From contig OZ336899.1 in assembly GCA_965287045.1 (NCBI GenBank), forward strand, positions 12,586,001-12,650,000: DNA of 64,000 nucleotides, read 5' to 3'. The notes beneath the pieces were generated by a model. That model worked only from the letters and a program-made list of their open reading frames with translations, was not told the origin of the DNA and did not search any database. The stretch comes from Carcharhinus amblyrhynchos (lineage: Eukaryota). The translations under genes and the position numbers were made by a program. Each line of letters begins with the position of its first letter. The stretch's first letter is position 1. Below, piece by piece: positions 1 to 64,000 of this stretch.

Positions 1-744
1 CTACACTTTGCCCTGAGGTTCCCACACTCTTTTCAATTGGGTGATCAGATCACATGGTCCTTCCAACGCATATTCCTTAAACTTTATTGAAAGCTGGGAT
101 ACCTTTTAGGTTACATTCCACTGGATGCCAGCACCATCTGATAGCTCAACTGACAGCTTCTTTCCAATTTAGATTTGACAAAATTGATTTTGCTGAGTTA
201 TTTGACCAGGATGGATGTCCTAGCCAGTTAAAGTCCAATTTCACTCCTATTTTATATCTAAATGAGTTTCCAGCAGGATGATATGACTCTAAGATTAAGC
301 CCAAATCAGTCCATTTTCTACCTTCCACAACCTGTTCACTGGGTATGATAGTATAAATGCACAATCTGACATTGCTAAGGCTCCACAATTGCCCCCTGTT
401 CCTGCTGTGGAATTGAATACCACAGCCCCTCAACTCTCTGTATAAAGAAATCTTGCAATCCCATGTTTTAAATCCTTACATTCATTGTTGTATCTCTGGC
501 CGTTTCTACCACTGGAAACTGTCTGGTTCTATCAACTCTGTTCTAATTCTTTTATGATTTTAAATACTTATGTTTTGTGGTTCCCAGAAGTTTGAAATAA
601 TGACACTTTTAGACACAAATACTGGAGTTAACATCAACTGTTATTCTTGATGCTCGCCATGTGGACAGTGAAATGATACTTTGTTTCTTTGGAGTACTGA
701 CTGTAGTGCAATAGTAAGAGACATGTCGTTTTGGGTTTGCATGT

Positions 745-900
745 ACGCAAGTGGTTAGGTTGATTGGCCATAACAAATTGCCCCTTAGTGTCAGGGGGAT
801 TAGGGCTGTAAATATGTAGGGTTATGTGGATGGGATCTTGGGAGATTGTTGTTGGTGCAGGCTGGATGGGCCAAATGGCCTCCTTCAGCACTGTAGTTTT
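745..900 (+). mobile_element. HE1-type SINE, 3' half
   Basis: ggttaggttgattggccat..aaattgccccttagtgtcaggggg..gatgggccaaatggcctccttcagcactgtag, matching the copies at 14776 and 17338. Confidence 0.8.
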
Positions 901-2009
901 TATGTGCATAACAATATATCTCCTACCTCTTTTCAAATAATATAATAACATATTTCTCTCTTTTAGAAAAATACTTCTCTGTATCAGTGCAACTATTCCA
1001 ATCTTTTTTATTATGTCTAAATTAAAGAAGATTAACAATTGACTTTTATAATTAAACCAAATACCTTAACAGTCTTTTATAGCTTGTTTTCTCATGAAAA
1101 CTATTTACAGTATCACTTAGTTGGTAGGATGTTGTGCCGCCATTTCATGAATTTGGTTTTCTTTGCTCTCAGTGATTAGTTGGTATGTTGTACTGGCAAC
1201 GATGTACATGTTGGTCCTGGTGTTGTAAGAGTTGTAAGAGTAACTATGATATCATCTTTCTTTGTGTATTTCTATACTTCTGACATGCAATGATGTAGCC
1301 ACCAAACTATAAGAAAACTCTGTAGAGCACAGCAATACTGCAGGGGTTACTCTTAAGGTTTCAAACTTATGATTTCACTCTGAAATACAAGCCAAGGTGA
1401 CAAATACCCGAAAGCAGATACCCTACCTCATTTGTCACTTTATGAGAGATACAAGATAAAAGATCTAAGGGATGAATCTTTACATCTAGTGAACATAACA
1501 CCACTGAAATTGAGTCAAAATGGAGTTGAGACCAACAAGGAAGAATTTTAAATGCTGCCTCAGTATGTAATCAAAAGATAGCCTGACAAGTTGTAGCAAA
1601 CACAACCAACAACAAGGCACTAATGATCAATCAGAGATAACATCTCATTGGACAATGATGCTCTTTGGCCTGATGCAGAATCACCGTGCACAAAATGATG
1701 CAGAGAGAACACCTCCTGAAAATATATGAAGGTCTTGGAGACTCTCGGTGCTAGATCAGCAGCATGCTGGCTGACCTTCACAAGGACATGAAATGAACAT
1801 CATTGAACTCTCTTTCAATGTGGCATATCTGGTCTCAGCTGATTTTAGAGCTTTGGATGTGAATGCTATAGGATTCCCCTCTTGGACCAAGGGCACTGCC
1901 AGAAAAATTAATTAGTGCCTGAGAAATAGGAGACATGACTCGCAGCATTGTTGTTGGTGGACTTTGCAGTGCTGGATCCTCACTTGGTTTATTGCCACCA
2001 ACTTCACCA

Positions 2010-2345
2010 TCAACACAGCAATGGTTGATATATTCCCTGGCCAGCTGAATGGCTCTGTTCTTGCACATCTTGAAATCCATGACAGCAGGGCAGTGCAGGG
2101 ACCAGCGCTGGAGAGTGTGTTTCGTGAGGCGGGGAGGGGGCAAGGGGGTGTACTGCTTTGAGGTGAGTGTCGGGGGACTGTTCAGGGAGAATGTTCAGGA
2201 GAGGTGTCCCATTTTTACTTTTTTGTATTGGGGCGACCTTTAAAAAAGGTGCCCCGATCTTTAATAATCTAGGTTGCTGGCAGGGCAGGCTCAATCAGAG
2301 TCGCCCCGCAAGTGTGACATTGCAGGACTTGTGCCTTGGATTTCT
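2010..2345. mobile_element. Degraded DNA-transposon (Harbinger-like) remnant
   Basis: GC/CpG-richer patch containing the internal palindrome ggggcgacctttaaaaaaggtgcccc; ends not resolved. Confidence 0.35.
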
Positions 2346-2848
2346 TTTTCAAAGATCCTAATAAAACATCAGAGAAGGCTGTCATTGGGCCTGGAGACTT
2401 CAACACCACTTTCCCCACCTGCTGCGATATCACGCATTAAAAAGATAGAATGCTGCCCTCAAATTTTTCTTTCTCTCTGGCATGAACTTGGGTTGTTTTT
2501 TTTCAATCTAATTCAGCACTTATTTTGTTTACAATGCTCATGTAATACTCACAAACACCTGCTGCCACCACATTATGCCTTGTGGTTCTGAGAAATTCAA
2601 AATAATCTCACCTTTGGAAATAAATACTAAAGCTGACATCACTACAGCTATCCATGTGGGAGGTGGAATGATGCATTGCTGCTTTGGAAAATAGACTGGA
2701 AAATAGAATAGAAAATATTCTGAGTGATGTGACTTTCTGGATAACAATATAGTTCCTAGTTCTTTTTGAATAACATAAGACAACACTTCTATTATATCTG
2801 CATTGTTCTAATGAACAAATCATTTTGTCAAGACTCTTCATATTTATA

Positions 2849-3039
2849 TTTCACAGGTGCATACTGTTGCTGAGGTAGAGTTTCACAGGTGCCTACTTTT
2901 GTGGTGTTAGAGTTTCATGGGCACACACTGTTGCTAGGGTAGAGTTTCATGGGTGCCAACTGTTGCTGGGGTGGAAGTTCACTGGTGCACGCTATTGATG
3001 GGGTAGAGTTTCATGGACCACACTGTTGCTGGAGTAAAT
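2849..3039. repeat. Minisatellite, six diverged ~32-bp units
   Basis: Unit consensus TTTCAYRGGTGCACACTGTTGCTGGGGTAGAG; units start at 2849, 2881, 2913, 2945, 2978 and 3009. Confidence 0.9.
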
Positions 3040-3744
3040 AGCATCAACTTACTCAGTACGAATGGAAAGATCAAACCTGGAGTCTTTCTGTTTTGTGTAG
3101 TTCAGCAACAGCCTGAGTAGTGCAGTTACTCCATGAACCATCAGCAAAGGTATATTTTATGCTTAGGTCAAGTGTCACTCAAATCCAATGTTTGTCTGAG
3201 GAAGAAGCTGAAGATTATGTTCCAAATGACTATGGTTTTCTTTATGCAGTCGCAAAGTGTTCATGATAGTTCCTAATCCATCACGATTCAATAATAATGC
3301 AAAACCTAAACGCAGAAGTTATCAAGCAGTGAAGAGTTGAACAAAATCACTCAGCACACACCCCGTCCTGCTTGGCTGCATTTGCCTCTATCCACTTAAA
3401 TTTGATGCTATTTTTACAACTGTGTCCTATAGCATGACGCCAGTGGGATTATTTCACTCTGTGATGGTTTGAAATTTGACCATGAAGATCTATGAATGTG
3501 ATACAGAGAGATCAGCATTCTCTCACATAACTAGAGTCAGTGGAATGTGAGTGATATTGGAGTAAATTTCTTATTTTCTAATTTAGTTTTGCCACTCCCT
3601 AAGGCCAGAACACCAATATCTCTGTCGAGACTTTTTTGTCACATTGGCTAGGTCTCTGAGAATGAGATATGAATGACCTCCAAATCTTCCCCCTTTGCAT
3701 AATTAATATTGTGTTTGCTCGCTTTCTGGCACTACAAAAACAAT

Positions 3745-4130
3745 TTCTATTTCTATTAGCAGCATAGCCAAGCATTCCAAGGCACCTCACAAGGGCATAG
3801 TCAGACAAAAATTGACATCAAGCTAAAGAAGGGGATTTAGGATAAGTGCATAAAGGAGTTATCTAAATGAGAAGGAAGAGATGGAGAGGTTTTGGGAGGC
3901 CATTCCAGAGTTTAGGACCAAGTTGGTTGAATACACTTCTGCCAATGGCAGAATGAAACATGTGAGGAATGCATAACAGGCTGGAATGTGGCTTGTAGGG
4001 CTAGAGAAAGTTAGAGATAGGGATGGGTGAGGCAATGGAGAGATCTGAGCACTCAGTTGGGAAGTTTTAAATTGACATATACTTACTCTGCCTGTCAGCC
4101 TGTTGTAAAGTGAGTTGAACAACCCATGTG
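3745..4130 (-). mobile_element. L2-like LINE 3' fragment
   Basis: ccaaggcacctcacaagg..cagacaaaaattgaca..gagaggttttgggaggccattccagagtttagg; similar to 7600-7900. Confidence 0.6.
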
Positions 4131-7100
4131 ACCGCATTAAGAGCCATGTCTGGTAGGATGGGATCTGATCTGAGGTTACTTCTATATAATAAAGTTAGAC
4201 AATTAGTTTGCACCATGCCAGAAGCCGAAGAACACATGGACTGCCTTAGTAGTCTAGAGTCTGACCATAATGGCCTGTTGAGGAAAGAAGCTCATGTAGG
4301 ATGTTGGGCCCAGAACCCCAAAAAATTTGTTTTGAGACCAATCCATGTGCAAAAAGAGGGGGATTGATATCTTATCAGAAAGAGTTTTCAAATTAGAAAG
4401 ATATCAATAGCACTGCTTTAGGGAAAGGAAATCAACATTCTTTAAAGCTGACAATCAGTATTTGGTGTTAAAGGGATATCCATGGTAAAGCACTTCACTT
4501 TACTGGCTTACTCAAGAATCTTAGTGTTGTTATATACTACACACTCTCTGATATCTCCAGGACCTAGACACCCTCTCCTTTATACTTATTAGGGCAGTTC
4601 ATAGAGTCTTACAGCATAAAAGATCATTCATATCCATTCTGCCACACATTTGAAAGAGTTGATGTAGAAATCCCCTTTTGCAGTTCACTTGAAATAGACA
4701 TGCATACTTTACTGTTAAATCTTACAAGCCTGGTTCAATGTCTTAAAGCGGTTGTTAGATCCTTTTGAACGCTTCTCTTCCTTCACCTATGTTTCAGTGA
4801 TACAATGACTATCTTGAATTTCATGTTCTCTTTTTCACTGCCCCTCCAATGTCAATTCCACAACACTTCATCCATTTTTGCTATTCTCCTTTCATGCTCT
4901 CTCAATTATTTAGACAAACTGTCTGATACACTCTCCCTGCTCCTGCATCCTCATTATGTAGAAATCAAGATGCATTACACTTCCTTCCATCCCAGCACAA
5001 TCTTTGTTAATCTTGGTATTCTTTTAGTTATGTGATAGGGCAGATCCAGCTGACATATTAGCCATTCACCCTGCAATGTGTTTTTCACTTGTTGGTCCTA
5101 CCCAATCAAATATTCACGATTCTGACTTTTATGCTACGATAGGTAATCCATCTCTCTCATGGAATGCCTTCTGGCCCTTGTTTTACCTCATTAGCTCTTG
5201 ACTGACCTGTCAATGTCTCTCTGCCATGCTCTTCTCTCTGTTCGAGACCACTTAACTCATCAGTCCCTTGCTGCTTTAGCGCACTCTGAATCACCGGCCC
5301 ACCTTTGACTCACTGATCCCTATCTGTTGTAATTTTTTCTTGTTGTCAGGTATTTTGTTTCATATAGAAGTATTTGAAGTTCTAGAGGGAGACAGAATGT
5401 GTTTGAGTGATATTATCAGAGTTTGATGTGAGCATCCCACCCACAGTAATTTTATTTAAAATATGTTTTTAATATTGAACAAATGAACTTCATAATTGAC
5501 TAAGGGATTGTGCTTCAACTCACACCCCCACACAGAGAAGCTTTGAATGGCATATTGTTTTCTGGTATTCAGGAAAATGTACTCCTGTCCTCAGAGAGCT
5601 GAGTTGATTCCAAAAATCAGTTGTTCAAAATTAAATTCAAAAGCAATTGGAATATTTGGAATTACTTCAAGTTATGATTTAGAACAAAAGTGGTGCATAA
5701 GTTGGGGAACAGCAATGGGTTCACCGTGAAGCACATCACATACCTGAATGCCACCCAAAAATAAATTGTATGTAGAGGCAAAGGGGAGCGGGTGGGGGCT
5801 GTTGTAGGGAGGGGTGAAAGGAGTAGGTGGGAATCGTAATGGGTGAAGAAAGCAAGATTATGACTGGAGGATTTAGGTAATGGATGAAAGTCAGCAGTCA
5901 AGTGTTAAAATGTGGATTCTGGGGGAAGAGCCAAGAGAGATCTGGAGGGAGATTGGAAAACCCAAACCAGAAAGGCTGGCATTTACAGTATAGGGAAGAA
6001 ATGGGCCAATAGAATTACACTGTAGATTCTGGAGGAGTGGGGCATGGTACAGAGAAGGTCACCTTAAGGGTAGAGACAAGTCATGACAGCACTTGGGGCC
6101 TGCTGACTTGCAGTAGAGAAAATAAAGATTCCCAAAAGGAGCTAAACTAAGGCTGGGAGGAAAGGAGGTGAGGAGACAGCCATTGACATTGCAGGGATGA
6201 AAAACTTTCTTAAATGTTAAAAAGTCATTGCAAAATAGTTGAAAATGTGACTCCTCAAAGGGATGAAAGAAATGACTACCCAAAATGATGGGAGGAGAAG
6301 TTAAATAAGTACACTGGACAACACAAGCATCGTCTGTGGACAAGGATAGGCTGTGCAAGCAGACCTAGGCATACCATGGCCTGAAAAGCAGATAGAGTGA
6401 GGTATATTGCAGTGCTGCAGATAGCACATTCTTGGCACAGTGCAGGCACAGACTGATGGAACAATGATTGCAACTACACATAATTGCTGCCTAGTTAGTG
6501 AATGATTGCAGTTTGTGTTTATATTTTAGGACATACAAATTACATGACACTGGCTGGCTCTGTCAGCTTCATTTCCAGTGGTCTATTATTTCAAAAAAAA
6601 TGTTTCTGTGGTTTAAGTTTAAATTGAGGATCTTCAAATATGCAGTGGTACACCAGGGCCAATACATCTCCACGTCCTTAGTAAATGAGACACTTTCCAA
6701 CAAAGCAAACAGTGCGTCATACAACTTTTTGACCTATCTGGAATTGCTTCTGCTTCAATTCAGAAAACTGAAATTCCTGACTGTATTTCCTGAAAGGTTG
6801 ACACCTTTGCTCCCTTTATAACTCATTGGGTGATTATACCACCGAGCATTATACCGATCTTTAGAGAGTAGTAAGTGCCTCAGTTCAATGCCTGGAGCTT
6901 GTTGCTAGTCTCATTCAGATGGGGTATGTGATGCTTCAATTGGCCTCAGTGTCTGGGAAAGGGGAGGAGAAAATTTTTATAAATTATCGGTCTTGTTGGA
7001 AGGAGAACATCCAGCAGTTAAAATTGTGCTTCAGGGCGAGAGGAAATCGGGGAGAGTTATGACAGTAGAACTAAAGGGAGATACAATAAAGAGCAATGTT

Positions 7101-7599
7101 GAAGGCCAGTCCAAGGCAACAATTTAGTGGTTAGTTTACTGGGAGTGAAGAACACTCAGTCAGGGTGATAAGGCATAGTATTAGGGAAAACAGCGTCAGG
7201 TGAATTTTTACAGGAAAGAAAAGTTGGAAATGCGTATCTGTGTGAAGAGAGTCAGAAACGTGATGGCAAGATTTGACTCAATGTTGATCACTCAAGACAA
7301 TCCCCTTCTGACTGTAAATGAAGTGGAGAAGAATAGTCACGGCTAGAGAGTCGTACTTAGCTATAGTCGTGCAGGACCACTGTAATTAGTTTAAATTCTA
7401 TTAAAGCAGAAATAGTTATCCAGATGGTGTTTATTTGATGAGATCCAGTTTCCCAATTTTCTCACAGATCTCTAATTTACTGCCAGTGTGAACAAGCATA
7501 GTAGTGTAAAAGTGCACAAATGCCAGTCTCAGAAAACATAATTCGGAACAACTCTTTAGAAGAGGAGATAATTGGGAATAAAATACTGATGCCTCAACA

Positions 7600-7900
7600 A
7601 TGACAATTTGAATTTATATCCACCTTTAACTTGGTAAAATATCCCAAGTTACTTGACAGAATTGTAACAAGACAAACAAGCAACGATTAGCAGAAAGTCT
7701 TAAAGGAGGAGTAAGAGGTAGAGAGGCATTGAGTTTGGGAATGAATCCCAGAGCTAGGGCCTAGATATCTGAAGGCACAATCTCTGGATTAAAGGAAGGT
7801 GGAGTTGGACAAGAGACCAGAGTTGAAGAAATGAAGAGTGTAGAGTTGAAGAAGGTTACAGACATTGAGAATGTAGAGAGTCTGGTGCAGTTTGAACATT
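7600..7900 (-). mobile_element. L2-like LINE 3' fragment just upstream of the exon acceptor
   Basis: gtcttaaaggaggag..gagaggcattgagtttgggaatgaatcccagagctagggcctagatatctgaaggcac. Confidence 0.6.
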
Positions 7901-7988
7901 AAAATGTTGTTGTAAAAGGCACAAAAACATTTCAAGCTGTACAGTAAGTCTCCTCATTTTATTCTCTCTTTTTCCCCCCAATGTTCAG

Positions 7989-8338
7989 GTGACAGTGAGG
8001 TGGTAGATAACATGTATGAAACAGATCCTGAACCACCAGCTGGGGAGAGCGGAGAAGAAGAAACAGAAGACAGCATCATGTCTCCAATTCCTGTGGGCCC
8101 ACCATCCCCACTTCCCCCCAGCAACGAATTCACTCCAAAGGAAGGGTCCCCTTATGAAGCCCCTGTCTACATTCCTGATGACATTCCAATCCCACCTGAC
8201 TTCGAGCTGAGAGAGTCTTCAGTCCCTGGAGCAGGATTAGGGATTTGGGCCAAGAAGAAGAATGAAGTAGGAGAGAAATTCGGTCCCTATGCAGGGATTC
8301 AGAGGGTGACACTAAAGGACCCAAACTTCGGATGGGAG
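7989..8338 (+). CDS. PRDM16: PRDM16 exon 2 (N-terminal region and first part of PR/SET domain)
   Basis: Polypyrimidine tract plus ttcAG acceptor ending at 7988; donor GAG|GTCAGT at 8338/8339. Length 350 nt, phase 1 in and phase 0 out, as I recall for human PRDM16 exon 2. Translation DSEVVDNMYETDP...EDSIMSPIPVGPPSP...FTPKEGSPYEAPVYIPDDIPIPPDFELRESSVPGAGLGIWAK...FGWE. The MSPIPVGPPSP and NMYE motifs favour PRDM16 over its paralog MECOM. Confidence 0.93.
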
Positions 8339-11300
8339 GTCAGTCATGTAATTGTTGATTTATTATTGTTCGTGATTGATTGGGCTCAGGGGTGCTACAT
8401 GATTCAGACTAATGACATTTTTACCCTGACAATTTGTCACTGGCAATATCCCTACAATATTCCTACTAGTGCAAGCCTTCAGTATATATGATATAAACTC
8501 TATGCTTCTGACGGAGCCACAGCCCTAGTTTTCCACAGCAACCCTATGTCTGGGCCAGAGGAGAATAACAAGATAAAACAAAGAGGCAATGCTTTCAGAT
8601 AATTTCAAAGCAGCTCTCATGATGTAACATCGCCAGTGTCAAATTCTATTGTTGCACCTAATGGATCCTATTGGACTGTTGTCACGTGAGAAAATGTTAA
8701 TTACGATCTTGTGCTTCTTTGAGGTCTAAGAGCAAGTCGAGGGCCTACCCTTACAGCCACAAATGGTGCATTAGACAAACAGATTAAGGAAATGGGGAGA
8801 AAGTTGCTCAAAAACAGGAAGTCACATCCATCTCTCAAAAAATGAAGGATATGGTGTAAGATCTTATGTATCATCAATTCTAAAGAATTGCACAGGGTAC
8901 CTTTTTATTCTGTTTTTTATTGGATGTTTATGGTTGTTTTTAATAAGTCAATGTTTTTTCAAATGCATTTCACAACTTTCTCTTGCGTGTTTGTGCAGAT
9001 CTGAAAATTCAGATAATAGCTAAGTTATTGTAATATTGGTGCAATCGCTTAGCTAATGGTTTAGCTATGTTTGAAGGTAAAATCTGTAACTGGTAGTATG
9101 TACTACTGGACATTTTCTTGTTCTGGTATTTGTGCTTATGATAACCAGAAGGAAAAACTGTTTCATACAAGCTTCATAAAAAATAAGATGTGACTGTTTT
9201 GGGAGTGACAGAACACTTCTGTCAAGTGTGTTTCCAGTATAGTGTTAGTATACTGCATGACCAGGTATCAGGTAATAATATACTCACTAAAGCACTCCTT
9301 CCAGTGAATTGTTGGATATTCTGCTTTATAATGGTGGGAGTCATGCCATATACTGGACAATATATTTGTTAGCTGATGAGAGACAACAGTTCATTTTAAC
9401 TAGCATATCCCCAATGTAGAGCTATTCTGAGGCCAGTTAGAGGCTAATTGCTTGTAGGCATATCCAGGGGGTCAATCAGCAGTCAAAGGAAGACAACTGG
9501 AAATAACTGGCTTCATTTTTACAGTGTGGCACAAAACATTACATATGACAAAAGTGTGACAGAGTCATATTTGCAGTTCCCTGTGGCATTGCTCATGGTG
9601 AATTGAAATATATGTTATTTTGTAGCTGTAAAGCTCTTAGCAATAAAGTGCAACAGTGGAAATATTACAGGAAGCAAGTGTGACACTTAGAGGATGTGCA
9701 TGCTAGATGCAAGATTCATAATGCATTGTAGATTTGCAGTACTGTTATGGGACTTGGAAGACATGCAACATACTGAGCCTCCATAGAATATAAATCAAGT
9801 GTCAGCATGTGTGAAACAGTTCTTGGATTCGAATTTATGCCTTGTTTTAATCTGACTAAAGTAATTTCATATTCCAATATCCTATTAACCTTATTGCAGA
9901 GTCACCAGGATTTAAATCTAGTCTTTGTTATAACCTGATCGAAGAGCCTCCAGGATCCTGATCCAACCCTTGTATAATTTCACAGACGATGATTCCAAAG
10001 ATGCTTGCCCAGTCCACATTTAATTGTGACTGAGTCAACTTCAGGATCCTGATCCAATGCATGTTTTAAGGCTGATTCTCACTTCTGTTGATAATGTAAT
10101 TATATTGTTTGGCATTTGTTGTTATGGAAGCATTTCCCTTTTTAAGAAAACAATGGCCAATGAGACAGAATTGAATGAATGGTTTTGTGTCTGCTTTGCC
10201 GCACAATGCCAGGATTGTCTTCAAAGAATAGCCATTGCGAGACTGTCCAATGAAAATGATGTAACATGGCTGAAGGTCATGTGACTTTCAAACGTTGATC
10301 ATTCGCCGCTGAAAGAAGATCAGTGCAGCTATATCACTTGGATAATGTTGTATTAATTCTTCTGCAAAAATAATATTTAATTGCAAGCTCAGCCCACCTG
10401 TGACATGTTTTAAATGACAAGCCAACACTTGCAGCAATGGTGAACTTTTATCATGGCTGCACTTTGACTGGGAAGATAAGGAACCAAACCATCTTACAGC
10501 ATAGTGTTACCTGTACGTGAAGGCATCCAAATTGCCCTGTTTATAAAGAGCCATCACAATGGCAGGTCTACTTCTACAATTATCGTCATAACATAAGTGA
10601 AGTAATGTGTAGTTCTTGTGTGTCTGTGCTACTTAGTTCTCAGTATCCATTATTTTCTGTATTCATCATTCTGGACTGTGTAGAGTAGCAGTTATCATTC
10701 TAACAATCCTGAATATATGTTATTTCTTAGTATTTGTTCTTTGAACACAATTCTGTCTATGGATTCTCAGGATCAGCAAAAGCTTTGATCCTGGACACTG
10801 TTAGAAGGACGCTGATTCAGTTCTTTTCTAACGGAATTTGTTACTAATGGTGGTGGAGCCCTACATGCACCTGCTACCAATGGCACTACGACTGCAGAAA
10901 GGCCTTAACATTAGGTCTGAAATATTGCAGGGGGAAGGGAGACTTGCTGCCTTCAGGCACAGGAAGCTCCGAGGATTAATTTAGACCCATTCTACCAAGA
11001 CAGACAATTCAATCTACTGGATGCATAGCTTCAGGCTCTATCCATTCTCTGTCTATTCTTCTCCGACATAAATGTGTTTCACTAGTAATCGCCTATTTAA
11101 AAACCATTAAGTGGCTTTTATTGCAACATAATATTTCACTCACATTACTCAAAAGCTATTTAGATGAGGTTGCCTCTCTCCCTCAATAAGTTCAGGTGAA
11201 GCTGCAAAACAGTGTCAGTTCTGCAGCTAATGGATTCAGTCCATGTTAGTTTGAAGTAAATATCCTGTCTTACATTTTCCTGAACTTGATTAAGGGTCAT

Positions 11301-11899
11301 TCAATAAAATTGAAGCTATCACTTGCAAGACAAAAGAAAACGCCAATTTGTATTCCTAATGATAACAAAGAGATGTTATTTGGAGTGCAAAAATTTTAGA
11401 AATGGTGCACCCCCTGAGATAATTGCTGCACTCCCAGGAGTCAGTGTTGCACCCACTTCTACCTTTGGTACACATGGATGATTGAGATTTGGATAGATGG
11501 AGCACAAAAATGTTAATGACATAAAAATAGGGGTTTAAAAACAGTGAGCAGAGCTGTAAAAGATTTCAAGAGGAGAAAGGCAGATTGGTGAAGTTGGTAG
11601 AGAGGGGACAGATTCAAGTTAAAGTGGACTTTTTTTATTTGTTCATGTGGTGTGGGCTTTGCTGGCAAGACCAGCACTTGTTGCTGTACGTAATTGCCCT
11701 TGGGAAGGTAGATGAACGCGTGGTAATAGATTTGAGAATAAAGAAGGAAAATGAGTGAATGCTCAATGAAAAGATGTGAAAAGGTCTGGGTGAACAGGTA
11801 GATTTAGATTCAAAATGCATAATTATCTAACAGTAAGAGTGCAGGTACATAAATCTGTAAAGAAGAATAATGGCATTTTGAGTTTTAAAACACGCACAG

Positions 11900-12430
11900 A
11901 GTAAAAGAGCAAAAATAAATAATACATTTGCACAAAGTTTTGCTTCAGTCATGACTAGCTTTTAATGTTTGAATTCAATGTGTAGCTATAAAGAGCGTAC
12001 ATCATAGATTTAACAGGATGGAAAACTTGATATAGGGGACTCCTTTTACTGGACCAGAGAAGGCTAAAAACAGATTTAATTAAGTTTTATAATTATGCAA
12101 TGGTTTTGAATGAGTGACAGGGAAAGACAATTTTCTTTGGTTGGGGAATCAATTTCACAGGGCATCAAAACAAGATTGTCCCTAAGAGATTGAGGAAAAC
12201 TTAGCCAAAATTACTTTGAGGATTGTTGGAGCATAGAATGATTTACTGCAGGGAGTGGTTGAGGCAGTGACCATTGTATCTCCACGAGGACAACTAGAAA
12301 AAATATCTGAAGCAGGGAAGGAACAAAGCTATGGAATAGGGTGAATGAGTGGGATTGGTTTTGGATTGCTGTGACAAAGTGGTGGCATTGATGCCATTGG
12401 CCAAATGGTCCTCTTTATGTGTAAACTTCA
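11900..12430 (+). mobile_element. Old CR1 LINE 3' fragment
   Basis: Decayed CR1 RT C-terminal sequence (agatttaacaggatg..gagaaggcta..) and 3' UTR ggccaaatggtcctctttatgtg. Confidence 0.55.
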
Positions 12431-13489
12431 ATGATTCTCCAACACCATCGCTGAGTTTTGGCAAGAGGATTGTCACCATTTTTTATGTCTGAAATTGGAC
12501 AGCTGCAAAGAATAGCTAATGGGAGCATGGCATAAGTTTTGAAATTTGCATTATCCTGCATAATTTTGTTGAGAACCTAAATAACTAACTTCATTAATTA
12601 ACAACTGCACAAGATATGAGTATGTATGAAGATCCAGCCTGATCAGAATCAGTCTTTTGTGTGTAGTTTACATTTTAGAAAATGTCATATTACCATTCAT
12701 AAACAAGATCATCAGGGTATTATCAGTAGACAGACACAATCCCCTTTAGTCCTCAGGTGAACACAAACAAGTTGGCCTAATGTCACCAAAGCAGTGTTAC
12801 AATTGACAACAGAGGTTGCCTTCTCTCCCCTTTTCCTCCTCTTCTGGTGGCAACAAGACAGGGCTTTAATGTAAAACAGGAAACAGTTCCATTAGCAATG
12901 TCAGTGTGTCAGGAAACTGATACATTGTGATATAAAAATTTATTTGCCCATCATTTTAAGTAATGATAAAAAGTGATAATGCAGACTATTATTTTAAGAT
13001 AAGAATTAGAATCCTACAGCAGAATCCATGTGTTTTTTTTATTTCTGTGTATAGATCAGACCTCCCTTAAGGCCACTTATATATTAGAGATATAAGAAAG
13101 TACAAGCTATCCCAAAGACTAATCCGCAAACTACTTCAGATTAAACTCTGACTAAAGGACAAAAGGGGTAAGAGAATTTAAGACTGATGTCAGCAAGTTC
13201 TTCTTCACACAAAGAGTGGGTGAAGGATTTTGCACATAACACTCATCAATCTGAGATCTTATTCCCATTGTGGGGATTTGCTGGATGGAAGATTGCAGGC
13301 CAGCAAATGCAAAGACATGAAATCTGAAGCCTGCCCCTGAAAAGATCTTTGGATGGAGTTGCAGCAGCACACCCACTTGATTCATGTGAGTAAGTTAAAT
13401 GCTATGATGTGGGTCTTTTCTCTGTTTGAATGAGCTAAATTGACTTAACTGAGATTCCCTCATTTATATTTATTTTCTGACCTGCACAA

Positions 13490-13795
13490 GGGAACAGTTG
13501 GGACAGATAGCCATAAACTATTTCCACTAGTTGAGGAGACTAACTTGGGGCAGAGTCTAAAGATTGGAGCCAGAACTTCCAGGAATGAAATTAGGAAAGG
13601 TGTAGACATTTGGAACTCTTTTCTGTGGCAATTGATGTTAGATCAATTGTAAATTTTAAATCTGAAATTAATAGATTTTTGTTATTCAGAAATATTGAGG
13701 AAAATGGGCAAAGCCAGGTAAACAGAATTAAATCACAGATCAGCCATGATTTCATTGAACAGTGAGTGAAACAGGTTTTATGGCTACTTGGCTTA
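13490..13795 (+). mobile_element. Old CR1 LINE 3' fragment
   Basis: tttggaactct..acagatcagccatgatttcattgaac, a CR1 3' UTR motif shared with 42750-42770. Confidence 0.6.
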
Positions 13796-14094
13796 CTGTG
13801 TTATCCTTTCCCCCAGCCCTCACTGCATGCCATTCATGCCAGTGTCTCTAGCTATCCTCTGACGTAATTGCAGTGTCAAGGTCTGGGCTGATGGCTGTGA
13901 GTGTGAGGATGAATGATAATCTTTATCACTTCCACTGCTTCCTCTTCCACCATTGCCTGGCCACATTGCAGTTCCTGGGTATCTGAAAGGAAGGAGAAAA
14001 GCAAGAGGTGCAAGCTTACACCATCTGCAGCTAGTAAATCAGAAGATACCGTAGGATGAAGGGGAAGTGAGAGGGAAGATTAATTATAATGTTA

Positions 14095-14555
14095 GAAACA
14101 TAGAAATAGAAGTAGGCGTAGGCCATTTGCCCTCTGAGCCTGCACCACCATTCATTATATCATGGTGATCATCCAACTCAGTAACCTGCTCCAGCTTTCC
14201 CCTTATATTCTTTGATCCCTTTAGCCCCAAGAGCTCTACCTAACTCCTTTCTGAAAACAAACAGGCCAGAATGTTACAGCCATTCACACCAGCAAGGTTT
14301 TCCCATCTGACTGCAGTGAATGGAGATTTGGCTGAGCACCAAACTCTCCAACTTTGCTGCAGCAGGAGTGTGGCATGAACAGCCGGTAAGAACACATCCA
14401 GCATGTTTTGACCTCAGCTACTTTCTGTGGTACAGGCTTACCACAGGCTTATCACTCTGTGGGTGAAGAAATTTCTCCTTAACTAAATCGTAAATGATTA
14501 ATCCCACATCCTTAGACTGTGACCCCTGGTTTTGGATTCCCTGCCATGAGGAACA
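14095..14555 (-). mobile_element. CR1 LINE 3' fragment containing a ~135-bp MITE (14263-14400)
   Basis: Tail agaaacatagaaatagaagtaggcgtaggccatt; CR1 sequence resumes after the MITE. Confidence 0.7.
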
Positions 14556-14775
14556 TTGGATATCACGGTTTCACCATCAGCTAATTTGTGACTGCTCCAA
14601 TGATGGCATGTACCATCATCTCCATGGGGTTAAGGATATGTAGTCATGCCTGCCTTCTGCTGGTGAGGTGCTTTTTTAAAAAATTCATTCGTGGGATGTG
14701 GATGTCGCTGACTAGGCCAGCATATACTGCACTTGAGGAGGTGGTGGTAAACTGCCTTCTTGAACTGTTGAGTCC

Positions 14776-15112
14776 ATAGTGGCACAGTGGTTAGCACTGC
14801 TGCCTCACAGCTTCAGGGACCCAGGTTCAATTCCAGCCTTGGGTCACTGTCTGTGTGGAATTTGCACATCGCATCGGCATGGAGTTCCTCCCAAAACCCA
14901 AAGATGTGCACGTTAGGTAGACTGACCATGCTAAATTGCATCTTAATGTCCCAAGATGTGTAGGTTAGGGGGATTAGCCATGTGAAATATATGGGGTTAC
15001 AGGAATAGGACGGGAGGGAGGGCCTGGGTAAGATACTCTGTCAGAGAGTTGGTGCAGACTCAATGAGCCAAATAGCCTGTTCTGCACTGTAGAGATTCTA
15101 TGATTCTTTGAT
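14776..15112 (+). mobile_element. HE1-type V-SINE
   Basis: tRNA-like head gtggcacagtggttagcactgctgcctcacag..ggttcaattcc, V-domain tgtctgtgtgga, tail gattctatgattc. Confidence 0.9.
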
Positions 15113-15269
15113 TCCCACTTGCTATCTCCTGTTATTCACCTCCTTGTCCTTAAAGAAAGAAAGGGCTTTGTCACTGATTGTGCTGCAATAGCAGAATCTT
15201 GTGATGATAGACTTGGCCACTGGTTGAAGAGCCTTTTCAAGAAGGCCCAATGCATTTTGTGCCACTCAG

Positions 15270-15860
15270 ATATTTAACAAGCCGGCGCCTTTTGGCCTGG
15301 GTTCAAGGACCCCAGGGCAGAAATCCTGCCTGACAAGAGCTGCCAGCCAGACAGAGCCAGCAGCTGTTCTTTAGTCAGCAGTGCCGCTGGTGAGGTGTTG
15401 GTTTCTGCCAATGTTACACAAACCCAAGGCATCATGTCAAGTAGAGTCTCTGATTGTACTAATGAGTGACAGTGGGAGGGTGTCACAAAGTTTGGGGGTC
15501 GACAGCAGCATTGAGGTGGGTTTTAACAGGCCTACCCTTTCCCAATTGTGGGTCTCTCAATCAAGCACTGAGCACTTTTGGAAGATGGGCCTCGCTTTCC
15601 CTGGGAGACAGCAAACAAACATGTGAGGGTTTGTTCATCATGCTCCCTGCATAATGAGTCCCCTGCTCAACATTGAGTTAATGCCAGAAGGTGTGAGCTG
15701 AGGCCTTATTGTGGGCATTAATTGTTCATCTAAGAGCCTCCTTTATCGGTGTGGCAGGAAGGCCATCCATAAGTTTTCCTGCCGTGAACAGCTTAATTAA
15801 GGTGGAGACAAGAAAGACAGCATCCTCACCTGTTCAATTATTTCCTTGCCATCAAACTGA
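15270..15860. mobile_element. Non-autonomous Harbinger-like element
   Basis: Internal sequence resembles 47860-48260 (caaggacccc..cagtgcc..gaggcctta); ends unclear. Confidence 0.45.
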
Positions 15861-17337
15861 CCTTGGAGAAGGGCACATGATTCCACACAATGTGCATGGG
15901 TGATGTGGCAGTACTGGCTGAACAGTTGGTAGTGTGGGCAATCTGTGAGATGTGGGTGTGAAGCTTACAACAGTGTAAGCACAGACAATGCAGTGAAGCC
16001 ATGAATGTCATGTATGCGTCATGACTGATAGAGATTATTGGTAAGTGAGTGGTAGGGGTGTGATGCATTGAGCTTCGTAGTGCAGTTGGTGGGATATGGC
16101 ACCACTTCACTCATATGAGCATTGAACCTTTTGTGGCACTGTATCCAGCGGCGTGACTCTTAGCATTGAATACCACAGTTACCTGATCCTACTGCCTTCA
16201 CAAAGTTTATCTGGATGTTCTCCTGGCTCCTGTGGGTGGAAGATATATCTTTTCCTGTCCACCTCCTGCACCAAGGCCTCCAGTATAACATTGGGTAATC
16301 TTGAAGCCTGCTCTTTACTACGTTTTGCCATTCTGTGCTTTTCCCACATCAAAACCATTTTTTGAAAGGCCTCCAGTACTGGCTCCAGCCAAAATAACTT
16401 TAAGAGGTTCAGCCTAGTTTTCAGTCATACAAGCTAACTTGAAATTGTGTTAGCCACAATTTTGCTCATCATTTTGCACTCCCTGCTGAGTCATAGGGTT
16501 ATTTAACAGTACATTTAGTGCTGGCTGCACACTACAATGATTGAAATTGGCAGATAGCACAAACTTTGCACACTGCCTGCATCAGAAGCAATTGACATGG
16601 GTTAATGACCATCTTGATCTCTGCACTTCTTTTAAGGGGCAAATGAATTTTGTGGCCAGAGGCTCTGCAGAGAAGTCTGGATGCACAGCCTCTGCGAGAT
16701 TCCTCTTTAGTCTGTACTTTCTATCAGACACCATGTTTTACTGACAGCATGCTGGCGGACAGACTGATAAAAGTCGGAGTCTATCTTCAGACCTTCAGAA
16801 CACCTCTGTGACATATAATACAATAAAAGATAATCTACAAATTTAAGTGAAGGCTATCTTGGAATGAGAAAACAAGTCCAGGTTCTCAGTTGAAAAGTGA
16901 TGCTAACATTGATTTTCTCTTGCCTTTCATAGTTTTGTGTTGAAAGATTTGAACTCAGGATGGAACAGCCACACCTCAGAGCAGTGTAACCATTGAACTG
17001 ATTCCCATGACGAAAAATTGACCTTCACAGCCTGACCAAAGCCAAGGTTAAGCCCAAATATGATCCCTTTATGCTGGCATGTATCTACGTTCCTTGGTGT
17101 TGGGCCCGATTCAGAGGTTATCACAAGAAGATACTGGTGTTGTCATGTTTCTAGATAAGCTCAACATAGAGACGGTTACCTTAGTCTAAAAGTGAGTTGT
17201 TAAAAAATAGATGAATTTTAGAAACCACATTAACGGAAAATCAATTGAAATCTGTCAAGTTAATATGTAGCTGACAGCTTGCCCCAGTAGCTTATTAGTA
17301 AATCCACTGCCTGGTGGTACTGAGCCAAACAAATTGT

Positions 17338-17650
17338 AGACAGCATGGTGGCACAGTGTTTAGCACTGCTGCCTCTCGGTTCCAGGGACCTGGGTTCAAT
17401 CCCTGTCTTGGGTCACTGCCTGTGTGGAGTTTGCATATTCTCCCTGTGTCTGCATGGGTTTCCTCCGGGTGCTCTGGTTTCCTCCCACAGTCCAAGAACG
17501 TGCAAGTTAAGTTGCACCTTAGTGTCAGCAGGACTAACTAGGGTAAACGCAAGGGGTTGTGGGGATAGGGTTTGGGTGGGATTGTGGTCAGTGCAGACTT
17601 GATGGGCCAAATGGCCTCCTCCTGCACCATAGAGATTCTATGATTCCATG
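17338..17650 (+). mobile_element. HE1-type V-SINE, full length
   Basis: A/B boxes (tggcacagtgtttagc; gggttcaatccc), V-domain gggtttcctccgggtgctctggtttcctcccacagtccaa, tail gattctatgattcc. Confidence 0.92.
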
Positions 17651-18044
17651 AAAACCCAGGTCTGATCTTCAGTTTCTGCTTAGTTAGCTATCTCAGTTAA
17701 GCTGGCTCCTGGTGAAGAGGAAAAATTATCTGGGATTCCTACTCCTGATCACTATCCAACAGCACCTCCACATCATGCAGAAATTAAGCAAGGAGAAGAT
17801 TAAACTCAACCTAACAACGATTCTGTACCTCAACCAACTATTCTTCATTACAGCCAAGACAGTCTATCGTGGACTATTTTATTATAGAGGGAATCACAGC
17901 AAAGCTTGATGCTGTATTCACCCTCAGGACGCACCTTTCAGCAGCAATCGCTGGATAAGGTTCAGGAGCTGGAAGGCCATTGTTTCAACAATCCAGAAAT
18001 GCTCGTCAGTTGTGAAAACATCATGTTTTCCTATCTGAGAATAG

Positions 18045-18295
18045 GGGGAAAGGAAGGGGAAAGAGGCACTGGAACGTGGCCAATTTGTGCACAGCAACCT
18101 CACACAATAGGCAATGAGATAAGTGACCAGATAATCTCTTCTTTGTGATGTTGGTTAAGGGATAAATATTAGTCCAAACAGTGGGGAGAATTCCTCTACT
18201 CTTTCTTTAGTAATATTGTGGGACCTTTAACATCTATCTGAGAGGGCAGATGGAGCCTAGTTTCAGTGTTTCATCTGAAAGATATCAATGCAGCT
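18045..18295 (-). mobile_element. SacSINE1/Deu-domain SINE fragment
   Basis: ccaatttgtgcacagcaa..gaccagataatct..gtgatgttggttaagggataaatatt; reverse complement of the core at 61560-61660. Confidence 0.7.
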
Positions 18296-19399
18296 TCTTA
18301 AAACAGCAAACAGAATTTCACATAAATCTTTTATAAAATGTGTTACCAGAAGCATCTAGACCCCTCAATTGTTCTTTCTTTCAATGACCTTGATTGTGTA
18401 ATGAACTGCAACTTAATCCCAGGTTCTCCATATCTTAAGCATTTTCCAAGTTCCATCTGCATAGGTAATTTGTTTCAGCTGCTGCTTAGAAGCATACATT
18501 CAAATACATAGACACACAGGGAGGCATGTTTAACCCTTCAACATGTTTGCCTGATTGCACCCCTTCTGATTCTTTATGGGGTATGTTACCACAGCTGCTT
18601 TCAGAACATCAAGAGGTATTATTCACGGGTGGGCCTGATCAGAAAGTGTCAGTAGAATATTCAGTGATGAGGGATGAGGGCTAAAGGATGAGGATGGGGT
18701 ATTAAACAAGCCTCAACTTCAGTATCCATAATCACATTGTTTACATGATATTGATCAGGAGAATGGATCTTGGCTGTTTTTTTGTCTCCCAACCCAGGGA
18801 CCAATTGGAAAAATCCAATTGACTAAGATCGGTGACATTAACATAGGCCAGAAACTTAGTTTGTCTATGTGACTTAGTCCTATATCGAGTGGTCTGTTTA
18901 TTAATTGAAACATGGAGGGAAGTCCAAAGCTTGCTCTGTTATGCTTTCCTCCAGTGCATTGCACAATGAATATGCAATGAGCCCAACAAGACAGTAAAAT
19001 ATTCAGCCTCCAGACTCTGTATCCTCCTCAGTTGTGGGACAAACTGCAATTCATGGAATCCATGTTGTTTATCTTTGCTTATCTGTCTTCGAATATTTTT
19101 AACCACCCACGTTGACTGAAGGACTGATAGTGCTGGCCAAGCAGTTATCAGTGGATGAGCTTTGATGGGGGCCATCAGTTTATTGAGTTGCTGTCCTTGT
19201 GTAACAAGAACTATGAAGCAGGCAGGTGTTAGACCTTTGTGACATATGAAGAACAAGATATGTGATCGATATAACAGGTATTTAAGGTTCACAAAACCAG
19301 CACAAAGCTGCTAACAGATGAAGTAACAGCGTGGAAAGGTGCCAGAGACATTAACACCAAGCAACCCCAGTCTTATTTAACTCTAACTCCTTCTACAAA

Positions 19400-19700
19400 A
19401 ATAATAGAATCTTACAGCACGGAAGGAGGCCATTCAGCCCATTATGTTTGCTGACTGTTGAAAGAGCAATTCAATTAGTCTCACTTGTCCTTATTTCCCA
19501 TAGCCTGGCATAATTTTTCTTTTTCAAGTAAATATCCAAATCCTTTTCAAAAGCTACTGTTAAATATATTTCCATCATAATTTCAGGCAGCACATTCCAG
19601 ACCATAACAACTTGCTGCATCCATAAAAATTCCCTTCATCTGTCTCCCCCTCCACCCAACCCCGCACACTCACGGGTATCATAATTTGTGTCTCCTGTAA
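19400..19700 (-). mobile_element. CR1 LINE 3' fragment
   Basis: agaatcttacagcacggaaggaggccattcagccc..caggcagcacattccagacc. Confidence 0.7.
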
Positions 19701-20061
19701 TGTTGGAATTTTCAATTATATTTCCTTTACCTTGTCCAATAGTGAGGAAAGACTTTTTCCTTTTTTCCTTAACTGTCTTTTCTTAGAAGGGTTGAAGCAA
19801 ATTGAAGCACTTTAGCCACTGTCCCAGCTCAGCTCAACATAAGTCAGCAATTGAAGCCAGAGGTTATTGCTGCAAGTGGAACAGTTACAAAACCGGGTGA
19901 CAGTCATTAACAAAATGGTGCCTTCTATTAGTGAGAAACTGCTTTGGTACAGGGATTGATGGTCTGCTGGGACCATATTTGACTGATTTGGTAGGGGAAG
20001 GCTGGCATTGAATTTGAGATGTGGTCAACTTGGAAAGATGAAAACAAGAATTAGGAAGTGA

Positions 20062-20700
20062 ATCACAGAACTGTTACAGCACAGAAGAAAGCCATTTGGC
20101 CCATCATTTCTGCACTGGCTCTCCAAACAAGTTTCATGATTCAGTGCCATTCCCCTGTCTTTTCCCCATACCCCTGACATTGTTTCTATTCAAGTGATTA
20201 TCTAATGCCGTCTTGAAAGCCTCAATTAAACCTGCCACCACCACAATTAGAGGCAATGCATTCCAGACCGAGCCATTCGTTTTGTGAACAGGTTTTTTGC
20301 ACATCACATTTGCTTCTTTTGCAAGTCATATTAAATCTGCAGGGCCCACCTCATTCTTGATCGTTTTATGAGGGGAACAGTTTCTCTCTACTCTAACCAG
20401 CCCCCTCATGATTTTGAACATCTCTATCAAATCTCCTCTTAGCCTTGTCTCCAAGGAGAACAATCCCAACCACTCCGATCTATCCTTATAACTGCACTTT
20501 CTCATCCCAGGAACCATTCTTGTAAGCCTCTTTTGCACTCTGTCCAATGAGTTCACATCCTTCATATAGTGTGATGCTCAGGACTATACACAATATTCCA
20601 GGTGAGGTCTAACTAGTATATCGTGTAAGTTAAGCATAATCCTCTTGTTCTTGTACTCCATGTCTCTATTAATAAAGCTTAAAATGCTATATGCTGACAT
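20062..20700 (-). mobile_element. CR1 LINE 3' fragment
   Basis: ORF 20326-20565 (KDVNSLDRVQKRLTRMVPGMR..LGLFSLETRLRGDLIEMFKIMRG) is CR1 RT C-terminus; 3' UTR present. Confidence 0.85.
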
Positions 20701-21029
20701 ATAGTGCTAACATGTCTGGGCCAATGGCTGAGCCAGGAATCACAGCACTGCCAGTAAATTAGGAGTCCAAAGATGAGTGACAGAGGTTTCTAGAGCAGAA
20801 GGAAGCTGGTCCTTCAAAGTCACATTAGATAACCTCCACGAAATTGATCCCCCCATCCCCCCATTCAGTTGTGCCATTGAGATCATCAGCTCTGAAAGCA
20901 TTAGATTTGTGTAACCAAAAGCATATTTAAACTAAATTAAGATCACTAAAGTCAGCATCAGGTGAGGTCCCATAAAACAATGAGCCAGCTTTAGTGAATC
21001 TAAGCCCCAACATTCCCATAAAGCTAACA

Positions 21030-21162
21030 TAAACAGCTAAAGCTTTTTCCGCCCTGCCCGTCACAGGAATTGGAGCAGCCGAGGGGCGGAGCATGGGAAG
21101 GTCCATTGGCCTCAGGCGGGATTTTATGTTTTTCAGACGAGCTAGGTCATAAAATACCACCC
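21030..21162. mobile_element. ~130-bp MITE (same family as 51367 and 61085, opposite orientation)
   Basis: aggtccattggcctcaggcgggatttt is the reverse complement of the aaaatccc..aggtcaa..gacc core; ends aaaataccaccc. Confidence 0.65.
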
Positions 21163-22539
21163 ATTGTCTTACACTGAAAGATCACATGAATCTGTTATAG
21201 TGCATTACGCACAAATCATTGAAATGCATTTCAGATAAAGATAAAATAAGAATTGTAGCAAAGACCTGGGGAGTGATATTTATTTTTGACTTCAATGGAA
21301 AAGAAAATCAGACTGGATATAAAATTGGTTGATGATTCGCTGATGCCTGTTTTGTGCTCCATTGAAGACCTACGTCACCTGTCATCAATGTTCGAAAGGG
21401 GAAGGGGGCACACTGTGTTGTGACAAGCCCATAGTTGTAGGGATGTTGGATTAGGAGTGTCTGAGAATGGCCTACGTCACATAATACCTTTTCGTTTTGT
21501 AATTTGACGCCAATAACTCCCTGGCTGTTACTGAACCTACATCACCATAGCTGATGGCTGATCCTCTCCTAGCTTGTTTGGTGATATATATATTCCTGTG
21601 TGCATGACCAAACCTTTCACCGCCATGATGCTCTGAAACTTTTTTGTCCTCTTTCTCCTGACATGTTGCATTCATTTGAAGGTGCTTAACCTCAAAGTAT
21701 CATCCTTAGACAGAATTCATTTAATCACACCCTCTCTCTCAAATTTGCAACATTTTCACTTCCATTTTAATTTCAATTTTATTTTCATTTAATAAAATAT
21801 GCTTTACTTGTGCAGGAGAGGGGTTTTGAGTCAGAGAATGATTCTCAAATGTGCAGCAGACATTAATAATACAGGTGGTATAATTGACTGCTGGCCTAGT
21901 TGATTATTAATAGAATTTTCAAAGAATAATTGTTGAATGTTTCCTGAAAATTTCACCCAAGGTTAAAGCATTCATTGGATTGCATAGGTCTTTATCACTA
22001 GCTTTGTTTGTTGTCCTCGTGTTAACCTTTTGAGGTGTAGAACCGCATTTCATGAGAGCTTTTTAATTTCTGAGACTGAATAGCCACTTAATGAGACGGT
22101 GTTATTACAATAAGGTACCCTGCAGGAATCAGTTGAAAACAATTTGTTCAAATAGCAGTGTCTCGTGAGTCAGGAGCAGGGAGGAGCACAACTTTTGAGA
22201 ATGAGAAACACCGTTAACACCAAACAAGCCAACCTCACAGTACAACCATCCATTTCTCTGGAAACAAGTTCTTTCTCTGGAGTACTTTCTCAAAATAAGC
22301 TAAACCCATATAATGGAAAAACCCTACATGCAAAGCAACTTGTTCCCTTCATTAAATCAAACCCTATAGACAAACACAATTACAGTCTAAATGCTTCAGA
22401 ACAAGTCAATTTCTAACCTACAGGAAGTTATTATTTAACAAAGAGGATTTAAATGACCCATTTGACCTCTATAGAATTAGGCCTACTGTATGTCAACAGC
22501 ACAAAGTTACATAAACACTACTGAAGTCTTCCAAGAGAG

Positions 22540-22830
22540 CTCAATTGATTAGTGTACTGCCCAGTATGCTATCGAACTATTCCAGCCAGGAAGATCCAGG
22601 GTTTATAAGCTGTGATTAGTTAGCTGATTTCTGTCATGGGTACAGTCGGAAAACTACAGTTGACCTCAGCATCTCTGAACTATTCAGTGGAAAAATTAAC
22701 TAGGATTCCCACTTTGAACACTGTGGATGTTTGGTAAGGACATGATTTGCTCAGCAGTCGATTAACTAACACTATTGATGTGTTAAACCTTCCCAGCACT
22801 ACATGGTTTAGGCCTCCTTGACGGAAGCTG
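22540..22830 (+). mobile_element. Ancient tRNA-derived SINE; related fragments at ~6820, 17650, 38150, 46140-46830, 52000 and 54900
   Basis: Shared blocks ccaggaag..ccagg, agttagctgat, tacagttgacctcag, gggattcc..ctcctgatcactatcca. Confidence 0.5.
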
Positions 22831-22876
22831 AGTTAGATATCATTAGTTTTGAAGAGTCATGCCGACTCAAAATGTT

Positions 22877-24165
22877 GAGCAGAATTCTCCGTTTTTGAGA
22901 CTGAGTGCAGTGGTGGGTAGCTCCAGCTTCAGCTTTCCCACTATCCAGAATGATGGAATCCCACGCCAGATTCTGTGCTTGGAACCTCATTAATTATGCA
23001 CAGGAGAGCTCTCCTCTGAGTCATTTGGCAGCGCAGCAGCTGATTCATCTGTCCACTGTCAGCTGGTGAGTTTGAAGGAACTGGCACCATATTTTAATAC
23101 GAGTTCAGCACTCTGCCCCGCATGCCTGTCTTCAGCAGACTATGCAGAATGTTAGAATCCCAAAGGATAAAGGCTAAAAGCTTCAACAGGAATGTTGTTC
23201 CTCAATTTAGCCACTCTCCCCGTTGAGCTCATCACCTACAAAACGACCATGCCCTACTTGGATTCTACCTACCGCATCTGGAGTCTTCTTGCATCCTCTT
23301 CTGGTTAATGATCTGGTCTCCCTTTGAGTGCCTTGTTCGTAAGCTTTCCATGCAGCCTTGTCAGGGTCAGTCTCCCTCCCCTTGGTCTCTCCTCTGTCTT
23401 CCATTGTTTATCTTCCTCATCCATCCTCTTGCCCTCTGCCTACCATCATGAGCTCACGTCCTTCCCCTACCCTTGCACAGCCCTCTTTTCACACTGCACC
23501 CACTGTCTTTGTCAGGCAACCATCTCCCTCCCTCACTCCCCACCAACCCTCTGTCACCCTCACTCCTCACCTCACACTCCACCCCCAGTTGAAGTTCAGA
23601 CTGTTTTTGCAATGGCCACATGATCCTGCAGTACAGGCCAGATAGATACTGGTATGTGACACTAGAGAGGAGGCGGCCTCTATACTCCCCAATCCTAGGC
23701 ACAATACTGATCTGAGATGGTGACACAGGTAGGTCCATGGATCCAACACTTCAGTGCTGTCCATGAAGACCAGTGCAGCATGGATATGGAGGCAGGAATC
23801 GGTCTGCCCCAGCAGAGTGCTGAACAGCACATGAGGAGTAACACATCATTATGGCAGAAAGGCTTTGTTACACTCACCTCCAAAGTCTTTTGTGAACTGA
23901 GGCATGCCACTCCCTAGCAATTAGGTTTTAATCCAAAGTAATCTCATACTGGCGTGACACAGGATTAGAAAGTCTGATGAAATACTGGCAGACAGCTGTT
24001 TTAATGAGCATTCATAAGATGCAAATGGCATGAATGCCACAGGCAGAGGGAAGACCAACCTTCCATTAATCCATCTGTGCCGATGGGTTTCTGACTTTTT
24101 GGCTTCTGCTAGATTCCCCACTCCCACTTTCCACCAAACCCAGGTGGAATGGGAGAATTCTTTTT
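22877..24165. mobile_element. Harbinger-like deletion derivative inserted in a Penelope-like terminal repeat
   Basis: Inverted termini gagcagaattctcc (22877) and gggagaattct (24151). Flanks rejoin as ..gactcaaaatgtt / ..ccctctccacagatgctgccagac. Confidence 0.6.
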
Positions 24166-25311
24166 CCCTCTCCACAGATGCTGCCAGACTTGATGAATCT
24201 TTTCAGCATTTTCTGTTTTTATTTCAGATTTCCAACAGTATTTTGTTGTTATTTTAGTGTTGAAAGAGTTAGACTTCACCAGGATTGGCTGAGTCAGTCC
24301 TCACTAATAATGGCTGGATTCACTTTCCTTGACATTAATCTTGTTCGGTCTCAGGTTAGGTTAAGATTTGCCAATGCTTGGTGAATTAGACCACACCAGT
24401 ATTGGGTGGGTTAAGCATTCATAACATTAAATGGATTAGGCCTTCCCCGCACTGGAGGAATTTGATCACTGCTTATTGTTTGGGCTGGACCCCACCTGTA
24501 CTGGTTCAGTGAAATTTAAGTACTGATTACCTAGGTTTTCCAACTTTCCCAAAGCACAATTTCTGGACCATTCAAATAATTGTGTGAGAAGAAACTTGTA
24601 TAATTCCACCCTCTCCTTATTTATTTCTGGTACAACAATTGATTCACTTACCATATTAGTAGTATAAGGAGGCAGAAGTGAACAAATTATATCCAATTAC
24701 TATATTGTCATATCCAAAGCTAATGTAATCTATGAAGACTTACAACTGCTTGTCATTTCACACATTATATTAACATAGGTAATGAAAAGGAAGGCTGGTC
24801 TTCATTTTGGTATTCTTAGTCTAGTGAGTCTGACAGGAAAAATAACAACCACTATGCTCTGGAACAGTAAGACCATAATTCTCACTAGGGTTGGATTTTT
24901 ATAGAGATTTCTAGTGTGGGACTTGAGCAGAGGAAAAAAAAGAACATGCTTTATTTATTGTGATGTGTTTGAATTTATGTTGGGTCTTCCAGCATATTAT
25001 TCCCTTGCTTGCTGATACAGAAAGCGCCACTCACAGTCCCCCTTATAAATCACCAAGGGTTTTGCCATTTTGCCCCAAGGGTCAAAACAACAATGATTGT
25101 GGTCTTTCATTGAGTAAATAATGGCATTTATCATGCTTCAGTTTATCTTGTTAATTAAGCAATAACAGCTCAAAGTAATCGCACGGGAAGGGAAAGAATT
25201 ATACATAAAATGTGAAGGAAACTACAGTTCATACTCTGCTGCTTCACAGGCCTAAGTTCTGTATTTTATAATTACTAATATTTTTCTGTCAAACCCTTAA
25301 AAGTTATATCT

Positions 25312-26085
25312 GAAAGGAAAAGACTTGCATTTACGTAGCTCCTCTCACAACCTTAGAACCTTCCAAATTGCTTTACCGCCAATTAAGTATTTTTGAGAAG
25401 TTACTGCAATGTTGCGAGATAGACAGCCATTTAGTACACAGCAAGGTCCAATAAAGAGCAACATGGTAATGATCAAATATTCTGTTTTTGTTCAGTGATC
25501 AGTCCTCAGTTTAATGTCGCTGCCAAAAGATGGCAACTCCAACAACGCAGCACTCCCTCAGTACTGCACTAAGCCATGAGTTTAGATCAGGGCTGTCAAA
25601 CTCAACTTATATTATGGGTCTGATTTGACATCCTGGCTCTTGGTATGGGGCATCCTCCCCAAACTTATTTGGAGACACAGGAATTGAAATTGGTATGCAT
25701 TTCACTCCATTTTTAAATGTAAAATGGATGTATTGTATACTAATTACCAGGCACAGGGTCTTGTGCCAACGTCATGACCACTTCTTACAATTTTAAACCT
25801 TCCTGGCAGGCTGCCTAAAGTCAGCAATGGATTAATTTAAATCTGCAAAGAAAAATACTGTGCCTCTTTTGAAGTTGAAAATTGACAGTGCAGATCCCCT
25901 GGGCTCCAAGAGGTATCCTTTGAATGGTATATAATGGGTTGGATGGAACTGTTTCACAGATTCAACCCATGGGATGTATGTTAGGTACCGCTGGTCTAAA
26001 TTTTGTGCTCTGGTCCTTGGAATAGGACTTGAACTTATCAGATTCTGACACAGAGTCAAAAAATGCTACCATTGAATGACAGCTG
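25312..26085 (-). mobile_element. SacSINE1/Deu-domain SINE split by a hAT element
   Basis: 3' tail gaaaagacttgcattta at 25317; gcagcactccctcagtactgcact at 25548; tRNA head resumes after 25994 (ttttgtgctc..ggacttgaac..tgctaccattga). Confidence 0.75.
25588..25993. mobile_element. Non-autonomous hAT (Charlie-like) element
   Basis: Left TIR CAGGGCTGTCAAAC, right end gttaggtaccgCTG; 8-bp TSD-like flanks gtttagat / gtctaaat (6/8 match, NTCTAGAN-type site). Confidence 0.7.
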
Positions 26086-26271
26086 AGTTCTGGGTCTCAG
26101 GTAAGACGACGTGTAAACAGTGGGTAGATTTAACAACAGAAGATAAAGGTGTTAAATTCATGGGGGAAACAAGTATTTTAAAGTTGTAATGCACCTTGAC
26201 CAGCAGTGGTGGAGAGATTTGTTTTAATTTGAACAAAACAATTGAAAGAAATGGAAGAAGCGCACACCTTG

Positions 26272-26545
26272 GGTTGGCACAGTAGCACAGTGGTTAGCAC
26301 TGCTGCTTCAAAGTGCAGATTTGATTCCTGGCTTGGGTCACTGTCTGTGTGGAGTTTGCACATTTTCCCTGTATCTGCGTGGGTTTCCTCCAGGTGCTCC
26401 GGTTTCCTCCCACATTCTGAAAGACATGCTGGTTAGGTGCATTGACCCGAACAGGAGCCGGACTGTGGCAACTAGGGGAATTTCACAGTAACTTCATTGC
26501 AGTGTTAATGTAAGCCTTACTTGATACTAATAAAGTTTACTTCAC
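26272..26545 (+). mobile_element. V-SINE with HE1 head/core but a different 3' tail
   Basis: HE1 head and V-domain to ~26440, then gtggcaactaggggaatttcacagtaacttcattgcagtgttaatgtaagcc..aataaa. Confidence 0.8.
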
Positions 26546-27002
26546 TTTTTACATCATTGAGGATTATGGATTTATGTGCACCAACCATTACTTTTATTTT
26601 GTTAACTGTGAGTAAGAAATGTAAACATGAATTGGATGTCTCCCTGACCCATGATCCCAAACCCTGAGTGTGCAGTCCTAAAAAGAAGTAGGATTATGAA
26701 TCATGCCTGTAGTCTTATTCCAGAATTTAGCTAAACTCGCACTCCCAGGCTAATTTAGTAAGATTAGTAACTTCACTTTGAAAAAAAATGGCTTTTTTTT
26801 GTGCATTTTTCCAGCTGCAGTCACATTTTAACAACTCTTTCTAAGCGTGAAGGGTTCTGTTTATTTTGTTTATGGTTGTTGCCAAAATCAAACGGAAGTG
26901 TAAATATTCATGGGTTTTATTTCTTTCTCCAAATGATTTTTTGAGCCAATGTGTACATATAGTTGTTTTCTTTTGCCTTATGGTGCTGATTTGAAAGTGC
27001 AA

Positions 27003-28710
27003 TCATAGGAACATAGGGAGATTTATGGCACAGAAGGAGGCTCTTCAGCCCATTGCGTCCATGCCACCCAACAAAGAGCAATGCAACCTAATCCAGCCTT
27101 TCAGCTTTTAGTCCATATCTTTATATGTCAGGGCACTTCAAGTGCATTTCTAAGGATTTTTTAAAATATAGTACAGGTCTCTGGCTTTACCACCCATTCG
27201 GGCAGCGGGTTCTAGGTACCCATCCCATGTGTAAAAATATTACACTCATCCATCCCCTAACCCTTCTCCCAATTATTTTAAATCTGTGTCCCTGGTTATA
27301 GACCTCTCTGCATATGGAAATACATCCAACCTATCCGCTCTCTTAGGCCCCTTATAATTTGGTACAACTCAATTGAATCTCTCCTCAAACTCCACCATTG
27401 CAAAAAAATCAGCCCCAGCCTGTCCAATCTTTTCTCATAGCAAGAAATTCTCAATTTCTGGCAACACCTACTTAAATCTCCTCTGTACACTCTGTAGTAT
27501 GATCACATCTTCCTGTAATGTAATGACTAGTAATGTATGCAACACTCGATCTACACCCTATTAGTGTTTTATGGAGCTGGATTTTATGGCATCCCACCAG
27601 GCCTGTATTTGGCAGCAGGGTCATGTAAACTACAAGAGGTACTAGTCCACTCCCAACCCAATCTCAATAATATGGTGGGTGGATGTGTGCAGAAACTAGG
27701 CCAATTGCCATATTTAAATAAATAATTAACCATGTGCCATAACGTGGTTGGTATGGTGTAATAACTCTAAGGAGGCAAAAGTTAGTTTGTTTACATCAAA
27801 CATCTGTACATAGCCAGTTCTCCATTTGCTCCCTGCTGAATACAGGTTGCAAGTCTGACACACCTGCTTTAAATAGGGAACATGAGGCTTCCTGATTTAA
27901 CCATCAATTAAGACTCAATTCATACTCTAGCAAGCCAACCTCATTAAGCTGGCCGAAGTCATCAAGTATGGTCAGACAAATGGGAATGAGGAGCCCACTT
28001 TCAAAAACATATTTTGTAAAGGCAGGAAGGGAGGGATACAGCATTCAGGGCATTCAACAACATCCTCCCCTCCACCACAAGATGTTGCCTTCCCCTTTGT
28101 GCCTCTTCACCTGGCCTCAGAAACCCACTCTCCTCCCTGATCATGCTCTGTCCCCTAGGCTGCCTGCTCCCTCCCCGCACAGAAAGGCCCAATTTCCGGC
28201 TATAGCATCCATCTTCTCTTTCGTGGAGATGGTTACAGTCCCAGCAGCACCTATTATTCAGTTCTGGTACTGCTGGGAATACTAAGCTCTCGAGAGTGGG
28301 ACTTCCTCCCACTGAAGGGCAGATGTTCTACTCGACGCTTATTTAGTTCACCAGCAGTGCATTATCACTAAGGGGCAGGGTTTCTTTTGGATTCATCAGC
28401 TGCAATGGGAGAACTTGTGTTGGGGTGATGATCAATGGAATCCCTTCATGAAATTCCCCCTGTGCAGTTCTAACATAACCTCCCTGCACTTACACATCTG
28501 GCTTCAGCCAATAGGAAGTGTCCCATATGCCTTTTTGACCACCTCTTCTACGTCTCTAAAACCTTCAGGGAATCCATGGGCATTTACTCCAAAGTCCTTC
28601 TGTTCTCTATACGCCTCAGTATCTTGCTGTTTATTGTGAACGCCATGGTCTTATTAATTCTCTCCTTATCTATTAACTCCCACATTTTTAGATCAAATTC
28701 CATTTGCCAA
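27003..28710 (-). mobile_element. CR1 LINE fragment split by a Harbinger-like element (27572-28480)
   Basis: ORF 27296-27490 (YEKRLDRLGL..LRRDSIELYQIIRG). Insert begins ggagctggatttt and ends aaattccccc; CR1 resumes at ~28480. Confidence 0.7.
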
Positions 28711-29974
28711 AGAGAGTCAAATGGAGATTTGGATAAAGAGTCAGAAGGAGTCAGAGACTTTAGGGGAAAATAGGTGAAAATTGGGAAGAAAGGGCACAGA
28801 CACCAGAACGATTGAATTTTTATTTCAGCAGTTCCATTTATACAGAGCATTCTGACTTAGCCTGCTCCTTCACCCAAATACCAAAGAAAACCTCTGATTC
28901 ATTACTTCCATCACAGAAGGGGAAAAACTGTTGACTGATGCGGGAATGACTGCCTTTCCTGAATTGAAACAGTCTGATTTAAGAAGGAAGAGGAAACATC
29001 TCTTATGTTTTCTTACACATTTTTGGAAGGCCTGCTTGAACCTAATTGTTTTCAACAAGTTTGGCTGATTTCACCATTACAGCTCAAACAAGGACTGATT
29101 ATAGGAGACGAGGAACAATCTGTTAGGCCCGATGGCTGGCCTTTCTGCCTCTAAACTGCATAAAATGAGACAAACTTTTCACATTTTTTGTTTTTCTTTT
29201 AAGTCACTGAGAGAGACTAATGACTGTGACTTTCGCAGCCCAAAGCATAATCACAGGTATTCTTAACATTTTCACTGCCATATTTTGAGCAGAACTGAAG
29301 TGATTGTGAATTTTCCTTTCTTTGCCATTCATCAGAGGGAGCTGATTCATGGTAGAATATTGTTGTATGAGTGCCAGCTGCCCTCTGGTATCATATCCAA
29401 CTAGTCTATCCTCATGTGTGAACCTGCGCAAAAGAACATAATGTAAGAAATAGAAACTAGAGTAATCCAGCTGGCCCCTCACCTGCTCCACCAATCAGTA
29501 AGATCATAGCTGACCTGATTGTGGTCTTAACTCTACTTTCCTGTCTGCTACCTCCAACCTCCACCCCATAATCCTTGACTCTTTCCTTTACAGATGAAAA
29601 ATCTGTCCAGTTCAGCCTATAAGATATTCAATAATCGAGCCTCCATTCATGCTTTAAAGTCTAGATTTTCTGATTTTTTTCAACACCAAATGTTTTTGTT
29701 CTTGTGTTAAAATAATACTGATCAGGTAATGCAGACTCACATTGAACCAAAGATGGCATTGCGATTAAATCCAAATCTCAGCTGACATTCCCGTTGTAGA
29801 GAGGAACACTAAATAAGAATGCTTGCTGATCTTTTTCTCTCATTGTGACCTCAGTATCCTTGTTTATCCTGTCATTCCGTTTGTCCTTACTTTTGCTGCT
29901 GTAAAATTTCGTTCATTTTCGGAGGTTTCAACAGGTCGAATGCCAAATGTAGTTGTTTCTTCATCATTAGTAAT

Positions 29975-30795
29975 GCAGGAGAGGTCTGAGAGATATACAG
30001 TGCAGAAAAGACTCTTCAGCCCATCGTGTCTGCACCCACATTACCTACCACTAAAGGCATGCTAATCCCATTTTCCTGCTCTTGTCCTTTATCCTTGAAT
30101 ATTATGAGACTTCAAGCACTCATCCAAATATTTTTTAAAGGTTGTAAGGTTTCTGGCCTCAACTACCTTCCTAGGTAGTGCATTCCAGATTTCCACAGTG
30201 AAAGATTTCCTGAGTGAAAAGATATTTTTCTTAAATCTCCTGCCGCCTCGTGATTGACCCCTTAACCCAGGGGAACTGCTGCTCTTTATTCAACATATCC
30301 GTACCGCTCATAATCATATATATCGCAATCATATTCCCCCTTAACAGTTTCCGCAGTAAAGAAAACAATCCAAGCCCACCCTGTCTCCCTTATAGCTCAA
30401 ATGCTCCATCCCAGGCAGCATCCAGGTGAAACTCCTGTCTGCCCCCTCAAGTACTGTCACATCCTTCCTATAGTGAGGTGACCAGAACTGCACACAATAC
30501 TCCAGCTGTGGCCTAACCAATGCTCTCTACAACTCCAACATTACCTTCTTGCTCTTATACGATATAACATGACTGATGAAAGTATGTGTCCCTCATGCCT
30601 TCTTAACTATCCTATTCACATGTTCAGCCAATTTCGGGGATTTGTGAATAATTACCCCAAGATTGCTCTGTTCCTCTGAGCTTCCCAATGCCATCCATAT
30701 CTTCCTGCAACCTATAACCATCTTCTTCATTATTAACCACCCCACCAATCTTGGTGTTGTCTGCAAACTTGCCTATCATTCCCCCCACATTTCCA
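29975..30795 (-). mobile_element. CR1 LINE 3' fragment
   Basis: gaccagaactgcacacaatactccagctgtggcctaacc (RPQLEYCVQFW antisense) and gttgtctgcaaactt (KFADN antisense); 3' UTR at 29990-30040. Confidence 0.85.
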
Positions 30796-31640
30796 TCTTA
30801 ACGTTTCTGTATTTACGGGACTTAATCCATATGGATCTATCATTCTTGATGACTAGAACTATTTGCATGGTCCATTCACTAATGCTGACAGGTTTCCAGA
30901 CTCCCATCTTCCTAAATTGTTCCAAGTCAGCTTCCACTTTTGGCTTAATGGCATATGGTGCAGACCTTGCCTTTAAGCATTTTGTTTGATCTCCTTTTCT
31001 TATTTTCAGTTCAACTGTAATATCATTCATGCTCCCTAATTCTCCATCAGACATAATTGTGTGCTTCTTTAAAATTTTTGCGAGACCTGATTCTCGGTTG
31101 GTGATTATGTTGACTTCGGCCCAGCTCATTCAAATCTTCCCCAGCCATATATAGTCCATTAAGACTGGATAGTTGCATTTTACTAAAATTAGAGACGAAT
31201 CTGCTGTCCGCCTATTAAATTGCACTGCTACTTTGATGCAGCACTTCACTGGAACTATTTCACCAATGTATGTCTTCTGCGCTATTGTTGGTTGATTCAA
31301 GGGGATATGTTTAAGTTTCAACTTGTAAGAAGTCTCTGGCATCAGAGACTGATGCCCCGGTATCAGCTTCTATTCTTACTGGTTGTCCATCCAACGGTGG
31401 AGTGACTGAGCATCAGCGTGCAGCACCAGCAATGGCTGACACATTCGGTGATGATTGCTCCTCAGACTATGAGTCGTGATGTTTTTCTCAGCCCTTTTGT
31501 ACAGAATGAACATTTCGTCCTTTGTTCTAATTAAGTGCTGTCTTGGTTTGTTCTTATTTTTTATTTTTAATTAGAGCTTGCTTTTACTTCCAGCCAGTAC
31601 ATTCTGGCTGTTCTTTTTTTCCCACAGCTTCAACATATTA
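30796..31640 (-). pseudogene. Gypsy LTR-retrotransposon pol relic (second Zn knuckle, protease, RT start)
   Basis: LDGQPVRIEADTGASVS protease motif (~31395-31345); ORFs KTYIGEIVPVK..PVLMDYIWL and KARSAPYAIKPKVEADLEQF..EWTMQIVLVIKNDRSI. Confidence 0.85.
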
Positions 31641-34304
31641 GGCAAAATCTTACCAAAAAACAGCAACGTGTTGGTTCTAGCATGAAAAACTGAATGTTCC
31701 CCATCAATGGCGCTGATGTGTTTTTAGGCCAAATCCGATGCCTTGTGAGCAATAATTTTTATGCCCATGAGTTTCATGCCACTTCAGTGGCATGTTCCCT
31801 CTGATTCGCCTGCCCTGCAATGACTTAACTGCTGCAAACACTGGGGAACTCCATATAAATGGCTCTCCCATACTCCCAGCACTTGTTCCACAATGACTGC
31901 AGGAGAAGGCAGCCAAGAAGGTAGCACTGCACTTTTCAGAGGAGACCACACCAGGATGCTGGATGGAGTGGAGCAGACCCTCTGTTCCGGTGGGACACCC
32001 TCTACCCTCATTCAAGGACTTGGCCTTCCAGCAGGTCACCACCCCTGCCTGGGATGCAATGGCAGCCCTAGTCAGTGAAAGCACGCTCCAGAAGAGGATG
32101 GGGCAGTAATGTCAGAAGAAGATGAATGATCTTCTTCGCTCAGCCAGGGCAAGTGAACTATCCATAGTCTCCCACTGGACCCACTCACACATCCCTCATC
32201 CCCAACCCTAACTTTACTCAGCCACCTTGGCCTTTGCAAATATCAGGCACCGGGCTCCCCTCCCACCGACCGTCTCTTCCACAATCACCATGTTTTCCCA
32301 GTAGCTACTATTCTCCTCACACTCCAGCTCCCACTCAAACCCACAGCTACCACACCTCATCACCACCTACACTTCCTTTCTGTGCCATTGCAGGATAAAT
32401 TCAACCAAATTAGGCATCAGTGGGTGCAGCCAGCTGAAGTCACGCCTAAGCTGAGAACCCTCACATGTTTTGAGGAGCAAATCTTCGAGCTGACTGGGAG
32501 GAGAAAGAGTGTGCCTGTACAGTTGATGAATATTGTCATTCTTGAAGTCTCAACTGAGTAATCAATGTTCTATCCATAATCCCCTGTAATCCAATGGCCA
32601 GCCCTCTGGGTTCACCAGACTTCAGCAGTTCAGAGGGGTCCTTCCTTGAAGAGGTGCATAGCTGCCATCAATACTCAGCACCAATACGTATACTCACACC
32701 TCAGTGGGTCCAATAAGTAGGCAAGCTTCTGGGTTACTCACTGGTGAGCAACTCACAGCTGAAGATGCGCAGTAAGCAAAGGCAGGAATGCCCCAGGGAA
32801 CTGACACCCAGAGGAATGAGGAGTCTAGGACTCTGCTGAACCCTTTGCCAATGATGTGCCCCTGGGGCCAGTCATCCCACAGCTGCTGGAGCTGCAAAGG
32901 CAGAGTCACAAGTATCAGGAAGGGATGGCAGCCGCCCTCCTTGGAATATAAGTCCGATTGGAGGAAACCCATTGCCTTCTGTCCAAGGAGATGGTGCCTT
33001 CACTGCAGCACATGAAGGCTAACACTGCCAGCTTGACATCTGAAGTGGAGATGTTGGTGCAAGACATGCACTATATGGCAGGAGAAGTCCACATCATTGT
33101 GCAGCGTTTCAAATGCTTGGTGCAGGCACTGATGGGAATCTACAAGTGTCAATGCCAGAGGATGACGGGGCTTCTGGATCTCAATCCAGCTGCTCCTCCA
33201 TCCCATGAGGAGCACAGAGGCTGTCAGGAACCTGAGGGAAGAGGATTAGCAGGAGTAAAGTCCTGGGTCCTACAGCCGGGGAACCTGGACATCTCCAACC
33301 CATCTGACAGCTCCCTCCCTATAAGTGACACCTCCAGCCCCTGACACCAAGGAGAGAAGCAGTCAAATATTCGTCATATTCTCAAGTTTCTGACATTGGA
33401 GGACTCCTACCAAGGTTATCTCAGGCAACAAGGCATGGAAGTCAGCTGGCTGCCTTAACCTCAGCTGTGGATGTTGGAGATACACCTAGACATAATGGGA
33501 GGGTCAGGAAGATTAAGAAGCTGTAGACACTTAGTGGGCAAGAGTGAATATCAGCACTAGTGTTCATGGGCCATCAGTTTGTTTTGAATGTTTGGCAATA
33601 AGTTCCATTTTGTTCACCCACACCCACAAAGCCTCCACCCTGTCTGTTCTTGCCACCAGTGCCTTATCCCTGTGGAGTGTGAGGATGCCAGTGCTAAGCC
33701 CTTCCGTCCCCTTGCCAGCTTCCACTAATGAAGGCACTCCTTCAACTGTGATATGGAGAGGGATCCTGCTGCATGCATACCAGCCTTCATAGCCTCTTTA
33801 AAACTTTGAAATGAAGGGAAGGTCAGGCCTCCAAGTGACCCCTCCCAATCCCTCTCCCTGAAATCCCAATTCTGGGACCAAGTTCCAAGTTGAACTTATC
33901 TGTGTCCCTAAATCCTCTCCAGTGCCTCCTGAGCAGTGCACACAGTGGAGGGTATTGGCTGTCAGGGCACCCATGTCTGAATTCCTCTCAGAGGTGAAGA
34001 CACTAGGTTCATGCTTATGTAGAGTTGTTGTAAATAGTGCTAAATAGTGATGTCACCCTGGTGCCCACAAAACATTCAGTGAGGGAAGAAGTTCCGGGGA
34101 CAGTACTTGCTAATGATATGCTAATGTATTAAAATGAGCTTTCTGCAGTCCTACAGAATGTTTCATACCCACTCCACCAGCGAAAGATTATAAGATCGGA
34201 ACTCGGAAACTCACCAGCAACAATCGCACTCTCTGGATTTTGAGCACGCACCTCCAATCCTGCAGATGGAGAATGCAGGTTCAGAATCACCCCCCCACCG
34301 CCCC
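31641..34304. mobile_element. Harbinger deletion derivative carrying a Myb/SANT gene relic
   Basis: Interrupts the Gypsy frame precisely. + strand exon 1 ..WDTLYP..AWDAMAALVSESTLQKRMGQ*CQKKMNDLLRSAR (31893-32150); exon 2 after ttgcag DKFNQIRHQW..LRTLTCFEEQIFELTG (32393-32500); transposase N-terminal remnant on - strand ~33700-33975. Confidence 0.75.
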
Positions 34305-34718
34305 ATGTCTTTACATCAGCATTCAGCTGCAGAATACCCTACCTTTGCACACCAGTGACACGTACAAATTTTGAGGTTCTTGGATATCAAATTCGACTGC
34401 CATTTTGACTATTCGAGCACGAGAACTCAATTCCTGAACTTCCTTTGCAGCCAGTTCCATAGAAACAGCAAATTCTTACTCTTTTTTAGAATAAGGTTAC
34501 TCTTCATTAGCAAACATTTCTGTATTGCTTCCCTGTGCAGATCACAGACAAATCTGTCCCGAATAATGTCATTCAGCACATCTCTAAACTCATAATATTT
34601 GCAAGTCTTTTATACACAGTCACGAATTGCACAACTGACTCCCCCTCCTCTTGATTTGTTTTTTGAAATCTAAAGCTCTGTGCAATCATCAAAGGTTTTG
34701 GAGAAAAATGTCTAGATG
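34305..34718 (-). pseudogene. Gypsy gag relic (continuation of 30796-31640)
   Basis: FSPKPLMIAQSFRFQKTNQEEGESVVQFV..LNDIIRDRFVCDL..AVSMELAAKE..CHWCAKVGYSAAEC (CCHC-like knuckle). Confidence 0.8.
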
Positions 34719-35800
34719 AATATAGGAGCAGGTAGAGGCTACTCAGCCCATTAAGTTCACTCTGTCATTCAGTACAATCATTGCTGATCATCCACTTCGA
34801 TGCTTTTTTTCCTCACACTATCCCCATATACCTTTATGTCATTTGTATTTAGAAATCTATCAATCTCTGCCATAAACATGCTCAGTGAATGGACTCCAAC
34901 AACTTGCTGCACCTGAACATTAGTTTTCAATGACTTACTGACGATGATACCTAGGTCCCTTTGTATGTCTGCACTTGCAATTTAAGAAATACTCCGTGCA
35001 TTTGTTTCCTCTACCAAACTGGATACCCTCACATTTTTCCATATTATATTACACCTGTCATGTTATTGCATGTTCATTATGTCTATTCAGATCCTCTTGA
35101 AGCTGCTAAGCATTTCCTCAAAACACATTTCCACATAGCTTTGTGTCATTCATGAACCTGGAAATATTACATTTGATCCCCACATCCAAATCATTGTTAT
35201 ATATTGTGAACTGCTGGGACCGAAGAACTGATCGTTGTGGTACCCTACTCGTCACACACAGCCTGCCAACATGAGAATGATCCATTTATTCCTACTCTCT
35301 ATTTTCTGCCTGTTAACCAATCCTTAATCCATGCCAGTACATTGCCCCCTATCCCATGTGCTTTAATTTTGCTAACCAACCTCCTGTAGTGCATTTATCA
35401 AATGTTCTCTGAAAATCCAAATACCTTACATCCACCAACAACTCCACATCAATTCTGTTAGTAACATCCTAAAAAAATTTCAATGCGCTCAACAAATATG
35501 ATTTCCCATTCATAAATCTATGTTGATAATGCCCATTCAGATCATTATTATCTGAGTGCCCATTTGTCAAATCCTTTAGCACAGATTCCAGCATTTTCCC
35601 TACTACTGATATAAGGCTAACAGGCCTGTAGTTCCCCATTTCTCTCTCTCTCCCTTCTTAAATAGTGGGTTGACATTTGCTACCTTCCAATCTGTAGGAA
35701 CCATTCCAGAATCTATAGTATTTTGGAAAATGATCACCAATTCATCAATCTACATAGACAATCTCTTCAACACACTAGGATGTAGAATATTGGGTCCCAT
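34719..35800 (-). mobile_element. Old CR1 LINE fragment with internal deletions
   Basis: 3' UTR aatataggagcaggtagaggc; antisense RT motifs aggctaacaggcctgtagttccc (NYRPVSL) and tctgaaaatcca (DFQ). Confidence 0.8.
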
Positions 35801-36009
35801 CAATCTTCAGCTCACCTGCTGAATTAAGTAGGTTTTGAGCTGTTGAAACTCAGCCAAGCATTCACAACAGGCTCAGCTATATGAACAGTCCTTAGGAAAT
35901 GTCAATAATTAAATCTATTGAAACAAGAGGAATAAATGTGTTTTCTTTTGTTGTAAACCATAGCAGATGAACTGTCAATCAGTGTACTCTAATGTATTTT
36001 TTAAACTCT

Positions 36010-36320
36010 GAATGAATCAGAGAAGCCGTACAAGGAGGAGGAGCCACTTGGCCAATCGAGTCTACGTGGACCACAATCCCACCCAAGCCCTATTTCCATA
36101 ATCCCACTTATCTGCCCTGCTGGTCACCCTGACACTAAGGGGTAATTTCCAATGGCCAATCAACTTCACCCGCACTTCTTTGGACTGTGGAAGAAACCGG
36201 AGCACCCGGAGGAAACCCTCAAAGACACGGGGAGAATGAGCAAAATCCACACAGATAGGGACCTAAGCCGGGAATCAAACCCGCTGTGAGGTAGCAGTGC
36301 TAACCACTATGTCACTATAC
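36010..36320 (-). mobile_element. HE1-type V-SINE
   Basis: tttggactgtggaagaaaccggagcacccggaggaaaccc..agcagtgctaaccact. Confidence 0.9.
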
Positions 36321-36829
36321 TGTAAACTGTAGCTTTTTATTTTCATGTTTGAGATGAAAGATTTAATAACTTCAGATCATGACACTTCAACAAATCTTAT
36401 CTGCCTTTCAAGAATGTTTATGTCTCCACCATCAATTCCTGATTCCCACATTGTGGATTAAGGCCCTTAGAACAACCTAAATGGGATCTATTTGAACTCA
36501 GCAGTAATTTCAAATGAACCTGCTGAGTCTGGGGCTTCTCCCTGTGTGATCTGCACCCTGCCGCCTTTCCCAAAAATGGGATCTGCCAGAAATGGGAGCA
36601 GGACTTCTGCATCCAATTCCCATCCATCATTTTAAAGGCCTCAAGAGATTTGCCCGACTCTGTAAAATCCAGCCCATTGTTTCGAAGAAAAGTTAACCCC
36701 TTTTTAAACCTATCTCTTTGATCAAGTTTTTGATCACCCCTCCTAATCATTCCACTCCTTTGTGGCTAACAGTGAAGAATAACTTCACCTTGGGACTGGC
36801 TTTTTTGCTCAAGAATTTCTGCTTAACTC

Positions 36830-37030
36830 AATAAGAGGGGAGTTCAGAAGTAATTTATTTCATGAGCATGGTGGAAGTCTAGAACGTCTGAAGGGTGAAC
36901 AAGTCCGAAATCATCATCACATTAAAAAAAACACTTGGATATGCACCTGAAGTGTTGTAATCTACACGACTATGGGCTAAGAGCTAAAAGGTAGGATTAG
37001 ATTGGATAGTTATTTTTTGCAACACAGACA
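36830..37030 (+). mobile_element. CR1 LINE 3' fragment
   Basis: cacttggatatgcacctgaagtg..cacagacacaatgggctgaatggc. Confidence 0.65.
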
Positions 37031-40000
37031 CAATGGGCTGAATGGCTTTTATGTCCTAGGTGGTGAAAAATGTAAAATACATTGATCGGTGTGTGAATCT
37101 CATAGAAATTTATTTCCTCCAAACTACAAAAACACAGGGACATTGAAACCCATGAGACGACACTTCTTAAAATCTTTCAGCATTTTATTCTGATTTGGAT
37201 GAAATAGGCGTAAGCAAAGAAATTATGTCCTACAGGATTCTGAAGCAATAATATTTTTGAAACAATCATTTTAACAGAGAATGAAATGGTCATATCTCCA
37301 CATCCCTGTGTTACCTTCTTATTAGCTCCACTCCTTGCGTCTAGTTAACAAAAAAAAAATCACATTTTGGCTGAAATGAATGTTGTCTTCCTTCCATTTA
37401 CACCATCAGTTTGGATCTGAGTAAAATCTATTATGTCTTATCTGTGCAGTAATTTAGTGAGCAAGGATCAGATTTCTACTGTTTAGGCTCAGGGCTTTGT
37501 GTACCACAGCTGCAGTTGAGATAAATCCTCATCAGGAACAAAGTTTCAGTGACCTTTACAACTAGTCTTCACTTGTTCACTCCAAACTAATTTATCAGCC
37601 TTCATTTTGGCCCTGATTCCCAGAGAGGTCGTGAAAGAACATTATTAAGAGCATGAATGAAGGGAGGATTAAGAAGCTTGGCTAGTCTCTCTTACTACAG
37701 ACACCTAGTTATTTAGCTTTCACAAGAATAGGAGGCAGAGAGATAATCCATACTATCCAGGAGGGCATCCGACAGGCCTTAGCAATGTCTGACTTTTTGC
37801 TCTCAGACAATTTTTTTAAGAGAAATAAACTGGAAGCTATTCTGTCTATTATTATCCTGGTCCGAAGCTGCCTTGTTTGAACTTGACGGACCACTATTAA
37901 CATCTGCTCACTAATGGAGTCTTGGAAAGCAGAATGAAAGAGAGGCTGAGATGAATTTAACCCTTTCTATGGTGTCAGTGTTTGTTCCACTGGGGTTGCC
38001 ACGCAGATCACTTTTCTCCTGATTATCCCTTTGTTTTAAATCATTACCTAGTCGATTGGAATGTCCTTTTTGAAATTTCATTTCCTGCCTAGTTTTGCCT
38101 CTTTTCCCTCATGTTGTCCGGTTCCTCCCCCCCACACCCCCAACCTCCCCACTCAGTTCTCCACCAAAGAATTGACTGATTCTAGGATATGCTGCTGTGG
38201 GCATAGCTAGTCAAAGGTACATTGCACAAGTGGCCTTGGTTCATGATCTTAGTTAACAGTGAACCATTCTTGGGGAGCACCACAGCTGAACCTGATATTG
38301 TGCTTTCTTGACATCAACACAAGTTGTCAGCTGGATTGCAAACAGGAGCAGAGAACCTGAACAAGACGACAAATGTAACCCACCAAACTACTAATGTGAG
38401 ATCTTCTACAGCACAGGCTGTAGCTATATTGTGTGAACATATTTTATGATTCAGTTACTCTCTTTCATCCAATAAGCTGTTGTTGAGTTTGCAGATCTAA
38501 TTTGGATTGTTGGTGCACCTACAGTCCTACCAGGGAGAGAATGCCAGGATTTTGACCTAATAAAAGGAAAAAAAGTAATATATTTTCAAGTCAGGGTGTT
38601 GTGGGACTTGGGGAGGAACCAGCAGGTGGTGTTACCTTGCATCTACTGTCCCTGTTCTTCGAGGTGGTTAAGGTTGCAGATGTGAAAGTTGCTGTTGAAG
38701 GAACCTTAGTAAATTGTTGCAGTGTGTCTTAACGATGGAAAAATAGAAGTTACAGCATAGATAAAGGCCATTCAGCCCATCATGTCTGCACCAGCCAAAA
38801 TAGAGAAATAAAGAAAACTAGCCATTCACTTCAATCACATTTTCCAGCACTTCATCTGTCGCCTTGTAGATTATAGCACTTAAGGTGCAGATCCAGGTAC
38901 TTTTTAAATGCCTATCCAATCTTTCCTCGTAACTACAATTTTTAAGCCCTGACAATATTCTTGCAAATATCCTCTGTAGTTTCTCCAGAGCAATTTTGTC
39001 CTTCCTGTGATGTGGTGACCAGACTGCACACAGAATTCCCCCTGTGGCCCAACAATTTTTATATTTCCAGCGTTACATCCCTGTTTTTATATTTAATACT
39101 TTGCCCAGTAAAGGAAAACATTCCATTTGCTTTTTGACCACCTTATCCACCTGCCCTGCCACCATCAGGGACCTGTGGACCTGCATTCCAAGGTCTCTCG
39201 CTTTCTCGAATCCTCTCAATATCCTCCTGTCTACTGTGTATTCCCAACTTTGTTTGCTCTTATCATTTGCTTTACCTCACACTTCTCCAGATTAAATTAT
39301 ATTTGCCATTTTTCTGCCCAGTCACCAAACCACTGGTGTCATTCTGGAGACAGTTCTCTGCTCTATCACCTATGTGGCCAATTTGTGTATCATCCCAACC
39401 ACATTTAAGTCCAGATCACTTATATACAGGCAGAAAGTGCCCCAACACTGAGAAACTGGAAACGGCTTTCCATTCGCAAAACCACCCATCAACCATTATC
39501 CTTTGTTTCATGTCGCTGAGTCAATTTTGGATCCAACTTGCCACTTTTCACTGTATCCCATGGGCTTTCACTTCCCTGATCAATCTGCCATGCCTTTCTA
39601 AAACAATGCAGACCACTTCCACTGTAGTATCCTTATCAATCATTGTTAATTCCTGAAAAAAATGATTAAGTTAGACATGACCATCCTCAAACTGACAATC
39701 CCTGATCAATCCATGCCTTTCTTAGTGACAGCTTATCCTGATACTGAGAATTAATTCCAATAATTTATCCACCACTGAAGTCAGATTGACTGACCTATAA
39801 TTTTCTGGTCTATTCCTCACACCCTTTTTAAATAGGGCTACAATGTTCACAGACCTCCAGTCCTCTGGTACTTCATCTATATCTAGTGAGGGATGGAAAA
39901 CAATCCTCAGAGCATCCATTATTCCCTCCCTGGCTTCCATTAACAGCGTGGGATGCAATCCACCTGGCCCAGGTGATTTATCTGACTTCAAGAATGTCAG

Positions 40001-40154
40001 TCTCTCCAGTATTTCCCCTCTTATGATACTTACTGTATCCAATACTTTATACTCCTGCTTTAATTAGAAGGTCTGTTTGGCGAAGACAGAGACCAAATAC
40101 TCATTGAGAACCCTGCTCACATCTTCTGCATTGAAGCATAATTGCCATTTATTC

Positions 40155-40472
40155 ACCAAAGACCTTCCAAACCTATGGCTACATCCACCTGGAAGGGCAA
40201 GAGCACAAAATACATGGGAATACCACCACCTGCAAGTTTCCCTCTAAGCCACTCACCATCCTGACTTGGAAATATATCCCTGTTCCTTCACATTCGCTGG
40301 GTTAAAATCCTGGAATTCCTTCCCTGAAGGCATTGTAGATCAACTCACAGCACATGGATTGCAGCGTTTCAAGAAGGCAGCTCATTATCACTTTCTCAAG
40401 GGCAAATAGGGATAGGCAATAAATGCTGGCCATGCAGCGACACCCATGTCCGGTGAATGAAATTTTTTTTTA
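40155..40472 (+). mobile_element. 3' fragment of a second LINE family (also at ~11635, ~14670, ~38500 on - strand)
   Basis: catgggaataccaccacctgcaagtttccctc..aaatcctggaattccttcc..caagaaggcagctca..gcaataaatgctggcc. Confidence 0.75.
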
Positions 40473-40636
40473 AATGCACATCTCTGATGGGCCCTCTCCA
40501 TTTTTGTTCTTAATATACTGGTCAAATATCTTCAGGTTTTCTTTGATTTTACCTGCCAATATTTTTTACATTTCCTCTCTTTGCTTTCCTAATTTCTTTC
40601 TTTACTTCTTTACTTTGTTTACTTTCTTTACTTTGT

Positions 40637-42742
40637 TTGAATAGAGGGGAGTACGGTAGGATGAGAGAAGAATTGGCGAATGTGGACTGGGGGAGCGCGT
40701 TGGAGGGAGGGTCCGCTGAGGAGCAGTGGAGGATCTTTAAGGAGATCTTTCTTGGTGCTCAGCAGAAATTTATTCCGATGGTCAAAAAGGACTGTAGGAG
40801 GAGAGGTAATAAGCCGTGGATAACGAAGGAGGTGAAGGAAAGTGTTAAATTAAAAGCGGAGGAATTTAGAGTAGCTAAGAGTAGTGGGCGAGAAGAGGAT
40901 TGGGAGAGGTTTAAATGTCAACAAAGATTGACAAAGAAGTTGATAAAGAAGGGTAGGAGAAACTATGAAGTTGGGCTAGCGCTTAATATAAAAAAGGATA
41001 GCAAGAGTTTTTATAAATATATAAAAAGGAAGAGGCTGGCTAGGGTGAATGTTGGTCCTTTAGAGGATGAGAAAGGGGACCTAGTGGTAGGGGATGGGGA
41101 TATGGCTAAGGTATTGAATAACTTTTTTGTTTCTGTCTTCACGGAGGAGGACGTGAATAATTTGCCGGGTGTTAGCGATGGAAAGGTGGTAGGACTGGAG
41201 GGTCTTAATGACATTACTGTTACTAGAGAGGCAGTGCTCGACAGACTGGAGGGGCTGATTGTGGACAAGTCGCCAGGACCGGATGGAATGCATCCGAGGG
41301 TTCTGAAAGAAATGGCGGAGGTGATAGTGGATGCCTTGGTGGTTATTTTCCAGACGTCGCTGAATTCTGGGGAAGTGCCGGATGATTGGAAAACGGCTAA
41401 TGTTACGCCGTTGTTTAAGAAGGGTGCCAGGCAAAAGGCGGGGAATTATAGGCCGGTTAGTTTAACGTCTGTGGTAGGTAAAATGTTAGAATCTGTCATT
41501 AAGGAGAAAATTGCAAGGCATCTTGAAGGGAATTGCTTGATAGAGCAGACGCAGCACTGTTTCATTAAAGGGAAGTCGTGTCTGACAAATTTACTGGAGT
41601 TCTATGAGGATGTGTCTAGGGCAGTGGATAGAGGAGAGCCGGTGGATGTGGTCTTTCTAGATTTTCAGAAGGCGTTTGACAAAGTACCTCACAAGAGGTT
41701 ATTGCAGAAGGTCAAGGGACATGGAGTTGGGGGTAGGGTGTTAGCGTGGATAGAGGATTGGTTGTCAAATAGGAGGCAGAGAGTGGGGGTCATTGGGTGC
41801 TATTCGGATTGGCGGATGGTGACTAGTGGAGTGCCCCAGGGGTCGGTGCTGGGGCCTCAGCTTTTTACCGTTTATATAGATGATCTGGAGGAGGGAACCG
41901 AGTGTAGGGTGTCGAAATTTGCTGATGACACCAAGATTGGGGGAACGGCAAATTGTGCGGAGAGTGTGGAGAGTCTGCAGAAGGATCTAGATAGGCTGGG
42001 CAAATGGGCCAGGAGATGGCAAATGGAATTTAATGTTGGCAAGTGTGAGGTGGTCCACTTTGGTAGGAAGAATGGTAGGAAGGACTATTACTTACGTGGC
42101 GAAAAACTGCAGAGGGACCTCGGGGTCCTTGTGCATGAGTCGCAAAAACCCAGCTTGCAGGTGCAGCAGGTGGTCAGGAAGGCGAATGGGATGCTGGCCT
42201 TCATAGCGAGGGGGATTGAATATAAAAGTAGGGAGGTCTTGCTGCAGCTGTATAGGGCATTGGTGAGGCCGCAGCTGGAGTACTGTGTGCAGTTTTGGGC
42301 GCCGCACCTGCGCAAAGATATTTTGGCCTTGGAGGGAGTGCAGAGGAGGTTTACTAGGCTGATACCGGAGTTGAGGGGGTTGAGCTATGAGGAGAGGCTG
42401 AATAAACTGGGCTTGTACTCGTTAGAGTTTAGAAGAATGAGGGGAGATCTCATTGAGACGTATAAGATGATGAATGGGATGGATAGGATAGAGGTGGAGA
42501 GACTCTTCCCGCTCAAAAAAGACAGTAGGACTAGGGGGCACAGCCTCAAGATAAAAGGGGGGCGGTTTAGAACGGAGTTGAGGAGGAACTTCTTCACTCA
42601 AAGGGTGGTGAATCTCTGGAATTCTCTGCCCGTTGAAGTGGTGGAGGCTGCCTCGCTAAATATTTTTAAGACGCGGGTTGATGGGTTTTTGATAAGAGAG
42701 GGGATTAAGGGTTATGGGGAGAGGGCGGGAAAGTGGAACTGA
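40637..42742 (+). pseudogene. CR1 ORF2 reverse transcriptase, 701 open codons, no endonuclease domain and no true start codon
   Basis: KSPGPDGMHPRVLKE, NYRPVSLTSVVGK, FLDFQKAFDKVPH, GVPQGSVLGPQLF, KFADDTK, RPQLEYCVQFW, FFTQRVVNLWN; the frame begins at TTG at the truncation point. Confidence 0.92.
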
Positions 42743-42837
42743 GCAGCGACAGATCAGCCATGATCTTATTGAATGGTGGGGCAGGCTCGAAGGGCTAGAT
42801 GGCCTACTCCTGCTCCTATTTCTTATGTTCTTATGTT
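40637..42837 (+). mobile_element. Young 5'-truncated CR1 LINE
   Basis: Uninterrupted RT frame, CpGs retained, 3' UTR ending tcctgctcctat(ttcttatg)2ttc; inserted in the old CR1 at ..tttacttc|acctctg.. Confidence 0.95.
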
Positions 42838-42911
42838 CACCTCTGTATTTTCTATATTCCATCAGACTTTCTACAGAATTATGCTCTTAGTGCCTGTCAT
42901 AAGCTTTCTTA

Positions 42912-43120
42912 TGACAGACACTAAGGGCAAGTTAGTATGGCCAATCGACCTAACCCGCACATCTTTGGACTGTGGGATGAAACTTGAGCGCCCAGAGGAA
43001 ACCCACGCAGACACAGGGAGAATGTGCTAACTCCACCCATACAGTGACCCAAGTCAGGAATCAAACTCAGGCCCCTGGAACTGTGAGGCAGCAGTGCTAA
43101 CTACTGTGCCACCATGCCGC
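42912..43120 (-). mobile_element. HE1-type V-SINE, 5' two-thirds
   Basis: cacatctttggactgtggg..gaggaaacccacgcagacac..gtgaggcagcagtgctaactactgtgccaccatgccgc. Confidence 0.9.
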
Positions 43121-43510
43121 ATGCCGTATGTTTCTGGATAACCAGAGGGCTCTAGATTTGGCAGTACCCACTTTTCCCTTTGTGGGGACATTGCCTATGG
43201 AATCTTGCTTTTGAATGCCTCTCAATGATCTGACACTGTTTTTCCTTCTCATAGCTATATGCAGTCAACTTAGGTTTATCCATCAGCTTTGTAACATTTG
43301 TCTTTCCCCAATTTAGAACTTTTACCCCTGTTCTATCTTTGTTCTTTTCTATAATGATGCTAAATATTGTTATTATCCTCATAATGGTCCTCCACTGTGG
43401 CTTCATCCACTTGTCCAGCTTCATTTCCTCAGACTAAGTTGCATCCCCTCTGGTTGGGCTTGTTATGTGCTGACTAGAAAGGTTCTCTTGAATTCAGTTC
43501 AAGAATATTG

Positions 43511-44755
43511 TTGATCACCCAAATAAGGAACATAATGAACAATAACAGGTACCCCAAGTGTTCTAAGGATGTGAAGCCCAAATACAACAAGTTATGAGGA
43601 GTAAGTAATTTTTATCTGGGGCAACATGCCATAATAGCATATTTCTGTGAAGTGAAATCTTCATTCAGTAGCTGCACTTTTAACCAGTTCCCTTTGCAGG
43701 TTCACTTCATCATCAATCAAATGATCCCTGATAGCTGGAGGGTGGAGGATAATGGCGAAAGTATTCCAATTTGACCTACTGTATTGGAAAGTTTCAGTGT
43801 ATTGAATTATCAATGGCCACCATCCTCACCCTTCTCCCCACCCCTGAGAAGCTAAGTTGGTCAATGTTCTGTGTAAAATAGAATGGAACCAGCCACCAAT
43901 CACAGTCTGTGCCAATTAGATTGATCAAAACTACAACCAGTTAATCTAGAACAGTCTTTCATACTGTTTGCATTCCAATTGATATTCGGGTAGTTGAAGC
44001 CCCCAACAAATACTGCCTTCTTTTTTTGCATATAGAAATTTGCTCTTCTGACTCCTCGCTATTTGGGAGTCTGTAGTTCACTCTTCGTATGTGGCTGTCC
44101 CTTTTTAATTTCTGAGTTCAACCCATACAGCCACATTTGATGCTTCCTTCAGTATATCATCCCTCCTCAGCCATAATGATTGATATTTTTTGAAGGGAGG
44201 TTTGAAGTGGCATTTCCTAGGGGTCAGGATTGGGATCCTTGCTTTCTGAAGTTATGTTGGCAAACTAAGATTAAGCACTACACTGTGTCTATCTGTTAGA
44301 CCTGTGCTATATGGTTCTAGATTAACTGGTTGTAGTTTAGATCAATCTAATTGGCACAGACTGTGATTGGTGGCTGGTTCCATTCCATTTTACACAGAAC
44401 TTTGACCAACTTAGCTTCTCAGGGGTGGGGAGAGGGGTGAGGATGGTGGCCATTGATAATTCAATACACTGAAGCTTTCCAATACAGCAGGTCAAATTGA
44501 GATACTTTCGCCATTATCCTCCACCCTCCAGCTATCAGGGATCATTTGATTGATGATGAAATGAACCTGCAAAGGGAACTGGTTAAAAGTGCAGCTACTG
44601 AATGAAGATTTCACTTCACAGAAATATGCTATTATGGCATGTTGCCCCAGATAAAAATTGCTTACTCCTCATAACTTGTTGTATTTGGGCTTCACATCCT
44701 TAGAACACTTGGGGTACCTATTATTGTTCACTCTGTTCCTTATTTGGGTGATCAA
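43511..44755. repeat. Long inverted repeat: arms 43511-43952 and 44314-44755 (442 bp each), 361-bp spacer
   Basis: Arms aligned by eye end to end with ~13 substitutions and no gaps. Confidence 0.96.
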
Positions 44756-44829
44756 GCTTTGACTCCTTGCATAACCCAGTGTCCAAATATCTCTGTCTCA
44801 GTAGCGATCTTCTGATGGTGATTTGTACC

Positions 44830-45215
44830 ATGATGGTCAACTCTGTATTAAATATTACCTGATGTGGTTCAGCAGTTCCACCCTGGCATGGCAATCTGTG
44901 TCACATTTGCTGCAGAAGAAGACAGTGGGATGAGGTGCACAATTCTCTGGTGTCTTCTTTCTCTGAACCCTCTTTTCAGCCAGCTGAATTTTCTGTTTCT
45001 TTCCAATGCCCTTCCAGTCAGCTTCCAGAGATCACAAACATAAGCGACTGACTCCCTGCTGTCTGTTTCAATATCTTCATATCTGGCTTGTAGATGTCCT
45101 TGTAACAGAGGTATGGACACCCAGGTATGGTCACACCTTGTGATCCATCAATCAGTTTACCGTACACAAGGTCTTTGGACTTATTGCCATCATCCATCCA
45201 ATGAACATGGCCAAA
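44830..45215 (-). mobile_element. RTE-clade LINE 3' fragment
   Basis: FGHVHWMDDGNKSKDLVYGKL..GCPYLCYKDIYKPDMK resembles the RTE motif WLGHVxRMxDGRIPKDxLYGEL..GRPxLRYKD. Confidence 0.8.
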
Positions 45216-45339
45216 CAAAATATCAGGTTACTTCCAACTCACTCCATTTTAGTTGATAATGATTATTTAACAGAAGCTATTGCTTGCCATCTGATATAGT
45301 CCCCATCAGCATATTACAACTGCACAATGCAAAGTTAAA

Positions 45340-45790
45340 ACATCTCTATGCTTCGGACTAGATTAACACCCAAGTGAAGCACTGAAGTAGGACAGCACTG
45401 TTGAAGGTGTTGCATTTTGGATCAAGTTTTAAACTGTGGTTCTACCTGCCTCTCTCTAATTTGAATAAAAGATCTCATGGCATTACTTCAAGGGAGAGCA
45501 GTGGAGATTTTCCCATATTCCCAGGTGTTCTAGCCAATACTTATGGCTCAATTAACATAATGGAATCAAATGATTTGAACATTAAGATAAAAGCAATTCT
45601 GACAAAGTATCATCCAAGCTCAAAACATTAGCTCTAACTCTGCAGATGCTATCAGGCCTGCTGAGATTTTCCAGCAATTTTGTTTTTGATCTAAGCATAT
45701 TCTTATTGTTGTTAGTGGGTCCGTCCTGTGTGTAAATTGGCTGTCAAGTTTCTTTCAAAAGTGACTATACTCTAAATGTGCTTCCCAGAG
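45340..45790 (+). mobile_element. SacSINE1/Deu-domain SINE with a Penelope-like insert (45588-45690)
   Basis: aaaagatctcatggcattacttcaagggagagcag..ccaggtgttctagccaata..ctgtgtgtaaattggctg. Confidence 0.7.
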
Positions 45791-46534
45791 ACATTTCTCT
45801 TAGCTAATCAAAAATCAGCATTGAAATTATCATACAAATCAAATTTGGTCCATAACTACCTCATCTATTATCTGACCAAAGAAACAATCACTAACCAGAT
45901 TGCTTCTAGACTGCTCTCAGCTGAAAGTGCACAAAACCTGTTTCTCTGCCTTGCACTTTTGCCTCTTCTCAGAGCACACACATCAATTTGACTCTTGAGC
46001 CAATTTGCATTCCTGAATGTGGGACTATTAAAAAGCTTCCAGGAACCTGAAAAGTCTGTGGTTCAATAATATTCCAATTAAATGATGGTGCTGCTCTTTG
46101 TTTTTCTCACTCTGGTTTCACAGCTCCGTGGATATAACTGTCCTCTGGTATCTTACTCATATGTCCATTCTTCATGCATGAACACAATCATCTATTCCAC
46201 TGTGAATGGCATTGCGACTGAGCTTGATTCTATCCTCATCTGACATCCACACATGTGCATTTAATAGCATTCAAGAGAAGGAACCCTGGCCATTATTCCC
46301 TTGCCAGCCCAAGTGGACTTGAATCAATTGTGATAATCCAGAATAAGCTAACCCAACACATTCCAGGGATGTGCTGCATTGGATCACTCTAGGATTGTGA
46401 GTCAGAGGACATGAATTGCCTCTGCATCAGTAGACCATGAATTAGTTCCCATTCTTGACCACTATCAAGTGATTCCTGCCACAACCCACTTGCATCTCTG
46501 GGCATAGTGTATACAGGATCTGGCTGCAAGTGAA

Positions 46535-46705
46535 TTTAAAAGCAAAATACTGTGAATGCTAGAATCTGAAATAAAAACAGAAAATGCAAGAAAATTTCAG
46601 CAGATCTGATAGCATCTGTGGGGAGAGAGTAGAGCCAATGTTTTGAGTCTAGAGGACCTTTTGGTTCTATTCTGCTGAGAGTTTCCAGCATTTTCTGTTA
46701 TTTAG
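46535..46705. mobile_element. Penelope-like palindromic terminal-repeat element
   Basis: aaagcaaaatactg..tctgaaataaaaacagaaaatgc..cagcaga with reverse arm tctgctgagagtttccagcattttctgtt; same family as 24162-24255. Confidence 0.6.
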
Positions 46706-47574
46706 CTTGCTGACCTTATCGGTCAGATATGAAGATTAACCACTTTTGCTCAGTCCCAGGAACTAGCTATCATCCTGTGGAACTAAACACAGCTTGATTT
46801 ACATATCCTGAGGAGACGAGAAAAGAAAGGCATTTAAAAAAAAAATTAGGGGAGGTTGACAAAATGGATGGAGAGTGACGGCCACCCCAGGCCAGCAGCA
46901 AGTTCATTAGTTGAAGTGGAGAGGAGAGGGCACTCAGCTCTGTGAATGTTCTTGGGACAATGAAGTAAAGAAATAGGAGCTGGAAGCACCAACTAAATTG
47001 TTGGTGAATTAGCTGAAGTCAGAAGCTCCTGAATAGTCTGAAGTAGGGACGGGAAATGCTAGACATGTGCACAATTCAGACTGAATTAGGTAATCTATTC
47101 AGAGCAAATGAAAAGACTGTGAGCCTTCTTTCTTTAGGTAAATTGGGAGGAAATTCCTTTTTTTTGTCAGCGATTCTGAAGGGCTTGAGCTTTTCAGTTA
47201 GTTACCTGAGGCCCACAGGGCAGTGAAAGACAAAGAAAGGGAAATGCTCAATAAAACTACTAGCACTGTACAGATAAATTGGTAATAAATGAAGATTTCA
47301 GTCTGAGCTTCAAGGCTTACAGTGTCTGTGAGACCAGCAGCATTAGGGGAAGGGGTGGGAGGGGACATGAAGTGGTATTGTCCCCTCCTGACCCAAATTT
47401 AACAGATTTAGTCAATACGAAATCTTTGTTTAAAGACAGTCTAAATGGCCAGCTTTCCTGCATGACAATCGGTATAATAAAAACAGACTTAACAAAACAG
47501 TAATAATTGAACAAAAAAACTTTTATGCTCATCTTCTCCCTTTCTGGAAGGTGGCAATTCATGAAAGGAAGGAA

Positions 47575-47730
47575 AAGGAAGAACTTGGATTTTCACAACT
47601 TCAGGACATCCTAAAAGGAAATATATACCCAATGAAGTACTTATGAAGTATAGTCATTTTTGTAACATAGGAAATGCTGTGTCAATTGCAGGCACCAAAT
47701 TCCCACAAACAGCAAAGTGATAGATAGGTT
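47575..47730 (-). mobile_element. SacSINE1/Deu SINE 3' fragment
   Basis: caggacatcctaaa..caatgaagtactt.tgaagtatagtca..cccacaaacagcaa. Confidence 0.7.
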
Positions 47731-47773
47731 CACGCTTTCCTTGGAGGATCGCCAACTCTCCAGGATTGTCCAA

Positions 47774-48402
47774 GGGTGGAATTTAATCCACGTGAATGGA
47801 AGGCCACCCTTCAACTGGAGAGCCAGTGACAGCCAGGTCTCACCTCCACTTCGGCATGCAGGTGGCCAACAGCAGACCTTCCCCAGGATCAAGGACCCTG
47901 GGAACAAAAGTCCCCAGCTTCTCATTGCCATCAGTACCACCGAGAGAGTGGTGGTAGTTGCCAGCAATGCACCCACCAAAGGCCAAGGATCAGTGAGTGA
48001 TCAGGCTGTAGCTGAATGAGGGCAGAATGAGAGTGGTGGGGAGTATCAGAGAGTCAGAGCAAAGGGTGACTCATATGGGCCCCACTCACTGGTACCAGAT
48101 CACTCGATCAGACGCTGAGTGCCCAATAATGAGGGAAACTTCCTGGGAGCTCCCACGTGCTGACTGTCCGGTCCGCCACTGATGCTCAATCAGCAGAGGT
48201 TGAATGAGGCCCTTAAGTAGTCATTAGTTGCCACTTAAAATCATCAGTTTGTGATGGGACATATGTCTATGCAGTAACATTACTCAGCCATAGTTGGGAC
48301 AGAGGCTGGAAGGTGGCAAAGACCCCACTCAATAATCTTCTACCCAATTAAATGGCACTTTGTCTCCAAACTTGCCTGGCGGAAGGGTATTAAATTCTGC
48401 CC
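47774..48402. mobile_element. Harbinger-like MITE, 629 bp
   Basis: 14-bp TIRs GGGTGGAATTTAAT / ATTAAATTCTGCCC (12/14). Confidence 0.75.
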
Positions 48403-48766
48403 TATTTTCACCAAAACATGACGGTTAATATTCTGGACACAGCTGTGAGCAGCCTAGGAGAAAAATCACAGAAATATTAAAAATTATGTTTTTTTCACTT
48501 TTAATGGGTGGCATCTTACCAAAGAAATGGCAAAGTGTCAGGACCTGACTGAAAACCAGCAAGAAACAGGCAGATTTTATCTCCAGATCTTACAATACTT
48601 TGTCAAAAAAAATCAGGGGGGCATGGTTCACGTGGTCATGTTGAGGTGTGGAGCCTAAACACACTGGCAAAGCCTGGATGCGCTGAGATCTGAATGCCAT
48701 TTTTAAAGGGCACCTCAATCAAAGGAAGAAATAACTTTTCCACCATCCCACCACAAGGGGTGGCAA

Positions 48767-48882
48767 GGGATACAGTGGTTGGCACAGCAGCCTCACAGCC
48801 AGGTTTGATTCCTGGCTTGGATCACTGTCTGTGCATAGTTTGCATGTTCTCCCCATATCTGCATGTGTTTCCTCTGGGTGCA
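48767..48882 (+). mobile_element. HE1-type SINE 5' fragment
   Basis: cagtggttggcacagcagcctcacag..cactgtctgtgcatagtttgcatgttctcccc. Confidence 0.75.
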
Positions 48883-48884
48883 CC

Positions 48885-50870
48885 AATGGGGATATATCAA
48901 TCTTCAGCCCTGTTAATTTCTCCAATTAAACCTTCATTAGATTCGAGAGGCACCTGTGTCGGCACAGTCTTGGTAGGCCGACACAGTTCCTGTGCTGTTT
49001 TGTTCTTTGTTCATACTATTACAAATTTCCTTCAATTCCTTATTCTCCCTTGTCCCTTGGATCTCTAATTCTGGGAGATTTTTTGCATCTCTCTCAGTGA
49101 AGATAGACACAAAGTAATCATTAAGTTTCTTTAGCTTCTCTGCTATTTTGCTATTCCCTGTTATAACTTTTCCTGTCTTTATCTGTAATGGACCCACACT
49201 TGTCTTAGCCAAAGATTTATTTTTTAAGTAGCTGCAGAAACAGTTACCATCTGTTCTTACATTTTTCCTAGTTTACATTCTTATCCGAAGCTTCCTTTCT
49301 TTATCAGTTTCCTGGTCCTCCTTAATGTATTCAAAAATCTTCCTGATCCTCAGGTTTATTACAGTTTCTGGTGGTTTTATAGGCCTTTATTTTTAATCTT
49401 TAATCCTTAATTTCCTTTTTAGCCACAGTTTCTTTGGGTATTTATACCTTGAATGTATGTGTAAATACTGCAAATTATGTCATAATGATTATCCATTGGA
49501 AAAGACTATTATATATTTTATTACATTTTCCCAATCCACCTCAACCAACTTACTCCTCACACCTTCACTTAATATCCTGGCTTCAGATTGAACTACCTCC
49601 CTTGCCGCATAATGTAAAACTTTATCATATTATGGTCACTCATCCCTCAGGCTCTTTTACAAGATTATTAATTAGTCTTTTTTCATTACATAATACCAGA
49701 TCTAAACTTGTTTGTTCTCCAGTCAATTCCTCAACATTCTACTCAAGAAAATGATCCCTAACACACTCCAGAACACTGCAGAAACTTGCCTTTCATTACA
49801 TTAGCACTTATCAGATTTCCTCAGTCTTTATGCAGATTGAAGTCACCCATGATCATTGTATTACCCATACTACATACTTCTCTAATCTCCTGACTCATAC
49901 CATGACCCACACTACCACTATTGTTTAATGGCTTATAAACAACTCCCACCAGTGTATGCTGCCCCCTTGCTGGTTCTTAGCTTCACCCAAACAAATCCTC
50001 CATTTTGTTCTTCCAAACTGAGATCTTCCCTTATTAATGTACAGATCCAATCCCTTATTATCAGCGCAACCCCACTCCCTGCCTGTCCTTAATAAAAATT
50101 AAGTGAAGTAATCAACAGTGGATTTCTCCTCTGATTACATCTGCTGGATGCATGAATGTCAAAGGAGGCCTTAGCTCCGATGTCCTCCAAGACACATACT
50201 GAGTATCCAACATTCCAGTGTTGCAATTCTTAGGGGTTTCATTTTATGATGTGAAATGATACATTTTGGTGGGAAAAATAAGGAGAGGCATTATGAACTA
50301 AATAGTACCATTTAAAAGAGTGTGTGTGAATTGAGAGACTGGGGAATACATGTACACAACTATTTGAAGGTGGCAGGAGAAGTTTAGAAGGCTATCAATA
50401 ATGTTAATAGGAGATTATTGAATAGTGAGTTCCTAGTCTTGGTCACCCTGCAGCCATATTTATGGTAATTAGATCATACACATTTATCTCTATTTATGCC
50501 TTTTAAATCTTGTTGTGATTTCTGCATGCATTCAGTAGAGTGCCTTTAACTTAGCCTTTGTGATATTATTCCACGTTCTAGATTCAGTTGATGCTTGCCT
50601 TCATTTTGCTTGCTGTATAATTTCACTTTTCTACTTCCCATTACCAGCTTTACTTTCTTTCAATTTGAACTACCCCTCGGATTCCAACCTTCCTGCCCAA
50701 CAGCACTAGCAAAGCTCCCTGTGAGGATATTCGTCCTGGTCCTGTTCAGGAATAACCTGTCTAGCTTGTACAAATCCCACCTGTCCTAATGCCACAAAAT
50801 CTGATTGCCCCCCCCCCCCCCGCCATACCAATCTTCCTATTCTCATTCTCATCCTGTCGAGATGTGCAAT
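48885..50870 (-). mobile_element. Old CR1 LINE fragment (ORF1 esterase C-terminus, endonuclease, linker)
   Basis: ORF 48937-49212 (SVGPLQ..LNDYFVSIFTE); MGDFNL antisense at ~49840; RWDLYKLDRLFLNRTRTNILTGSFA (CR1 ORF1-like) at 50790-50705. Confidence 0.8.
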
Positions 50871-50919
50871 GATTGACAGTAGTTGAAAATACACACCCTT
50901 AAAGGTACATGGGCCTCAT

Positions 50920-51860
50920 ATCAGAACAAAAGTTATCTAATAATTCCAATCACCTGTTCTTTCCCATAACCCTTCAAGCATTTATCAAATTGACTTTAAC
51001 ATGTTGTTGTTGAAACTGTCTCCACCACTCTCAGCTGGAATAATCAACAGTAAATTTCTCCTCTGATTCTCTGATCACATCTGCTGGATGCACAAATGTC
51101 AAAGGGGGCCTTAGCTCCGATGTTCTCCAAGACAAATACTGAGTACCATGTAGTGCCCAACATTCCAGTGTTGCAATTCTTAGAGGTTTCATTTTATGAT
51201 GTGAAATGATACATTTTAGCAGGATGAATAAAGAGAGGCACTGGAATGCAGTGCATTCCAAATCACAGGAACATACTGAGTAAGAAATGTTTCCTCATGT
51301 AGCCTCTGGTTCTTTTGCCAGTAGTCTTAAATTTGTGTCCTTTGGTTACTAATTATTGGAAACATTGGCAGGATTTTCTAGCCATGCTTGCCCCAAGTCC
51401 GAAAAATCCCATCTAAGGTCAACAGACCTTTGCATCGTCCACCCTCCGGATCGCTACAGTTCCGTGATGGGCAGAATGGGAAAATGTCACCCATTGTCTC
51501 CTTATTTACACTTTCAAAACCATTCATAATTCTGAACACCTCGATCAAATCTTCTCTTAATTTCCTTTGCTCTAAAGAAAACTAACCCAGCTTCTCTATT
51601 TCCTCAAAATAACTGAGGCCCTCATCTCTGGTACCATTTTATTATGTCTCTTATGCCCTCGCTGCTCCAAGGGCTTGACATCTCCTATTAATAAAGCCAG
51701 GCTTTTTGATAGCCTTCTAAGCTTCTCCTGCCACCTTCAAATAGTTGTGTACATGTACTCCCTGGTCTCTCAATTCACACACACTCTTTTAAATGATACT
51801 ATTTAGTTCATAATGCATCTCCTTATTTTTAACCGCTAAAATGTATCATTTCACATCATA
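50920..51860 (-). mobile_element. Old CR1 3' fragment hosting copy B and a MITE
   Basis: gcagtgcattccaaatc, cataattctgaacacctcgatcaaatc, aaaatgtatcatttcaca (CEMIHF-like). Confidence 0.75.
51367..51492. mobile_element. 126-bp MITE
   Basis: ggcaggatttt..aaaatgtcaccc, flanked by ATT on both sides (possible 3-bp TSD, consistent with PIF/Harbinger). Confidence 0.75.
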
Positions 51861-54800
51861 AAATGAAACCTCTAAGAATTGCAACACTGGAATGTTGGGT
51901 ACTCAGTGTTTGTCTTGGAGAACATCTGAGCTAAGGCCTCATTTGACATTCATGCATCCAACAGATGTTATTAGAGGAGAAATCCACTGTTGATTATTTC
52001 AGTTGAGAGCAAGACTGTATGAGTCTGTCTATGATCGGATTGGGCAGCAGTTTTCCACCTTTCATGGTCAAATAGCCAGTTGACAATGTCTCGACACAAA
52101 GCATAGCTAGTTTGACAACGTACTAGAGGACGACTGGTACTTGTGGAACTAAACCCCAATATGGAGTCCACAACATCAGACAAGAGGAGGGGAGAAGAGA
52201 AAAAGATATCAGAGAAATAAAAAAAGCCACTTTCTAAATTAATATCACCAACTGGGTGTTGAAGCTAATGCTTAGAATTAATAATTAGAAAGTTTAATAC
52301 TCCTAATTCTACAGTAACAAATTGTAAGTTGTGCATATATAGGGAGTTTAACCATAGCAATGAATGTTAGATTGCCTTGTACAATGGTTTCAGCTGTTTC
52401 ATGTCATTTGTTTGAGAATCAGCTCCTTGTGTAATGAATGGATAGCGGGGCTAGTATTGAAAGCAAAACAATGAATCAAAGGGATTTCTACAAGTTGTAA
52501 ACTTGTTTTGTGAAAGTTGATTGATAATACCACTAAAACATTAGTTCGATTCCGTTCTGAAACAGTATTCAAAAGACAAACAGTGATTGACAGAATTCAC
52601 TTAGCGATTTCAAGAATTATACTTGGACAAATTTACTCCCTTCATGTCTTGAAGTGGTTGGCTGTGCCAGGCTACTGTCAGCACTCAGTCTGTAAGAGCT
52701 TTTTGGCTATTCTACCATGAAGTTAATTGTGCCTTCATCTTGTTTTCACACAATGCATTTAGGATTCACTGGAGAGCAATCAATGGGCTCAAATTCCAGA
52801 AAAATCAAAGGTTATTTTGCTTAGAAACTTCTGTTTTTTCATTTTCTTATTAAAATGAGAGATATTAATGTTGGAGGAAGAAATCACTTAGGGAATGGAA
52901 CACTCCCTGCCTTAGACAACTAGTGCCAGAAGTAGGCTCCATCTAGTTAGGTGCAGCATAAGTTAGATACAGAAGGTAGTTCCCTTCAGTCTACCTCTGA
53001 AAGCTACCTCAGTTCCAGCCAGAGAGGAGTACCCCCACTTCATTAATGCAATGCTTTTATCCAGCGCTTGAACCAGTCACCTCCAGGCCCGTTTCAAATG
53101 GCAATGCCAATGAGGAAGGTTTTATATTATGGGCTGGATTTGTATATTGATCCCAGCGTTGAGTGTTTAATCCATCAAGTACCTGATGCAAAATTCTGAG
53201 AATTCAATTGTTGACCAAAACACTGCTTTGCTAGGAAGGGTCAGTGCAAATGCCTTTGCTGATTTTATGATTTCCCAACTCCAGTGTATTGACATCAATG
53301 CAAATTACAAGACACCCAGATAAAGGAATTTTCTTCCAATTTCCTGTTTTCCAAAAGAGCACTGTCTTCACAAATGAAGTGTCTGACAAATCTTTTCGTG
53401 TTGGCTGTTAAAGAAGGAGCCACAAAACGTGTATACCATTTTTACCATGATGTGTTGACTCTTTGGTGCAATGCTAATGTGTCCTGCTTTTGTAAACACA
53501 TTAGCATTTGTCAAATGTAATCTGTAGAATTGAGAGCCTCAGCACCCGTTTTTAGCACTGTGGAAATGAATGGATTTTGACTGAGTTAAAATTTCACCAT
53601 CTGTGATGAGATGAGATAGCATGACCATTTATTCAACTTTGAACCTGATAACCAAACTCTGTGTTTCTTACTCTTTAAAAAAAAATGATGAGATGCGCAT
53701 GCATGGAGCAAACTAGCTACCTGAAATTGCAATTGAGCCTATGTTCAGTTTTGTGAATGCCTGTTCAGATCAGCTTTTTTTTATTTTCTGCTACTCTCCT
53801 GTTCAGAAAACCATCTGGTGTTTGACAGGGCACAAGGTGGCCACATGACGACAAAACCCTGAAGCAAGATGACCCTTTGTTCATTCAATATCCCCTCCTC
53901 CACAATCTCACCCCCCACAATCCCAGACACCCCACCCCTCACCCCAACCCCCACCACCAAACTGGGCTCCCTTAACCTGAAGCAGAGACCGAAAGAGAAA
54001 AATAGTGCAAATTTGGAATCCAGAACATCATAAGATAATGAGAAAGCTGATTACTTTTAATGCCAGTTTCCCCTTTGACTCATCAACCTCTCTTTCATGG
54101 TTTCTGGTTCTCAGCCTTCCTCGTCCTTGCTAGTTTATTTTAATTCCCTTTGGGTAATCCAACTCCTTGAGGAGTCAGAAACTACAATTCCAGGGGAAGA
54201 TAAGTGTGCTGATTATAGGAGTATAATATTTTCTTGTTTACCAAAGAATGATCATCATCCAGTTTGACCTAAAATTCTCAAAGTTGCAGTATGGAAACAA
54301 TTATCTGCCTTACACTGTGCTACAGAAAAGAATTGGTTCATTTAAATTTTGCAAGATATCAAGTTGCCAGTGGCAAAACTAACCTTACAGAGCATGTGAG
54401 AATTGTTTAAAAGAACACAAATATTTTTCTGCTACTTTTAATTAAAGTACATTTTCAGACTGTCCTTATATAACTGTGAGGAAATAATAACTTCCATTTA
54501 TAACATTCTAAATTTTGTGAAGTGTGAATATTTTGTGATTTAAATTGGCCCATTTCTGACAGATGTGATGAAGAACAGTAGCGTTAGAGTCAGTGATTTT
54601 GTATTTTGGTATAGTTTTCAGGTGCTCGGAGCAACATCAGCATGACTCCATACTGTTAACGTATTTTCTATCCAAAAACTCCGTCACTTTGCAACAGGGA
54701 AATTAAATCCTGATGCAGGGCAGACATTTAGGAAGGCACTTGCTTAGAAAAATAGATGTTTTGCAAACTTTTCCTTTTTGAGGTGAAAGGATTTATCCAT

Positions 54801-56106
54801 TGGAAAAAAAAATTGACAAAGAAATCAACCCATTTCCCACTATCCAGTGCCTCTTTGTAGAAACTTATCTCTTTGTCTGCCAATTAAGGGAAAGATCAAG
54901 CTATCTTGCCACCATGGACAAATAATGGCCAAACTTTCATTATCTATTCCCTGTTAGGAAAAAAGCCCCATTTGAGTGATGTATAGTAAGAGGCATGGCC
55001 ACTAAAGACAACAATGCTCTAACCCAGCAAGGAATCAATACTTTCAGGAGAGGACTGAGAAGGGACTTTTGAAGGTGGAATTTATCTTAAGTGGTAGTAT
55101 AACAAATAGTAAAAAATATAAAACAGTTACTTGACAGCCAATTTTCCACCTCACCTGACTTTGTTTCCTAATTGAAGCTTCTTTGTGTCTTAAACATGGA
55201 GTCACGATCCAAATGGCTGGATAAGTACTCATTCTTCACTGAGAAACTTGGATGAAGAAGCAAGGCCCAAACCAATGCTGACAAGAGTAAAAAAGAAAAT
55301 TATGTAAATTAAGAAGTACTAGTTACATGGGAGTAAGCTTGAACTTTAAAAGTCTATAGGCTGGAGGAAGAAGGGAAGAGTATTAATGTTAAAAATTCCA
55401 GCGCTAGGAGATGAAAATTAGACAGAGTGGGTGGGATTTCATTTTTAGTGTAGGACTCGTCTGGATCGTGACACTGCACCACTGTGGCAACATACACAGG
55501 TTGCAGTTTTAATTTAGAAACTAATTGACCCAGAGTCATATTCACTACCCAATTAGCATTGCTGAATGTTGGAAGGAAGTGGGAAGTAGGCAGCAGTGGG
55601 CTCGATTTAAAGGTCAGATGGCAGCTATTGCAGAAGTTGCCATTCTTACAAAAAAAAGGAAGAAGGACCTGGGCAGAAGACAGTGATCAGGAAGGGCCCT
55701 CACCACACCATTTTTCTAATGCCTCACAGTGATGAAAGCAATGACTGAACACCAAAACATCAACTGAAAACTTACAAGACTAACCACGAAGGCATGGCTG
55801 GAAGTGGCACATGAGATCAACTGCAGTGAGGAACTGGGTGCAGTTTGAAAATGTTTCAATGACCGTCTCAGGTCTGACAAGGTGATTCCAGAAAAAGATC
55901 TACATGCTATGCCATAAGCTGTCACCACAGTGCAAAAGAGAGGGACATCCTGAAGTTACATAGAGTTCTCCTGATTATGGGAAAGATGTGTGCTCAACAG
56001 CTTTGATACATAAGCATAGATCAGAGCCTCAGTGCTGCTAGTCGGGTGGCTGAAATGCAGACTGCAGAAGCACGTGCAAATAAAGAGCTGTGAGTGTTAA
56101 GGGACA

Positions 56107-56379
56107 AAGAACATATAAGAACATAAGAACATAAGAAATAGGAGCAGGAGTAGGTCATCTGGCCCTTTGAGCCTGCCCCGCCATTCAATAAGATCATGGC
56201 TGATCTGTCATGGCTCAGTTCCACTTTCCCGCCCTCTTCCCATAACCCTTAATCCCCTTGCTTATCAGAAACCCATCAACCCGCGTCTTAAAAATATTTA
56301 GCGAGGCAGCCTCCACCACTTCAACGGGCAGAGAATTCCAGAGATTCACCACCCTTTGAGTGAAGAAGTTCCTCCTCAA
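56107..56379 (-). mobile_element. Young CR1, 273-bp 3' end (same subfamily as 40637-42837)
   Basis: Reverse complement of 42578-42837 with ~11 differences; tail (ttcttatg)n. Confidence 0.95.
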
Positions 56380-57295
56380 GGCATTCCATTAACAGTATCT
56401 TTCTTCATCTTGTGGGCCAAGTGAAAGTTGAACACCAGGGAAATGAGAGGGATACCTGAAAGGCATGATGCCCAGCTTGTGGTGGTGATGGACGTTGAGG
56501 AGCTAATCCTTGGATGTGGCCAGTGTCAAACCCACAGGGACACCGAAGATGGAGAAATGGGAATTTGCTGTAGATAAGGTAAAAACATCTAAAATTTGTA
56601 CGTTCAGGGGATGCATAGCAATGCTTCACATGCAACAAGCTGCCATTGCATTAGTGATCATCTAATTTTTGTAAGGAATAGGATCAGCTGTTCATTGTCC
56701 TGATCTCCATCATCACCTTATTTTATATCTCTGGCAGGGCCAGCCACAGAGAGGCAGGGGCCCACACTATGACAACAACTGCCTGAGGAACCAGAAAAGA
56801 CAAATACTTTGGAGCAAGTACCACCATATCTCACAGGCGCATCCCCCACCAGTGCAAGTACTTGCACCTTGGTGTGTCCTTGCACATTATTAGAGTTGGT
56901 GGCATAGAGTGAAGGAAACATTACATCAGAACTGAAGGATTTAGGGGGTACAGAATCAGCTTTAGCCACTTCTCCTCAGAGGATGGAAGACAGGTGAAGC
57001 TCTGTTCAGAGTAGAGATGCAGTGCCTCAAGGGCCACAAAACTGGCCACTCTATCTGGAGAACTAGCATGAGATGTTTGCCAACTTGTTGGAGTTAGTTG
57101 AAGCTTTGCAGAGTCGTAGGATGAGAATGGAGGAGACCATTCATCTCAAATGTTCCACAGTGCTTTGAATGCATGAGCTCCCCCTTGAGAGAGTGGCAAA
57201 CACCTTGGAGAATTGTATGTGGCATCACTGAGAGTGGATTCAGAAACAGGGCATTAAACATGCTCAGTATACATGGCAGACTCAGCAGCATTGAC

Positions 57296-57623
57296 CACAG
57301 AATCATATACTCTCCCACAGTGCAGAAGGAGGCCACTCGGCCCATCGACTCTGCACCGACAACAATCCCATTCAAGCTCCATCCCCTCAACCCTTCACAT
57401 TTACCCTGCTAATCTCCTTATCAGTAAGCGGCAATATAGCATGACCAATTCACCTAACTGCACATTTTTGAACTGTGGGAGTTTAACAGAGCATCTGGAG
57501 AAAAGCCACGCAGACATGTGGAGAACGTGCAAACTCCACGCAGTCACCCAAGGCCAGAATTGAACCCAGGTCCTTGGCGCTGTGAGGCAACTGTGCTAAC
57601 CCCACTGTGCCACCATGCCACCC
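57296..57623 (-). mobile_element. HE1-type V-SINE
   Basis: acagtgcagaaggaggcc..tgcaaactccacgcagtcacccaaggcc..gtgccaccatgccaccc. Confidence 0.9.
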
Positions 57624-57625
57624 AG

Positions 57626-58440
57626 ATTTTTTATTTGATTTGATTTATGATCATTACAGGTATTAGTATACAGTGAAAAGTATTGTTTCTTGCGCACAAC
57701 ACAGACAAAGTTTAGAGAAGGAAAGGAGAGGTGCAGAATGTGGTGTTACAGTCATAGCTCGGGTGTAGAGAAAGGTCAATTTAATATGAGGTAAATCCAT
57801 TCAACAGTCTGATGGCAGTAGGGAAGAAGCTGTTTTTGAGTCGGTTGGTCTGGTCCTCAGACATTTGTATCTTTTTCCCGACGGAAGAAGGTGGAAGAGA
57901 AAATGTTCAGGATACATGGGAGTCCTTTTCCGAGGCAGCGGGAAGTGTAGACAGTGTCAGTGGATGGGAAGCTGGTTTGCATGATGGACTGGGCTTTATT
58001 CACGACCCTTTATAGTTCCTTATGGTCTTGGACAGAGCAGGAACCATACCAAACTGTGATACAACTAGAAAGGATGCTTTCTAGGGTGCATCTGTAAAAG
58101 ATGGTGAGAATCGTAGAGAACATGCCTAATTTCCTTAACCTCTTGAGCAAGTAAGGCGTTGGTGGGCTTTCTTAAAGATAGTGTCAGTGTGGAGGGACCA
58201 AGCAGGTTTTTGGTGATCTGGAAACCTAGAAACTTGAAGCTCTCAACCATTTCCACTTCATCCCCTTGATGTAGATAGAGCATGTCCTTCGCTATGCTCC
58301 CCGAAGTTGGTGACTATCTCTTACTGACATTGAGGGAGAGATTATTGTCGCACCAATTCACCAGGTTTTCTACCTCTTTCTGTACTCGATCTAATCATTA
58401 TTTGAGATTTGACCCACTACAGTGGCGTCATCAGCAAACT
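57626..58440 (-). mobile_element. Rex1/Babar-clade LINE 3' fragment
   Basis: FADDATVVGQISNN at the 5' break; EVEMVESFKFLG; TIFYRCTLESILSSCITVWYGSCS; tail (aaatc)n. Confidence 0.85.
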
Positions 58441-60689
58441 CAATTTATTGTGCAAAAAGAAATGAAGTGAATGCTAGCTGCGTCCCAGCTGGTTGCCCCC
58501 TCCAGTGATTAAAGGCACCATGACAGGGACTAGGATGCTACAGATGGAGATGAGGGGGCCACACTTCATGGGATTCCATCATCATCATCCGCCCCCATTG
58601 CCCCTTTGATGGACAAGGTTTCTGTGAAGTCACATCATGTGACAGAAGTTACCCCCACAGTGCTGCCAGTGCAGCAGTTTTTAAAGGTACCTACTGAACA
58701 CTGGCACCTCTACACCAAAGCTGACCACCATGGGCATCTCAGTCCAAGCCAGACACTAATAAGCAGCCTGTCTCCACTTCATGCTCCTCCACAGGTGGAA
58801 AACGTCATTAAAGTGGCTGTGAGCACAGGCCATTCAGTTGGTAATATCATGTTGATGTTTTGATATAAATAATAAAGAAATGTAAAGCAATAAATCACTG
58901 AGAAGATTGTGCAATAAAGCTGACCTGGGTGTTTCCATTTTATTTTGGCAAAACATAGGAGAATGGGAAGTGAGAGTTACTAGAATGATGGAGAGTTCTG
59001 GTGAAGTCTGCTTAAATTAGAGTACTGAGCCTTTCAACCCCTCTTTCTCACCTTTCACCTCTCTGCTTTGGAGTCTGCTTCTGCTCCAGCAGCTTCTTTG
59101 CTGCTGTTCAGAGCAAGCTTGAAGAAGTTTGATCACATTTTCACTAATGCTCTTCCTTCATTGACAGTGGAATGCTGATTCTTCCAGAATCCCCACTCCC
59201 CACCTTATCATGAACCTATGAGACCCATTACCAGAAGGACCTTTACCCGTTCCCCATTCAAAATGCTTTTGTTAAGAATACTGAGATACAAAAGATAATC
59301 CTTTCCACTGAGCATGACTAGTTGTCTGCAAATGGGGGCCTTCTCTGAGTCATTCCTCTTCAATGCAGCCTCTTGCTTCTGTCCCACCATTCCAGCTCAT
59401 TCCCCACTATATCTCTACCTCCTCCTCTCTGTCATGGTTATACTGGTGCATCTAATCTGCACTTTGGAAAGAAAATTCAAAACTGTCCCTTGAACAAACT
59501 GATAATAATCCTTAACATGCTTAAGTGGCTATTTGAATGAGCAGGCAGGTTGCCTCTTCCGGATCCTGCTGCGAACTTTTAAACTCGCAACATGCCAGTT
59601 TTGCATCGGGAAACTGGCATTCTGACCCGAGGCACGGGTTTAAGTGCCCTCACAAATGAATGAAAATCTCATCCTGTAGATTCAATTTATTTCCATTGCA
59701 CAATCTAGGTGAAGAAATTAGGCCCATTGTGCATAAACACCAACATTGAGAAAAATCAGAGAGAAGGTAAGGTAAAGCAAAATGTTGTGGCTACAACAGA
59801 GCCAAACTTGCATTTAAACTCCTTCAGATTTTCAGAAAAAGGGAAAATGAAGGAATTATCTCAACTGGGATCATTCCCTGTGAACCACAAGTAAAGGTTA
59901 AAGTATTTAGACTCATCTTGTTAGAGCAGAGACTGTTGGGCAGGGAATACAATACAACACTATATTTAAAATGATGAAGGAAATTGATAAAATTCAGATT
60001 AAGTAATTTCACAGTAAGAGGCAGGAGTGGAATGAGAGGAAACAATTAAGATTTGGAAAAAATATCTTAAGGAATTATGGAAAATTGGACTAAACGGCCA
60101 ACTAATGGAGTAACAATGGATTCATTTAATAAAAAGAGTTGGACCAGTATATATTGCTGGAAGAACTGGAAGATTGGAAGCCAAGAGTCTGATAGAGTAA
60201 TACAAATGATGGATAGTGTGCAAAAAAAAAGTTAAAAGGTTATTAGAAGTTGAGTTGGGATTTCAGCAGTAATTTGGGTCATGTTGAAGGGAGTTATATG
60301 ATCGTAAGGCATTTTCCTGTTTCATGAAAGAAAGTAAACCTCACAATTGCTCGGGTGGGAAAATGTGTTGAGCACAGTTAAGGGAATGTCATAATTTAGG
60401 AACATTGTATTATAGACAAGAAGGAAGCTGACCAGCAGAAACAGGTTTTAGGTTATTAATTGCTAAAGTACAATGAAACTAGGGTATCTCACCCACCCCA
60501 CAGATCCCTTGACGGGTTTTTTATCTGACTCCTAAAGATCCAGTAATTACTACTACGGGAGCTTGTTGCAATGATCGATATGAAATAATGTGATATTTGG
60601 TCAATACATGAAAACTGCATTACATGGGTAAATGTAACATTAATAAATCACCTTGACTTACTTTGCAGCACTCTGTCTTCTAATACGCC

Positions 60690-60990
60690 AGCAATGTTGC
60701 ATTGTCAGAGGTCCTGTCTTCCAAAATAAACATCAAACTGTCTGGTCCCATGGTTCACTCTGTGAAGAACAGCAGAGAGGTCTCTTGATGTCCAAACTAA
60801 CATTCTGCCCTCAACCAATATCAGCAAAAAAACTGGTCCTTCATCTCATTGCCTTTTTTTGTGGAATCTTGCTGTGTGTGAAATTGGTCCCATGGTTTGC
60901 CTCATATAAGAACAGTAACTGTCTGTGAGATGCTGGAAGATGGTTCAGAGAGACCTGGAAATACACCATATAAATGCCAGTCTTTTTTCA
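60690..60990 (+). mobile_element. SacSINE1/Deu SINE
   Basis: gaagaacagcag..ccctcaaccaatatca..ggaatcttgctgtgtgtgaaattgg..atataaatgccagtcttttt. Confidence 0.7.
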
Positions 60991-61084
60991 TGTGAAAGTG
61001 TTCTTCCTGATTCGATAATCTAAAGTAGGTTGTAAGTCAGAGGGGGCTAGTTATGTATCAGTGGAGTTCACCAAAACACTCAAA

Positions 61085-61190
61085 GGGTAGGATTTTCCAG
61101 TTGCACTCACCCAAAAATGGAAAATCCCACTCGAGGTCAATGGTCCATGGTTCACTCCTCGCTGGCGGACGGAATGAGAAAATTCACCCC
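61085..61190. mobile_element. ~105-bp MITE (family of 51367)
   Basis: gggtaggattttc..gaaaattcacccc termini; core aaaatcccactcgaggtcaatgg. Confidence 0.7.
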
Positions 61191-61389
61191 AAAGTAACTG
61201 TTAGGTGGATGAGGTCTTGTACAAAGTTTTGATATTCTGTTGCTCTTGACCGGAATTTAAAAATAAATAATTGTTTAATTATTGTGGAATGTTTTATCAA
61301 AGAATGTTTTACCTCTGACAATAAAACATGTGCTGGGTGCATTGCTGAGATATTAATATTTACATCAATACAATAACTTGTATTAATAG

Positions 61390-61770
61390 GGCTCAAGATC
61401 CACTCCAGAGACTTGAGCATATGATCTAGGCTACCACTCCGCTGCAGTACTGAGTCAGTTCAGGACTATAAGGGGTGCTATCTTTCAAAAGAAATATTAA
61501 ACTAAGGCACAGTATGCCCTCTTGGTTGAACATAAAAGATCTGACAGTATGATTTGAAATAGGTTTTTCCCAGTCCCAGTTAATATTAACCCCTGAACCA
61601 ACATCACCAAGATTATCTGCTTGTGGGCTTTGCTCTGCACAAGGTGGCTACTAAATTTACCGACATTACAATAGTGATTATACTTTCAAAAATACTTCAT
61701 TGGCTGTAAAACACTTTGGGATGTTGTGAGGGCATGAAAGGCTCTACAGAAATGCAAGTCTTTCTTTTAC
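61390..61770 (+). mobile_element. SacSINE1/Deu SINE, near full length
   Basis: ccactccagagacttgagca..tgcagtactgag..aatacttcattggctgtaaaacactttggga..aaatgcaagtctttctttt. Confidence 0.8.
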
Positions 61771-62032
61771 TAATGTACTAGAGGGACAGCAGTGCTGTTG
61801 CCTCCTGTAAGTCAGAGACTGCACTGTTTCATAAGGACATTATTCTATTTAATGAGCCCTGTATTATTCTGCTGCTGAAGCATGTCTCTTTCAGCCAGAA
61901 GATGTAATTGCTAAGAATTAGGCACATCCAGAGGTCAATTAGCCATTAATTCCTATTTGTTGGATAAGGCCAGTTGGAGAGTAATTGAGGCGATTTAGCA
62001 GTCATGTCTGTCTCAAGTGTAAATGGCGACAC

Positions 62033-62930
62033 GGGCGCAAAATCCCACGAGAAGCAGGAATCGAGATTCTCACCAGCAACATCTGGTTACGCGATTTTCC
62101 CCACTCCTTACTGATGACGTAATGAGGTTCCTGTCTATAAAGGGATGAACTTGATTTAAATACATTTGACTACAATTTAACATTAACACGCCACCCTGCC
62201 ACATGATCCCCTGACTAAATATGCAAATCTTGACAATGTGACCACGTCAGTGAAGTTTGCAACAGGTATTTAAAGATGAAATTTAGTCAAGAGGATCCTG
62301 CCAAGGTCATTAATGTAAGTATAGCTCCTGGGGAAAGAGGGGGGGTGTTGGGGGGAAGAGGGACATACTTCCTGGCACTGCCCCCATCACAGGGTGGCAC
62401 TGCCCCAGCACAGGCTTCCAGGGGAGCCCCAGTGGATGTGTTCTCCAATTGTGTGTTCAGGGTAGGGGAGGGACCGATGCCTGTGAAACGAAGGGGGAGA
62501 CTCACCTGTGAAGTGGGGGGTGGGAATTGCATGTGAAGTTGGGGGAGCTTGCTTGTGAAAGGGGGGACTTGGCTGTGAGGCGGGGGGTGGTGAATGCCCA
62601 TAATACTGCTGCAGCAGTTGGGAATGGAGGAGGGAGAAAACCCCTGAGACTTTTGTGGTTGGGTGGGAGGGCAGCCCTGATACCTTCATTGTGAGAGGGG
62701 GGTGGCTCTGTGCTTTTGGGGGGGTGGAGGGGGTCCTCCATGTCCATGGGGTTGGGGTGAGTATAATTTCAGTGCCCTATCAGGCCCCACCTTGCTAGAA
62801 TGATGATGTAAACCAGCCCCCAAATGTTTTTTGCTCCGAGTGGCTGAAAACCTGAAGTGACAACTCAGCTGTACATGTCAATTTTCACTCAGAGCATGAT
62901 ACTCTGACAAATTATGAAAAAATTCTGCCC
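62033..62930. mobile_element. Non-autonomous Harbinger-like element, ~900 bp, G-rich interior
   Basis: Ends aaaaaattctgccc; left part (ctcaccagcaac..) resembles the subterminal region at 34210; left boundary uncertain. Confidence 0.55.
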
Positions 62931-63039
62931 CTCATTTCTCTGCAGACTGGCAACTGATCCCTTCATTCGACTCAAAGACAGAGAAAACAGTCTGACATCT
63001 GGAGCTGATGTTTCTGAAGTGAAGTCCAGGAGTGGCCTA

Positions 63040-63415
63040 GTACTTCATGTCGGTGTGTGTGCTTGATCCTGGACCGATAGACGGGCTCCACAACAGCTCA
63101 GTGACTAGCACTGCTAGCTGTGCAGATACATGGATTTGGGCCTGTGTCTGTGGGAGTTTGCGCATTCTCCCTGTGGTTGCGTGGGTTTCCTCCGGGCGCT
63201 CCGGTTTCCTCCCACACCCCAAAGATGTGCTCTTAGGCTAATTGGTTTCCACCAAATTGACACTATTTCTTCCCTGAATCTGACTGAGTAGGGTCCCATT
63301 CGTAGACATGCAGGGTAGAATAGGTGTAGGGCGATGCGGCGGCGCGGGCTCGTTGGGCCGAAGGGCCTGTTTCCCGTGCTGGGTTGTTCTTTGTTCTTTG
63401 TTCTTTGTTGTTCTG
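63040..63415 (+). mobile_element. Atypical CpG-rich V-SINE
   Basis: V-domain gcgtgggtttcctccgggcgctccggtttcctcccac; CR1-type tail gggccgaagggcctgtttcc..(ttctttg)3. Confidence 0.8.
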
Positions 63416-64000
63416 ATGGTTGGGTGGGGCAAATGTTCATGATTGTGGAATGACAAATAGAGTATAACATTTGCTGTGTGACTAATTCTATATATACTAT
63501 ATGTAATATATATGACTACATCTGTACAAACCTATTTGTAGCTTTACATTTATGCTCTTCAGATATATAAATAATGTCTTGAATGCTTGCAAATACTAAT
63601 CATCTATATATTGACTGTTGAAATCTTTATCTTGCACGAGGATGACTCTGAGAGAATTTTAGATGGGAGTCTAAGTGTACATATGTTTCATTCAGTGAGA
63701 CTTGTTGCTGAGGTTATATACATGGTACCATTTTATTTTCTTTAGAAATTGTTTGTTTGTTATACCTGTACAACTATAGCAATTTTTGTGCAATATGATG
63801 TTATTGTAGCTCCTTATCTAAATCTCAGAAAAGATTTAATATTTCAGCTGATAACAAAGCAGATTGAAAAATTATACTGACACAAGGTGTGAAGTTTAAT
63901 AAGTGTGAGGTGGTCTTGCTCATTGGGTGGAGAATCGATCAGAGCCCAGTGTCGCTTTTTTCCCAGAGGTCTGAAACAATTACAAGTAATCAGGCAGAAG

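Follow-up and report, generated by a model that had tools for sequence, protein, structure and literature searches.

The 64-kb window analysed here (the whole stretch of DNA, 64,000 nucleotides) contains two long, nearly identical sequences in opposite orientation, which raises the question of how such a pair arose and whether it now has any role in the gene around it. The two arms (Table 1) are each 442 nt long, align from end to end with no gap and are separated by a 361-nt spacer. They are 97.06% complementary, with 13 mismatches over 442 nt (10 transitions and 3 transversions) and an alignment score of 739 bits. A 97% match across 442 nt is far beyond chance, and this pair is the longest of the 27 inverted pairs detected in the window. 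A previous reading based on the letters of the window (the sequence-only reading) had described two 442-bp arms with about 13 mostly transitional substitutions, no indels and a 361-bp spacer, and comparison of the arms confirms this description. The exact cut of the left arm can also be written as 43512-43953, the net insertion being 442 nt. The reading that we favour, with a probability of roughly 0.88, is that the left arm is a backwards copy, 442 nt long, of single-copy DNA located 361 nt to its right, that it entered an old LINE fragment cleanly, likely through a single round of fold-back or template-switch synthesis, and that it is likely a neutral scar.

Table 1. Features of the window and local inverted duplications found in the survey (entries beginning with L).
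Feature	Position	Strand	Remarks
Coding exon, likely PRDM16 (start of PR domain)	7989-8338	+	ORF 7916-8488; AG before 7989, GT at 8339
Left flank: old CR1-type LINE piece (last part of endonuclease region and beyond)	43126-43511	-	41 genome matches, paralogs 71-77%
Left arm	43511-43952		Derived, reverse-complement copy of 44314-44755
Spacer	43953-44313		361 nt; 43954 to about 44181 is the same minus-strand CR1-type endonuclease piece as the left flank
Right arm	44314-44755		Source copy; single-copy intron DNA without recognisable repeat, RNA family or long ORF
Local-only inverted duplication	L075:298-899		
Local-only inverted duplication	L076:2111-3212		
Local-only inverted duplication	L146:582-1976		
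Local-only inverted duplication	L132:326-1158		
Local-only inverted duplication	L119:1511-1937		

The left flank and the LINE part of the spacer are colinear, minus-strand pieces of one dispersed element, whose paralogous copies place only about 10 nt between them. The sequence-only reading had seen the left arm as interrupting one old minus-strand CR1, and the single colinear element bears this out; CR1 is a label that we assume for this LINE, and Pfam supports a piece of an AP-endonuclease LINE. Two of four paralog reading frames running across the insertion point match the Pfam family Exo_endo_phos_2; the stronger match passes the cut-off (E 1.5e-7), whereas the weaker falls short of it (E 0.003). 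The 35-aa piece that the window encodes at this point has no Pfam match. At the insertion point the element is about 9-11 nt shorter than most of its paralogs. Loss of these bases as part of the insertion event was considered and rejected, because the empty site of organism F (see below) is likewise without them, and the gap is therefore older than the insertion. A short hairpin (stem of about 10 bp, around 43484-43507) ends a few bases before the insertion point, but is a weak lead since it is also present in paralogs without the insertion.

Short-read contigs of related organisms were compared with the left flank, the left arm and the spacer in 8 of 23 runs (9 studies); the outer junction of the right arm lies outside these stretches, and no single contig spans the whole pair. 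The junction between flank and left arm is bridged in four of four runs (X4, together with X5, X6 and X9 for organisms A, B and C), with 66, 66, 66 and 254 arm letters past the junction. The inner left junction is bridged in X4 and X5, and one X4 contig (record 8) contains the entire spacer together with both inner arm ends. Left-type and right-type contigs occur separately, side by side, in X5, X6 and X9. Contigs of organism D (X12, X14) reach just 6 letters into the left arm, too few for bridging, and organism E (X19) is uninformative on this arm.

The direction of the event is given by organism F, through one run (X20) of its four listed runs. A 420-letter contig joins 43511 directly to 43954, with 120 letters on its shorter side, and a second contig (record 24), whose depth is that of a single copy (6.66 versus 5.8), has one arm adjoining the spacer's right end. 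The presence of an empty site together with a single right arm implies that the right arm is ancestral and that the left arm is a net insertion of 442 nt. This is what the sequence-only reading had expected, in making the left arm the derived copy and the right arm its source and in proposing a search for an empty site in a relative. The left arm is a clean insertion, with nothing deleted and no target duplication. At the joints, 1 nt is shared on the outer side and 0 on the inner side, where one base is unexplained; a 4-nt match located 12 nt inside the inner joint is at chance level, and later substitutions may hide microhomology. Two other candidates for empty-site evidence were discarded: the LINE flank shows small joints that derive from paralogs, among them a skip from 43487 to 43958 with 28 intervening letters, and the uncovered spacer in X6 was set aside, about 82% of that run having been read.

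A minus-strand 3' end at the insertion point, belonging either to a stalled nascent strand or to a break end after resection, would loop back over the 361-nt spacer, start at the inner end of the right arm and copy it through to the outer end; the new strand would then come off and join the left end with almost no homology. Since the source lies on the side where a minus-strand 3' end could fold back, such looping, copying and joining would give exactly the structure seen. The sequence cannot discriminate between a replication switch and break repair. Both had been offered as routes to a local templated inverted insertion in the sequence-only reading, and an insertion of this kind is supported by the bridged junctions, the empty site in organism F and the finding of only two genomic matches for the arm (see below).

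Local inverted duplication is a mutation class already known, and the one at this locus is real, old and well-polarised. In the structural variation map of the 1000 Genomes Project (Sudmant et al. 2015, PMC4617611), inverted duplications account for 54% of the resolved inversion sites; these human 'Inverted Dup' events are nearly all smaller than 1 kb, lie no more than 5 kb from the other copy and usually have no link to retrotransposition. In size and spacing the shark pair resembles these proximal inverted duplications, the commonest class among human inversions: the new copy is 442 nt long, reversed and 361 nt from its source, it has no target duplication, tail or dispersed family, and the allele without it is seen in organism F (one run; joint 43511-43954, one arm at 1x). 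Unlike the human polymorphisms of that report, it is old and common to related organisms, the empty site being found only in the outgroup. The order of switch points is equally familiar. Among the short-range template switches of apes (Walker et al. 2021, PMC7954356), types 1-4-3-2/3-2-1-4 are reported as the majority pattern, and the order of their switch points produces one inverted repeat and a net lengthening, as it does here (exit at 43511, return at 43954, right arm copied in reverse). However, the gold-standard ape tracts have a median of 12 and a maximum of 128 nt, and the 442-nt tract exceeds this maximum.

The fold-back insertions known from yeast and the microhomology-mediated templated insertions (MMBIR) offer a similar picture, with one end folded back and extended and the other end-joined, and human germline examples exist (PMC11724301, PMC8421209). 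The local fold-back templated inversions at yeast double-strand breaks are reported to measure about 5-34 bp with microhomology beside the break (PMC11724301), whereas a loop of 361 nt is combined here with joints that have no more than 1 nt in common. Germline MMBIR insertions are described as mostly showing microhomology (PMC8421209). Two features count against our explanation: the near absence of microhomology, unlike usual MMBIR and yeast fold-back events, and a copied tract far longer than yeast fold-back insertions and ape short-range switches. Among the titles listed in our literature searches (for one query, the best 10 of 84), none concerned this locus.

The age of the insertion can be estimated from the arms themselves. 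They diverge at 13 of 442 positions (2.9%). The window differs from organism C at 16 of 622 positions (2.6%; p=0.71 against the arm-to-arm divergence) and from organism F at 55 of 938 (5.9%; p=0.02 against the same value). These figures fit an event that would postdate the separation from F and slightly predate that from B and C, with clock-like decay thereafter. Under the favoured reading, the insertion would have been fixed in this interval, and the arms would have drifted since.

Could the arms, while having the same origin, be something other than inert? They might have been re-homogenised again and again, and in one lineage lengthened towards the spacer, through gene conversion or switching between them. 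Several contigs hint at this. In X4, the letters of record 7 (43735-43926) are those of the right arm, at a depth of 1.66-1.84x; one would expect 1.36x if positions 43865 and 43880 differ between the arms and 1.64x if they are shared. In organism C, record 31 of X9 passes unbranched from the inner arm (43826-43952) into 44313-44213, that is, into 101 nt of spacer, at 2.26x instead of the expected 1.49x, and position 44173 has no cover in X9. In organism D, record 6 of X12 joins left-arm letters to the right inner junction. Both homogenisation of arms and inversion of spacers by switching are known processes (PMC8604942). However, contigs drop variants and collapse bubbles, and each of these hints comes from a single run; depth in X12 is below 5, and the incomplete contig tables give at least the contigs described. 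Record 22 of X6 and record 14 of X5 fit plain bubble collapse (1.48 versus 1.58 and 1.44 versus 1.51, respectively). At 43765 and 43792 the two arms still have their own letters in the window, X5, X6 and X9, and overall arm divergence is not below species divergence. We therefore regard recurrent homogenisation as unlikely. Nevertheless, the arms may be longer in organism C, to judge from its contigs, and given the contig depths in X4 and organism C the decay of the two arms may not be fully independent.

Any function of the pair would depend on its host gene. The window exon listed in Table 1 has its best PDB match in 2N1I (PRDM16, 116 bits), MECOM scoring 81.5 bits over a shorter chain. About 322 kb beyond the repeat, this strand carries another PR-domain exon, which matches MECOM a little better (66.9 bits) than PRDM16 (56.6 bits), and the one other close paralog in the genome, on C3, also scores best with 2N1I; PDB scores alone were for these reasons rejected as a discriminator between the two genes. 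Over a short stretch that differs between the paralogs, the window exon has the same residues as 2N1I, unlike the C3 copy. No C2H2 motif turned up when the window was scanned. We take PRDM16, on the + strand, to be the likely host. With PR-domain exons on this strand on both sides of the repeat and the window exon matching 2N1I, the PRDM16 intron assigned in the sequence-only reading is the likely location; judging from these flanking exons, the repeat would be intronic whether the gene is PRDM16 or MECOM. The nearest exon found is 35 kb from the repeat, and both arms lie in one intron.

In the pre-mRNA of this likely PRDM16 gene, the arms would pair into a stem of about 440 bp. The predicted RNA fold is one long stem with the arms paired from end to end (-911.7 kcal/mol), its longest uninterrupted run being 158 bp. 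Like inverted Alu pairs, the arms would form a long intramolecular stem in the pre-mRNA; unlike them, they consist of single-copy DNA belonging to no SINE family. If the intron is transcribed, a degree of nuclear ADAR editing would come as no surprise. On the model of other intronic inverted repeats, the stem is plausible as a passive ADAR substrate. The sequence-only reading had proposed ADAR or Dicer as enzymes that might act on it, a consequence that gains no support from the comparisons of the arms (see below). No RNA run was listed for 43000-45300, a blank that has no bearing on expression. A stronger version holds that the hairpin is kept as an RNA element of the PRDM16 transcript, serving as an ADAR decoy or editing site, a splicing modulator or a source of small RNAs. 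The stability of the predicted fold and the presence of the repeat in organisms A, B and C are in keeping with such an element.

A retained element should be visible as constraint on the arms. Differences from organism F affect arm and flank to a similar extent (21/439 versus 34/499, p=0.21), as do those from organism C (7/254 versus 9/368, p=0.80, with 9 table rows outside this split). Of the 13 differences between the arms, 4 leave G-U pairs on the sense strand and 9 are mismatches that break pairing; among the 10 transitions the division into 4 that leave G-U and 6 that do not is as expected by chance (p=0.75). Neither conservation nor compensatory change of arm pairing was found in these small samples of arm and flank from F and C. 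As the arms change as fast as their flanks and 9 of 13 changes break RNA pairing, there is no sign of selection, in tests of low power that could miss a short functional motif. An Rfam search over 43100-45400 gave nothing near gathering score, its single match being at chance level (SIB_RNA, 20.6 bits versus 56). The distance to the nearest exon and the placement of both arms within one intron also speak against a role in the transcript. Furthermore, about 5 million dsRNAs are predicted in human (PMC11838218), so that pairing alone means little. We consider a maintained RNA element highly improbable. The same holds for the more elaborate picture of a living element, whose arms would be copied onto each other in different lineages and would have grown towards the spacer, in organism C by at least 100 nt, keeping a PRDM16 pre-mRNA hairpin of about 440 bp that ADAR edits and that affects transcript processing.

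At the DNA level, cruciform extrusion, which the sequence-only reading had also suggested, is unlikely with a 361-nt spacer, because extrusion starts at the centre of the palindrome (PMC7999016). Instability is suppressed by long spacers, and a 52-bp spacer already abolished frequent fork stalling in eukaryotic cells (PMC7999016). The length of the spacer also helps explain the survival of the repeat.

A further possibility is that a rare transposon inserted twice, or that the whole 1245-nt unit is a foldback element. Palindromic dispersed elements are indeed present in this genome, L048 having 73 matches. However, a search of the 2.92-Gb genome with the right arm returned two candidates, and both are the two arms themselves. 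When the left flank served as query, there were 294 candidates and 41 matches, with paralogs down to 71-77% identity. For the query 44195-45300, the 40 candidates scored out of 427 included paralogs (66-80%) of the repeat beyond 44800 but none of the arm. A blank search does not prove rarity, which leaves some room for a rare transposon, but this one was sensitive on both neighbours of the arm. In addition, the DNA of the spacer is host LINE sequence that runs on colinearly from the outside flank, and organism F has one arm and an empty site without target duplication. Dispersed copies with target duplications, as expected of a foldback transposon or MITE, were not found for the arm, in contrast to the 73 matches of L048. 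Two points of the sequence-only reading thus hold, namely that the arm would have only two matches genome-wide and that it shows no transposable element features (no target duplication, tail or dispersed family). A mobile origin of the pair is therefore scarcely credible. The source DNA might itself be a transposon too old to be recognised, which would leave the favoured reading, a local backwards copy, unchanged. Finally, although only short-read contigs are at hand and none crosses the full stretch, an assembly or sequencing artefact such as a fold-back read deserves practically no credence, because the arms differ at 13 sites, mostly by transitions, the junctions recur in four of four runs from four studies, and left-type and right-type contigs are separate in three of these.

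To estimate how common such pairs are, 140 unselected 10-kb stretches (1.4 Mb) and the window were surveyed for inverted pairs of at least 100 nt and at least 85% identity within 3 kb, a filter that overlooks young transposon DNA copied locally. Of the 25 pairs detected, 23 lie outside the window; 17 of the latter have copies elsewhere in the sample, one more is dispersed, and five are local-only on genome search (Table 1). L048 was dropped from the count of local pairs as a dispersed palindromic element; its segment 289-589 represents a separate dispersed palindromic family. Other dispersed palindromic elements (MITE-like or foldback-like), several of them many-copy in the sample, occur at L025:2955-3681 and 4094-4515, L034:6610-7248, L070 and L078. 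The local-only pair of L119 is a near-palindrome with 206-nt arms at 97%. An inverted pair at L141:4890-6418 (179 nt, 98.9%, 1.2 kb apart) belongs to a young repeat family (97% elsewhere), and could be either two insertions or a local copy. The density of local-only pairs is 3.6 per Mb (95% interval 1.2-8.3), or about 3,000-24,000 per genome if the sample is representative, which it may not be. All five are on contigs shorter than 47 Mb, three of them around this gene; the contrast between five in 800 kb from these contigs and none in 600 kb from larger ones is post hoc (p=0.06).

The window holds a second, older local duplication, in which a 301-nt stretch (50101-50401) has an inverted copy at 51703-52004, 1.3 kb away and 92% identical. 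Half of this stretch is single-copy and half is old LINE; a third partial copy lies between them (around 51028-51240), and the single-copy half matches only these three places. With 5 of 140 stretches containing local-only pairs and a second case in the window, this class of event is common. Other repeats of the window include a tandem array at 2849-3016 with a 32-nt period, and a young LINE piece at 40547-42838 with a 731-aa open frame containing RVT_1. The 3' end of this young LINE recurs inverted at 56106-56379, 13 kb downstream in the same intron region, at 94-96% identity. Pfam searches on 15 chosen of the 157 ORFs found only RVT_1, in this separate LINE (40547-42739).

Taken by itself, the locus matters little, being one clean and well-dated instance of a mutation class that is common. 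Its presence or absence has modest value as a marker of how these species are related. Should the re-homogenisation of the arms or their editing prove true, the pair would become a natural test case for how an accidental hairpin is kept or lost. More generally, the survey suggests thousands of single-copy inverted pairs per genome, which would be a background of intronic dsRNA that does not come from transposon families.
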